A DNA stretch of 36,463 nt from a virus (lineage: Duplodnaviria > Caudoviricetes), in the IMG/VR virus record IMGVR_UViG_3300028633_000022, positions 1 to 36,463 of that record. One strand, written 5' to 3'. Positions 1 through 36,463 of this stretch are shown here, piece after piece. Positions within the stretch are counted from its first letter, which is position 1. Each line of letters begins with the position of its first letter. Below the pieces are notes generated by a model. That model had not been told where the DNA came from, did no database searches, and saw nothing but the letters and a program-made list of their open reading frames with translations. The position numbers and the translations under genes were made by a program.

Positions 1-17
1 TGACGGAGAAGGAAATT

Positions 18-191
18 ATGAAAAAGGTCTACCTCCACTTTCAGAAGAAAGTGCTCAGGAGAGCTGAGCAGACCCATAACTCCACCTCTCCATATAGCAA
101 CGCCCTGGAATACGAGCTGAATACTGCCTATGCCAAGCTGATCGGGTCCTTCGGATACCTCAGCAAGTACAATCCCTATGAGGAGGATTAA
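18..191 (+). CDS. small hypothetical phage protein (57 aa, not in ORF track)
   Basis: GGAGAAGGA upstream of ATG 18; open frame MKKVYLHFQK...PYEED to TAA 189-191; abuts next gene. Confidence 0.6.
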   Translation: MKKVYLHFQKKVLRRAEQTHNSTSPYSNALEYELNTAYAKLIGSFGYLSKYNPYEED

Positions 192-192
192 A

Positions 193-489
193 ATGATAAA
201 GCTCCAGACCAATCCGAATACCAGGTATGAGTTCCCCAATCTCAGCTTCGTCTATGTAATCACTCAAGTAGACGGGGTTATCCACCTTATCCAGGAAGAA
301 GATAATGTGATCATGATTGCTCTGATTCCTGACTATCCTCCACAGATGTTTGACATGAAAGCTGACCTCACAAAAGCTCCCAAGGCTGACTACACCAGAG
401 CGAGAGAACAGCTGAAGGAATACAAGCAGTTGATGGAGTACAACGGCAAATCCCGCGATGTGTACTGCGACATCCACTTCTGGAGTTGA
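193..489 (+). CDS. hypothetical phage protein
   Basis: ORF 178..489; GAGGAGG at 180-186 favours ATG 193 (MIKLQ...). Confidence 0.7.
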   Translation: MIKLQTNPNTRYEFPNLSFVYVITQVDGVIHLIQEEDNVIMIALIPDYPPQMFDMKADLTKAPKADYTRAREQLKEYKQLMEYNGKSRDVYCDIHFWS

Positions 490-490
490 T

Positions 491-560
491 TCCTGATCGG
501 AGCTTTCCTTCTGGAAGGCTCCCGTGAGGATTAGCCTAGGTAGTGGACATCAACTATAAG
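491..560 (+). other. intergenic hairpin plus conserved motif, copy A
   Basis: GATC, stem GGAGCTTTCC/GGAAGGCTCC (499-522) with TTCT loop, then GGTAGTGGACATCAACTATAA (539-559); related copy at 3071-3131. Confidence 0.55.
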
Positions 561-573
561 AAGGAGAAGAACG

Positions 574-660
574 ATGAGAGCACTTACAGTTTTCTTTGAC
601 CGTAGGGACCTGGAGATCGGGCGCTCGGACGCTGTGATTGGTATGAACATTTACAAGTAG
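574..660 (+). CDS. 28-aa micro-ORF directly upstream of hammerhead
   Basis: AAGGAG RBS at 561-566; MRALTVFFDRRDLEIGRSDAVIGMNIYK then TAG. Confidence 0.45.
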   Translation: MRALTVFFDRRDLEIGRSDAVIGMNIYK

Positions 661-662
661 CA

Positions 663-735
663 GCTTACCGAAATGCCCACAGTGAAGGTGGGCATACAGC
701 GTGGGTGGTTCCACGCTGCTGATGAGGTAGCCACC
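663..735 (+). ncRNA. type II hammerhead ribozyme
   Basis: TACC-GAAA(670-673)-stem III TGCCCAC/GTGGGCA-TA(695-696)-stem I CAGCGTGG/CCACGCTG-CTGATGA(719-725)-GGTA; loop I GTGGT can pair with 3' GCCAC (730-734). Confidence 0.92.
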
Positions 736-769
736 TCAACAAAACCCCAAATGGGCAAAGGAGCATCAA

Positions 770-1525
770 ATGAAGAAGACATTAGAGCAGTTGAAGGCAG
801 AAGCTGAAGTTGCAGCAAAGGCTTTGAAAGAAGCCGAGGAAGCCGCTCGACAGACTGAGCGTGAAGCCAAAGCTGCTGAGGAAAAAGCCAAGGCTCTGAT
901 CAAGGCCAAAGAAACGCAGTACATCAAGATCCAAATCCTGACACAGCTCCACAAAGTGCTGGTAACCACCTTCAAAGATGCCATTCTGGAATCTCCTGAA
1001 GTGACTGATCCTTACAGAAGCTGGAAAGAGCCAAACATCACACTTTCTCCTGGAACCAATTATCCTTACATCTATGTCCAGGCTAGAAAAACTGCTGATG
1101 CTTGGCATCCTCGCTTCCTTGGCTGGGGAATTGCTCTTACACTAGAGCCGTTCGGCAAGACACGAGTTTATCCTGCTCTGTCCAATGGTGGTTACAGCTA
1201 CGACAAGATCGTAAAGGTCATCAAAGAGCATCAGGAAGCCAAGATAGTCGCCGAGAGACGAGAAGCTGAGAACAAGATCAGGAAGGCACGAAAGACCGAC
1301 TTGGCAGGAAGCGTCAAAAAAGATCTTGGTCTGAAGGAAGATAGTGTACTGGTTCAGGGAGTGCTCGAACAAGGATATCGTGACTACAGAGGAAGGTGGT
1401 GTCCTAGGTCTTACGAGGCTTCCGATGGACACGTCTGGCTCAATCTTGGCAGCAGGCAGTGTACTCCTGAGCAGGTAAAGATCATGATCAACGCAATGAG
1501 ACTGGCTGGATTTGAAACCAAATAA
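770..1525 (+). CDS. hypothetical protein with N-terminal coiled coil
   Basis: 251-aa ORF, AAGGAG RBS, A/E/K-rich N-terminus. Confidence 0.8.
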   Translation: MKKTLEQLKAEAEVAAKALKEAEEAARQTEREAKAAEEKAKALIKAKETQYIKIQILTQLHKVLVTTFKDAILESPEVTDPYRSWKEPNITLSPGTNYPYIYVQARKTADAWHPRFLGWGIALTLEPFGKTRVYPALSNGGYSYDKIVKVIKEHQEAKIVAERREAENKIRKARKTDLAGSVKKDLGLKEDSVLVQGVLEQGYRDYRGRWCPRSYEASDGHVWLNLGSRQCTPEQVKIMINAMRLAGFETK

Positions 1526-1536
1526 GGAGCACTCAA

Positions 1537-1671
1537 ATGAGCAAAAGACCTTACAGTACCAAACTGAACAAATTAGGGATTGATGCCAGAACCGACCTCA
1601 GCAAGCAAGAAGAGATAGGCATCATTGAAACTCTCCACGATGCCTTTGAAGAAGAACAATTAAAATACTAA
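1537..1671 (+). CDS. small hypothetical protein (44 aa, not in ORF track)
   Basis: TAAGGAG RBS; MSKRPYSTKL...EQLKY, TAA 1669-1671; fills the gap between genes. Confidence 0.55.
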   Translation: MSKRPYSTKLNKLGIDARTDLSKQEEIGIIETLHDAFEEEQLKY

Positions 1672-1680
1672 GGAGAAAAC

Positions 1681-2673
1681 ATGACAAAAGAAGAATTGAC
1701 TATTATTTTAGAAAAACACGCATCATGGCTAAGTAATAACGAAGATGGCACTAGAGCAGATCTCTCTAGAGCAAATCTCTCTGAAGCAGATCTCTCTGGA
1801 GCAAATCTCTCTAGAGCAAATCTCTCTAGAGCAAATCTCTCTAGAGCAAATCTCTCTAGAGCAAATCTCTCTAGAGCAAATCTCTCTGGAGCAAATCTCT
1901 CTAGAGCAAATCTCTATGGAGCAGATCTCTCTGGAGCAGATCTCTCTGGAGCAGATCTCTATGGAGTGAATCTCTCTAGAGCAAATCTCTATGGAGCAGA
2001 TCTCTCTGGAGCAGATCTCTCTGGAGCAGATCTCTATGGAGTGAATCTCTCTGGAGCAAATCTCTCTGGAGCAAATCTCTCTAGAGCAAATCTCTATGGA
2101 GCAGATCTCTCTGGAGCAGATCTCTCTGGAGCAAATCTCTCTAGAGCAAATCTCTATGGAGCAGATCTCTCTGGAGCAAATCTCTCTAGAGCAAATCTCT
2201 CTGGAGCAAATCTCTCTAGAGCAAATCTCTCTAGAGCAAATCTCTCTGGAGCAAATCTCTCTAGAGCAAATCTCTATGGAGCAGATCTCTCTGGAGTGAA
2301 TCTCTCTAGAGCAAGACATTTAATAAAAATAATGGGAGTAGAACATGGTAACTATTATTGGAAAAGATTTGGAAGGGGACTCGTCAATAATCAATACAAA
2401 TTCAAAATAGGACTCAATACATTAAGAACAAATGAAATATTCGCTTCTGATGAAAGGGTCGTTTACTCCTATCCTGGTTTTCATTTCGCATCTAGATCAT
2501 GGTGTGCTGTAAATTACCATGATCGACCATTAGAAGCAAAAATTAGGATTCCAGAAAATGCTCAAATTAACGAGCCATGGGCTACGGATGGAAAAGCTTC
2601 TGCAGATATGATTGAGATCATACAGGTCTTTGATGTTGCAACAGGTGAAGACGTAACAGATCAATATAGATAA
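1681..2673 (+). CDS. pentapeptide repeat protein with C-terminal globular domain
   Basis: A(N/D)L(S/Y)(R/G) repeats after typical lead-in 'ILEKHASWL...GTRADLS'; AAGGAG RBS. Confidence 0.93.
1756..2310 (+). repeat. 15-bp coding tandem repeat, 37 units
   Basis: consensus GCA(A/G)ATCTCT(C/A)T(A/G)GA over 555 bp. Confidence 0.95.
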
Positions 2674-2686
2674 AAAGGAGAAAACT

Positions 2687-3070
2687 ATGGGATATTACAT
2701 GGACCAGATTGATGGCAACTTTCGTGTTAAAAAAGAGAATCTTGACAAGATGTTCGAAGCTATTAAAAACATTCCAGGTGAAAGTTATGCTTGGGTAAAT
2801 GGTTTCAAAAATTGTGATCATATCAAAGAGGCTTTACTCGAATGGAGATGGGATCCATATTTCAATGAGAATGGAGATATTTGGCACTTGAGTTTCGATG
2901 GCCAAAAATTGGGTGACGACGAGGTTCTCTTCCATGCAATTGCTCCATTTGTAGAAGCAGGTTCTTATATCTGTATGAGAGGCGAGGACGATACATTATG
3001 GAAATGGTATTTTGACGGAGAACATTTAAGAGAATTTGCGGGTCGTATCGTTTGGGACGACGAGATCTAG
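2687..3070 (+). CDS. hypothetical phage protein
   Basis: 127-aa ORF with AAGGAG RBS. Confidence 0.8.
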   Translation: MGYYMDQIDGNFRVKKENLDKMFEAIKNIPGESYAWVNGFKNCDHIKEALLEWRWDPYFNENGDIWHLSFDGQKLGDDEVLFHAIAPFVEAGSYICMRGEDDTLWKWYFDGEHLREFAGRIVWDDEI

Positions 3071-3131
3071 CACTAGATCAAGGACAGGAGAAATCCTGTC
3101 CTTTGTTGTGGTACTAGATGTCAACCATAAA
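3071..3131 (+). other. intergenic hairpin plus conserved motif, copy B
   Basis: GATC, stem AAGGACAGGA/TCCTGTCCTT (3080-3103) with GAAA loop, then GGTACTAGATGTCAACCATAA (3110-3130). Confidence 0.55.
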
Positions 3132-3146
3132 CAAAGGAGAAAAACT

Positions 3147-4958
3147 ATGAAAGATTACAAGAAGTACAAAACTGTTCGACAATTCGCAAATGCCATTGCT
3201 AGAAGTCATGGATGTGGTGCATCAAATGGAATTGTCATTGGGGAAGAAAATAAAGAAGCTATAAAAAAAGAAGAAGTAGTTGATGAAGTGGTTGAGGTCC
3301 CTAAAGATCACAAGATGCTGAAACCAAGGGATGGAGAAAATGGATCTTCTCCTCAACAGAAAACAGCCCAAATGGATCCCACTGGTAAGTTCCTGGTTGC
3401 TAAGTTCCCCTATGATCCAAAAGATGTTGAGAACATCCGCACCCTGGAAGGTAGACGCTGGGACAGGGAAAAGAAACAGTGGACAGCCTGGGCTAATACC
3501 CAGAACATCGAGGCGCTGAAAGCCTGGGGCTTTGTACTCTGTCCCAAGCTTGAGAAAGTTCAACCGGTCAAGAAAGAGGAAGTCAAGGTAGATGAGAAAA
3601 AGCTGAACCTTCCCAGTCTGTATCCCTTCCAGCTAGATGGAGTCAAATGGCTAGAATCAAAGGATGGAACGGGATTGATTGCAGATGAAATGGGATTGGG
3701 AAAAACCATCCAAGCCCTGGCCTGGTTGAAACTCCATCCTGAGAAGAGAGCTTGTATAGTGGTTCCTGCTTCCCTGAAGCTTAATTGGGCCAGGGAGATC
3801 AAAAGATGGCTCCCAGGCACCACCTTTAGGATCTTGAGTGGTACTACCCCACACACTATCCAGAATGGAACCAGAATAGTAATAATCAACTATGACATCC
3901 TGGGAAAGTGGGAAAAGGCCATAGGAGCTATGAATCCAGAAGTTCTGGTGGTAGACGAGAGCCACTATATCAAGAATCCCAAAGCCCTCAGAACCAAAGC
4001 AGTAAAGGATTTGGCCAAACGCTGTACTCACCAGATCTTCCTGACAGGAACACCTATCACTAATCGCCCTGCTGAGTTCTTCACCACTCTTAACCTTTTA
4101 GATCCTCGTGAGTTCCCGTCCTGGTTCTCCTATGTCAAAAGGTATTGCGGCGCCAGAATGGGTCGTTTTGGCTGGGAAATTGGGGGGGCTACTCATACTG
4201 ACGAGCTTCACGAAAGACTTACCAAGACCCTGATGATTCGCAGAAGGAAAGAGGACGTCCTGAAAGATCTTCCTCCTAAGAGGAGGATGGTTGTCCCGAT
4301 GGAAATCTCTAATAGAGCAATCTACCAGAATGCTGAGAATGATCTTCTGGGTTGGCTCAAGGAGAAGTTCGGAAGTGGAAGAGCTGAGAAGGCTGCTCAG
4401 GCCGAAGCTCTTGCCAGGTTCAACTATCTCAAGCAGTTGGCTGCTGAGGGCGCTAGAGAAATGCAAGTTCAGTGGATTAAGGACTCACTGGGCACTAACG
4501 GTAAGCTGGTTGTATTCACGGTACACCATGCTACCATTGATTTCTTAAAGGAAGAACTTAGGGAATATGGCCCGGTAGTGGTGGATGGTAGGGTTAGCCT
4601 GGAAGAACGACAAAAGGCAGTGGATAGGTTCCAGAAGGATGAAAACTGTAGGGTGTTCTTGGGTAACATCAAGGCCGCAGGAGTTGGATTGACTCTTACT
4701 GCTTCTAGCAATACTGTATTCTGCGAGCTGGGATGGACTCCTGGAGAGCATGATCAAGCAGAAGATAGAGTCCATAGAATTGGACAAAATGCTGACTCAG
4801 TCAATGCTTGGTACCTGGTAGCTGAAAGGACTATCATGGAGGAGATGGCTGAGATACTGGACCAAAAAAGAGTAGTTCTGGATGCAGTACTGGATGGTAA
4901 GGTGACCGAGGAAGAAAGTATGTTAACAGCTCTACTTAGGAATAGACTGGAGGGATAA
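3147..4958 (+). CDS. SNF2-family (SMARCAL1/HARP-like) helicase/ATPase
   Basis: LIADEMGLGKT, VVDESH, LTGTP, GVGLTL, QAEDRVHRIGQ; AAGGAG RBS favours ATG 3147. Confidence 0.93.
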   Translation: MKDYKKYKTVRQFANAIARSHGCGASNGIVIGEENKEAIKKEEVVDEVVEVPKDHKMLKPRDGENGSSPQQKTAQMDPTGKFLVAKFPYDPKDVENIRTLEGRRWDREKKQWTAWANTQNIEALKAWGFVLCPKLEKVQPVKKEEVKVDEKKLNLPSLYPFQLDGVKWLESKDGTGLIADEMGLGKTIQALAWLKLHPEKRACIVVPASLKLNWAREIKRWLPGTTFRILSGTTPHTIQNGTRIVIINYDILGKWEKAIGAMNPEVLVVDESHYIKNPKALRTKAVKDLAKRCTHQIFLTGTPITNRPAEFFTTLNLLDPREFPSWFSYVKRYCGARMGRFGWEIGGATHTDELHERLTKTLMIRRRKEDVLKDLPPKRRMVVPMEISNRAIYQNAENDLLGWLKEKFGSGRAEKAAQAEALARFNYLKQLAAEGAREMQVQWIKDSLGTNGKLVVFTVHHATIDFLKEELREYGPVVVDGRVSLEERQKAVDRFQKDENCRVFLGNIKAAGVGLTLTASSNTVFCELGWTPGEHDQAEDRVHRIGQNADSVNAWYLVAERTIMEEMAEILDQKRVVLDAVLDGKVTEEESMLTALLRNRLEG

Positions 4959-4963
4959 AAAGA

Positions 4964-5179
4964 ATGAAACTAATCCCCGTTGATGTATTCTTTGAAATAA
5001 ATGGCCTAGGGTTTCTTCCCCTTCCCCCAGAAGACTTGGAAGAAGGAGGGGAAAACAGAAGGATAAGGGAACTGGACAATGGCTCTGATGAACTGTACTG
5101 GGAGCAACCTACCTGGGAAGGAGAGGAAATCAGACATGGAAAAGATGAAGAGGACGAGGACGAGAATGATTATTCCTAA
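4964..5179 (+). CDS. small acidic hypothetical protein
   Basis: 71-aa ORF, GGAGG upstream, follows helicase stop. Confidence 0.55.
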   Translation: MKLIPVDVFFEINGLGFLPLPPEDLEEGGENRRIRELDNGSDELYWEQPTWEGEEIRHGKDEEDEDENDYS

Positions 5180-5378
5180 AATTCCTGGTGGATATATGGA
5201 TGGTCCTCCAGAAAGTTGTCCCAAGGCCGTCAACTACTGCCCAAATCCAGTCAAGTATGAAACCCTGAGATTAGTAGAATACATAAGATGTGAAAAGTGC
5301 TCCTCCCAATGTTCCCAGAAACATGAGATGGACGTAGGAAGAAGAAGAAGAATTTCACTCCAAAGGAACGGAGAATGA
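5166..5378 (+). CDS. small Cys-rich hypothetical protein
   Basis: GAGG upstream of ATG 5166 (MIIPKIPGG); ATGA overlap with primase. Confidence 0.55.
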   Translation: MIIPKIPGGYMDGPPESCPKAVNYCPNPVKYETLRLVEYIRCEKCSSQCSQKHEMDVGRRRRISLQRNGE

Positions 5379-6316
5379 ACTTCCATCAATTGGTAAAGGA
5401 TTTCAAGTTACCTTATGCCAGCCCTGGTCAACGCCACTATCGCCAGGGCTGGATAAATATGCCCTGCCCCTTTTGCTCAGGCAATCCTGGAAATCACCTG
5501 GGGTTCTGCCTGGATCCTTCCAGCATATTCCATGGAAGATTTGTATGCCATAGATGTGGAGGGAAGAATACTTTCCAAGTCATATCAAAACTTCTCCAAA
5601 TCACGGAAGAAGAAAAAGTATGGGGATTGCTATTTCGCTATCATATCACTCGTTCAGCACCCCTCCCTGTAACTAAACCCAAGCTGAGGATGAAACCCCT
5701 CAGAAACGTCAATTTGCCACCAAAAACGATGTGTCTAGGGAAAGTTCTCGGAGCAGTTCGCTACCTCCGAAAGAGAGGATTTGATTTTGAGGAGCTTGAA
5801 GCCCTCTGGGGAGTTCAGGCGACAGGCCCGGGATCACTGGTCAATACAGAAAGAGGATCACTGGATTTCAGTTACCGATTGATAATCCCGATCTATCATC
5901 AAGACAAACTCGTAACCTATCAAGGCCGAGACTGGACCGGGAAGAGCACCAAGAAATATCTGTTTGCCCCACCAGAAATAGAGAGCCGATCTGCTAAAAA
6001 CCTCCTATATGGACTGGAAAAAGTAGAATCAGATGAGGTGGTCCTTATGGAAGGAGTAACGGATGTTTGGAGGTATGGAAAAGGAGCTGTTGCTTGCTTT
6101 GGAATAAGCTACAGTCAACAGCAAATGCTAGAGCTAGCAAAGCGTTTCACCAAGGTGATAGTGGTATTTGATTGGGAAGCAAGGGCCAGGCTCCAGGCTC
6201 GAAAGCTCATCAAGGAGCTAGAAGAATGGGGAGTGGATTGCACTATGGTTAAACTTCCCAAGGGGAAAGACCCTGCTGAAATGAACCGAGAAGAATTGAA
6301 AGGATTGGTGAGATGA
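5375..6316 (+). CDS. dnaG: DNA primase (Zn finger + TOPRIM)
   Basis: CPFC...CHRC Zn finger; EGVTD and VVFD TOPRIM motifs; KDPAE. Confidence 0.88.
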   Translation: MNFHQLVKDFKLPYASPGQRHYRQGWINMPCPFCSGNPGNHLGFCLDPSSIFHGRFVCHRCGGKNTFQVISKLLQITEEEKVWGLLFRYHITRSAPLPVTKPKLRMKPLRNVNLPPKTMCLGKVLGAVRYLRKRGFDFEELEALWGVQATGPGSLVNTERGSLDFSYRLIIPIYHQDKLVTYQGRDWTGKSTKKYLFAPPEIESRSAKNLLYGLEKVESDEVVLMEGVTDVWRYGKGAVACFGISYSQQQMLELAKRFTKVIVVFDWEARARLQARKLIKELEEWGVDCTMVKLPKGKDPAEMNREELKGLVR

Positions 6317-6573
6317 AGATCAGAACTGGGTTGATGGTGATAGTTGTTGCTTTGGTGCTGTCAGGGTGCGTTCCTACCACCAAATGGGTAAAGCCTGATA
6401 CACCTCAGGAGCAGCAGGACAAGGAGTGGGCCGAATGCGCCTATGATGTTGAGAAGGCATTTGCTGGCGTGAATCCAAGAGCCATTCAGGGATTTGGTCT
6501 CCAATATGAGAGAGGGAAGTTGTTCAGGCAGTGCATCGAGCTCAAAGGATTCAGGAAGGAGAAAGTTCAATGA
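6313..6573 (+). CDS. putative lipoprotein
   Basis: MKIR, hydrophobic stretch, lipobox LSGC. Confidence 0.75.
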   Translation: MKIRTGLMVIVVALVLSGCVPTTKWVKPDTPQEQQDKEWAECAYDVEKAFAGVNPRAIQGFGLQYERGKLFRQCIELKGFRKEKVQ

Positions 6574-6785
6574 AAAGACTACTTGAGTGGTGGGCGTGGC
6601 TATTCGTTTATAGATCGCACATGAGCCACCCAGACTTGTGTCCCAGGTGCTGGAGAAAGACCACTAAGATCGTGTCTGGGTGGTTTAGGTCTTCTGGACG
6701 ATATCCTGAAGTTGATATCATTGGGAACTCCAAGCACCTCTGTCTGGCTTGTGGAATGGGGTATCGGTGGTCTAATCCCAAGTAA
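6570..6785 (+). CDS. small Zn-ribbon protein
   Basis: AAGGAG RBS, ATGA overlap; CPRC...CLAC. Confidence 0.6.
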   Translation: MKRLLEWWAWLFVYRSHMSHPDLCPRCWRKTTKIVSGWFRSSGRYPEVDIIGNSKHLCLACGMGYRWSNPK

Positions 6786-6806
6786 GGTGGGCATAGAAAA
6801 TTTCTC

Positions 6807-6835
6807 TTTACTTACCGGGGAGGTTCTAATATAAT
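6807..6835 (+). promoter_or_regulatory. sigma70-type promoter P1
   Basis: TTTACT-17 bp-TATAAT; same -35 hexamer recurs at 10364 and 23009. Confidence 0.75.
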
Positions 6836-6868
6836 AGTTGGCACCTTCCTGGTAGTTTCCACAAAGTC

Positions 6869-6967
6869 TTGAGAGGGGGGCGCCTGAGGTTGGCCCCCAA
6901 AGGTCGCTAGTATCCACGGCATACTGGCAGCTCCCCTCAAAACAGACCACCTCCAGGTGGGCCGTGG
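6869..6967 (+). ncRNA. C4-like multibranch antisense RNA and downstream target
   Basis: outer stem 6869-6879/6931-6940; inner stem GCTAGTAT/ATACTGGC with loop CCACGGC (6914-6920) exactly complementary to GCCGTGG (6961-6967). Confidence 0.55.
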
Positions 6968-7040
6968 TAGCCGGTTCAGTCTTTCTGATGAATCTTTAAA
7001 CGAGAACTCTTTTGGGCTAGAACAAAGGGGTTATTTTCTG

Positions 7041-8063
7041 ATGAGAGAAGTTGATTATGATATCCAACAAGAACCCATCGTAATGTCCAAAGGTTTGATA
7101 GATCTCCTCCTCAAGGAGGAAAAGGCCAGCGACTTAATTGGATTGTACACCTTCTATTACTACACTGCAAAATGGCAGCATACCAATCAACCCAGAGCAA
7201 CCACAGCCTATACTGCCAAAGGTCTTCACTGGACTGAGGAAAGAGTCCAAGCTCGTAAGAAGATCTTACTTGCATTGAACTTGATAGAAGATGTACAGAC
7301 CAAAAATGAGAAAGGCCAGATAACTGGGCACTATGTTAAAGTCAAGTTCATATGGGGTAAAGCTGCTGCAGAACCAATAAAAAGCCACCCCCCAGAAAAT
7401 CCAGGGGATGGAACAAGTGGAAATGATACAAAAACCACCCCCAGCAATTTCCAGACTCTGGCAAGTCAGGGGGGAAATTCTTTAAGTTCTTATAATAGAA
7501 ATGCTTTAAATTATAATAACAATACCTTGGGTAGCGGCTGCGCCGCTATCAAGTGTATGGAAAGCTCTTCCCATTCAGTAAAATCTTCCCCACCAGTTCC
7601 CAGGAAGCGTACGAGACCTGTCCCAGAAGTTCCTTCTACAGAAGCTCCTTCCCAGGACAAATCTCCTTCCCAAATAACTCGTGACATCGGCCGGGATATA
7701 TTAAAGCACCAGGGGGAAGGGCTTTGGAATCTGCTAAAGAAGACCAGAGGGGTTGAACGTCTTCCCAGCGGATCTGGATATTGGTTTCAGCAATGTACTA
7801 TTGTAGGGCAAATGGTTACAGATCTACATCTGGACAAGGATAGAATATTGAATCTAGTCAATTGGCTATACTCACATCACAGTGATGAATATGTTCCCAG
7901 ATTCTTTGATGCTTTTGATTTTCGCCAGAAGTTCTTCAAGTTGGAAGATGCCATGAAGAAGTCAGGAAATGGAAGGAACCTACCAGGCGAAGGAGCTAAA
8001 CACCATGCCCCAAGAAATGGAAACGTTGACTACACCAAAAACACCATCCATATCAAGTTGTAG
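7041..8063 (+). CDS. putative replication initiator protein
   Basis: helical N-terminus, S/T/P/N-rich linker with DNA repeats, directly upstream of DnaC-like and DnaB-like genes; ATG 7041 preferred because GTG 6957 overlaps the RNA element. Confidence 0.65.
   Translation: MREVDYDIQQEPIVMSKGLIDLLLKEEKASDLIGLYTFYYYTAKWQHTNQPRATTAYTAKGLHWTEERVQARKKILLALNLIEDVQTKNEKGQITGHYVKVKFIWGKAAAEPIKSHPPENPGDGTSGNDTKTTPSNFQTLASQGGNSLSSYNRNALNYNNNTLGSGCAAIKCMESSSHSVKSSPPVPRKRTRPVPEVPSTEAPSQDKSPSQITRDIGRDILKHQGEGLWNLLKKTRGVERLPSGSGYWFQQCTIVGQMVTDLHLDKDRILNLVNWLYSHHSDEYVPRFFDAFDFRQKFFKLEDAMKKSGNGRNLPGEGAKHHAPRNGNVDYTKNTIHIKL
7380..7523. other. candidate replication origin inside initiator gene
   Basis: imperfect direct repeats 7380-7404 and 7430-7454 followed by AT-rich tract with CTTTAA..TTATAATA twice. 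Confidence 0.4.
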
Positions 8064-8064
8064 G

Positions 8065-8646
8065 GTGGGCCTGAAGGTGTATGCTAGGGTGGAAGAAGCT
8101 CGGAAGTTCGTCCGATCCCGGGGAGTACCTAGACGTTACCAGGATGCCACTCTTAAAGATTTTCCAGAAAAGCAACTATACCACGAAGATCTGAGTGGAA
8201 AGTCCTTCTATATCCATGGGCCTGTAGGATGCGGAAAGACTCACCTCCTGTGTGCTCTCTTGAGAGAAGCTTCCTATGGAGTGTCTAGCAGATTCATATC
8301 CTCTGATGAACTTCTCCAGTTAATCAAGGACTCTTTCAATCAAAGATCTGTCCCCAGTTGGGATAGGGAGGAGGAGGAAGCCCACTCAGGAGTCATTCTG
8401 GATTACCTATGTGAGATTGAGATTCTGGCCCTGGATGATCTGGGAGCAGAAAGGATAACCAAGTGGTCTGCCGCTACCATTGGGTACATAATCAATCGCC
8501 GATACAATGATATGAAGCCCACCTACATCTCTAGTAATCTGGATCTGAATGAGTTGTCTGAACAGTTTGATGCTCGCATCTCCAGTAGGCTCAGTCAGAT
8601 GTGTGTCTGCATACACCTGGACGGGGCAGATAGGCGTACCTGTTAA
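8065..8646 (+). CDS. dnaC: DnaC/IstB-like AAA+ helicase loader
   Basis: VPRRYQDATL, GPVGCGKT, LALDDLGAE, RISSRL; start probably GTG 8065 or 8077. Confidence 0.88.
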   Translation: MGLKVYARVEEARKFVRSRGVPRRYQDATLKDFPEKQLYHEDLSGKSFYIHGPVGCGKTHLLCALLREASYGVSSRFISSDELLQLIKDSFNQRSVPSWDREEEEAHSGVILDYLCEIEILALDDLGAERITKWSAATIGYIINRRYNDMKPTYISSNLDLNELSEQFDARISSRLSQMCVCIHLDGADRRTC

Positions 8647-10190
8647 TGGGAGAAGACGATCGAAAAGTTAATCTGATACGTCGTCTGATGGTAGCTACAG
8701 TGGTTGATACTGGGTTTCTCCAGGGACTTCGTCCCATATGGAGAGAAGACCTAGTGGGACCTGGGTGGCGCTGGTTATCTGAGAAGTGCTTTACTTATCT
8801 GGACAAGCATGGAGAAGCCCCAGGAAGAAACATCCAGCTAATATGGGAAGCTGAAGACTTTCTGGACCCAGAAGTACGCTCCAGTTTGGAGACCATTTTA
8901 TCAGGATTGTCTGAGGAATGGGAGTCATCAGGAGAGCCTTTGGCTTCCCAGCTCCTTTTGGAAATGGCTCAAAACCATTTTGCCAAGGAACTCTATCTCA
9001 ACAAATCCCTGGAATTGGAAGAAGCAGCAGAAGCTGGAAACCTATCTAGGTGTAAGGAAATTGTTGAGGGAGAACTCAAACCACCTTCTATACTCTCCAC
9101 AACCATAATTGATCCCTCCGATCACTCAGACCTATGGAAACAAGCCTTTGAGGACGAGTCTTCCAGCTTGGTAAAACTTGGAGGAGCTTTCCAGGAACTT
9201 GTGGGCTCACAGATTACCAGGGACTCTTTCACTGCCTTCCTGGGAAAAGAGAAGGTTGGGAAGACCTGGTTATTGCAAAGCATAGCCTTTGCTGGGGTGA
9301 AGGCTGGGAGTCGCGTTTTATTTTGCCAGTGTGGAGACTTGAGCCTTCAGCAGCAATTGAGAAGGATAGGCATACAACTAACAGGAAGGAACAACCGCTC
9401 CAGATATAACACCAGTCTATTGTCTCCAGTACCTGATTGTTTCTATTCTCAAGATGGATCTTGTCAAAGAAAGGAGAGGATTGGAGCTGGTAGCATCATT
9501 AAAGATAAAGACCAGAAACCTTATCCAGAGCTTGAGAACTTTAATGAGGTAAATGGATATGAGCCCTGCTCCTTTCGATGTAGATTCTTCAGAGGTAGTA
9601 GTTGGTGGAAGATGTCCCCTCCAGAAACTGATCTAACCTGGGAGGATGCTTACCGAGCTTTTCTCAGATGGAATAGAGCCACTGGAGGGAAACTCCGTCT
9701 AGATAGGTTTCCAAACCGAACAGCTACCATTGAACAAATAGACAGAAATATTCGACAGCTCTGGGAAACTAAAGGATGGAGACCAGAAATAATAATTCTG
9801 GACTACTTGGACATATTTTGTCCTGAACCTAATGGACCAAAAGAGTTTCGCCATCAAGAGAATACCAGATGGGCTGCTGCAAGAAGATTAAGTCAGGATT
9901 GGGAATGCGCCGTTGTGACGGCCACCCTGGCACCGAAGGACACTTATAGAAGAAGACTCATATCTGAAGGAGATTCTTCTGAAGACAAGAGAAAAGCAGC
10001 TCATGTTACTGCCTACTTTGGGTTGAACCGGGATCACCATGACAAGAGAAGACACTGGTTGAGGATCAATCCTCTATTTATACGGGAGGATGACTTTGAT
10101 GTATTTGATCAAGTAACTGTCCTCCAGCTTATTGAGAGGGGACAACCCAACCTTAGCTCATTCTGGTATAGAAAGGAAGGGAAAGAATAA
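8646..10190 (+). CDS. dnaB: DnaB-like replicative helicase (divergent)
   Basis: GKEKVGKT Walker A, IILDYLD Walker B, VVTAT, SEDKRK; follows loader. Confidence 0.82.
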   Translation: MGEDDRKVNLIRRLMVATVVDTGFLQGLRPIWREDLVGPGWRWLSEKCFTYLDKHGEAPGRNIQLIWEAEDFLDPEVRSSLETILSGLSEEWESSGEPLASQLLLEMAQNHFAKELYLNKSLELEEAAEAGNLSRCKEIVEGELKPPSILSTTIIDPSDHSDLWKQAFEDESSSLVKLGGAFQELVGSQITRDSFTAFLGKEKVGKTWLLQSIAFAGVKAGSRVLFCQCGDLSLQQQLRRIGIQLTGRNNRSRYNTSLLSPVPDCFYSQDGSCQRKERIGAGSIIKDKDQKPYPELENFNEVNGYEPCSFRCRFFRGSSWWKMSPPETDLTWEDAYRAFLRWNRATGGKLRLDRFPNRTATIEQIDRNIRQLWETKGWRPEIIILDYLDIFCPEPNGPKEFRHQENTRWAAARRLSQDWECAVVTATLAPKDTYRRRLISEGDSSEDKRKAAHVTAYFGLNRDHHDKRRHWLRINPLFIREDDFDVFDQVTVLQLIERGQPNLSSFWYRKEGKE

Positions 10191-10343
10191 ATGGCATGTT
10201 GTGGAGGAAGATCCTGTCCAGTGTGTGGGGAGAGGATGAATGGTAATAAGTGCTCTGATCAAGAGTGCGGTTATGTGGAAAGTTTCCAGGACATCCGAAA
10301 CTGGACGGAGGTGGAGAAAATAGAGGAGAGAAAGAAAAGTTAG
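10191..10343 (+). CDS. 50-aa Zn-ribbon protein (not in ORF track)
   Basis: MACCGGRSCPVCGERMNGNKCSDQECGY..., TAG 10341-10343. Confidence 0.6.
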   Translation: MACCGGRSCPVCGERMNGNKCSDQECGYVESFQDIRNWTEVEKIEERKKS

Positions 10344-10363
10344 GAGGAAAGTGATTTTTTTCT

Positions 10364-10391
10364 TTTACTTTTTAAGAAAATCTATTATACT
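10364..10391 (+). promoter_or_regulatory. sigma70-type promoter P2
   Basis: TTTACT-16 bp-TATACT; shares TTTACTTTTTAAGAA with P3. Confidence 0.65.
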
Positions 10392-10413
10392 ATTATCTGT
10401 AGTTGATAGATGA

Positions 10414-10513
10414 TGGCCCCCGGCTAGGGTAGCTCCTGAAAAGTCCTACCTGCCCGGACCTGCCTGGGGGCCAACCAAGGGCAGGATCAAAAACCATAGA
10501 GAAAGGGGTAGGA
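10414..10513 (+). ncRNA. C4-like (c4-2-type) antisense RNA and targets
   Basis: stem TGGCCCCCGGC/GCCTGGGGGCCA, core GGCTAGGGTAGCTCCTGAAAAG, hairpin GTCC-TACCTGCCC-GGAC; CCTGCCC pairs with GGGCAGG (10479-10485), TCCTACC with GGTAGGA (10507-10513). Confidence 0.7.
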
Positions 10514-10514
10514 T

Positions 10515-10646
10515 ATGGACCGCAAGATCATGATCAATGAGATTGTAGCTGCTAAGGATGAAATGTTTGTTAGTGATCCTAAAGGCAATCCCTATTGGAG
10601 AAGCTTCACATCAAAACCATGGAGGAATACAGGGTTTGGAGTCTGA
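10515..10646 (+). CDS. 43-aa ORF behind C4-like RNA (not in ORF track)
   Basis: AAAGGGG upstream; MDRKIMINEIVAAKDEMF..., TGA 10644-10646. Confidence 0.45.
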   Translation: MDRKIMINEIVAAKDEMFVSDPKGNPYWRSFTSKPWRNTGFGV

Positions 10647-10747
10647 ATGAGGAAGAGCGGAATCGGTCCGCATCCATTCTCAAGAACCAAGGCCCGGACA
10701 CCCTGCTGGCAGTTCAAGCTGGCATTTTACCAGAAGAGGAGAAGAAA

Positions 10748-11323
10748 ATGGCTAAGGACAAGAAGAAGAAGGAAAAAGCTCCAGAAGTTCCCAAATTTGC
10801 TGCTGATGACCGCAGTGCCTTTGAAGCTTTGGCAGTTGCCTGCTGGGAGGAGGATGACCGACCAGACATCTCTGAGATGACAGATGACCAGGTGTCTCAG
10901 GAACTGAAAGAAAGTCTGGGTCTTCTGGCTCCGGAGGACAAGGAAACCATTCTGGCCCTGGAAAATGGGAAGGCCAACTGGGCCTACCTGGAAGATCTCA
11001 TGAAGGACCAGGCTGAGGAGAAAGCGGAAGTCAAGGAGAAGGAAAAAGCCCCCAAGGAGAAGAAGCCCCCCAAGGAGAAGAAAGAAAAGGTCCCAGCAAT
11101 TCCCAAATATACCCGCAGTGAAGCTTTTGCTGACGCCCTCCGCAAGTCCCCTACCTCTGTGAAGGAACTCATCACCAGCTCTGATAAGCTCTATGCTTCT
11201 CAAGGGGGCAAGTCCAACGAGAAGGAAGCCCAGACGATTTGCCGGTTCATACTTCCGGCTCTGGAAGCTCTGGGGGTAGTGACTCTGTCCGGGACTGATA
11301 TCGCCATCAACATCAAACTCTAA
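10748..11323 (+). CDS. K/E-rich putative DNA-binding protein
   Basis: GAGGAG RBS before ATG 10748; frame open from TTG 10595; KEKK/P linker and helical C-terminal domain. Confidence 0.7.
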   Translation: MAKDKKKKEKAPEVPKFAADDRSAFEALAVACWEEDDRPDISEMTDDQVSQELKESLGLLAPEDKETILALENGKANWAYLEDLMKDQAEEKAEVKEKEKAPKEKKPPKEKKEKVPAIPKYTRSEAFADALRKSPTSVKELITSSDKLYASQGGKSNEKEAQTICRFILPALEALGVVTLSGTDIAINIKL

Positions 11324-11349
11324 ACCCGATTTCTTTTCAATCATTCTTT

Positions 11350-11379
11350 TTACCGGGGGGAGATCCCTTCCCCCGGTAA
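11350..11379 (+). terminator. GC-rich hairpin (terminator or processing stem)
   Basis: TTACCGGGGGGAG-ATCC-CTTCCCCCGGTAA; only a weak T tract after it. Confidence 0.5.
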
Positions 11380-11404
11380 TCCTTATTTCGCAGGGTGAAC
11401 AATT

Positions 11405-12265
11405 ATGCCGTATGCCCAATGCTACTCCTACGACCTCAATGAGCTTAGGAAAAAAGCATCCCAAAGCAGTATCTGGGAAGGATTCCCGGATTGCTCAGGC
11501 AAAGCCGTGTTTATCAAACCAAACCTCGTCACTCCCCCCAACCGATTCGATTACCAATCATGCACTCACGTTAACTTAGTCCGAATAGTTGCAGAAATGG
11601 CGCTGGAAGGTGGTGCGGATAAGGTGGTGATAGGAGAGTGTGGGTTTAAGAATCAATGGCAGAAAACCATGGAATTCTGCTCCTACCAGGACCTTTTATC
11701 CCTAAGTCCTAAGATCGAGATTATACCCCTACAGGATGGCCCTAACTTCCACAAATTTTCCCTAGTGAGACTTACCAAAGGGGAGTACCTCAGCCTGTAC
11801 GGCGTGAAGTTCTCCGATTACCTTCTGGAATGCGATCTGGTAATTAATATCCCTAAACTGAAAATGCACTCCATGGCCTTTATTACCGGTGCCATTAAGA
11901 ACATGATGGGCACTATGGCCCAAAAGGGTAGTATGCACCCTAAAGCAGATCCCTCTATACTCCATAAAAGGTTAAGGGACTTTTACCTATTGATACAGCC
12001 AAGGATTAAATTTTGTTTAATGGACGGGATAATAGGTGCAGAATACTGCGAGCAGTATGGAGTACCTGTACAATCCAATTTACTGATATCAGAAACAGAT
12101 TGCTGGAAGTTGGATTGTATGGCTGCTTCTGCTATGTCAGTAAAGCCATCAGAAGTTCCCTACCTGAGCTTGATAAAGAGGTTCAAGATGGAAGAATGGC
12201 CAGAGTTGATTCCTTTAGAACTTCGTAAGCCTTATGAAAGACCATTGGGTTGGAGAAAAGATTGA
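11405..12265 (+). CDS. DUF362-family (Fe-S associated) protein
   Basis: VFIKPNLV, VVIGE, VINIPKLKMH, TGAIKNMMG, MDGIIG, LD..AA. Confidence 0.85.
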   Translation: MPYAQCYSYDLNELRKKASQSSIWEGFPDCSGKAVFIKPNLVTPPNRFDYQSCTHVNLVRIVAEMALEGGADKVVIGECGFKNQWQKTMEFCSYQDLLSLSPKIEIIPLQDGPNFHKFSLVRLTKGEYLSLYGVKFSDYLLECDLVINIPKLKMHSMAFITGAIKNMMGTMAQKGSMHPKADPSILHKRLRDFYLLIQPRIKFCLMDGIIGAEYCEQYGVPVQSNLLISETDCWKLDCMAASAMSVKPSEVPYLSLIKRFKMEEWPELIPLELRKPYERPLGWRKD

Positions 12266-13479
12266 AAAGGGATATATCCAAATCTAAATTTTCATCCATA
12301 GTGGGATGGAGAGGGGATAGCCTAGTGTGTCCTCAGGCCTTTGGTGGGGATATTTACGCTGGCTGTTCTATGGATTGTTGGTGGTGCTTCTGTCGGGAGA
12401 TGGAAGAAGAGCTGTACAATAAATACTACTCAGGATGGAGCCGGAACCTAGTGAGACCTTGTGATCCAGAAGATTACCGAAGGCTGTTTGATAAGGCTTT
12501 TGGTAGTGATAAGGATTACCGGGATTGGTTTGTATCCTGCCTGAGGCAAGGACTACCTTTTAACATGGGTAGTAAGGCGGAAACCTTCTGCCGGGAGGAT
12601 GTGGACTTAGGTGTAGACAGTGTAGTGGTAAAGGTGCTGAAAATATTCCTAGAGTACCAAGTGCCCATAATATTTCAAACCAAATCCCACTATGTTGGCC
12701 TATCCCGCTACTTGGATATTATCAAGGAACTCAATTGTGCTGTAGTGGTAAGCGTAATGGGCGGAACAGATACCCTAAACTATGAACTGGAGCCAGGATC
12801 TCCCTGTGCTTCTGCCCGTTGGTACTTAGTGAAAGAATTATTGAAAAGAAAGATCTGGACAGCAGTTAGATGGGAGCCCATAATGCCCGGCATTAACTCC
12901 TCCCGAGAAGTCCTGGAATCCTATGCTGAGCAGGTAAGTAAATCAGGAGCCCGCCATGTGTCCTGGTACAACTACCGAACATCCAATGCCCGCCGGGCTC
13001 AAGTAGAGTTCGAGTCCAGGGGGTATAATTACATAAAGATGTTAGAAAAGAATCTTGATTCAGAGTGGAAACCTGTAGGGGATATTTTCCTAGAGGCTCT
13101 GTCCTCCAGAGGAGTTCGGCAATCCACCCCAGACTTTGTGAATTTTCCTTTTTCCAATAGCTGTCAGAGCTGCTGCGGGGTGGATGGTCTCTTTACCCCT
13201 TATGAATTTACTTTCCAGCATGCTTGCCGCCTCATATTGGATAAGGGATTTGTTAATTGGGAGGATATGGAAAGTATATCCTTCAAAGAACCCAAAGCCT
13301 ATGAAAGAATGAAGGCCATATGGAATGGAGGAAGAAAAGATTACTATTCCTTGGCCGATAGTCCTGGGGTAGTGATTCTGGATAAGGATAAAAAGGGATT
13401 CAACGTGTACGGCAAATCGGATGCTATACCCTCTGGAATGAAAAAGAAAAAGATAGGCTTTGGTTTGAATCTTAAATAA
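12262..13479 (+). CDS. radical SAM protein 1 (spore photoproduct lyase-like)
   Basis: DIYAGCSMDCWWC (CxxxCxxC), QTKS, LEPGSP...R, VRWEPIMPG, C-terminal SCCG; TTGA overlap with DUF362 stop. Confidence 0.87.
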   Translation: MKRDISKSKFSSIVGWRGDSLVCPQAFGGDIYAGCSMDCWWCFCREMEEELYNKYYSGWSRNLVRPCDPEDYRRLFDKAFGSDKDYRDWFVSCLRQGLPFNMGSKAETFCREDVDLGVDSVVVKVLKIFLEYQVPIIFQTKSHYVGLSRYLDIIKELNCAVVVSVMGGTDTLNYELEPGSPCASARWYLVKELLKRKIWTAVRWEPIMPGINSSREVLESYAEQVSKSGARHVSWYNYRTSNARRAQVEFESRGYNYIKMLEKNLDSEWKPVGDIFLEALSSRGVRQSTPDFVNFPFSNSCQSCCGVDGLFTPYEFTFQHACRLILDKGFVNWEDMESISFKEPKAYERMKAIWNGGRKDYYSLADSPGVVILDKDKKGFNVYGKSDAIPSGMKKKKIGFGLNLK

Positions 13480-13490
13480 GGATAGATACC

Positions 13491-14876
13491 TTGGATTATT
13501 ATGAAATCCGATCCAGAGCTTCCAAGTTGATTCCCAGGTGGAATCAGTTTTTACCCAATGAGGAGAAGAAAGGAGCAGTTAAAGAGAAAGGCCGGAAGAG
13601 CAATTATCATCAGTTCCACTTGGAAAGAGGTAAGTGGGAGAAGAGGGAGCGTCTTCTCAACACTGAAGAGATCAATAGCTTTCTGGAAATTTCTCTTCGA
13701 GCTCAGGCCTGTCCCATGCCTCTCAACCTCGATACGTGGGATGGTCTTCTCTGCCCGTTTTTGTGTAAGTATTGCTATGCAGATGCCTTCCGAGCGTCTT
13801 TGTACACTTCCTTCTTTGATAACAGCAAATCCGTGGGATTACGCCACTGTAACCCCGACTTCTACCGAAGGGAACTAGACAAACTCTTCAAGCTCCGTGG
13901 AACCGATGTTCATCAGCTCCAAGGAGTCCGAAAAGCAGTGGCCATGGAAATCCCCATCCGGTTTGGGATAAGGTTTGAAGACTTTCATGGGGTGGAAGGA
14001 AAACGGGGCATTTCCCTGGCCATGCTCCAATACCTATCTGAAAATGCTTATCCTATCATGATCAATACGAAGTCTGGATTAGTAGGCAGGGAGGATTATG
14101 TACGAGCACTAGCGAGCAATCCTGCTGGGTCAGCTGTGCACATTACGATGATAAGCAGTCAGGAAGATCTTCTTAAGAGGATAGAACCAGGGGCACCCCC
14201 ATTCTCCCAGAGACTGGAAGCAGCAAAGAACCTAGCAGATGGAGGGGTTCGGGTGGTGGCCCGAATAGAACCATTCTTGGTATTCCAAACCGATCATCCA
14301 GATGATGTGGAAGAATACTGTGAGAAAACCTGGGAAGCAGGTATTCGCCACATCACCTTTGACACTTACAGCTACAGCGCTTCCAATCCAGGAATAAGAA
14401 ACAACTTCATCAAATTGGGAATAGACTATGACCGGATGTTCCTCCTGGGTTGCGATAGCCAAGGGGTGGGTTCTCTCCTCCTGGAATCCTTCATGAAGAT
14501 ATTTCGGGCAAAGGGATTTAGCTGTTCTACCTTTGACTTGGGATGTGTTCCTAATAATGACCAAGCCATCTGTTGTGAAGTAGGAGATTGGTTTAAAGGA
14601 GGATTCAATTGGGGTAGTATTGTGGGAGCTATTCGTCTCATAAGGGATAGAGGGTTGACCCCAACCAGTTGGGTTGACTTTGAGAATTGGGTGGAAGAAA
14701 GAGGAGGATTTCTCACCCCTCAACTAAAATTAAGTGTCCATGAACTCTGGAATGTCCAGGGGAATGATGCCTATTCAGTAGTTTGGGGACAAGGAATAGT
14801 TCCTGCTGGATGGAATGACAGTGGAATAATCTGGCAATATCGAGAAGGAGAAGACTTCAGAAAGGACATGGTATGA
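13491..14876 (+). CDS. radical SAM protein 2 (spore photoproduct lyase-like)
   Basis: CPFLCKYCYA, NTKS, IEPGAP...RL, ARIEPF, C-terminal ICCE; TTG start with AAGGA upstream. Confidence 0.87.
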   Translation: MDYYEIRSRASKLIPRWNQFLPNEEKKGAVKEKGRKSNYHQFHLERGKWEKRERLLNTEEINSFLEISLRAQACPMPLNLDTWDGLLCPFLCKYCYADAFRASLYTSFFDNSKSVGLRHCNPDFYRRELDKLFKLRGTDVHQLQGVRKAVAMEIPIRFGIRFEDFHGVEGKRGISLAMLQYLSENAYPIMINTKSGLVGREDYVRALASNPAGSAVHITMISSQEDLLKRIEPGAPPFSQRLEAAKNLADGGVRVVARIEPFLVFQTDHPDDVEEYCEKTWEAGIRHITFDTYSYSASNPGIRNNFIKLGIDYDRMFLLGCDSQGVGSLLLESFMKIFRAKGFSCSTFDLGCVPNNDQAICCEVGDWFKGGFNWGSIVGAIRLIRDRGLTPTSWVDFENWVEERGGFLTPQLKLSVHELWNVQGNDAYSVVWGQGIVPAGWNDSGIIWQYREGEDFRKDMV

Positions 14877-15703
14877 AAATTGCTAGCACAGGAATACAAG
14901 CCTTTGCTCATGCTGCAGCTCTAGACAAGGATGGGCGTCTGAGTAACACTATTTATTGTGAAGGTAAAGACATCTTCATCCTCAACCAGGACAACTCAGT
15001 ACTCATCCGGTTTCAATTCTCTAACCAGGAATTTGAGCACTCTGTTTGCTTTCGAGCAGAAGACTATGATAGCAATGAGCTATATGAAAAGGAAGGGAAG
15101 ATAGTCTTCGTCCAGAAGAGTGAAGAATGGGTTAGAGAAAAATCCTGTAGAACTCCCGGAAGAACTCCTGGGGAGGTTCGCCAGCTTTGGAAATCTCTTC
15201 GTTTTCCACGAGGACCAAAAATTCATCTCTCCTCCTCCATTCTTCCTCTCTTGGACTCTTCTCTCAGTCATATTGAGTTTTCTGTAAAGAAAGGCAAGTT
15301 TCAACTTTGCCAGAAAAACATCTACACTGGAGTTTCTTCTCAAATGGAAAAGGCAAAGTCCTCCATGATGGGAAGTGGGGATGAACTGGGGGATAAGGAG
15401 TATGGTCCTATTGGGATGAGAACTGGGGACTTTATGGCTCTGTTCAGCTTCTGTGAAGCTTTGGAAATCACCTTTCCCAAAGATCCCATGGAAGGTTACT
15501 TTTATGTAAATGGTCCCAAAGTGGCGGGATTGCCCAGTAATCTTCAAGCTTTTGTTTGTATGTGTATTTATGATGAATTAGGGGATATTCAGTACTTGCT
15601 CAAACAGGAGGATTCCAATGGGCGGGAAGAGCAGAAAGAGCGGAGGAGTGAGCCGGGAGTTGATCGAAAGGTTAAAACGAGGACCAAAAGCCGAAACCAA
15701 TAA
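14873..15703 (+). CDS. hypothetical protein (possibly clamp-like fold)
   Basis: 276-aa ORF coupled to rSAM2 by ATGA; fold suggestion is weak. Confidence 0.7.
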   Translation: MKIASTGIQAFAHAAALDKDGRLSNTIYCEGKDIFILNQDNSVLIRFQFSNQEFEHSVCFRAEDYDSNELYEKEGKIVFVQKSEEWVREKSCRTPGRTPGEVRQLWKSLRFPRGPKIHLSSSILPLLDSSLSHIEFSVKKGKFQLCQKNIYTGVSSQMEKAKSSMMGSGDELGDKEYGPIGMRTGDFMALFSFCEALEITFPKDPMEGYFYVNGPKVAGLPSNLQAFVCMCIYDELGDIQYLLKQEDSNGREEQKERRSEPGVDRKVKTRTKSRNQ

Positions 15704-15767
15704 ATGCAGATCTTCCAAGAAGAAAGAGGAGGAACCCAAAGGTGGATTCTTTAGTAAAAAGCAATAG
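15618..15767 (+). CDS. 49-aa basic protein (not in ORF track)
   Basis: AGGAGG RBS before ATG 15618; MGGKSRKSGG...PKGGFFSKKQ, TAG 15765-15767. Confidence 0.6.
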   Translation: MGGKSRKSGGVSRELIERLKRGPKAETNKCRSSKKKEEEPKGGFFSKKQ

Positions 15768-16521
15768 TCCCACGTCCTATCTACTGAAGATGGAATGGTT
15801 CAAGCTTCGGCCTACTTTTTGGACCTCAGAAGCTTATCTGACTTGTGTTCCTGGTCTGACTTCCTTCCGCTTCAAGGGTAGCAATTGGCTGGAGGATGAG
15901 GAAGGAGTATGCTTATTTCCTCCCATAACTGACCGAGGAACATATGACCTATCAGTCCAATCCTGGGCAATTCCTTCAGATCAATTACGAGAAGATTTCT
16001 CCTTTTTGGATTGGGAGTATATTTACCACTCAGAGAACTTCCTGGACCTGTCTGGGAGTAAGTGGGAAGTATTCCGGAAAAACTCTCGCAAATGGATAAA
16101 ATCTCATCCTCATTGGACATACTACTCTTTGAAGGACTGGGGGAAGTCTCTTGAGTCCTTACTTATCAAATGGTTGGAAAACAAGATAGAGGAAAAGATT
16201 CATGATGGGGAAGTCATGCTCAATTACCTCTCCCAGGGAAATGGGCAGATATTTGGGTTGTGGGAAAAGGATAGATTGGTAGGATTCAACTGTTGGGATC
16301 TCAACTATCGTTGGGTGAACTTCCGTTACAGTTTTGCTGATCCTGGAGAACCTTGGTTGTCTGAGTTTCTCCGGCTCCTATTTTATCAATCTCAGTCTTA
16401 CCTGGAAGTTAATGATGGAGGTATTCTGGACAATCCCAATCTGGAACGGTTCAAGGACAAACTCCATCCTGTAGAAAAGAACAAGGTTCACTCTTCTGTA
16501 GGAAAAGACTATGCTAATTGA
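15742..16521 (+). CDS. DUF2156/phosphatidylglycerol lysyltransferase-like GNAT-fold protein
   Basis: EYIY...LDLSGSKWEVFRKN and EVNDGG.LDNPNLERFKDKLHPV resemble DUF2156 motifs (DYIY..L..L.G.K....RN; IN..D.G..GLR..K....P). Confidence 0.65.
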   Translation: MDSLVKSNSPTSYLLKMEWFKLRPTFWTSEAYLTCVPGLTSFRFKGSNWLEDEEGVCLFPPITDRGTYDLSVQSWAIPSDQLREDFSFLDWEYIYHSENFLDLSGSKWEVFRKNSRKWIKSHPHWTYYSLKDWGKSLESLLIKWLENKIEEKIHDGEVMLNYLSQGNGQIFGLWEKDRLVGFNCWDLNYRWVNFRYSFADPGEPWLSEFLRLLFYQSQSYLEVNDGGILDNPNLERFKDKLHPVEKNKVHSSVGKDYAN

Positions 16522-16753
16522 ACCTGATGAACTTGAAGATTGGTGGGAGAAGCACTGGAAAGATATGCCTGAATTTTCTCAAGAGGACCAGTCGCCAGTT
16601 CAGTCTATACTTGTTCATTTCTACACTAAGGAAGATGTTCAAGATTTTGCCAAACTGGTTCAACAAAGGATAACTACAAGGACTAGGTTTATCAGGTTTC
16701 CCAATTCAGAAAATGCCAAGTTAAAAGAGATGGGATGGTTTGATGAATCCTAA
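16511..16753 (+). CDS. small protein of the type found beside phage TAGT glycosyltransferases
   Basis: W..MPEF.QED...ILVHF...EDVQDFAKLV.Q.IT pattern; overlaps GT start. Confidence 0.7.
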   Translation: MLIEPDELEDWWEKHWKDMPEFSQEDQSPVQSILVHFYTKEDVQDFAKLVQQRITTRTRFIRFPNSENAKLKEMGWFDES

Positions 16754-17573
16754 ATATCCAGTGTACATTATCTCTAAAGGCCGATGGAAGTCCAGGTTGA
16801 CTAGCAAAAGTCTGGAGCGTATGAATGTTCCATATAGAATTGTAGTGGAACCCCAGGAATGGAAAGAATATGCTAGGGTTATCCACCGCAACAAGATCCT
16901 GACCCTACCATTTAGCAATCTTGGTCAAGGTTCTATCCCTGCTAGAAACTGGGTCTGGGATCATTCTATACAAGAAGGGCATAAAAAGCACTGGATACTG
17001 GATGATAACATAGGTTGTTTCTACCGGTTAAACCATAATCTAAAATATAGGGTTTGGTCTGGAACCATTTTCCGGGTGGCTGAGATCTTCACTGATCGTT
17101 ACAGTAATGTAGCAATCTCAGGGTTTAACTAGGAATTGCTAATCCCCAGAAAAAGAAAAAATCCTCCTTTCTACTTAAACACAAGGGTGTACTCCAATCT
17201 CTTAATCCGTAATGATCTACCATATAGGTGGAGAGGTCGGTACAATGAAGACACAGATCTTTGCTTACGAGCATTAAAAGGAGGATGGTGTACCATCTTG
17301 TTCAACGCTTTCCTGGCAGATAAAATAGCTACCATGTCCATGAAAGGAGGTAATACAGATGAGCTATACAAGGATGATGGCCGGCTGAAAATGGCTCAGT
17401 CCCTAGTAGACCAACACCCAGATGTAGCAAGGGTTTCATTTAAGTGGGGAAGACCCCAACACCATGTAGATTATTCCAAGTTCAAGAAGAACAAACTCAA
17501 GCTCAAACCAGGATTGGAAATACCAGAAGGAATCAATGAATATGGATTGGTTCTGAGAAGAGTGGAGGTGTAA
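16743..17573 (+). CDS. TET/JBP-associated (TAGT/GREB1-like) glycosyltransferase with in-frame TAG at 17130-17132
   Basis: PVYIISKGR and HWILDDNI in first ORF, RYNEDTDL and KGGNT in second; both in one frame. Confidence 0.8.
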
Positions 17574-17574
17574 G

Positions 17575-17955
17575 ATGTTTTCGAGGGAGAATGCAGACAA
17601 CAATGAGATCAGAAAAGTTCTCAAAGAAAAGTATCCTGACCTCATTTATGTCTCCAGAAAATCTATCAATGCTGACTGTTATGTGATGAATTCCAATGGA
17701 CTTATCCTTCACCAGAAGGCTAAAGCCTTCGAGATTTTGGAATTGCTTACCGCTCCTAGAATCAACTTCTACACTCCCACAGTAAAATCTTCAGGTCCAG
17801 GAGGTGATGTTCCAGTTTCTATTGAGAACCAGATAGAATATTGGAAGATTCAGAAGGACAAGTTGTTACAACAAAGGACCAAAGCTTATCCAGATTGGAA
17901 GAGAAGGTTGAAAGAAATGGAAACCACTATCAAAGAACTGAGGAGAGAAATATGA
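17575..17955 (+). CDS. hypothetical protein
   Basis: 126-aa ORF, GGAGGT RBS. Confidence 0.7.
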   Translation: MFSRENADNNEIRKVLKEKYPDLIYVSRKSINADCYVMNSNGLILHQKAKAFEILELLTAPRINFYTPTVKSSGPGGDVPVSIENQIEYWKIQKDKLLQQRTKAYPDWKRRLKEMETTIKELRREI

Positions 17956-18947
17956 AAGCATTGGATCTTAAACGCACCTTGGAATTGGTAAAACCAGGCT
18001 TGGCCCGGAAGGAACTCCTGGAACAGTCCACCAGTATTATCTTCCGGAAAAACCATATCTTCACTTTCAATGATGAAGTGGCTGTGGTGGCTCCCCTGGA
18101 TACTGGGATCACTGGAGCAGTTCCTTCAGATCCTCTGTACGCCTTTCTTGGAAAATTGGGAGAAGGAGCTGAGATCAAGGTGGAAGCTCCGGAGAATGAG
18201 TTCAGATTCTCCTCAGGAAGAAATCGAGCTGGAATCCGAAGAGATGAAGATATCAAACTGCCCCTGGATGAGGAGATACCGGAGCCCGAAGAATGGATTG
18301 CCCTCCCGGAAAAGTTCCTAGAGGCTCTGAGAAGGATCTTGTTCAGCTGTGCTGGGAGCGGCCATAGACCTATCCTCACCTGTATCCACATAACTAAGGA
18401 TTGGATGGAAAGCTGTGATGGATATCGTATGACCCGGGCTAAAGTCCGATGGGAATCAGAGGATAATCTTTGTATTGTGGGAAAGAATCTGGAGAAGCTT
18501 GCCCAATATTCTCCCACCCACTTTGGACCTTCTTCCAACTGGATCCAATTTAAGAACCAGGGTGGAGTACGTTATGCTGTTCGTGTAGTAGATGGAGAAT
18601 ACCCAGACTTGGACAAGTTTACTGAAGTAGAAGGAGAGGAAATTGAGTTTCCAACAGAGATGGAAAATGCTCTGGATTGGGCTGCCATCATCGTAGATTC
18701 TTCAATTAAGTTCACCCAAAAGATAGATGTTAGCATCGGAAAAGGCCAGTGTACTGTTAAAGGAGAAGGTCCAGAAGGCTGGGCGGATAAATCTGTTCGT
18801 ATGAAGTATTCTGGAAAACCCATAACCTTCCAGGCCCATCCACAAATGCTAAAGGAAATGGTCAAACTTGCCAGTAGGACCACTGTGGGGGACAAGTCCA
18901 TAAAGATCGAAGGAGAAGATTTCATTCACATCATATCCCTGGAGTAA
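17952..18947 (+). CDS. dnaN: DNA polymerase beta sliding clamp (DnaN-like)
   Basis: RPILTCIHI, CDGYRM, RVVDGEYPD match beta-clamp motifs; GAGGAG RBS, ATG 17952. Confidence 0.8.
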   Translation: MKALDLKRTLELVKPGLARKELLEQSTSIIFRKNHIFTFNDEVAVVAPLDTGITGAVPSDPLYAFLGKLGEGAEIKVEAPENEFRFSSGRNRAGIRRDEDIKLPLDEEIPEPEEWIALPEKFLEALRRILFSCAGSGHRPILTCIHITKDWMESCDGYRMTRAKVRWESEDNLCIVGKNLEKLAQYSPTHFGPSSNWIQFKNQGGVRYAVRVVDGEYPDLDKFTEVEGEEIEFPTEMENALDWAAIIVDSSIKFTQKIDVSIGKGQCTVKGEGPEGWADKSVRMKYSGKPITFQAHPQMLKEMVKLASRTTVGDKSIKIEGEDFIHIISLE

Positions 18948-18949
18948 AG

Positions 18950-19210
18950 ATGATCTTATACCCAAGGAAAAAGAAATTCAAATGTAAAGTCTGCGGAGAG
19001 CCCATCCACTGTGAGAATGCTACGCATGACAGTTGTAAGGAGGATGGATTGGATTCCGGCGGCCGAAGGCGAATAAACATATACCTCGACCGAGCTTACA
19101 AGGAGATAAAGGAAGGACTTTCTAGCAAGGTGAAAACAAAAACCTGGTCCAAGAAAGATGGGAAAGACAAGCTTCGAGAACTGTTCCCAGATATGGTGGA
19201 TAGACTATGA
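18950..19210 (+). CDS. small Zn-finger hypothetical protein
   Basis: CKVCG...H..C; GGAG RBS. Confidence 0.6.
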   Translation: MILYPRKKKFKCKVCGEPIHCENATHDSCKEDGLDSGGRRRINIYLDRAYKEIKEGLSSKVKTKTWSKKDGKDKLRELFPDMVDRL

Positions 19211-20565
19211 ATAATGGATTCTTCAAAAACTCTCATGATCCAGCTTTGTCCTCCCGCATTAAGTTAACAGGATGTTCCAGCTGTGGCCTATCCTCGGGTT
19301 GCCTTCATCCAAAGATGGAACCCACTGGACAAGGACAAAAGAAGATCCTTTTTGTGGCTGAAGGACCTGGAGAGGATGAAGATAGACTGGGGACCCAACT
19401 CATAGGGAGAGTGGGGCAAAGGCTCAGAAGAACAATACAGGAAATGGGATTTGATCTGGACAAAGATTGTAGAAAGACCAATGCTGTACGATGCCGCCCT
19501 CCTGAGAATAGGTCCCCAACAGGCCTGGAAATATCCCAATGTAGAAATCACATATTTGAGGAGATAGAGAAATCCAAACCCCAGGTGATAATTCTCCTTG
19601 GGGGATCGGCTGTTCTCTCGCTATTGGGAGATAGATGGAAGGGAAATTCAGACTTCACCGTTAGTAGATGGAGAGGATTGACCATACCTGATCATGAATT
19701 AGAAGCCTGGGTTTGTCCCACCTTTCATCCCAGCTATGTGGAGAGAAGTGACCACTATGCCCCAGCCGTGGATGTTATATGGAAAAGGGATCTCAAGAGA
19801 GCATTGAACTTATGCGGAACTCCTCTCCCTGAGAAGCCTGACCCTGAGATCAGAATGTTAAAGGGAAAGCAAATAGAGGAGTATTTGCTTGGATTGTGGA
19901 GAAGAGGAAAGTCAACAGATATGGTAAAAACCAAGTTTCCCTTTGCTGGTCTTACTCCAGGGACGGAAGAGTGGATGATCTATTGGAAGAACAACCGAAA
20001 GCAGCAGAGAAATATGCTAATGTACCAAAGAAATCCAGTACTGTTGATTTCCCCATCTCCTCTGACCATAGCCTTTGACTATGAGACCACTGGATTAAAA
20101 CCTTATCGGGAAGACCATAAAATACTATGTTGCTCTATAGCTGAAAGTCCTGACCTGGTAAATGTATGGATGTGGAGCAAGGGTTCCATACCAATGTTCA
20201 ATGAGGTGATGAAATTAGGAACCATAATGAAGATTGCTGGTAATATCAAGTTCGAGCACATATGGACACGCCAGATATGTAGATCAGAGATTCAGGGATG
20301 GTGGTGGGATACAGTAGTGGCCGGTAAAACCTTAGATCACCGGCCAGGGAATAGCAATGTGAAGTTCCAAGCATACAGTCGTCTGGGGATCATAGATTAT
20401 GGCAGTCGAATCCAGCCCTTCATATCCTCTACAGATGGTACTAGCAATGGATTCAACCGTCTCCAGGAGATTCCATCCAGAGAGTTAATGGAGTATTGCG
20501 CAATGGATTCTGCTCTGGAATATGGGATAGCTCTGGACCAAAGGAAGGAGATGGGATATGCCTAA
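19207..20565 (+). CDS. family 4 uracil-DNA glycosylase-like domain fused to 3'-5' exonuclease (N-terminal part of split DNA polymerase)
   Basis: CSSC, EGPGEDED, NAVRCRPP.NR.P, FHPSY (UDG); FDYETTGL, NIKFE, YCAMD (Exo I-III). Confidence 0.88.
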   Translation: MNNGFFKNSHDPALSSRIKLTGCSSCGLSSGCLHPKMEPTGQGQKKILFVAEGPGEDEDRLGTQLIGRVGQRLRRTIQEMGFDLDKDCRKTNAVRCRPPENRSPTGLEISQCRNHIFEEIEKSKPQVIILLGGSAVLSLLGDRWKGNSDFTVSRWRGLTIPDHELEAWVCPTFHPSYVERSDHYAPAVDVIWKRDLKRALNLCGTPLPEKPDPEIRMLKGKQIEEYLLGLWRRGKSTDMVKTKFPFAGLTPGTEEWMIYWKNNRKQQRNMLMYQRNPVLLISPSPLTIAFDYETTGLKPYREDHKILCCSIAESPDLVNVWMWSKGSIPMFNEVMKLGTIMKIAGNIKFEHIWTRQICRSEIQGWWWDTVVAGKTLDHRPGNSNVKFQAYSRLGIIDYGSRIQPFISSTDGTSNGFNRLQEIPSRELMEYCAMDSALEYGIALDQRKEMGYA

Positions 20566-21967
20566 AATATGGGCTGCAACCAAAGAGGCATATCAACTAT
20601 TCCATGATGGGTCCCTGGCTCTGGCTGAAGCAGAATTCAATGGAATAAGATGTGATCAAAACTACTGCCGCCGTATGATCTCCAACATTGAGAGACAGGT
20701 CAAATCCCTGACTTCTCAACTGGACTCCACTGAGATAGGAAAAATCTGGAGAACCAGATTCGGCTCCCAGATGTCTTATTCCAGCGATACCCAGCTCCGA
20801 AAGATCCTTATAGAAGATCTGAATTTCAAGTCCAACAAGAAGACTGCCAAGGGCAACATATCGGTGGATAAGCAGGTTCTGGAATCTGTGGACAGGGAGG
20901 ATGTTCGGCTCCTAATGAAAAAGAGAAACCTAGAGAAGATGTCTGGAACCTACCTGAAGAACATTTTGGAAGAATCCTTAGCAGATGGATACATCCACCC
21001 CTTCTTCCATCTCTCTGAGTTTAGTGACTCAAAGGCTGGAGGAGCCAGAAGCTTCCGTGGCAGTAGTTCTGATCCAAACTTTCAGAACCAGCCAAATAGG
21101 CATGAGGATGACAGGAAGCTTATCCGAAGAGCCTTCCTTCCCAGGCCGGGCCATAGGATTGTCGGGAGGGATTATGGGGCTATGGAGTTCAGAATCTCAG
21201 CTTGTCTTCACCAAGATCCAAACATGATAAGGTACATTGAGAATGGAGATGATCCCCATCGAGATGTAGCTTCCCACTGCTTCCTACTTGATCCAGATCT
21301 TTGTACAAAGAAATGCGGGGAGTATGGAAAGAATATCCGGCATGTAGGAAAGAACAGTGTGACCTTTGCCCAGATGTACTTCCAGGAGCCTGAGAACACT
21401 GCTGAGGGAATATGGAAAGCCATAAAAGATATGGACCTCAGAGTTCCAAATGATCCAGAGAAAAAGCTCATTTCCCACCTCAAGGATAAGAAAATTGGAA
21501 CCTTTGACTCTTTCAATAATCATATTGTAAGCAAGGTCATCCCTTGGTTCTGGAATGAGATGTTCCCAGAGTATGGTAGATGGAGAATAAAGTGGTTGGA
21601 AGACTATAACAAGAAAGGATACTTCGATATGATAACTGGGTTCAGAGTGGAGGGGGTCCTATCGAAGTACCAGCTGGGGAATTATCCAATCCAAGGGCCA
21701 GCTTTCCATTGTCTTCTATGGTCCATGATTCAAGTCCATAAGCTTTGGAAGGAGAAGAAAGCTAATAGCAAGCTAATTGGACAGATCCATGATGAATTAA
21801 CCACAGATGAACCTGGGGAAGAGTTTGAGGAGAACCAGAAGATAATACCCAGAATAATGTCAGAGGACATAAGAAAATCTTGGCCTTGGATAGTTGTACC
21901 ACTTTCTGTTGAATCCTCAGCAACTCCTGTGAATGGTAACTGGTACGAAAAGAAGGATATTTCCTAA
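20558..21967 (+). CDS. polA: family A DNA polymerase, polymerase domain
   Basis: SSSDPNFQNQP, motif A DYGAMEFR, motif B RHVGK....F...Y, NYPIQG, motif C QIHDEL; own AAGGAG RBS. Confidence 0.92.
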   Translation: MPKIWAATKEAYQLFHDGSLALAEAEFNGIRCDQNYCRRMISNIERQVKSLTSQLDSTEIGKIWRTRFGSQMSYSSDTQLRKILIEDLNFKSNKKTAKGNISVDKQVLESVDREDVRLLMKKRNLEKMSGTYLKNILEESLADGYIHPFFHLSEFSDSKAGGARSFRGSSSDPNFQNQPNRHEDDRKLIRRAFLPRPGHRIVGRDYGAMEFRISACLHQDPNMIRYIENGDDPHRDVASHCFLLDPDLCTKKCGEYGKNIRHVGKNSVTFAQMYFQEPENTAEGIWKAIKDMDLRVPNDPEKKLISHLKDKKIGTFDSFNNHIVSKVIPWFWNEMFPEYGRWRIKWLEDYNKKGYFDMITGFRVEGVLSKYQLGNYPIQGPAFHCLLWSMIQVHKLWKEKKANSKLIGQIHDELTTDEPGEEFEENQKIIPRIMSEDIRKSWPWIVVPLSVESSATPVNGNWYEKKDIS

Positions 21968-22068
21968 TGAGTCGATTATGTGAATGTGGTTGTGGTGGTA
22001 TTCCAAACCCAGGAAATAGATTTATTAGAAACCATCACGCTAGTTGGTATGAAAAGAAAGGAGTTTAG
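21967..22068 (+). pseudogene. 33-aa CxCGCG mini-ORF, probable homing endonuclease remnant
   Basis: MSRLCECGCGGIPNPGNRFIRNHHASWYEKKGV; TAATG coupling; its end duplicates the polA end. Confidence 0.5.
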
Positions 22069-23001
22069 ATGCCCCTACACACTGACTATCGGCCGACCAA
22101 ACTTGATTCCATAACAGGAAACCAAGATACAGTCCAAGCTCTCAAAGTCCATCTCCAGAAGAAGTCCCCGAACAGGAGCCTTTTGTTCATTGGACCTTCT
22201 GGATGTGGGAAGACCACCCTGGCTATCTGTGTTGCTAATGAGCTTGAAAGCTATGATGACTGGAACTTCTCTATGCTCAATGCTTCAGACTTCCGGGGCA
22301 TAGATACAGTCAGAGAGGTGAGAGAACAAGCTCGAAGAAAGCCCTTGGGATCTGGTAGGTGCAGAATATGGCTCTTTGATGAATGCCATAAGCTTACTGG
22401 AGATGCCCAAGAAGCCATCCTCAAGTTATTGGAAGATCCTCCTCCTGATTGTTGGTTTCTACTGGCCACTACCAATCCTGAGAACCTAAAAGTGACTCTT
22501 AGGAGAAGATGTACTGAATTTCAGGTGGGGCCAGTATCAGACCGGGAACTTTCTCAACTCATCTTCCGAATTACCAAGAGGGAAAAGAAACACATTCCGG
22601 AAGAAGTCATAAAACAAATTTGCCAAGACTCCCTGGGCTCTCCTGGGATGGCTCTCAACATTGTGGATAAAGTAATTGATCTACCCCTGGACCAGATGGC
22701 CAAATCTGCTAGGAAGTGGGCTGAGAGAAGTAGCAATGTAATAACTCTGTGCCAGACACTCATGGCAGCTCTGAAAAAGAAAGGAGGATGGAAAGACATC
22801 TTGGCCATACTCAAAGATCTTCAGGAGGAGAACCCAGAGACCATACGCCGACAGGTTCTGGAATACTTCAACAAAGTTGGACTGGGGGGAAATGAGTCGG
22901 CCTTCTTAGTTGGATACCCATTTGAGCTGGCAGATTGTTACAAGAATGGAAAATGGGCATTGTACTCTGCCTGTTACCAGGCTTTCTTTCCCCCAACTTA
23001 A
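22069..23001 (+). CDS. dnaX: clamp loader ATPase (DnaX gamma/tau-like)
   Basis: YRP, GPSGCGKTT, DECHKLT..AQ.A.LKLLEDPP, LATT.P, RRRC. Confidence 0.88.
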   Translation: MPLHTDYRPTKLDSITGNQDTVQALKVHLQKKSPNRSLLFIGPSGCGKTTLAICVANELESYDDWNFSMLNASDFRGIDTVREVREQARRKPLGSGRCRIWLFDECHKLTGDAQEAILKLLEDPPPDCWFLLATTNPENLKVTLRRRCTEFQVGPVSDRELSQLIFRITKREKKHIPEEVIKQICQDSLGSPGMALNIVDKVIDLPLDQMAKSARKWAERSSNVITLCQTLMAALKKKGGWKDILAILKDLQEENPETIRRQVLEYFNKVGLGGNESAFLVGYPFELADCYKNGKWALYSACYQAFFPPT

Positions 23002-23008
23002 AAAATTA

Positions 23009-23037
23009 TTTACTTTTTAAGAATGTTAGTATATAAT
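23009..23037 (+). promoter_or_regulatory. sigma70-type promoter P3
   Basis: TTTACT-17 bp-TATAAT ahead of TAAGGAGG RBS. Confidence 0.75.
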
Positions 23038-23069
23038 ATCTCTTGGAAAATTTAAGGAGGGGAAAGAAA

Positions 23070-23576
23070 ATGGACTATGAGAGGGACAAGTTAGTGGACT
23101 TGAACAATCTCCACTTTGAGTGGATGAGGCAGGTTCAATTGGCCAAGGACTATGAAGAGGAGGTGGTGTTAGCAAAGAAGAAAGTTGATGACTTCGAGGA
23201 GAAGGTGAAAGTGGAAGAAGCTCTTGCTGGAGAAAGAGCCCGGACCAAACTCTCCACTTCTGGAAAGTTCACTGTTGACATGGTAAGAGATGCTGTGATG
23301 CTTGACACTGAGTTCTCAGAAAGAAAGGAGGAATACAGGAACGCAGTTCTGGAGTTAGGTCTTTGCCGAGCAGCATCAAAATCCATTGATACCAAGAAGT
23401 CAGCTCTTGAAGCTCTGGTGGAGTTATTCAAACGGGAATACTTCGGCACTCCTTTCGAACACCGGGACTATGAGGAATGGGAGGGAAAAAGGTTCACTAA
23501 AGACACAGCCAAAGTCCTCAGGGATCAGGCTAATGACCGGGCCAAGGAAGCAGCCCAAAAGAAAAGGAGAAGTTAA
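23070..23576 (+). CDS. UvsY-like recombination mediator (putative)
   Basis: all-helical ~168 aa, beside SSB and RecA-like genes; mostly a context call. Confidence 0.5.
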   Translation: MDYERDKLVDLNNLHFEWMRQVQLAKDYEEEVVLAKKKVDDFEEKVKVEEALAGERARTKLSTSGKFTVDMVRDAVMLDTEFSERKEEYRNAVLELGLCRAASKSIDTKKSALEALVELFKREYFGTPFEHRDYEEWEGKRFTKDTAKVLRDQANDRAKEAAQKKRRS

Positions 23577-23578
23577 AT

Positions 23579-24805
23579 ATGGCAGGAAGACCAAGTGTAG
23601 TAGACAGGAGGAAGCAGGCAGCAGCCAGGGCACGTCAGAAGGCATCAGAGTCCCAAGCAAGGCATGCTGGATCAGATTACCTGAAGTGGCCTGGAAAGAA
23701 GTTCCAACCCAAGGACAAGGCCACAACCCTGTGGTCAGTTATCCCTTACATCGTCAAGGAGAGGAATCACCCGGATGGCTCCGACCTTCAAGATCAACTT
23801 TGGTATAAACGCCCCTATGTAATCCATGCAGGAATTGGAGCTGGTGAGTATGGGAAGCGGGTTGTTTGTCCCCGGACCTTCCACCCCAGAGCCCAATGCT
23901 CAGTTTGTGAGGATGTTGAAGCCCTCCGCAAAGCAGTTCGGGACCGACGGAAACAACTCACTGAGGAGGAGTTCAAGAAAGAGATGGACTCCGCATCCAC
24001 TTGTAAAGGCAAACACCGGGATCTTATGCTTGTCTATTCCCACGACGACCAGGAGATATACCTAGTGGACGAGGCCCACGGTGGGGGCAATATGGTTGGG
24101 TTCGGAATGCTTCTGGACTCCCGAATCACCAACCCTCTGGCGGAGGAATGGGCGGCATTCTACCTGGATGGTGATGACGGCATGGCCCTCTCCATCACCT
24201 GGGCTGGATCTGGATCTGGTGGTAAGATGGACTGGGTGAAGCCCATTAGCATCGACTTCGTTGACCGGAAGAAAGCTCCTGTACCTGCCTCAGTTTGGGA
24301 AAAGGCCGTGGAGTTGTCTGAACTCCTGGTCAAGGTATCTGACAAAGAGCTTTGGGCCATGTACCAGGAACTTCCTCCAGAAGAGGAAGAAGACGAAGAG
24401 GAGCCAGAAGAAGAGGAGGAGCCTGAGCCAGAAGAATCAGAAGAGAAGGATGAGTTGGATGAGATGGACCGCTCAGCTCTCAAAGCTTTAATCAAGGAAA
24501 AAGGTCTGGATATCAAGGTCACCAAGTCCATGACTGATGATGAGATTCGGGACTCTATCCGAGAATCCGAGGAGGATGAGGAAGAAGAGGAAGATGACGA
24601 TATCCCTTTTGAAGAACCTCCAGCCAAGGAGGAGCCCAAGAAACTAGCAAGAACAAGGACCACAGCACCCCCAACTAAGGAAGAGAAACCTTCCAAGGGT
24701 AAGTGCCCGGGTGGGGGCACTTTTGGCAAGGACTTCAATGAATTGGATGCTTGTGCTAAGTCCTGCCCTGATGCCACTTATGATGAGTGTGCAAAGGCCA
24801 ACTAG
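23579..24805 (+). CDS. single-stranded DNA-binding protein (T4 gp32-like)
   Basis: H...VVCP.T.....CSVCE Zn motif, long acidic tail, extra Cys-rich C-terminus. Confidence 0.7.
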   Translation: MAGRPSVVDRRKQAAARARQKASESQARHAGSDYLKWPGKKFQPKDKATTLWSVIPYIVKERNHPDGSDLQDQLWYKRPYVIHAGIGAGEYGKRVVCPRTFHPRAQCSVCEDVEALRKAVRDRRKQLTEEEFKKEMDSASTCKGKHRDLMLVYSHDDQEIYLVDEAHGGGNMVGFGMLLDSRITNPLAEEWAAFYLDGDDGMALSITWAGSGSGGKMDWVKPISIDFVDRKKAPVPASVWEKAVELSELLVKVSDKELWAMYQELPPEEEEDEEEPEEEEEPEPEESEEKDELDEMDRSALKALIKEKGLDIKVTKSMTDDEIRDSIRESEEDEEEEEDDDIPFEEPPAKEEPKKLARTRTTAPPTKEEKPSKGKCPGGGTFGKDFNELDACAKSCPDATYDECAKAN

Positions 24806-24832
24806 ATTCAATTAGGTTGTAGAATGCAATTT

Positions 24833-24864
24833 CCCCTGGAAAAGAAATATCTCCAGGGGTTTTT
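24833..24864 (+). terminator. intrinsic terminator
   Basis: CCCCTGGA/TCCAGGGG stem followed by TTTTT after SSB stop. Confidence 0.7.
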
Positions 24865-24901
24865 GGATTCAATAACTGATGGGAGGAGGTGGTAAAGAGA
24901 G

Positions 24902-25219
24902 ATGCCAAAATACATCAATGCAAGCCAGGCTCATAAAATTCTAATACGAAAGGGATTCAACTTGAGCTATCCCACTGCTATAAAATGGTTGAGGGATAAT
25001 GGGTTGGCAAACCAGATTGGCCCATATGGAACAATAAGTGTGGATCTGGAGATGATGAATGAATACCTACACTCATTGACTAAAGCCAAGGAAAATAACA
25101 AGAAAGCCAAAAGATCAAATTTTTGGCTTCCTAGCCGAAAACCACCAGGAAGGAAAAAACAAAATGCCGAAGGAGAGAACCAAACCATTAGCCCAGCAAG
25201 TTCTGGAAAGAAAATCTGA
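24902..25219 (+). CDS. small HTH/excisionase-like DNA-binding protein
   Basis: YINASQA...SYPTAIKWLR pattern; GGAGGTGG upstream. Confidence 0.5.
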   Translation: MPKYINASQAHKILIRKGFNLSYPTAIKWLRDNGLANQIGPYGTISVDLEMMNEYLHSLTKAKENNKKAKRSNFWLPSRKPPGRKKQNAEGENQTISPASSGKKI

Positions 25220-26252
25220 ACCTATATCTATAAAAGAACCTCCAGTCAAGCGGTTCCTATCCACCGGATGCTCAGTCCTTAACTGTATCTTGAGTGATAG
25301 AGTAGATGGGGGATGGCCTAGTGGGAGGTTGAGTAATCTGATTGGAGATAGCGATACAGCCAAGACTGTACTTGGTCTCCATGCTCTAGCAGAAGCTTGT
25401 AGAAATCCAGCTTTTGATACCTATGATCTCATCTACAATGATATTGAGGGTGCTCTTACTCCAGACACCCTCAATATGTTTGGAAAGAAGTTCCAGGCCC
25501 GTACCAAGTTCTTGATACCAGGAGATGAAGACAATCAGCCTCCAAGCACTATTGAAGAGTGGCACTGGAGGCTTTTGGATCGATTTGAAGATGGAAATCC
25601 CTTCATAGAAATATTGGACTCCTTTGACTTCCTGCCCAGTCAAGCCGACTTGGATAAGAGCCAGGAGCAAAAGAAAGCATTCATGGCTGGGAAGGAGTCC
25701 AAGGGCACCTACCAGATGTCCAAACAGAAGCACTTCAAACAGATGCTAAGGGAGATCAAGGGGATGATCTGCCAGACAGACTCCATTATTATAATCATCT
25801 CCCAAACCATTGATAACATTGGGAGTATGTTTGATCCCAAGACAGTAGCTGGAGGTAATGCTCTGGAGTTTGCCAGTAGGATAAGATTCTGGCTATCAAA
25901 GCTGGAGACGGACAAGGTTAACAAAAGAATTATAGGTCGGAAAGTCCGATCCAAGTGTAGCAAGAACCATATCACAGGTAAGCTTCGAGAAGCTCCATTA
26001 TGGGTATATTCTGGACTAGGAGTGGATGATATCCGTACCTCCGTTGATTTCCTGGTTACTGAGGGAGCTTGGAGTAAAGTAGGTGGTTGGATTGCTCCGG
26101 ATGGAATCACGGACCAAAAGATGCAAGTCAAAGATCTTATCAAATACATTGAGACTAATAAACTCCAGCGTGTACTCAATAAACTGGTACAGAAGAAATG
26201 GAATGCTATTGAAGATAGTTTAAAATTGGACCGGGAGGCAAGGTACGAATGA
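25164..26252 (+). CDS. recA: RecA/UvsX-like recombinase
   Basis: STGC..LN..L...GGWPSGR, variant Walker A GDSDTAKT, ILDS, GGNALEFAS.IR, KN. Confidence 0.88.
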   Translation: MPKERTKPLAQQVLERKSEPISIKEPPVKRFLSTGCSVLNCILSDRVDGGWPSGRLSNLIGDSDTAKTVLGLHALAEACRNPAFDTYDLIYNDIEGALTPDTLNMFGKKFQARTKFLIPGDEDNQPPSTIEEWHWRLLDRFEDGNPFIEILDSFDFLPSQADLDKSQEQKKAFMAGKESKGTYQMSKQKHFKQMLREIKGMICQTDSIIIIISQTIDNIGSMFDPKTVAGGNALEFASRIRFWLSKLETDKVNKRIIGRKVRSKCSKNHITGKLREAPLWVYSGLGVDDIRTSVDFLVTEGAWSKVGGWIAPDGITDQKMQVKDLIKYIETNKLQRVLNKLVQKKWNAIEDSLKLDREARYE

Positions 26253-26668
26253 AAACCTCCTCTGCTAAGGACAAGGGCCGAAGACTTCAGAAGTGGGTGG
26301 CCGAGAAGATATCAGAACTAACTGGCCTGGAGTGTGGTAAAGATTGCCCATTAGAATCCAGGCCAATGGGTCAGACTGGGCCAGATATAAGGATGGATCC
26401 AGGGGCCAGAAAGGCTTTCCCCTTCACTGTAGAGTGTAAGAACACAGAAAATTGGAGTCTCCCTAGCGCCATCAAGCAGTGCAAGGCCAATCTATATCCA
26501 GACACTCAGTGGCTAGTAGTGCTTGGAAAGAACCGACTCAAGCCTGTGGTAGTGTTGGATGCGGAGACCTTCTTCTGTCTATTGGAGCAGATCCATGGTA
26601 AAGAATCTGAAGATAAAGAACTTCCAGTGCCACAAAGACCAAGAGTTCGAACTCGACCCAGGAGTTAA
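26249..26668 (+). CDS. Holliday junction resolvase-like PD-(D/E)xK nuclease
   Basis: SAKDKGRRLQ, GPDI, VECKN. Confidence 0.8.
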   Translation: MKTSSAKDKGRRLQKWVAEKISELTGLECGKDCPLESRPMGQTGPDIRMDPGARKAFPFTVECKNTENWSLPSAIKQCKANLYPDTQWLVVLGKNRLKPVVVLDAETFFCLLEQIHGKESEDKELPVPQRPRVRTRPRS

Positions 26669-27656
26669 CGTCTTCGTTGGGAAGAGTGGGGCTGGGAAGT
26701 CTGCTGGAGTAATCCGTCCCCTCAAATGGTTGGCTTTCAACAGACCTCTTGGGGACTCCTTCAGAAGATGGGGCAGTGATACGACCTGGACCGAGATTCA
26801 GTTGGAAGAGGAAACCAACATAGCCCGCAAGAAGTCCAACAAGGAGAACTGCTATGAGATGCTAGAAGGGCGGAAGGATATGCAATACTTTGGCTCCTTC
26901 GGGCAGTCACCCCCAGAGGCTATCCAATCAGCACTAAACCTATCAGCAATCAACTTCCAGTTCCAGCATGACCAGCTTTACCTACTGTCCTACAGCCCCC
27001 CAGAGGTTGCCCGAGTGCTGAATGAACTCACCGGTCTGGACAAGATAGACAGAGCATTTGCCCGCATTGGTTCCAGACTCAGGAAGGAAACCCAGGAGAC
27101 CGACACCAATAAGACAATCAAGGAGAAGCTGGAAAAGGGTCTAGATAGCTACAAGGACCTTGACCAGCTGGACTCATCCCTGATGGTCGCAGAGCAGCTA
27201 GAGCAACAAGCAACAGACAGAGCCATCAAGGCCAGCTCCTTGAAGTCCATGGCCACCAGAATCAGGAATGCAGAGGAGAGGGTATATCAATTTGATGGAC
27301 TGGGAAAACTCAAGACCCTTGGAGAAGATTTGGAAGCTAAATTTGCCCTATTTCATGAACTCTCCGATAAAGGGGCAAGACTTTATACCATGACAAGTAT
27401 GATCGATGAGAAATTGGCCAAAATACGATGCCTAGGCAGGGTGTTTGATCTCAGGAAGGAGGTGGAAAAGCTCCAGGCTAAAGTTTTCAAAGCGAGAGAG
27501 CTTCAGGAGAAATCAGAGTCAATAGGATCACTGGCAGCCATAAAGCATAGCCTGAACATTCAGATAGGTGAGATGGAGATAATGCTTGAGGACCTACACC
27601 ACCAGTTTGATAAGCTGATGCCTGAGCAATGCCCACTATGCGGGAGGAGCAAATGA
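26595..27656 (+). CDS. Rad50/SbcC-like ATPase, N-terminal half
   Basis: IKNFQCH, GKSGAGKS, Q-loop FQFQ, coiled coil ending CPLCG; no Walker B; ATG 26595 with GGAG. Confidence 0.85.
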   Translation: MVKNLKIKNFQCHKDQEFELDPGVNVFVGKSGAGKSAGVIRPLKWLAFNRPLGDSFRRWGSDTTWTEIQLEEETNIARKKSNKENCYEMLEGRKDMQYFGSFGQSPPEAIQSALNLSAINFQFQHDQLYLLSYSPPEVARVLNELTGLDKIDRAFARIGSRLRKETQETDTNKTIKEKLEKGLDSYKDLDQLDSSLMVAEQLEQQATDRAIKASSLKSMATRIRNAEERVYQFDGLGKLKTLGEDLEAKFALFHELSDKGARLYTMTSMIDEKLAKIRCLGRVFDLRKEVEKLQAKVFKARELQEKSESIGSLAAIKHSLNIQIGEMEIMLEDLHHQFDKLMPEQCPLCGRSK

Positions 27657-28552
27657 AAGAAAAACCAGATGCCATCATAGTCGGGGACATACATGCCAGG
27701 GATGACCAGCCTCCATGCAGGTTGGACAACTTCTGGGAAACACAGATCAGGAAGTTCAAATGGCTGAGGGATCTGTGGGATGAGTATGGCAGACCAGTGG
27801 TGCTTCAGCCGGGAGATTTGTTCCACCGATGGAAGAGCAGCCCTCAGGTGATCTCAGCAGTGATGAACTATCTTCCGCCTATGGTCACCATCCCAGGAAA
27901 TCCGGGCAAGCACAACTACTACAACCAGGAGGGGTTTGAGAAAGATGCCTTGCACGTTATACAATCCTCATTCTTGGATTGGGAAGTGATGAACAGTTAC
28001 GAATGCTCGTTCTATGACTGGTTCTCGGTGCATTCCTGTCTATGGGGGCAGTCTCCCAGGCCTTTAGTTAAAACAGACAGCAAGCGAAAAGTGCTCCTCA
28101 CTCACACAATGATCCTTGACTGTCCGGAGATGTTTGAGGGAGAGAACGGAAATGACTTCCTGAAGAAACATAAGGATTATGACCTCATAGTAACAGGTCA
28201 CAACCACAAGCCAATGGAGTTTGGCCTGGGTACAAGAGTGCTGGTGAACCCAGGCTCTTTCACCAGACAGACTGCTTCAGAGACCCATAAGCCAAGAGTG
28301 TACTTATGGTGGGCCAAGAAGAATAGGATTGAGGCTATATTCATGCTAACAGAAGAGGATGCAATTACCAGAGAGCACATCGATCAGGACAAGGCCAGGG
28401 ATGAGAGGATTGCCAGCTTTGTTGAGTCCTTGGCCGACAGCACCCTGGATGTCTCAATAGACTTTCTCAAGAACATCATCGGAGCCTTGGAATCGAACAA
28501 GATCAGAAGTGTGGTTAAACAACGAGTAATGGAGGCTGTGGAAGATGAGTGA
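27653..28552 (+). CDS. Mre11/SbcD-like metallophosphoesterase nuclease
   Basis: GDIH, GDLFH, PGN, TH, GHNH, NPGS; GGAGGAG RBS before ATG 27653. Confidence 0.88.
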   Translation: MKEKPDAIIVGDIHARDDQPPCRLDNFWETQIRKFKWLRDLWDEYGRPVVLQPGDLFHRWKSSPQVISAVMNYLPPMVTIPGNPGKHNYYNQEGFEKDALHVIQSSFLDWEVMNSYECSFYDWFSVHSCLWGQSPRPLVKTDSKRKVLLTHTMILDCPEMFEGENGNDFLKKHKDYDLIVTGHNHKPMEFGLGTRVLVNPGSFTRQTASETHKPRVYLWWAKKNRIEAIFMLTEEDAITREHIDQDKARDERIASFVESLADSTLDVSIDFLKNIIGALESNKIRSVVKQRVMEAVEDE

Positions 28553-28799
28553 CATTGAGGATAGACTGTTGGTCCTGAAGAAGAAGAAAGATGTTCTGTC
28601 GGGTAAGCTCGACAGAGCCAAGTGGGAGAAGGAACAGCTGGAGAAGGAGCTTCTGGAGAAGTACGGGCTGAAGACCGCCAAGGATGCCGAGAAGGCAGCA
28701 AAGAAGCTGGAGGCGGAGGCAGCAGCAATCAGAGAGGAGCTGGACAAAGGACTGACTAAGATAGAGGAGGACTACAAAGACCTGCTGGAGATGGCGTGA
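28545..28799 (+). CDS. small coiled-coil protein
   Basis: 84-aa E/K/L-rich ORF overlapping both neighbours. Confidence 0.75.
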   Translation: MSDIEDRLLVLKKKKDVLSGKLDRAKWEKEQLEKELLEKYGLKTAKDAEKAAKKLEAEAAAIREELDKGLTKIEEDYKDLLEMA

Positions 28800-29383
28800 T
28801 GGACCTGGGGCAACTAAGGGCAAAGGCAGAGCAGCTAAAGGGACAGAGAAGTCAGCTCCAGAAGCAGCTCAAGGAGGCAAGACACAGCTATGTGTCAGCA
28901 TTCAGAAGTCTCAAGGCGACCGAGGAAGCCAGGGCATTCATACAGAAGGTTGCCGCTCAGACCCAGGAGCAGATCCGCTTCCACATCACCGATCTTGGCA
29001 GTATGGCTTTGGAGGCTGTGTTTGGCCCAGGCATCCAGCTCGGACTGGACTTCGAGGAGAAGCGAGGCAAGACCGAAGCAAGGCTTTGTTTCGTGAGAGG
29101 AGAGGAGAGGACTGACCCACTGGAAGCTGATAGCGGAGGAGCCAGCGACATAGCTGCCTTTGCTCTCCGATGCAGCTTGCTGATGATCCAGAGACCAGTC
29201 CCAAGGAAGCTGCTGGTGCTGGATGAGCCTTTCAAGAACATCAACGACCCAACCAGGGAGATGCATCAGAGAGCTGCTGAGATGGTGAAGGAGATAAGCC
29301 AGAGGCTTGGAATCCAATTCATAATAGTGACGATGCTGCCGGAGCTGGCTGAGGTGGCCGACAAGGTATTTACGATCAGGTAA
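28796..29383 (+). CDS. Rad50/SbcC-like ATPase, C-terminal half
   Basis: coiled coil, signature DSGG, Walker B/D-loop LVLDEPF, QFIIVT. Confidence 0.85.
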   Translation: MMDLGQLRAKAEQLKGQRSQLQKQLKEARHSYVSAFRSLKATEEARAFIQKVAAQTQEQIRFHITDLGSMALEAVFGPGIQLGLDFEEKRGKTEARLCFVRGEERTDPLEADSGGASDIAAFALRCSLLMIQRPVPRKLLVLDEPFKNINDPTREMHQRAAEMVKEISQRLGIQFIIVTMLPELAEVADKVFTIR

Positions 29384-29398
29384 GGAGGAGGGAGAAGC

Positions 29399-29569
29399 AT
29401 GAGGCTCGAAAGGCTGAAGATCTGCTTGGACTGTGACAACGTATGGGAGAATGAGGGCGGAGAGGGATGCCCCAAATGCGCCGGGAAATCCTGGCAATGG
29501 GTGGCAAATTGGCTTCCTGTTATTAAGGATGCTGAAAAGCCTCAATCTTTAGACAGAGGAGTAAGCTGA
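29399..29569 (+). CDS. 56-aa Zn-ribbon protein (not in ORF track)
   Basis: GGAGGAGG upstream; CLDC...CPKC; TGA 29567-29569. Confidence 0.65.
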   Translation: MRLERLKICLDCDNVWENEGGEGCPKCAGKSWQWVANWLPVIKDAEKPQSLDRGVS

Positions 29570-30310
29570 GTGGACACCACAATCATAATTCCAGCAAGAT
29601 ATGGCAGCAGCAGGTTCCCAGGTAAGCCGATGGCCAAGATACTGGGCAAGCCGATGATTGAATGGGTTTGGCGGGCAGCTATGGCCACAAAGGACAGAAG
29701 CAGAAGAGTGAAGTCAGTCATAGTGGCCACAGACTCAGAGGAAATACACCGATTCTGCACGTTTCTCGGAGCTTGGACAGAGCTGACAGATTTAAGGCAC
29801 TCTAACGGGACCAGCAGGTGTCTTGAGGTGTGCGACAGGCTAGGGCTAAAGGGAGGGGTGATGATACTCCAAGGGGATGAACCACTGGCCAGCCCAGAGC
29901 TTCTTTGCAGTATACTGAAAAGAATGTCGCATATGAATCCAGATCCCAGCCCGGTAACAGCCTGCTGTAAATTCAGCAGTCCACAGGAGATGAAAGATCC
30001 CAATGCGGTGAAGGTAGTATTAGGACATGACTGGAAAAGTCTTTACTTCTCCCGCACCTATCTCGAAGGGAGTTTTCGCCACATCGGCATCTATCTGTAT
30101 GATGTATGGGCTCTCAAGATGCTATCGGAAATAAAGCCCGGACCGCTGGAAGTTTGCGAGGGACTCGAACAGCTCAGAGTGCTGGAGTACGGGTGGAAAT
30201 TTAGGGTGGTAGAATGGACTTGTGAACCAAGGACTATTTCTGTGGATGTTCCCGAGGACATTCCGAGGGTGGAAGAGGAATTCAGAAGATTTACATCTGC
30301 TCAGATTTAA
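29570..30310 (+). CDS. kdsB: 3-deoxy-manno-octulosonate cytidylyltransferase (CMP-Kdo synthetase)
   Basis: IIPARYGSSRFPGKP, VATD, NGTSR, QGDEP, LYFSR, HIGIY, EGLEQLR, VDVPED. Confidence 0.92.
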   Translation: MDTTIIIPARYGSSRFPGKPMAKILGKPMIEWVWRAAMATKDRSRRVKSVIVATDSEEIHRFCTFLGAWTELTDLRHSNGTSRCLEVCDRLGLKGGVMILQGDEPLASPELLCSILKRMSHMNPDPSPVTACCKFSSPQEMKDPNAVKVVLGHDWKSLYFSRTYLEGSFRHIGIYLYDVWALKMLSEIKPGPLEVCEGLEQLRVLEYGWKFRVVEWTCEPRTISVDVPEDIPRVEEEFRRFTSAQI

Positions 30311-30331
30311 TGGATCAAAGGAGAAGAATAA

Positions 30332-30553
30332 ATGGCGGAATCACTTTTCATCATCCCTTTCGGCAAACATCGCGGCTCCGGAATCGAGGATGTGCCAACC
30401 TCTTATCTCGAATGGCTGACCGAGCAAGATTGGTTCACCGAGAAATTCTCGGAGGGCACCAAGGCAATCGGTAAGGAACTGGAGTTCCGGCAACGCTTTG
30501 GTGATGGCGATGAACCCGATGAAGATCGGAACTGGAACAGAAAACTGAGATGA
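30332..30553 (+). CDS. DUF3820-like small protein
   Basis: PFGKHRG..IEDVP.SYL.WL. Confidence 0.75.
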   Translation: MAESLFIIPFGKHRGSGIEDVPTSYLEWLTEQDWFTEKFSEGTKAIGKELEFRQRFGDGDEPDEDRNWNRKLR

Positions 30554-30580
30554 AACCAAGCATTTGAAGGAGAAGGCGAC

Positions 30581-31531
30581 ATGGCGATAAGATGCTTTTA
30601 TCACGCAGCAGATCTTGACGGCCATTGTTCCGGTGCAATCGTGAAGTACCGATTCCCGGAAGCTATCATGCACCCTATCAACTATGGAGATGAGTTTCCT
30701 TGGTATGAGATCAAACCGGAAGATGAAGTCTATATGGTGGACTTCTGCTTGCAGCCGGAACATCAAATGTTGAAACTGTATGAAGTGCTAAGGAGTGACG
30801 AAGAAAAAGAGCATGACCGGGATGGTAATCTGTGTTGGATAGACCATCATGTATCGGCAATAAAAGCTATGGAGGATATTGGATGTTATCCTTATGGCAG
30901 GACAGGTGTATCCAAAGCTGCCTGCGAACTCACTTGGGAATACCTGTTCCCCAATCGTCCGGTTCCGTTGGCCGTCAAACTGCTCAGTCTTTACGATTCC
31001 TGGACGTATCATGGCCACGAACTTGAGGACATGGTTCTGCCATTCCAGATGCGAATGAGGATGGAAGATTTGGACCCGAAGGATTGGGATAGTTCTGGAA
31101 AGTGGTGGTATTCTTTTTTCTATATAAGCCACCTAGAGTATTCATGGGTAGGAAAATCAATGACCAATTTTATCGAAGAAGGCTGTCTCCTCCTTCGCTA
31201 CGACGAAGCTAACAAAGCGAAATATGCCAGGACGTATGCGTTTGAGACGACCTTGCACCTCTTTTCTCACCAAGTTATCCGACCCCGTGCATTCAAAGCC
31301 ATCGCCGTCAACCTTGGCCATACAAACAGTAAGGTGTTCGACTCGGTTTATGATCCAGCCAAGCACGAACTGATGGTCTCATTCGTCCGCCGCTCTGACA
31401 AGCTCTGGAACGTCTCACTCTACAGCACCAAGCCAGAGATTGACTGCGGGGAGATTGCCAAGTCATTCGGAGGCGGAGGTCACAAAGGCGCGGCTGGATT
31501 TCAGGGCAAGGAACTGCCGTTCGAGTATTGA
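30581..31531 (+). CDS. DHH/DHHA1 phosphoesterase
   Basis: YH.ADLDG, VDF, IDHH, GGGGHKGAAGF. Confidence 0.9.
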   Translation: MAIRCFYHAADLDGHCSGAIVKYRFPEAIMHPINYGDEFPWYEIKPEDEVYMVDFCLQPEHQMLKLYEVLRSDEEKEHDRDGNLCWIDHHVSAIKAMEDIGCYPYGRTGVSKAACELTWEYLFPNRPVPLAVKLLSLYDSWTYHGHELEDMVLPFQMRMRMEDLDPKDWDSSGKWWYSFFYISHLEYSWVGKSMTNFIEEGCLLLRYDEANKAKYARTYAFETTLHLFSHQVIRPRAFKAIAVNLGHTNSKVFDSVYDPAKHELMVSFVRRSDKLWNVSLYSTKPEIDCGEIAKSFGGGGHKGAAGFQGKELPFEY

Positions 31532-31543
31532 TATGGGATATTG

Positions 31544-31773
31544 ATGACCGAAACAATCCTTTGCGAAATATGCCATGAACGACTAGCGCGGCCTGGCATG
31601 AAAACCTGCTGGCCGCTGCCAAGCACGAGCGGCGCACTCCCGAAGCGCAAATCCTGTACTGGCTGGATATCGTTGCCCTTGAGACTAATTCTGAAGAAAA
31701 TCTTGCAGGCTATCTGAAGCCTCATGCCGCAGAACTGCTGGAATGCCTGACTGAGGAAGATGTGCCGACATAA
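31544..31773 (+). pseudogene. possible chimeric or degraded gene (Zn-finger start plus out-of-frame RHH-like fragment)
   Basis: MTETILCEICHERLARPGMKTC from ATG 31544; -1 frame reads LLAAAKHERRTPEAQILYWLD...TAA with no start. Confidence 0.3.
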
Positions 31774-31808
31774 AGAATAACTCAGAAAGATAAGAACAAA
31801 CAATATAA

Positions 31809-31842
31809 ACACCCCATCCTGGTTTAAGCTGAGATGGGGTGT
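31809..31842. terminator. hairpin between convergent genome arms (probable bidirectional terminator)
   Basis: ACACCCCATC/GATGGGGTGT stem, A-rich left flank, T-rich right flank. Confidence 0.7.
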
Positions 31843-31868
31843 CTGCTTATTTTATATCGCACAGAAGT

Positions 31869-34448
31869 CTAAGGCTCAGTCACCTCTACACCATTGAAGC
31901 AATACCACTTGCCCTCGGTGGAAGTGGTCTCATTGCCAGTCCACCAAGCATACCAGATAGGAGTTGGGCCTGTGGAAAGCCGAACAGTTCCATCGTCTGA
32001 CCACCAGTTGCAATCTTCGCAGTCGGTACACAGGAAAGTGGCCATGTACCCATTTTCAAGCGTTGTCCAATCAGGTCTTTGGCTAAAGGTTCCTCCAGAA
32101 GTAAGAGGAACATTGCCGATATATCCAAAAGGCGTCCACGTTCCAGGTTCCCCATCTGTCGTACAAACCCAGCCTATTGGCTGTCCTACACCAATTGCTC
32201 CTGGATGTAGATTCCAGGCAATCTCTCCCTTATAGTGATATCCGGTGGCCTGGTATAGAGGATCTGTGGAATCAGGGGAGGTGATGGCTGTAAACTCCAC
32301 AGGATTGTGATAGTTAATGCCCCATGGATAGCCGTGTCGGAGTCCTAAATTTCCGCCAATACGGTCCAGCCTCTTGGTGGTATCATCGGCAACATTGTCA
32401 ATGTTATTCCTGATCACGACTCCAATTATGTCTCCCGGATTGTACTGGGTGTCGCCTAGGAACGAGTAGCAGTAGGAGTCTAATTTAACATCGTCATACC
32501 TAGTGGAGTTGTCTTCTTTCTCAAAGAAATTCCCCTCTATCACCATATTTCTGATCTTAAATTCCCCAGCATCAGGAACATATTCGGTCTCATCCCAGCT
32601 AGCAGCAGGTCCTCCAGCAACATCTACTTGGATCGCGCTCGTCCCATGCCCAGAGTGTCCTCGTCCCCAATTCTTGAAGTAATTGTTCTGGATCATAACG
32701 TCAGACACACCATATGGAGAACCGGAGACAAGGATACCAGCACCCATAAGCTCTGCGAAGATATTGCCCTCGATCTTCGCCCCGTGGGTGCTGGTGAGGG
32801 CGATTCCTGCCGGCACGCCAAAACCCATCCCGTATCTGGTGTCATTATCCTCGCCGGTTATCACATTGCCGATGATATTGATGTTGTAGTTTGCGGCTCC
32901 AGCAGCAGTTGCATCTGTCCAATTGCCCCCAGCTCTGCCGATCATGTGGATTCCGTAGATGTACTTGTCGGCTCCTCCTCGCCACATGCTTCGAATCACA
33001 TTATTGGAGAGGGTGACATTCTTGACCTCCCCAGAGTTCCAGAAGCGAACTCCGGTGGAACAATTCTCCATTATGTTGTCGGTCACTTCTACATTCTCAA
33101 GCAGGACAGCCCCACGGGATTGGGCGCTCGCTATCCAAACCCCAGGATCGCAGTATAGGATGACATTGTTGGTGGCTTTAGAGTTGGAAGCGTGAAGCTC
33201 GATCCCGCCCGACCAAGTATAGGTAGGTTCAGGTTGTTCAATTCTATTTCCGCTAACGATGGTGTTGTTCCACTCGCTGTAAATAAAGCTGAAATCCACG
33301 TTGTAATTATTTCCAGGCACTCCGGTCCCACCGCCGTACATCACACAGTCGGTTATGGTCAGACCGGCCCCCTTTGTAGCGCTACTCGTGTAGTTGGCCA
33401 CAATATTGTTATGTCCTGGGTTGTTCGAAATATAAACATGATCGATTGATACATTGCTCCCACCATCATCTAGTCGGATTGGAATGCTGGTCCTGGTCTT
33501 TCCAGACGGTGTCAGGTTGTTCAAACCATTCATGTTAATCTGCAGATCCCGGATCACCACGTTGTCAATATCGAACCCCTGGAAGACATGGGCGTTGCTG
33601 GTATCGTCGTTTGGCTGGTCATATATGTGGTCGTCTACCTTGATGGTGGTGCTGTGCATCCCCATGCCAGCAATAGTCATATTGTCTTTGAGGTTGACGA
33701 AGTAGTTCTTGAGATAGTTCTTCTCCCCGCATGCAGTAAGATCCTCACACTTTCTGATTTCCTCGGCAGTGAGGAGATAGGTTCCACTGTTGAACTGGAT
33801 GGTAGACCCAGAGGCAGCAGATTCAATTGCGGAGTTGATGGCTGTGCCCATTCCGGCCGTTCCGTTGGCACTGTCCTTCCACCAGTCAAGATAGATGGTC
33901 CCAGGCTCAGTAAAGCTGACAGCGGAGTCCTCGTCAAAGATCTGCTGTTTTGGACTAGCAGTGATGTAACTGGGCGAAGGTATGGAGAGGGTCTTCCCAG
34001 AATCGACCTTAAATTGGCCGGTCCCGGTGAAGTCCAGCTTCATGGTGTCTGGAATGGTTATGTCATCTGCCAAGCGGTAAGTCTCAGTCAGCTTCAGTGT
34101 GCACCCAGTAGCAGGGCAAGCAGTAATTGCCACCCTCAAAGCTACTGAGTCGTCCGTAACGCCGTCCCCATTAGGACTGAAGGAATCCATCCAAAGGTCA
34201 GTTCCGAAGTTGGGTGGATTATCTCCACCACCTCCCCATCCTCCCGTTATGATGTCACTTATGTATTCCAGAATAGAGCTTAGGGCGCTGTCTATTATGT
34301 CCATGTTTGTGTTGATCTTTGTGTCCCAATTAGCCGATCCCCTACTGGGCTTTGTGAGGTTGTAGTTGGTGGTATAGGAATCGGCCCACACCAGTCCACC
34401 AGCAATCAGGAGTCCGATAGACACGACCACTGCGATTAGCTTCTTCAT
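31869..34448 (-). CDS. pectin lyase-like beta-helix tailspike/depolymerase with predicted signal peptide
   Basis: GDGVTDDS, GTY, I.GMG, many I.NN/GN repeats; AAGGAG RBS before ATG 34448; MKKLIAVVVSIGLLIAGGLVWA. Confidence 0.8.
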   Translation of the reverse strand: MKKLIAVVVSIGLLIAGGLVWADSYTTNYNLTKPSRGSANWDTKINTNMDIIDSALSSILEYISDIITGGWGGGGDNPPNFGTDLWMDSFSPNGDGVTDDSVALRVAITACPATGCTLKLTETYRLADDITIPDTMKLDFTGTGQFKVDSGKTLSIPSPSYITASPKQQIFDEDSAVSFTEPGTIYLDWWKDSANGTAGMGTAINSAIESAASGSTIQFNSGTYLLTAEEIRKCEDLTACGEKNYLKNYFVNLKDNMTIAGMGMHSTTIKVDDHIYDQPNDDTSNAHVFQGFDIDNVVIRDLQINMNGLNNLTPSGKTRTSIPIRLDDGGSNVSIDHVYISNNPGHNNIVANYTSSATKGAGLTITDCVMYGGGTGVPGNNYNVDFSFIYSEWNNTIVSGNRIEQPEPTYTWSGGIELHASNSKATNNVILYCDPGVWIASAQSRGAVLLENVEVTDNIMENCSTGVRFWNSGEVKNVTLSNNVIRSMWRGGADKYIYGIHMIGRAGGNWTDATAAGAANYNINIIGNVITGEDNDTRYGMGFGVPAGIALTSTHGAKIEGNIFAELMGAGILVSGSPYGVSDVMIQNNYFKNWGRGHSGHGTSAIQVDVAGGPAASWDETEYVPDAGEFKIRNMVIEGNFFEKEDNSTRYDDVKLDSYCYSFLGDTQYNPGDIIGVVIRNNIDNVADDTTKRLDRIGGNLGLRHGYPWGINYHNPVEFTAITSPDSTDPLYQATGYHYKGEIAWNLHPGAIGVGQPIGWVCTTDGEPGTWTPFGYIGNVPLTSGGTFSQRPDWTTLENGYMATFLCTDCEDCNWWSDDGTVRLSTGPTPIWYAWWTGNETTSTEGKWYCFNGVEVTEP

Positions 34449-34465
34449 AAACACTCTCCTTTGAT

Positions 34466-35299
34466 TTACTCTGTTCGCTTCCACATATAAACTACAACAT
34501 AAGGTGGCAAGTTATTGTGCGCCGCTCCGCCGCCTGTGTTCTGGTTGGTGGCGGTAGCGGCCGGAATCAGGTATTCTCCAGGGTCAAAACCGGAGGACGA
34601 AGTATCTTTGTCTGCGAATATATCCCACGTTGTGGCAGTTCCAGTTGTTAGGCGTTTTTCTAGCGAACTCAGGTCGTGTTGATGGGGATTCTGCACATGC
34701 GTATGCTCCGGCATCTCGGCGCTGGTGAGCTTATGCGTCTTCTCGCCCCCGGTCTCCTCCGCTGTATCGAAGTCCTCGTCCTCGCTGGTCTGGCCCACCA
34801 GGAATTGTCCCTCGGCTATTCGTTCCCATGTGCCAAAGCCCAACAAGGTTCCAGGGTTGGTGGCCAGGACAGACAGGAAGATGGATCCAACCGGCCAGGC
34901 AGCTTCTATCCCATCGCCCGATCCTGATGGAGAGGCGGTTTTCTGGTAAGAATACTTGCCGCCAGAGGCAATCCACTGCCCGCCCTCTACGGAGTCTATC
35001 AGGTACGGTATGTTCTCCTCATCGTAGGCGCTCCCATAGGCACTTGCACTTGGTGAGACTAGGGGCATCTCATTCCAGACATACTGGGTGAAAGGCATGT
35101 GCCCTCCGGGACTATCCGGCTCCTGGATCGCCACCACCATGCTGCCCGACCGAGAAGCTCCCAGCAGGCTTAGCTCTGGGCTGGGATCATCTATGTCTGC
35201 AACAGCCAGCACCACAGCTCCAGGAGGTATGGCCCCAGCAGGGATGCTCCCATACCCAAATGAATCAGTGAGAGGAGTCGTAAACTCAATCAGACTCAT
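34466..35299 (-). CDS. phage baseplate/tail-fibre collar protein
   Basis: WPVGSIFLS..NP...GFGTWE, GGEKTHKLT..EMPEHTH, HNNLPPY..VYMWKR; ATG 35299 overlaps upstream stop. Confidence 0.85.
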   Translation of the reverse strand: MSLIEFTTPLTDSFGYGSIPAGAIPPGAVVLAVADIDDPSPELSLLGASRSGSMVVAIQEPDSPGGHMPFTQYVWNEMPLVSPSASAYGSAYDEENIPYLIDSVEGGQWIASGGKYSYQKTASPSGSGDGIEAAWPVGSIFLSVLATNPGTLLGFGTWERIAEGQFLVGQTSEDEDFDTAEETGGEKTHKLTSAEMPEHTHVQNPHQHDLSSLEKRLTTGTATTWDIFADKDTSSSGFDPGEYLIPAATATNQNTGGGAAHNNLPPYVVVYMWKRTE

Positions 35300-36462
35300 A
35301 TGGCAACCTTTCCCGATCCCCAAGAAGAGTGATAAAACATGGCATCTACATATTCCACAAACTCAAATTCCATCCGCTCCCTAGAGTTCTCCTGGGCTGG
35401 AATGAGCTTCTTGTTGACCAGCTGGTACTGTATCCTCTCCTCATTTGGCCTGGCTATTGCAAAGGTGTCAAACCTGCTCCCCGTATAAACTCCGTCCACC
35501 TCTATGACCTGGGTGTCTTCGTCCCAGGGACCAACAACATCGAGCTCGTATCTGTCTCCATCCGGATCTATGGCGAAAAACTTGGCCTTTCCGGAGTAGG
35601 TGGCTGCGGCCATGTTCACGTACTGATCCAGGCGTATGAGTGAGGCGGAGGAATGATCTCCTCCCAGCCTTCCACTGAAGGAGTGAACATTAGTTGGGTG
35701 GATTATCTCCACCACCTCCCCACGTTCGCAGAATATTGCCTCGGGACCAGTCTGGAGCTTCCCATGTCTGGTGATCATCTCCGTCTTCTGCATCCTGAAT
35801 GTTGCCTCTCTTAAAGCCTGGTCTCTGGTTATGCAACCCCTAAGCTCGATAGATGCTATCTTGGGCTGTGTCGTGAGGGACTCAAACCAGGTTGCCTTGG
35901 CTATCACTGATGTGCGCTGGTAGTTCCTTGCACTGTCCCAATAAATAATCTCAACAGCATCCACCTTCTCTGGCTTCTCATAGGTTTCCCAGGAAAAGGA
36001 GTTTTTGATTATGTTGCCTCTGGAGAAGACATAGGAGGAAGTTCGGGGCTTATCGATGAGAACAGTCCATGTATCTCCATATTGGACTATTTTCGCCCTT
36101 CCTACTTGCTCCACGTGGTAGAACAGATTATCGCTGACGCTGCCATTCTCATCAAACGCTATGTGACACTCAGCCCTCGCCACACCGTCTACAAGACCAG
36201 AGCACCAGAGCTCCCACTCCTCCCAGGCAGTCTTGTTGATCTTGGTAGGGGAGATGCCCCGTCCTGTTCTTGGGTCAGTAAGCCCAAAATACGCCACATA
36301 GGGAGGACAGTAGGCAGTCACATTCATATATCCTGTATCAGCCCAGTTCCTCACGGCAACTAAGCCTCTGCTCTGCACTATCCTTATGGGAGGGACCTGG
36401 CCGCTAACGTTGTCGGTGGCCTTAATTCCTACTGTGACCATTTGCACTCCGGGATAGAGCAG
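35296..36462 (-). CDS. TipJ/host-specificity-like central tail protein (5' end outside window)
   Basis: frame open to window edge (LLYPGVQM...); GNI...SF, GCITRDQALR, GEVVEI.H. Confidence 0.75.
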   Translation of the reverse strand: MLYPGVQMVTVGIKATDNVSGQVPPIRIVQSRGLVAVRNWADTGYMNVTAYCPPYVAYFGLTDPRTGRGISPTKINKTAWEEWELWCSGLVDGVARAECHIAFDENGSVSDNLFYHVEQVGRAKIVQYGDTWTVLIDKPRTSSYVFSRGNIIKNSFSWETYEKPEKVDAVEIIYWDSARNYQRTSVIAKATWFESLTTQPKIASIELRGCITRDQALREATFRMQKTEMITRHGKLQTGPEAIFCERGEVVEIIHPTNVHSFSGRLGGDHSSASLIRLDQYVNMAAATYSGKAKFFAIDPDGDRYELDVVGPWDEDTQVIEVDGVYTGSRFDTFAIARPNEERIQYQLVNKKLIPAQENSRERMEFEFVEYVDAMFYHSSWGSGKVAI

Positions 36463-36463
36463 A

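What the first reader, a model, noticed from the sequence alone, without database searches (positions are those of the whole stretch)
663..737. Type II hammerhead ribozyme with pseudoknot in the early region
All core nucleotides are present (CUGAUGA, GAAA, UH) with perfect stems I and III; predicted cleavage after AUA at 696. Loop I GTGGT complements the 3' tail GCCAC, a tertiary contact known in type II hammerheads. It begins 2 nt after a micro-ORF stop and ends about 35 nt before the next start. A competing hairpin GAGGT-AGCC-ACCTC (724-737) would break stem II and the pseudoknot, so cleavage might be switchable or coupled to translation (inference).
Basis: partly seen in the sequence, partly recalled or inferred. 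Interest (0 to 1): 0.7.

Follow-up and report, generated by a model that had tools for sequence, protein, structure and literature searches.

The report
Hammerhead ribozyme between phage early genes
A textbook type II hammerhead ribozyme motif sits between two genes of an uncultured phage and likely cuts the long, probably early, message there; this layout has been known since 2011, and a real competing hairpin in this copy might slow the cut but is not shown to be a switch.

Summary
Confirmed and ordinary. Window 666-736 matches Rfam Hammerhead_II (44.9 bits, cut-off 37). The core is complete, stems I and III are perfect, and the predicted cut is 696/697. The window is a tailed-phage fragment; a near-identical contig shows a promoter-like motif 2.2 kb upstream. 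Sitting between a stop codon and a ribosome-binding site is the family norm: 35 of 52 dereplicated viral members have a gene end within 12 nt (controls 1-2), and 74 of 98 have a start just downstream. This scan found the same layout on other DNA before. The competing hairpin is real, longer than reported (723-738, plus two pairs), third strongest of 105 members, and thermodynamically competitive. It shows no compensatory changes, is missing from most members, and loses a pair in one relative. The micro-ORF looks like a mosaic of gene pieces, not a leader peptide. Best reading: likely constitutive, perhaps slowed, mRNA processing. Translation-gated switch about 8%. No RNA end was observed.

The parts
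663..669 (+). Stem II 5' strand; 667-669 is the 3-bp family-type stem, 663-666 an optional extension
   Evidence: sequence; stem II is 3 bp in 68 of 105 members; extension replaced in a relative's contig
670..673 (+). Core G12 A13 A14 A15.1
674..694 (+). Stem-loop III, 7 Watson-Crick pairs, 7-nt loop
   Evidence: pair A679-U689 is C-G in the relative read through by protein P0004
695..697 (+). U16.1-A17 and predicted scissile bond 696/697 (AUA triplet)
   Evidence: position from the hammerhead consensus; AUA in 3 of 105 members; cleavage not observed
697..718 (+). Stem-loop I, 8 Watson-Crick pairs; loop 705-710 carries the pseudoknot strand GUGGU
719..725 (+). Core C3 U4 G5 A6 U7 G8 A9
726..729 (+). 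Stem II 3' strand
730..734 (+). 3' tail pairing with loop I (pseudoknot, 4-5 bp)
   Evidence: complementarity; inner pair formed in 73 of 99 distinct members vs 64.0 in shuffles, outer pair 34 of 99 vs 34.4
720..741 (+). Competing hairpin 723-728/733-738 plus 720-721/740-741, predicted -8.2 kcal/mol; incompatible with stem II, core and pseudoknot
574..660 (+). 28-codon ORF with AAGGAG at 561-566; probably a mosaic of a gene start (573-634) and a gene end (626-660)
   Evidence: branch points at 626 and 634 in relatives' contigs; no PHROG match
758..1525 (+). Shine-Dalgarno AAGGAG (758-763) and downstream 251-aa gene of unknown function (770-1525)
   Evidence: 8 homologs, none with a Pfam domain; no usable Atlas hit

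Best explanation
A complete type II hammerhead motif fills the gap between a stop codon and the next ribosome-binding site in a phage operon, and it likely cuts the predicted polycistronic early message at 696/697 without a protein, probably constitutively and perhaps more slowly than typical members. Steps: (1) inferred, transcription from a promoter-like motif about 2.2 kb upstream runs through several small genes; (2) predicted, stems III and I fold, the short stem II closes the junction and the loop I-tail pseudoknot locks the active shape; (3) established chemistry for this class, G12 and G8 catalyse cleavage to a 2',3'-cyclic phosphate and a 5'-OH; (4) inferred, the downstream 251-aa gene gets a fixed leader that starts with a 5'-OH and two hairpins, with its Shine-Dalgarno left open, so its stability and translation no longer depend on whichever gene lies upstream in this shuffled region. 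The competing hairpin is most likely a lineage trait that lowers the cleaved fraction or helps release the products, not a regulated switch.
For: Rfam match above the curated cut-off; passes the three rejection criteria of Perreault 2011, who found 14 of 18 tested consensus hammerheads active and phage arrays cleaving in vitro and in E. coli. Compensatory pair in stem III of a relative. In one relative (runs X15/X16, one study) 667-761 has no differing letter while 667-1651 has 104 differences in 982 nt. Junction placement is the family norm: 35 of 52 vs 1-2 shifted and 4.2 shuffled; 74 of 98 with SD and start vs 9 of 99, 6 of 64, 12 of 64. Different upstream sequences join the same ribozyme at 626 and 667, gene order is swapped in a relative, and P0007 fuses an upstream gene's N-terminus to the downstream gene. 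The SD is predicted open in the 3' product (unpaired 0.78).
Against: No cleavage or RNA end was observed: the one raw-read run laid 0 reads, and contigs cannot show ends. The nested model puts P(stem II) at 0.002 once 745 is transcribed. With pseudoknot stacking of -10.1 and assumed penalties of 3 to 9.6 kcal/mol, the active fold ranges from 0.2 better to 6.4 worse than the hairpin form, core contacts not counted, so the copy could be mostly inactive. A review passage says AUA can be much slower than GUC in trans-acting hammerheads. The ATG itself is predicted paired (unpaired 0.13). The effect of a 5'-OH on stability depends on the host, which is unknown; a 2020 review says effects of 5'-OH ends from primer-initiated transcripts were not reported. 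Identity of 667-761 in the relative could reflect recent exchange rather than selection.
Confidence: 0.65

Rival explanations
1. Translation-gated ribozyme. A ribosome terminating at 658-660 would melt the 5' strand of stem II (recalled: the ribosome unwinds mRNA about 5 nt past the A-site codon and covers about 10), freeing 726-729 to snap into the 720-741 hairpin and trap the RNA uncleaved. Translation of the upstream ORF would then set the processed fraction.
For: The stop lies 9 nt from G12. The hairpin is stronger than in 102 of 105 members; 13 of 5000 shuffled tails and 1 of 104 grafted tails do as well (post hoc). P(stem II) falls from 0.98 to 0.24 to 0.002 as the 3' end grows from 734 to 737 to 745. 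A CCU tail follows in 6 of 24 members with GG in stem II vs 2 of 81 others, and one more such member turned up.
Against: Four of those six share a near-identical stem I and look like one lineage. L028 and L094 keep the tail without the pairing; no compensatory version was found. The P0004 relative has U728 changed to C, which breaks the closing pair. A second hammerhead-like core lacking the hairpin precedes the same leader in run X16 (30 letters seen). The micro-ORF appears to be a mosaic, not a conserved leader peptide. Stop-adjacency is shared by most members that have no such hairpin.
Confidence: 0.08
2. Attenuated or product-releasing design. The AUA triplet and the hairpin were kept to give partial, slow cleavage (a fixed ratio of long to processed mRNA), or to strip the 5' fragment and block re-ligation after the cut. 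Tuned, but not signal-responsive.
For: Two features point the same way: the rare triplet (3 of 105; slower in trans constructs) and the hairpin. The tail is unchanged in the X15/X16 relative; C734, C735, C737 and A738 are kept in the P0004 relative even though the G705 partner of C734 is lost. The 3' product folds into two stacked 5' hairpins (z -4.3).
Against: Retention over short evolutionary distance is expected without selection. Most members lack the hairpin and have only 2-3 bp of stem II, so products should part anyway. No rates were measured.
Confidence: 0.17
3. A dead or nearly dead copy: the hairpin and AUA suppress cleavage, and the element persists as a spacer or recombination seam in a shuffled region.
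For: The nested model strongly favours the hairpin. Relatives branch at 626, 667 and 740 around the element. Perreault found 4 of 18 consensus candidates inactive, and adding a pair to stem II lowered activity in one construct.
Against: Every core base and pair is intact; a compensatory change keeps stem III; 667-761 is unchanged while the adjoining gene differs at about 11%. The nested model omits the pseudoknot and core contacts.
Confidence: 0.1

Closest known systems
Type II hammerhead ribozymes with loop I-3' tail pseudoknot in bacteria and prophages (Rfam RF02276; Perreault et al. 2011, PMC3088659; parts 1-5 of 8 of the text read, supplements not read)
   Same: Permutation, full core, short stem II, loop I-tail pseudoknot, position between phage genes; processing of long transcripts was proposed there.
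   Different: AUA instead of GUC (97 of 105 members have GUC); 4-5 bp stem II; UU where most members have AA at -5/-4; an unusually strong competing hairpin. Only one copy in 36 kb plus 4.3 kb of upstream sequence, not a cluster; the genome is about 45% complete.
HHphage of haloviruses HF1/HF2 (Perreault 2011, discussion)
   Same: Ribozyme just upstream of a start codon in an early region; there a transcript 5' end maps within 3 nt of the cut.
   Different: HHphage has a core insertion and an archaeal host; here the core is canonical and no RNA end is known.
RiboJ-type insulator (synthetic; passages in PMC8942793)
   Same: Works like it: self-cleavage upstream of a hairpin and RBS gives a uniform 5' end whatever lies upstream.
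   Different: Engineered part, different ribozyme; an analogy, not membership.
glmS ribozyme (passages in review PMC6765202)
   Same: Self-cleavage upstream of a bacterial gene.
   Different: glmS needs a metabolite cofactor and triggers decay; it is a different fold. Nothing here indicates a ligand site.
Pseudoknot-containing hammerhead of Zhan et al. 2024 (PMC11300833, PDB 8YDC; parts 1-2 of 6 read)
   Same: Same core and G12/G8 chemistry.
   Different: There the pseudoknot replaces helix II in a pistol-like fold; here helix II is kept and the pseudoknot joins loop I to the 3' tail. Not the same architecture.

Membership tests
Type II hammerhead (RF02276) | Core C3 U4 G5 A6 N7 G8 A9, G12 A13 A14 A15, U16, H17 unmutated | tested here: met
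   719-725, 670-673, 695-696 against the criteria
Type II hammerhead (RF02276) | Pairs next to the core intact (10.1-11.1, 1.1-2.1, 15.1-16.1) | tested here: met
   G726-C669, C697-G718, A673-U695
Type II hammerhead (RF02276) | Stems I and III closed by loops, stem II open | tested here: met
Type II hammerhead (RF02276) | Score above the Rfam gathering threshold | tested here: met
   44.9 vs 37 bits over model positions 1-66
Type II hammerhead (RF02276) | Pseudoknot of 4 or more pairs between loop I and the 3' tail | tested here: met
   5 complementary pairs in the sequence; inner pair co-varies across 99 members, p 0.001 without correction for kinship; the three central pairs were imposed by the search pattern and could not be tested
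Type II hammerhead (RF02276) | Self-cleavage after H17 | not testable with these tools
   No raw RNA reads on the stretch; contig ends at 696 are an assembly-graph overlap
Clustered phage hammerheads flanking single genes (Perreault 2011) | Two or more ribozymes flanking a gene or block | tested here: inconclusive
   One copy in the window and in L130; a second hammerhead-like core precedes the same leader in a relative's contig; the genome is incomplete
Regulated ribozyme or riboswitch-like switch | Two mutually exclusive structures of similar stability | tested here: inconclusive
   Exclusive structures exist; the balance runs from -0.2 to +6.4 kcal/mol depending on an assumed pseudoknot penalty
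Regulated ribozyme or riboswitch-like switch | Alternative structure conserved with compensatory changes | tested here: not met
   No compensatory version in 81 members with another stem II; closing pair lost in the P0004 relative
Regulated ribozyme or riboswitch-like switch | Conserved leader peptide or ligand input | tested here: inconclusive
   Micro-ORF has an SD, but its two halves join other sequences in relatives; no reporter data
Pistol-like PK hammerhead (8YDC) | Pseudoknot replaces helix II, with helix IV | tested here: not met
   Helix II is present and there is no helix IV

The most novel reading that the evidence does not exclude
A natural translation-gated self-cleaving ribozyme: ribosomes finishing the upstream ORF melt stem II and let the tail fold into a decoy hairpin, so the phage splits its early message only when the upstream gene is not being translated. 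The family-wide habit of starting at a stop codon would be the general sensor.
Probability: 0.08. Interest if true: 0.7.

Novelty: new member of a known kind. Interest (0 to 1): 0.25.

Why it matters
As a find it adds one more member to a family known since 2011. Why phages put self-cleaving RNAs between genes is still open according to a 2019 review, and this copy is a convenient test case because it carries a built-in competitor hairpin and a rare AUA site next to a short translated ORF. A four-base tail change is predicted to restore the active fold (P 0.98), so the switch idea can be settled with a few constructs. If translation did gate cleavage, it would give a function to many stop-adjacent phage hammerheads.

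Tried and rejected
RNA ends: contigs of RNA runs X15/X16 end exactly at 696, but a third contig starts at 667. The 30-nt overlap 667-696 is what a 31-mer assembly graph gives at a branch at 666/667, so this is a coincidence and not cleavage. Raw-read run X21 laid 0 reads (no test); no silent control stretch was laid, so transcription is not shown. Close relatives: an exact 19-mer found 0 viral contigs; the downstream protein and its alignment found 0 loci in viral and metagenome contigs; 0 matches among cultured phages. One independent near-identical contig was found (L130; L129 has the window's length and coordinates). Genome collection: 1 of 11 loci (L181, two copies) parsed as hammerheads. 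Host: DNA polymerase matches are all under 28% in the ten rows listed, so no host can be named. Other ribozymes: none in the window or L130. Hairpin 487-533: two pattern scans gave 38 and 41 loci without shared context or a comparable perfect hairpin, read as chance. A 381-nt gene-free leader in L130 folds no better than shuffles (z -0.04). The generic sigma-70 scan was at chance level (4 vs 4.2). The pseudoknot-length table was mis-anchored for the window and is not used. 13 of 118 unique pattern matches did not parse and were dropped; 31 of 83 clusters were dropped for short flanks or for being the window. Literature searches for stop-codon adjacency and a word search in Perreault 2011 found no statement of it; most subscription papers and the supplements were not seen.

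Full report
Observation. Rfam's Hammerhead_II model matches 666-736 end to end at 44.9 bits against a cut-off of 37, the only match at that level in the window; the same model rings in 0 of 14 control genomes. The core is unmutated and the three pairs next to it are intact, which are the acceptance criteria of Perreault et al. 2011. The predicted cut is between A696 and C697. The feature is real and not chance.

Setting. The window is a whole virus record, linear and about 45% complete. It carries replication, recombination and DNA-modification genes on the + strand and tail genes on the - strand: a tailed phage. Runs that hold the stretch are mostly activated-sludge metagenomes; 14 rows hold half the words or more, 5 of them possibly the source. 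The host is unknown. A near-identical contig, L130 (98.5%), adds 4.3 kb upstream: terminase genes on the other strand, then a promoter-like motif TTTACT-17-TATATA about 2.2 kb before the cut. Two more copies sharing TTTACTTTTTAA lie at window 10364 and 23009. The ribozyme is therefore probably internal to a long message of small unknown genes; 'early' is inferred from gene order.

Family comparison. A degenerate pattern pulled 127 viral loci; 118 unique matches including the window were parsed, and 105 folded as type II hammerheads. Of 101 with enough flank, 78 have a stop within 20 nt of G12 that ends 40 or more open codons; shifted controls give 3-13, shuffles 25 on average. After clustering by upstream flank, 35 of 52 have a gene end of 60 or more codons within 12 nt, against 1-2 shifted and 4.2 shuffled; the commonest distance is 3 nt, so the stop often supplies the conserved AA before stem II. 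Downstream, 74 of 98 have an SD and start within 55 nt, against 9 of 99, 6 of 64 and 12 of 64 in shifted controls. I did not find this stated in three literature searches or in the main text of Perreault 2011, but that paper describes hammerheads flanking prophage genes, and earlier reports of this scan describe the same stop-to-RBS layout. The window departs from the norm in having AUA (3 of 105; GUC 97), a 4-5 bp stem II and UU at -5/-4. The inner pseudoknot pair is formed in 73 of 99 distinct members against 64.0 in shuffles; the outer pair is not conserved (34 vs 34.4). Kinship was not corrected for.

Close relatives. In contigs of runs X15 and X16 (one study) 667-761 has no differing letter, while 667-1651 has 104 differences in 982 nt. 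Protein P0004 was called with an N-terminal extension that reads through a relative's ribozyme; its codons fix three changes: A679-U689 becomes C-G (compensatory, stem III), G705 becomes A (outer pseudoknot pair lost) and U728 becomes C (closing pair of the competing hairpin lost). The region is modular. Other sequences join the window's sequence at 626 (run X14; by eye an open frame in the micro-ORF's phase) and at 667 (X15/X16; by eye ending GLNIYK-stop, 10 nt from G12, against GMNIYK-stop and 9 nt here). The window's 573-634 continues into other sequence in X15/X16; the 178-489 gene lies downstream of the 770 gene in X15; and P0007 joins the N-terminus of the 190-aa upstream gene to the 770 protein. 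The micro-ORF is therefore more likely a gene start fused to a gene end across 626-634 than a dedicated leader peptide. This rests on short assembly-graph pieces and is inference.

The competing hairpin. It is real and longer than reported: 723-728/733-738 plus 720-721/740-741, -8.2 kcal/mol, capturing U7, G8, A9 and stem II. Only 3 of 105 members, the window included, have a local fold this strong (median -1.6); 13 of 5000 shuffled tails and 1 of 104 grafted tails match it (tests chosen after seeing it). Without pseudoknot terms it beats the active fold by 6.9 kcal/mol. Adding -10.1 for pseudoknot stacking and an assumed penalty of 3 to 9.6 leaves the active fold between 0.2 better and 6.4 worse, with core contacts and Mg2+ not counted. 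Computation cannot decide which fold wins. In the family a CCU tail occurs in 6 of 24 members with GG in stem II and 2 of 81 others, plus one more member found later. But four of the six look like one lineage, two members keep the tail with no pairing, and no compensatory version was found. A second hammerhead-like core without the hairpin precedes the same leader in X16 (30 letters seen). The hairpin could slow or cap cleavage, help release products, or be neutral; a conserved switch is not shown.

Mechanism. Shown: the motif, its position, one compensatory pair, the family-wide junction placement. Established for the class: G12 as general base and the G8 2'-OH as general acid, giving a 2',3'-cyclic phosphate and a 5'-OH; phage type II arrays cleave in vitro and in E. 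coli. Inferred: this copy cuts the message at 696/697 and gives the 251-aa gene a fixed leader with two 5' hairpins and an open SD (0.78 unpaired; the ATG is predicted paired, 0.13). RNases E, J and Y mostly prefer 5' monophosphates and 5' stem-loops protect, so stabilisation is plausible, but glmS cleavage leads to decay and the host is unknown. A review passage notes AUA can be much slower than GUC in trans-acting constructs, which may not hold for a tertiary-stabilised natural ribozyme. No RNA-level evidence was obtained: the contig ends at 696 are a graph artefact and the raw-read run laid nothing.

Papers seen. PMC3088659, parts 1-5 of 8 plus word search, supplements (Dataset S1 alignments) not read and they may list related sequences; PMC11300833, parts 1-2 of 6; PMC6765202, PMC3138052, PMC8942793, PMC7509114, passages only. 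Ribosome footprint distances are recalled, from no call.

Verdict. A genuine, canonical member of a known family in its usual place, with one unusual competitor hairpin worth a cheap experiment. New member of a known kind; interest 0.25; translation-gated switch about 8%.

Noticed in passing
window 487-533 (+): A long bulged hairpin (-25.5 kcal/mol, z -4.4) starts at the TGA stop of gene 178-489. In relatives' contigs it follows a different upstream sequence at 487 and leads into different sequence after 533, so it behaves as a swappable stop-to-RBS module like the ribozyme. No Rfam match; no relatives found by two pattern scans. An RNase III-type processing site is a guess.
   Followed up: partly
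window 10417-10481 (+): Near-threshold match to Rfam int-alpA RNA (34.8 bits, cut-off 35.8, E 0.001), just downstream of the promoter-like motif at 10364; it folds no better than shuffles (z 0.74).
   Followed up: partly
window 10364 and 23009; L130 about 2.2 kb upstream of the cut: Three promoter-like copies TTTACTTTTTAA...TATA(T/C), with -35/-10-type spacing; a looser one at 6807. Probably the phage's recurring strong promoter.
   Followed up: partly
window 740-772; L130 upstream of the 190-aa gene; window 1524-1540: A repeated leader ending AAGGAGCA-N-AATG. In run X16 the 740-772 leader follows another hammerhead-like core and precedes another gene.
   Followed up: partly
window 18-191 and L130 2017-2589 (-): The ORF at the window's start is the end of a 190-aa gene whose first 59 residues are 58% identical to the N-terminal extension of P0007, a homolog of the 770-1525 protein: domain shuffling among early genes.
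   Followed up: yes
window 1681-2673: Pentapeptide-repeat ORF (Pfam PF00805, E 7.6e-75). The ORF list runs it to 2673, while the repeats end near 2320; L130 differs here by 30 gap positions over the aligned stretch.
   Followed up: no
window 11405-17573: DUF362, two radical-SAM-like genes and a TET-associated glycosyltransferase match split over two ORFs (16740-17132, 17136-17573): a likely DNA-modification cluster.
   Followed up: no
window 19207-21967: Family A DNA polymerase in two ORFs: uracil-DNA glycosylase plus 3'-5' exonuclease, then the polymerase domain.
   Followed up: no
L130 3330-3710 (-): About 380 nt without a clear gene between the upstream promoter-like motif and the first small gene; GC-rich but no more structured than shuffles and no Rfam match.
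   Followed up: partly
L130 6191-6490: A direct repeat of about 130 nt duplicates the start of a small lipoprotein-like gene next to the terminase (seen by eye).
   Followed up: no
L181 (Kineococcus sp. contig): Two type II hammerheads 600 nt apart, each just after a gene end.
   Followed up: no

Follow-up and report, generated by a model that had tools for sequence, protein, structure and literature searches.

A candidate oxygen-independent DNA base-modification module in sludge phages, with DUF362 tied to one radical SAM subtype

Routes of DNA base modification that rely on TET/JBP enzymes require O2. The 5-NedU pathway of Pseudomonas phage M6 comprises gp51, an amino acid:DNA transferase (ADDT), gp52, a PLP decarboxylase acting on amino-acid-DNA adducts, gp53, a radical SAM isomerase, and gp54, a kinase; the amino-acid modification routes covered in that work start from hydroxymethyluracil nucleotides (PMC8989533). 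Known DUF2156 enzymes acylate hydroxyls of lipids or sterols, and their substrates are not predictable (PMC8913301).

We analysed 36,463 nucleotides (hereafter the window, spanning about half of the ~69-kb phage genome) from an uncultured sludge phage, in which an operon sitting among DNA-replication genes had been proposed to modify DNA by anaerobic radical SAM chemistry. The named genes all lie on the + strand, and neighbours overlap or nearly abut:

10595..11323, + strand: charged 242-aa protein upstream of DUF362, a positional constant of the operon
11405..12265, + strand: DUF362 protein with the LarA N-terminal fold in its model, exchangeable partner of rSAM1-B (Pfam, 2e-33)
12250..13479, + strand: rSAM1 subtype B, SPL-like radical SAM enzyme travelling with DUF362 (CxxxCxxC = C39/C43/C46; Radical_SAM, E 0.006)
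13491..14876, + strand: rSAM2, conserved core radical SAM enzyme (CxxxCxxC = C88/C92/C95; Radical_SAM, E 3e-8)
14873..15703, + strand: predicted second sliding clamp, 276 aa (PCNA fold in the AF2 model)
15618..15767, + strand: 49-aa basic peptide (micro-ORF) with an invariant N-terminal GGKSRK
15742..16521, + strand: DUF2156/LPG_synthase_C-like protein, predicted aminoacyl-tRNA-dependent transferase (PF09924 and 2HQY at the family level)
16511..16753, + strand: small TAGT partner, 80 aa, accessory, present in TAGT loci
16740..17573, + strand: TAGT-family glycosyltransferase, split, accessory (PF20691 on both halves)
17575..17955: further gene in the dnaB-to-clamp interval

All genes listed in the original prediction were found in their places, but its list for the dnaB-to-clamp interval lacked two genes (10595-11323 and 17575-17955), the TAGT gene it named is not intact, and the 276-aa protein, listed there as unknown, has a predicted PCNA-type clamp fold. 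A family related to the 10595..11323 product (cluster c5) occupies the same position in 102 of 166 loci, and the match of the product itself to DUF362 loci is confined to its C-terminal part. No tRNA genes were found.

The gene neighbourhood was surveyed in 53 dereplicated dnaB-to-clamp loci of relatives, for which rSAM2 served as the search seed and is thus present in 53/53 by construction. rSAM1, the 276-aa protein and the DUF2156-like transferase were each found in all 53 loci and the GGKSRK peptide in 52; this linkage of the core genes is far beyond chance. The predicted co-occurrence holds for the core genes and fails for DUF362 (7/53) and TAGT (4/53), neither of which belongs to the core. 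A PLP enzyme, none of which is encoded in the window, is present in 28/53 relatives and shares 34% identity with M6 gp52 over 96% of its length. The metagenomes carrying the module are from sludge and anaerobic digesters, and no cultured member was matched among 50,697 phage records. A viral scan with a single sequence gave no matches, and the homologues came from alignment-based scans. A titles-level literature search found no account of the module; the supplements of PMC8989533, which hold metagenomic gene clusters, may bear on its novelty.

The CxxxCxxC motif is invariant in both rSAM1 and rSAM2 across the 53 loci. The rSAM1 family profile matched M6 gp53 (HH 97.7%, E 1.5e-12), as did the rSAM1 of the window by itself, albeit at a low similarity of about 20% (22% over 158 aa, E 2e-7). 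rSAM2, with 553 homologs, is a paralog of rSAM1 (HH 99.8%), matches gp53 weakly (HH 65%) and gave no match in a PDB sequence search. Together with the 53/53 core and the gp52 homolog as the usual partner, the kinship of rSAM1 to gp53 lends support to the idea of an anaerobic radical SAM pathway acting on DNA.

Several entry enzymes of known base-modification routes were sought in the relatives. As originally predicted, TET/JBP was not found, with 0/26 relatives, 0/4 DUF362 records and 0/48 TAGT records matched in a search that detected the positive control, many of the records being fragments. ADDT (PF18724; 0/26 relatives) and the HMUDK_hel profile, which matches M6 gp55 (0/21 relatives), were likewise missing, M6 being detected in both searches. 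The thymidylate-synthase family, which includes dUMP hydroxymethylase, appeared in none of nine records at least 90% complete (M6 again detected; only one DUF362 record is that complete) and in one of the 25 viral records searched in all, a provirus 87% complete; none was found in the window, i.e., in about half of the phage genome.

The AF2 model of the 276-aa protein (pLDDT 85) had PCNA as its best Foldseek matches (E 2e-9, TM about 0.47-0.5, rmsd 6), and a PDB sequence search with the protein gave no match; from the model, we predict a second sliding clamp of the two-domain PCNA type. The phage also encodes a beta-type clamp. The C-terminal tail of the 276-aa ORF overlaps the ORF for the peptide, of which the N-terminal (M)GGKSRK is the conserved part: 52/52 peptides carry GGKSRK unchanged, while the remaining sequence varies, with a C-terminal G-hydrophobic-hydrophobic motif in 23/52 peptides vs 31/714 background ORFs. 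As for the DUF2156-like protein, PF09924 matched 30 of 67 aligned family members (best E 2e-7) although not the window protein itself, and the family profile matched PDB 2HQY (E 3e-4).

DUF362 had been expected to act with a radical SAM enzyme, and it proved strictly tied to the rSAM1 subtype of the window. Subtype B forms a single clade (support 100) and accompanies DUF362 in 7/7 loci vs 0/46 others, and neither was found alongside a PLP enzyme in the 53 loci; likewise, viral loci seeded with DUF362 carried rSAM1B in 12/12 and PLP in 0/12. The DUF362 pair is scattered across the backbone trees: the distribution of DUF362 demands 6-7 changes on the trees of rSAM2 (a quick tree), the clamp, the 276-aa protein, DnaB and DUF2156 (all FastTree, as is the rSAM1 tree), and a single change on the rSAM1 tree. 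Accessory type as a whole needs 10 changes on the rSAM1 tree vs 18-20 on the others. The tree-independent pairs of DUF362 and rSAM1B on strong branches number only 4-5, all concordant (p 0.06-0.125). Adjacency by itself also yields co-transfer of genes through linkage.

Structure prediction suggests that the two proteins bind each other. The predicted DUF362–rSAM1B complex scored 0.65 and the best control 0.00, on a scale whose mark was reached by 116/157 solved complexes and 2/215 mismatched pairs; the runs agreed in at least 87% of contacts, with partner pLDDT of at least 83. Phage-specific residues made up 11/19 interface positions vs 136/393 others on the rSAM1B side (p 0.045) and were not enriched on the DUF362 side (4/17 vs 42/280, p 0.30). 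The AF2 model of DUF362 (pLDDT 80.5) resembled LarA-family chains (Foldseek E 9e-7; VIA Z 16.7, rmsd 3.2, 223 aligned), a PDB sequence search with the protein gave no match, and its H155, K153 and K165 are kept in 123/123 other DUF362 proteins. The DUF362 family is large and unstudied (5,894 clusters), and the strict pairing points to a specific partner for it and a way to assay it directly.

The original prediction also had a glycosyltransferase decorate the base. An in-frame TAG at 17130-17132 splits the TAGT gene into halves of 130 aa and 145 aa, which match PF20691 profile positions 1-132 and 140-205. The same stop recurs in runs X2, X6 and X9 and in locus L081, and X14, X16 and X17 have an uninterrupted frame; the 2019 runs may belong to one campaign, X2 may be the source, and X13 and X19 had no reads bridging the site. 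Recoding of TAG is ruled out, as TAG terminates five other + strand ORFs and near-identical populations carry a sense codon at the site, and a stop recovered from three runs and from another contig is unlikely to be an assembly error. Being found in only 4/53 loci, TAGT is ruled out as a core step. Among 63 TAGT-seeded loci, rSAM1 was matched in L187 and L188 only, which represent one lineage; TAGT mostly adjoins terminase genes without any rSAM gene. The small partner is present in 51/63 TAGT loci and elsewhere fused to TAGT or to an N-terminal ParB-like domain. TAGT and its small partner are a roaming cassette. A locus of the PLP type outside the 53 (L162) carries TAGT at the same position as in the window. 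What survives of the proposed decoration is an enrichment, post hoc and in small numbers, of glycosyltransferases (GT2 family or TAGT) in DUF362 loci (4/7 vs 2/46 others), including a GT2-like gene between DUF362 and rSAM1B in 3/7 vs 0/46; this makes it plausible that the DUF362 branch produces the acceptor for a sugar. The natural open and stop alleles of TAGT provide a ready-made comparison.

We favour, with a probability of roughly 0.6, an oxygen-independent, post-replicative, amino-acid-type base modification in which DUF362–rSAM1B acts as an interchangeable finishing unit and likely produces a hydroxyl that can serve as acceptor. In this scheme, the enzymes would travel along DNA on the predicted clamp, and aminoacyl-tRNA would supply an amino acid to the DUF2156 protein, possibly by way of the peptide. 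rSAM2 may join this amino acid to a radical on a base that carries no prior modification, the methyl group of thymine being the most likely site, although thymine as the target is a guess by analogy; this step would replace the hydroxymethyluracil/kinase/ADDT entry of phage M6. rSAM1 would then rearrange the adduct in the manner of M6 gp53. Most relatives would leave the finishing at the alpha carbon to a gp52-like PLP decarboxylase and others to an aldo-keto reductase (with FAD oxidase or methyltransferase); in the phage studied here, DUF362 bound to rSAM1B would take this role, likely yielding a hydroxy acid or alcohol whose hydroxyl an optional glycosyltransferase may cap. The pathway does not need the TAGT of the window, as it is broken here; the odds are about even that it caps the hydroxyl where intact or is unrelated cargo. 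Against this reading, the window still shows a depletion of many palindromes and of CG, a pattern that would fit continuing restriction pressure.

Peptides are frequent substrates of radical SAM enzymes and of tRNA-dependent transferases. The invariance of GGKSRK in an otherwise variable peptide would fit a module in which the transferase and the rSAMs tailor the peptide itself, in a RiPP-like or histone-tail-like manner, with the clamp only localising the product. We consider this unlikely, since, among characterised enzymes, those most closely related to rSAM1 and its PLP partner act on DNA-bound amino acids, and the replication-operon position and the second clamp point to DNA as well. That gp52 and gp53 act on DNA also weighs against synthesis of a modified nucleotide before replication and its incorporation by the phage polymerase. 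The module does adjoin polymerase genes, some relatives carry dCMP deaminase, dATP/dGTP diphosphohydrolase-like, QueE-like rSAM or TGT-like genes, and AKR and LarA folds usually work on small molecules; nevertheless, the loci have no nucleotide kinase or dNTPase in common and the polymerase itself is exchanged between PolA and PolC, so that this route seems quite improbable.

Clamp-guided DNA repair, with SPL-like enzymes removing lesions and the other genes as bystanders, would agree with the SPL-like family matches, with the automatic name 'DNA repair photolyase' borne by the rSAM homologues and with a pyrimidine-dimer glycosylase near the module in loci L004, L076 and L079. However, M6 gp53, a modification enzyme, bears the same automatic name, and repair leaves unexplained the transferase in 53/53 loci, the peptide and the mutually exclusive PLP, AKR and DUF362 partners; we regard it as very improbable. 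If the favoured amino-acid-type pathway holds, it would be a third entry to base modification in a widespread phage clade of sludge and similar habitats, and its plug-in finishing enzymes predict several different bases. It is tempting to go further and propose that a clamp-guided rSAM enzyme functionalises unmodified thymine with tRNA-borne amino acids, that DUF362–rSAM1B converts the product to a hydroxylated base and that glycosyltransferases sugar-coat it. This fuller scheme is tentative and somewhat doubtful; if true, TET/JBP-plus-GT chemistry would have a counterpart that works anaerobically, and DUF362 would gain its first function.

Among known systems, the M6 pathway shares with the module an SPL-like rSAM, a gp52 homolog in just over half of the relatives and exchangeable finishing enzymes with FAD oxidoreductases among them. 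Unlike M6, near-complete relatives lack ADDT, HMUDK_hel and hydroxymethylase, and the module adds a further rSAM, the predicted second clamp, the peptide and the DUF2156 protein, with DUF362 in place of the PLP enzyme. The PF20691 glycosyltransferase is shared with TET/JBP-TAGT systems (e.g., gp26-gp27 of Nonlabens phage P12024L), whereas the subfamily found here occurs without TET in 48/48 records and with a small or ParB-fused partner. From the LarA lactate racemase superfamily (Pfam clan CL0471; PMC11770544), the DUF362 protein, which shares the N-terminal fold in its model, differs in lacking the C-terminal domain, and the loci showed no genes for the NPN cofactor; the H174/K184-type motif of LarA aligns with H155/K165 of DUF362 in a weak mapping (HH E 0.0015, probability 17%). 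The DUF2156-like protein is a weak family member, including the basic-helix region, of the aminoacyl-tRNA transferases represented by the MprF C-terminal domain and fungal ErgS (PMC8913301), and differs from these in being free-standing and encoded in a replication operon. Finally, the SPL-like core and the tandem pair recall Spore photoproduct lyase, Rv2578c, PA0069 and the radical SAM mobile pair (TIGR04470), yet rSAM1 and rSAM2 score only 20-48 bits against the models of these families, far under the curated cut-offs of 360-430, and stand in a different genomic context.

The window, a tailed-phage fragment of 36,463 bases, carries genes for a helicase, primase, DnaC, DnaB, a beta-type clamp, a split PolA, a clamp loader, RecA and tail proteins, and its gene map bears out the positions originally given for the genes named between dnaB and the clamp gene. 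A 69,132-base contig elsewhere carries an rSAM2 (the second radical SAM gene) identical to that of the window, and all 20 runs containing the window's sequence are sludge, digester or bioreactor metagenomes. PolA is divided between two genes (window:19207-21967), one encoding the UDG-like/3'-5' exonuclease part and the other the polymerase; some relatives have PolC with a UDG-like domain in its place. The CG dinucleotide is strongly depleted across the whole window (observed/expected 0.43; 0.61-0.72 in five relatives), and several 6-bp palindromes are missing. A pentapeptide-repeat protein is encoded at window:1681-2673, which we take to be a possible DNA mimic.

With the rSAM2 alignment as query, we collected 165 loci, some of them duplicates and with the window's own contig among them: the top 80 of 178 viral loci, the top 80 of 203 metagenomic loci and 5 on MAG contigs. 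The DnaB-clamp interval was spanned in 85 of these, counting the window, and 53 were left at <90% rSAM2 identity. The original prediction placed the neighbouring genes in one pathway; their co-occurrence held in relatives for rSAM1 (the first radical SAM gene), the 276-aa protein and the DUF2156-like protein (53/53 each), and the GGKSRK peptide was found in 52, but it failed for DUF362 (7/53) and the glycosyltransferase TAGT (4/53). The other accessory genes encode a PLP enzyme (28), a methyltransferase-like protein (13), an aldo-keto reductase, AKR (9), and an FAD oxidoreductase (3). The PLP enzyme was found in neither AKR loci (0/9) nor DUF362 loci (0/7). The rSAM2 of some relatives has intein-type insertions (L183:12207-14054, P0017/P0030), and a third radical SAM gene, SPL-like and encoding about 505-520 aa, lies downstream of the DUF2156 gene in some relatives:

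L111:8688-10211, third SPL-like radical SAM gene, after the DUF2156 gene
L110:11754-13268, the same
L063:12175-13737, the same

The 276-aa protein, present as noted, is not wholly "unknown", as it has a predicted PCNA-like fold (pLDDT 85). A C-terminal G-hydrophobic-hydrophobic motif, which may be a candidate docking site for this predicted second clamp, was enriched in the peptide (23/52), rSAM1 (18/53) and the methyltransferase (6/13) versus background ORFs (31/714), and was absent from DUF362.

DUF362 was always accompanied by a distinct rSAM1 subtype, rSAM1B, which shares at least 60% identity with the window's rSAM1 and about 22% with the remaining rSAM1s. The two occurred together in 7/7 loci, and DUF362 was found without rSAM1B in 0/46; a DUF362-seeded search yielded 12 loci, overlapping the rSAM2-seeded set, with rSAM1B in 12/12 and PLP in 0/12. 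On trees of rSAM2, the clamp, the 276-aa protein, DnaB and DUF2156, DUF362 loci fall in separate places, needing 6-7 changes, of which strong branches force 4-6; on the rSAM1 tree they form a single clade. The pair thus appears to have moved as one unit, displacing rSAM1A plus PLP. The independent-pair test was underpowered (4-5 pairs, p 0.06-0.125). The predicted DUF362-rSAM1B complex scored 0.65 (best control 0.00; the score mark was reached by 116/157 solved complexes and 2/215 mismatched pairs), with contact agreement of at least 87% between runs and partner pLDDT of at least 83, a prediction that favours binding of the two proteins. B-specific residues were modestly enriched at the interface on the rSAM1 side (p 0.045), and phage-specific residues were not on the DUF362 side (p 0.30). 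The predicted structure of DUF362 has a LarA N-terminal fold, in agreement with clan CL0471 (PMC11770544), with its invariant residues H155 and K165 matching the LarA His/Lys motif in a weak alignment.

The TAGT gene is not intact as had been supposed, since an in-frame TAG at 17130-17132 splits it. The stop is a population allele, present in runs X2, X6 and X9 and in locus L081, and runs X14, X16 and X17 have a sense codon there. Whether the window's TAGT is an optional finishing enzyme or unrelated cargo is close to an even call. TAGT and its small partner (together in 51/63 TAGT-seeded loci, L187-L249) form their own cassette; rSAM1 was matched in just 2/63 of these loci and TET in none of 48 TAGT records (46 taken from these loci, the others Aeh1 and a Vibrio phage), which favours cargo. 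Many of the 63 loci adjoin terminase or portal genes; this subfamily is widespread, its partner being small or fused to ParB, and it sits mostly near terminase, without TET. A sugar link to the module is favoured by the concentration of glycosyltransferases in DUF362 loci. A GT2-like protein (Atlas features 0.98, TM about 0.7; Pfam E 0.006 in one member) lies between DUF362 and rSAM1B in L054, L145 and L160, likewise in L177 and L181, and in 0/46 loci without DUF362. Glycosyltransferases within the dnaB-clamp interval occurred in 4/7 DUF362 loci versus 2/46 others (p 0.0016, post hoc), both of the latter being AKR loci; DUF362 and AKR loci combined gave 6/16 versus 0/37 (p 0.0003, post hoc). 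L183 has an NDP-sugar dehydratase between rSAM1 and rSAM2; L162, a PLP-type locus without dnaB and outside the count, has TAGT at the same position as the window, and L060 and L062 have it outside the interval. KdsB (CMP-KDO synthetase; window:29570-30310), exceeding the NCBIfam subfamily cut-off, hints that the phage has a glycan pathway, which may serve to glycosylate the virion and could give TAGT a different context. Large glycan-modification clusters, with glycosyltransferases, sulfotransferases, transketolase and methyltransferases, lie away from the module in the relatives L253-L254, L260 and L266.

Beyond the gene content, linkage, exchange pattern and upstream-enzyme absences observed within the search scope given here, we infer that the module acts on DNA; the modified base would be thymine, an amino acid would enter from tRNA, and the product of the DUF362 branch would carry a hydroxyl. 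PLP decarboxylases, FAD oxidase plus reductase and the LarA-like fold all belong to alpha-carbon chemistry of amino, keto or hydroxy acids, so that one common adduct, completed differently by PLP, FAD oxidase/reductase or LarA-like DUF362, would fit.

The absence of TET/JBP, first noted in the window, extended to 0/26 relatives, a search with no control match, and to 0/4 DUF362 records, where the Nonlabens phage P12024L was matched as positive control. ADDT (0/26) and HMUDK_hel (0/21) were likewise absent from relatives, and the thymidylate-synthase family from near-complete records (0/9), with 2/26 overall (one provirus, one MAG). In four long relatives, 146 selected ORFs (65/106, 37/70, 26/85, 18/80) scanned against Pfam included none of these enzymes. 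Neither rSAM gene had a match in the cultured phage genomes searched, and literature searches found no account of this module. The nearest known chemistry is that of Pseudomonas phage M6, in which, according to PMC8989533, gp53 works as an isomerase on N-glycinylthymidine in DNA and decarboxylation by gp52 follows. The relatives' PLP protein matches gp52 (34% identity, E 6e-34), and gp53 is matched by the rSAM1 profile at HH 97.7% and weakly by rSAM2 (HH 65%). The module would be a variant form of amino-acid-type DNA hypermodification, probably with an entry step other than that of M6: upstream enzymes of M6 were not found in the near-complete relatives searched. Relatives have a gp52-type PLP enzyme in 28/53 loci and an rSAM1, whose profile is related to gp53, in all 53.
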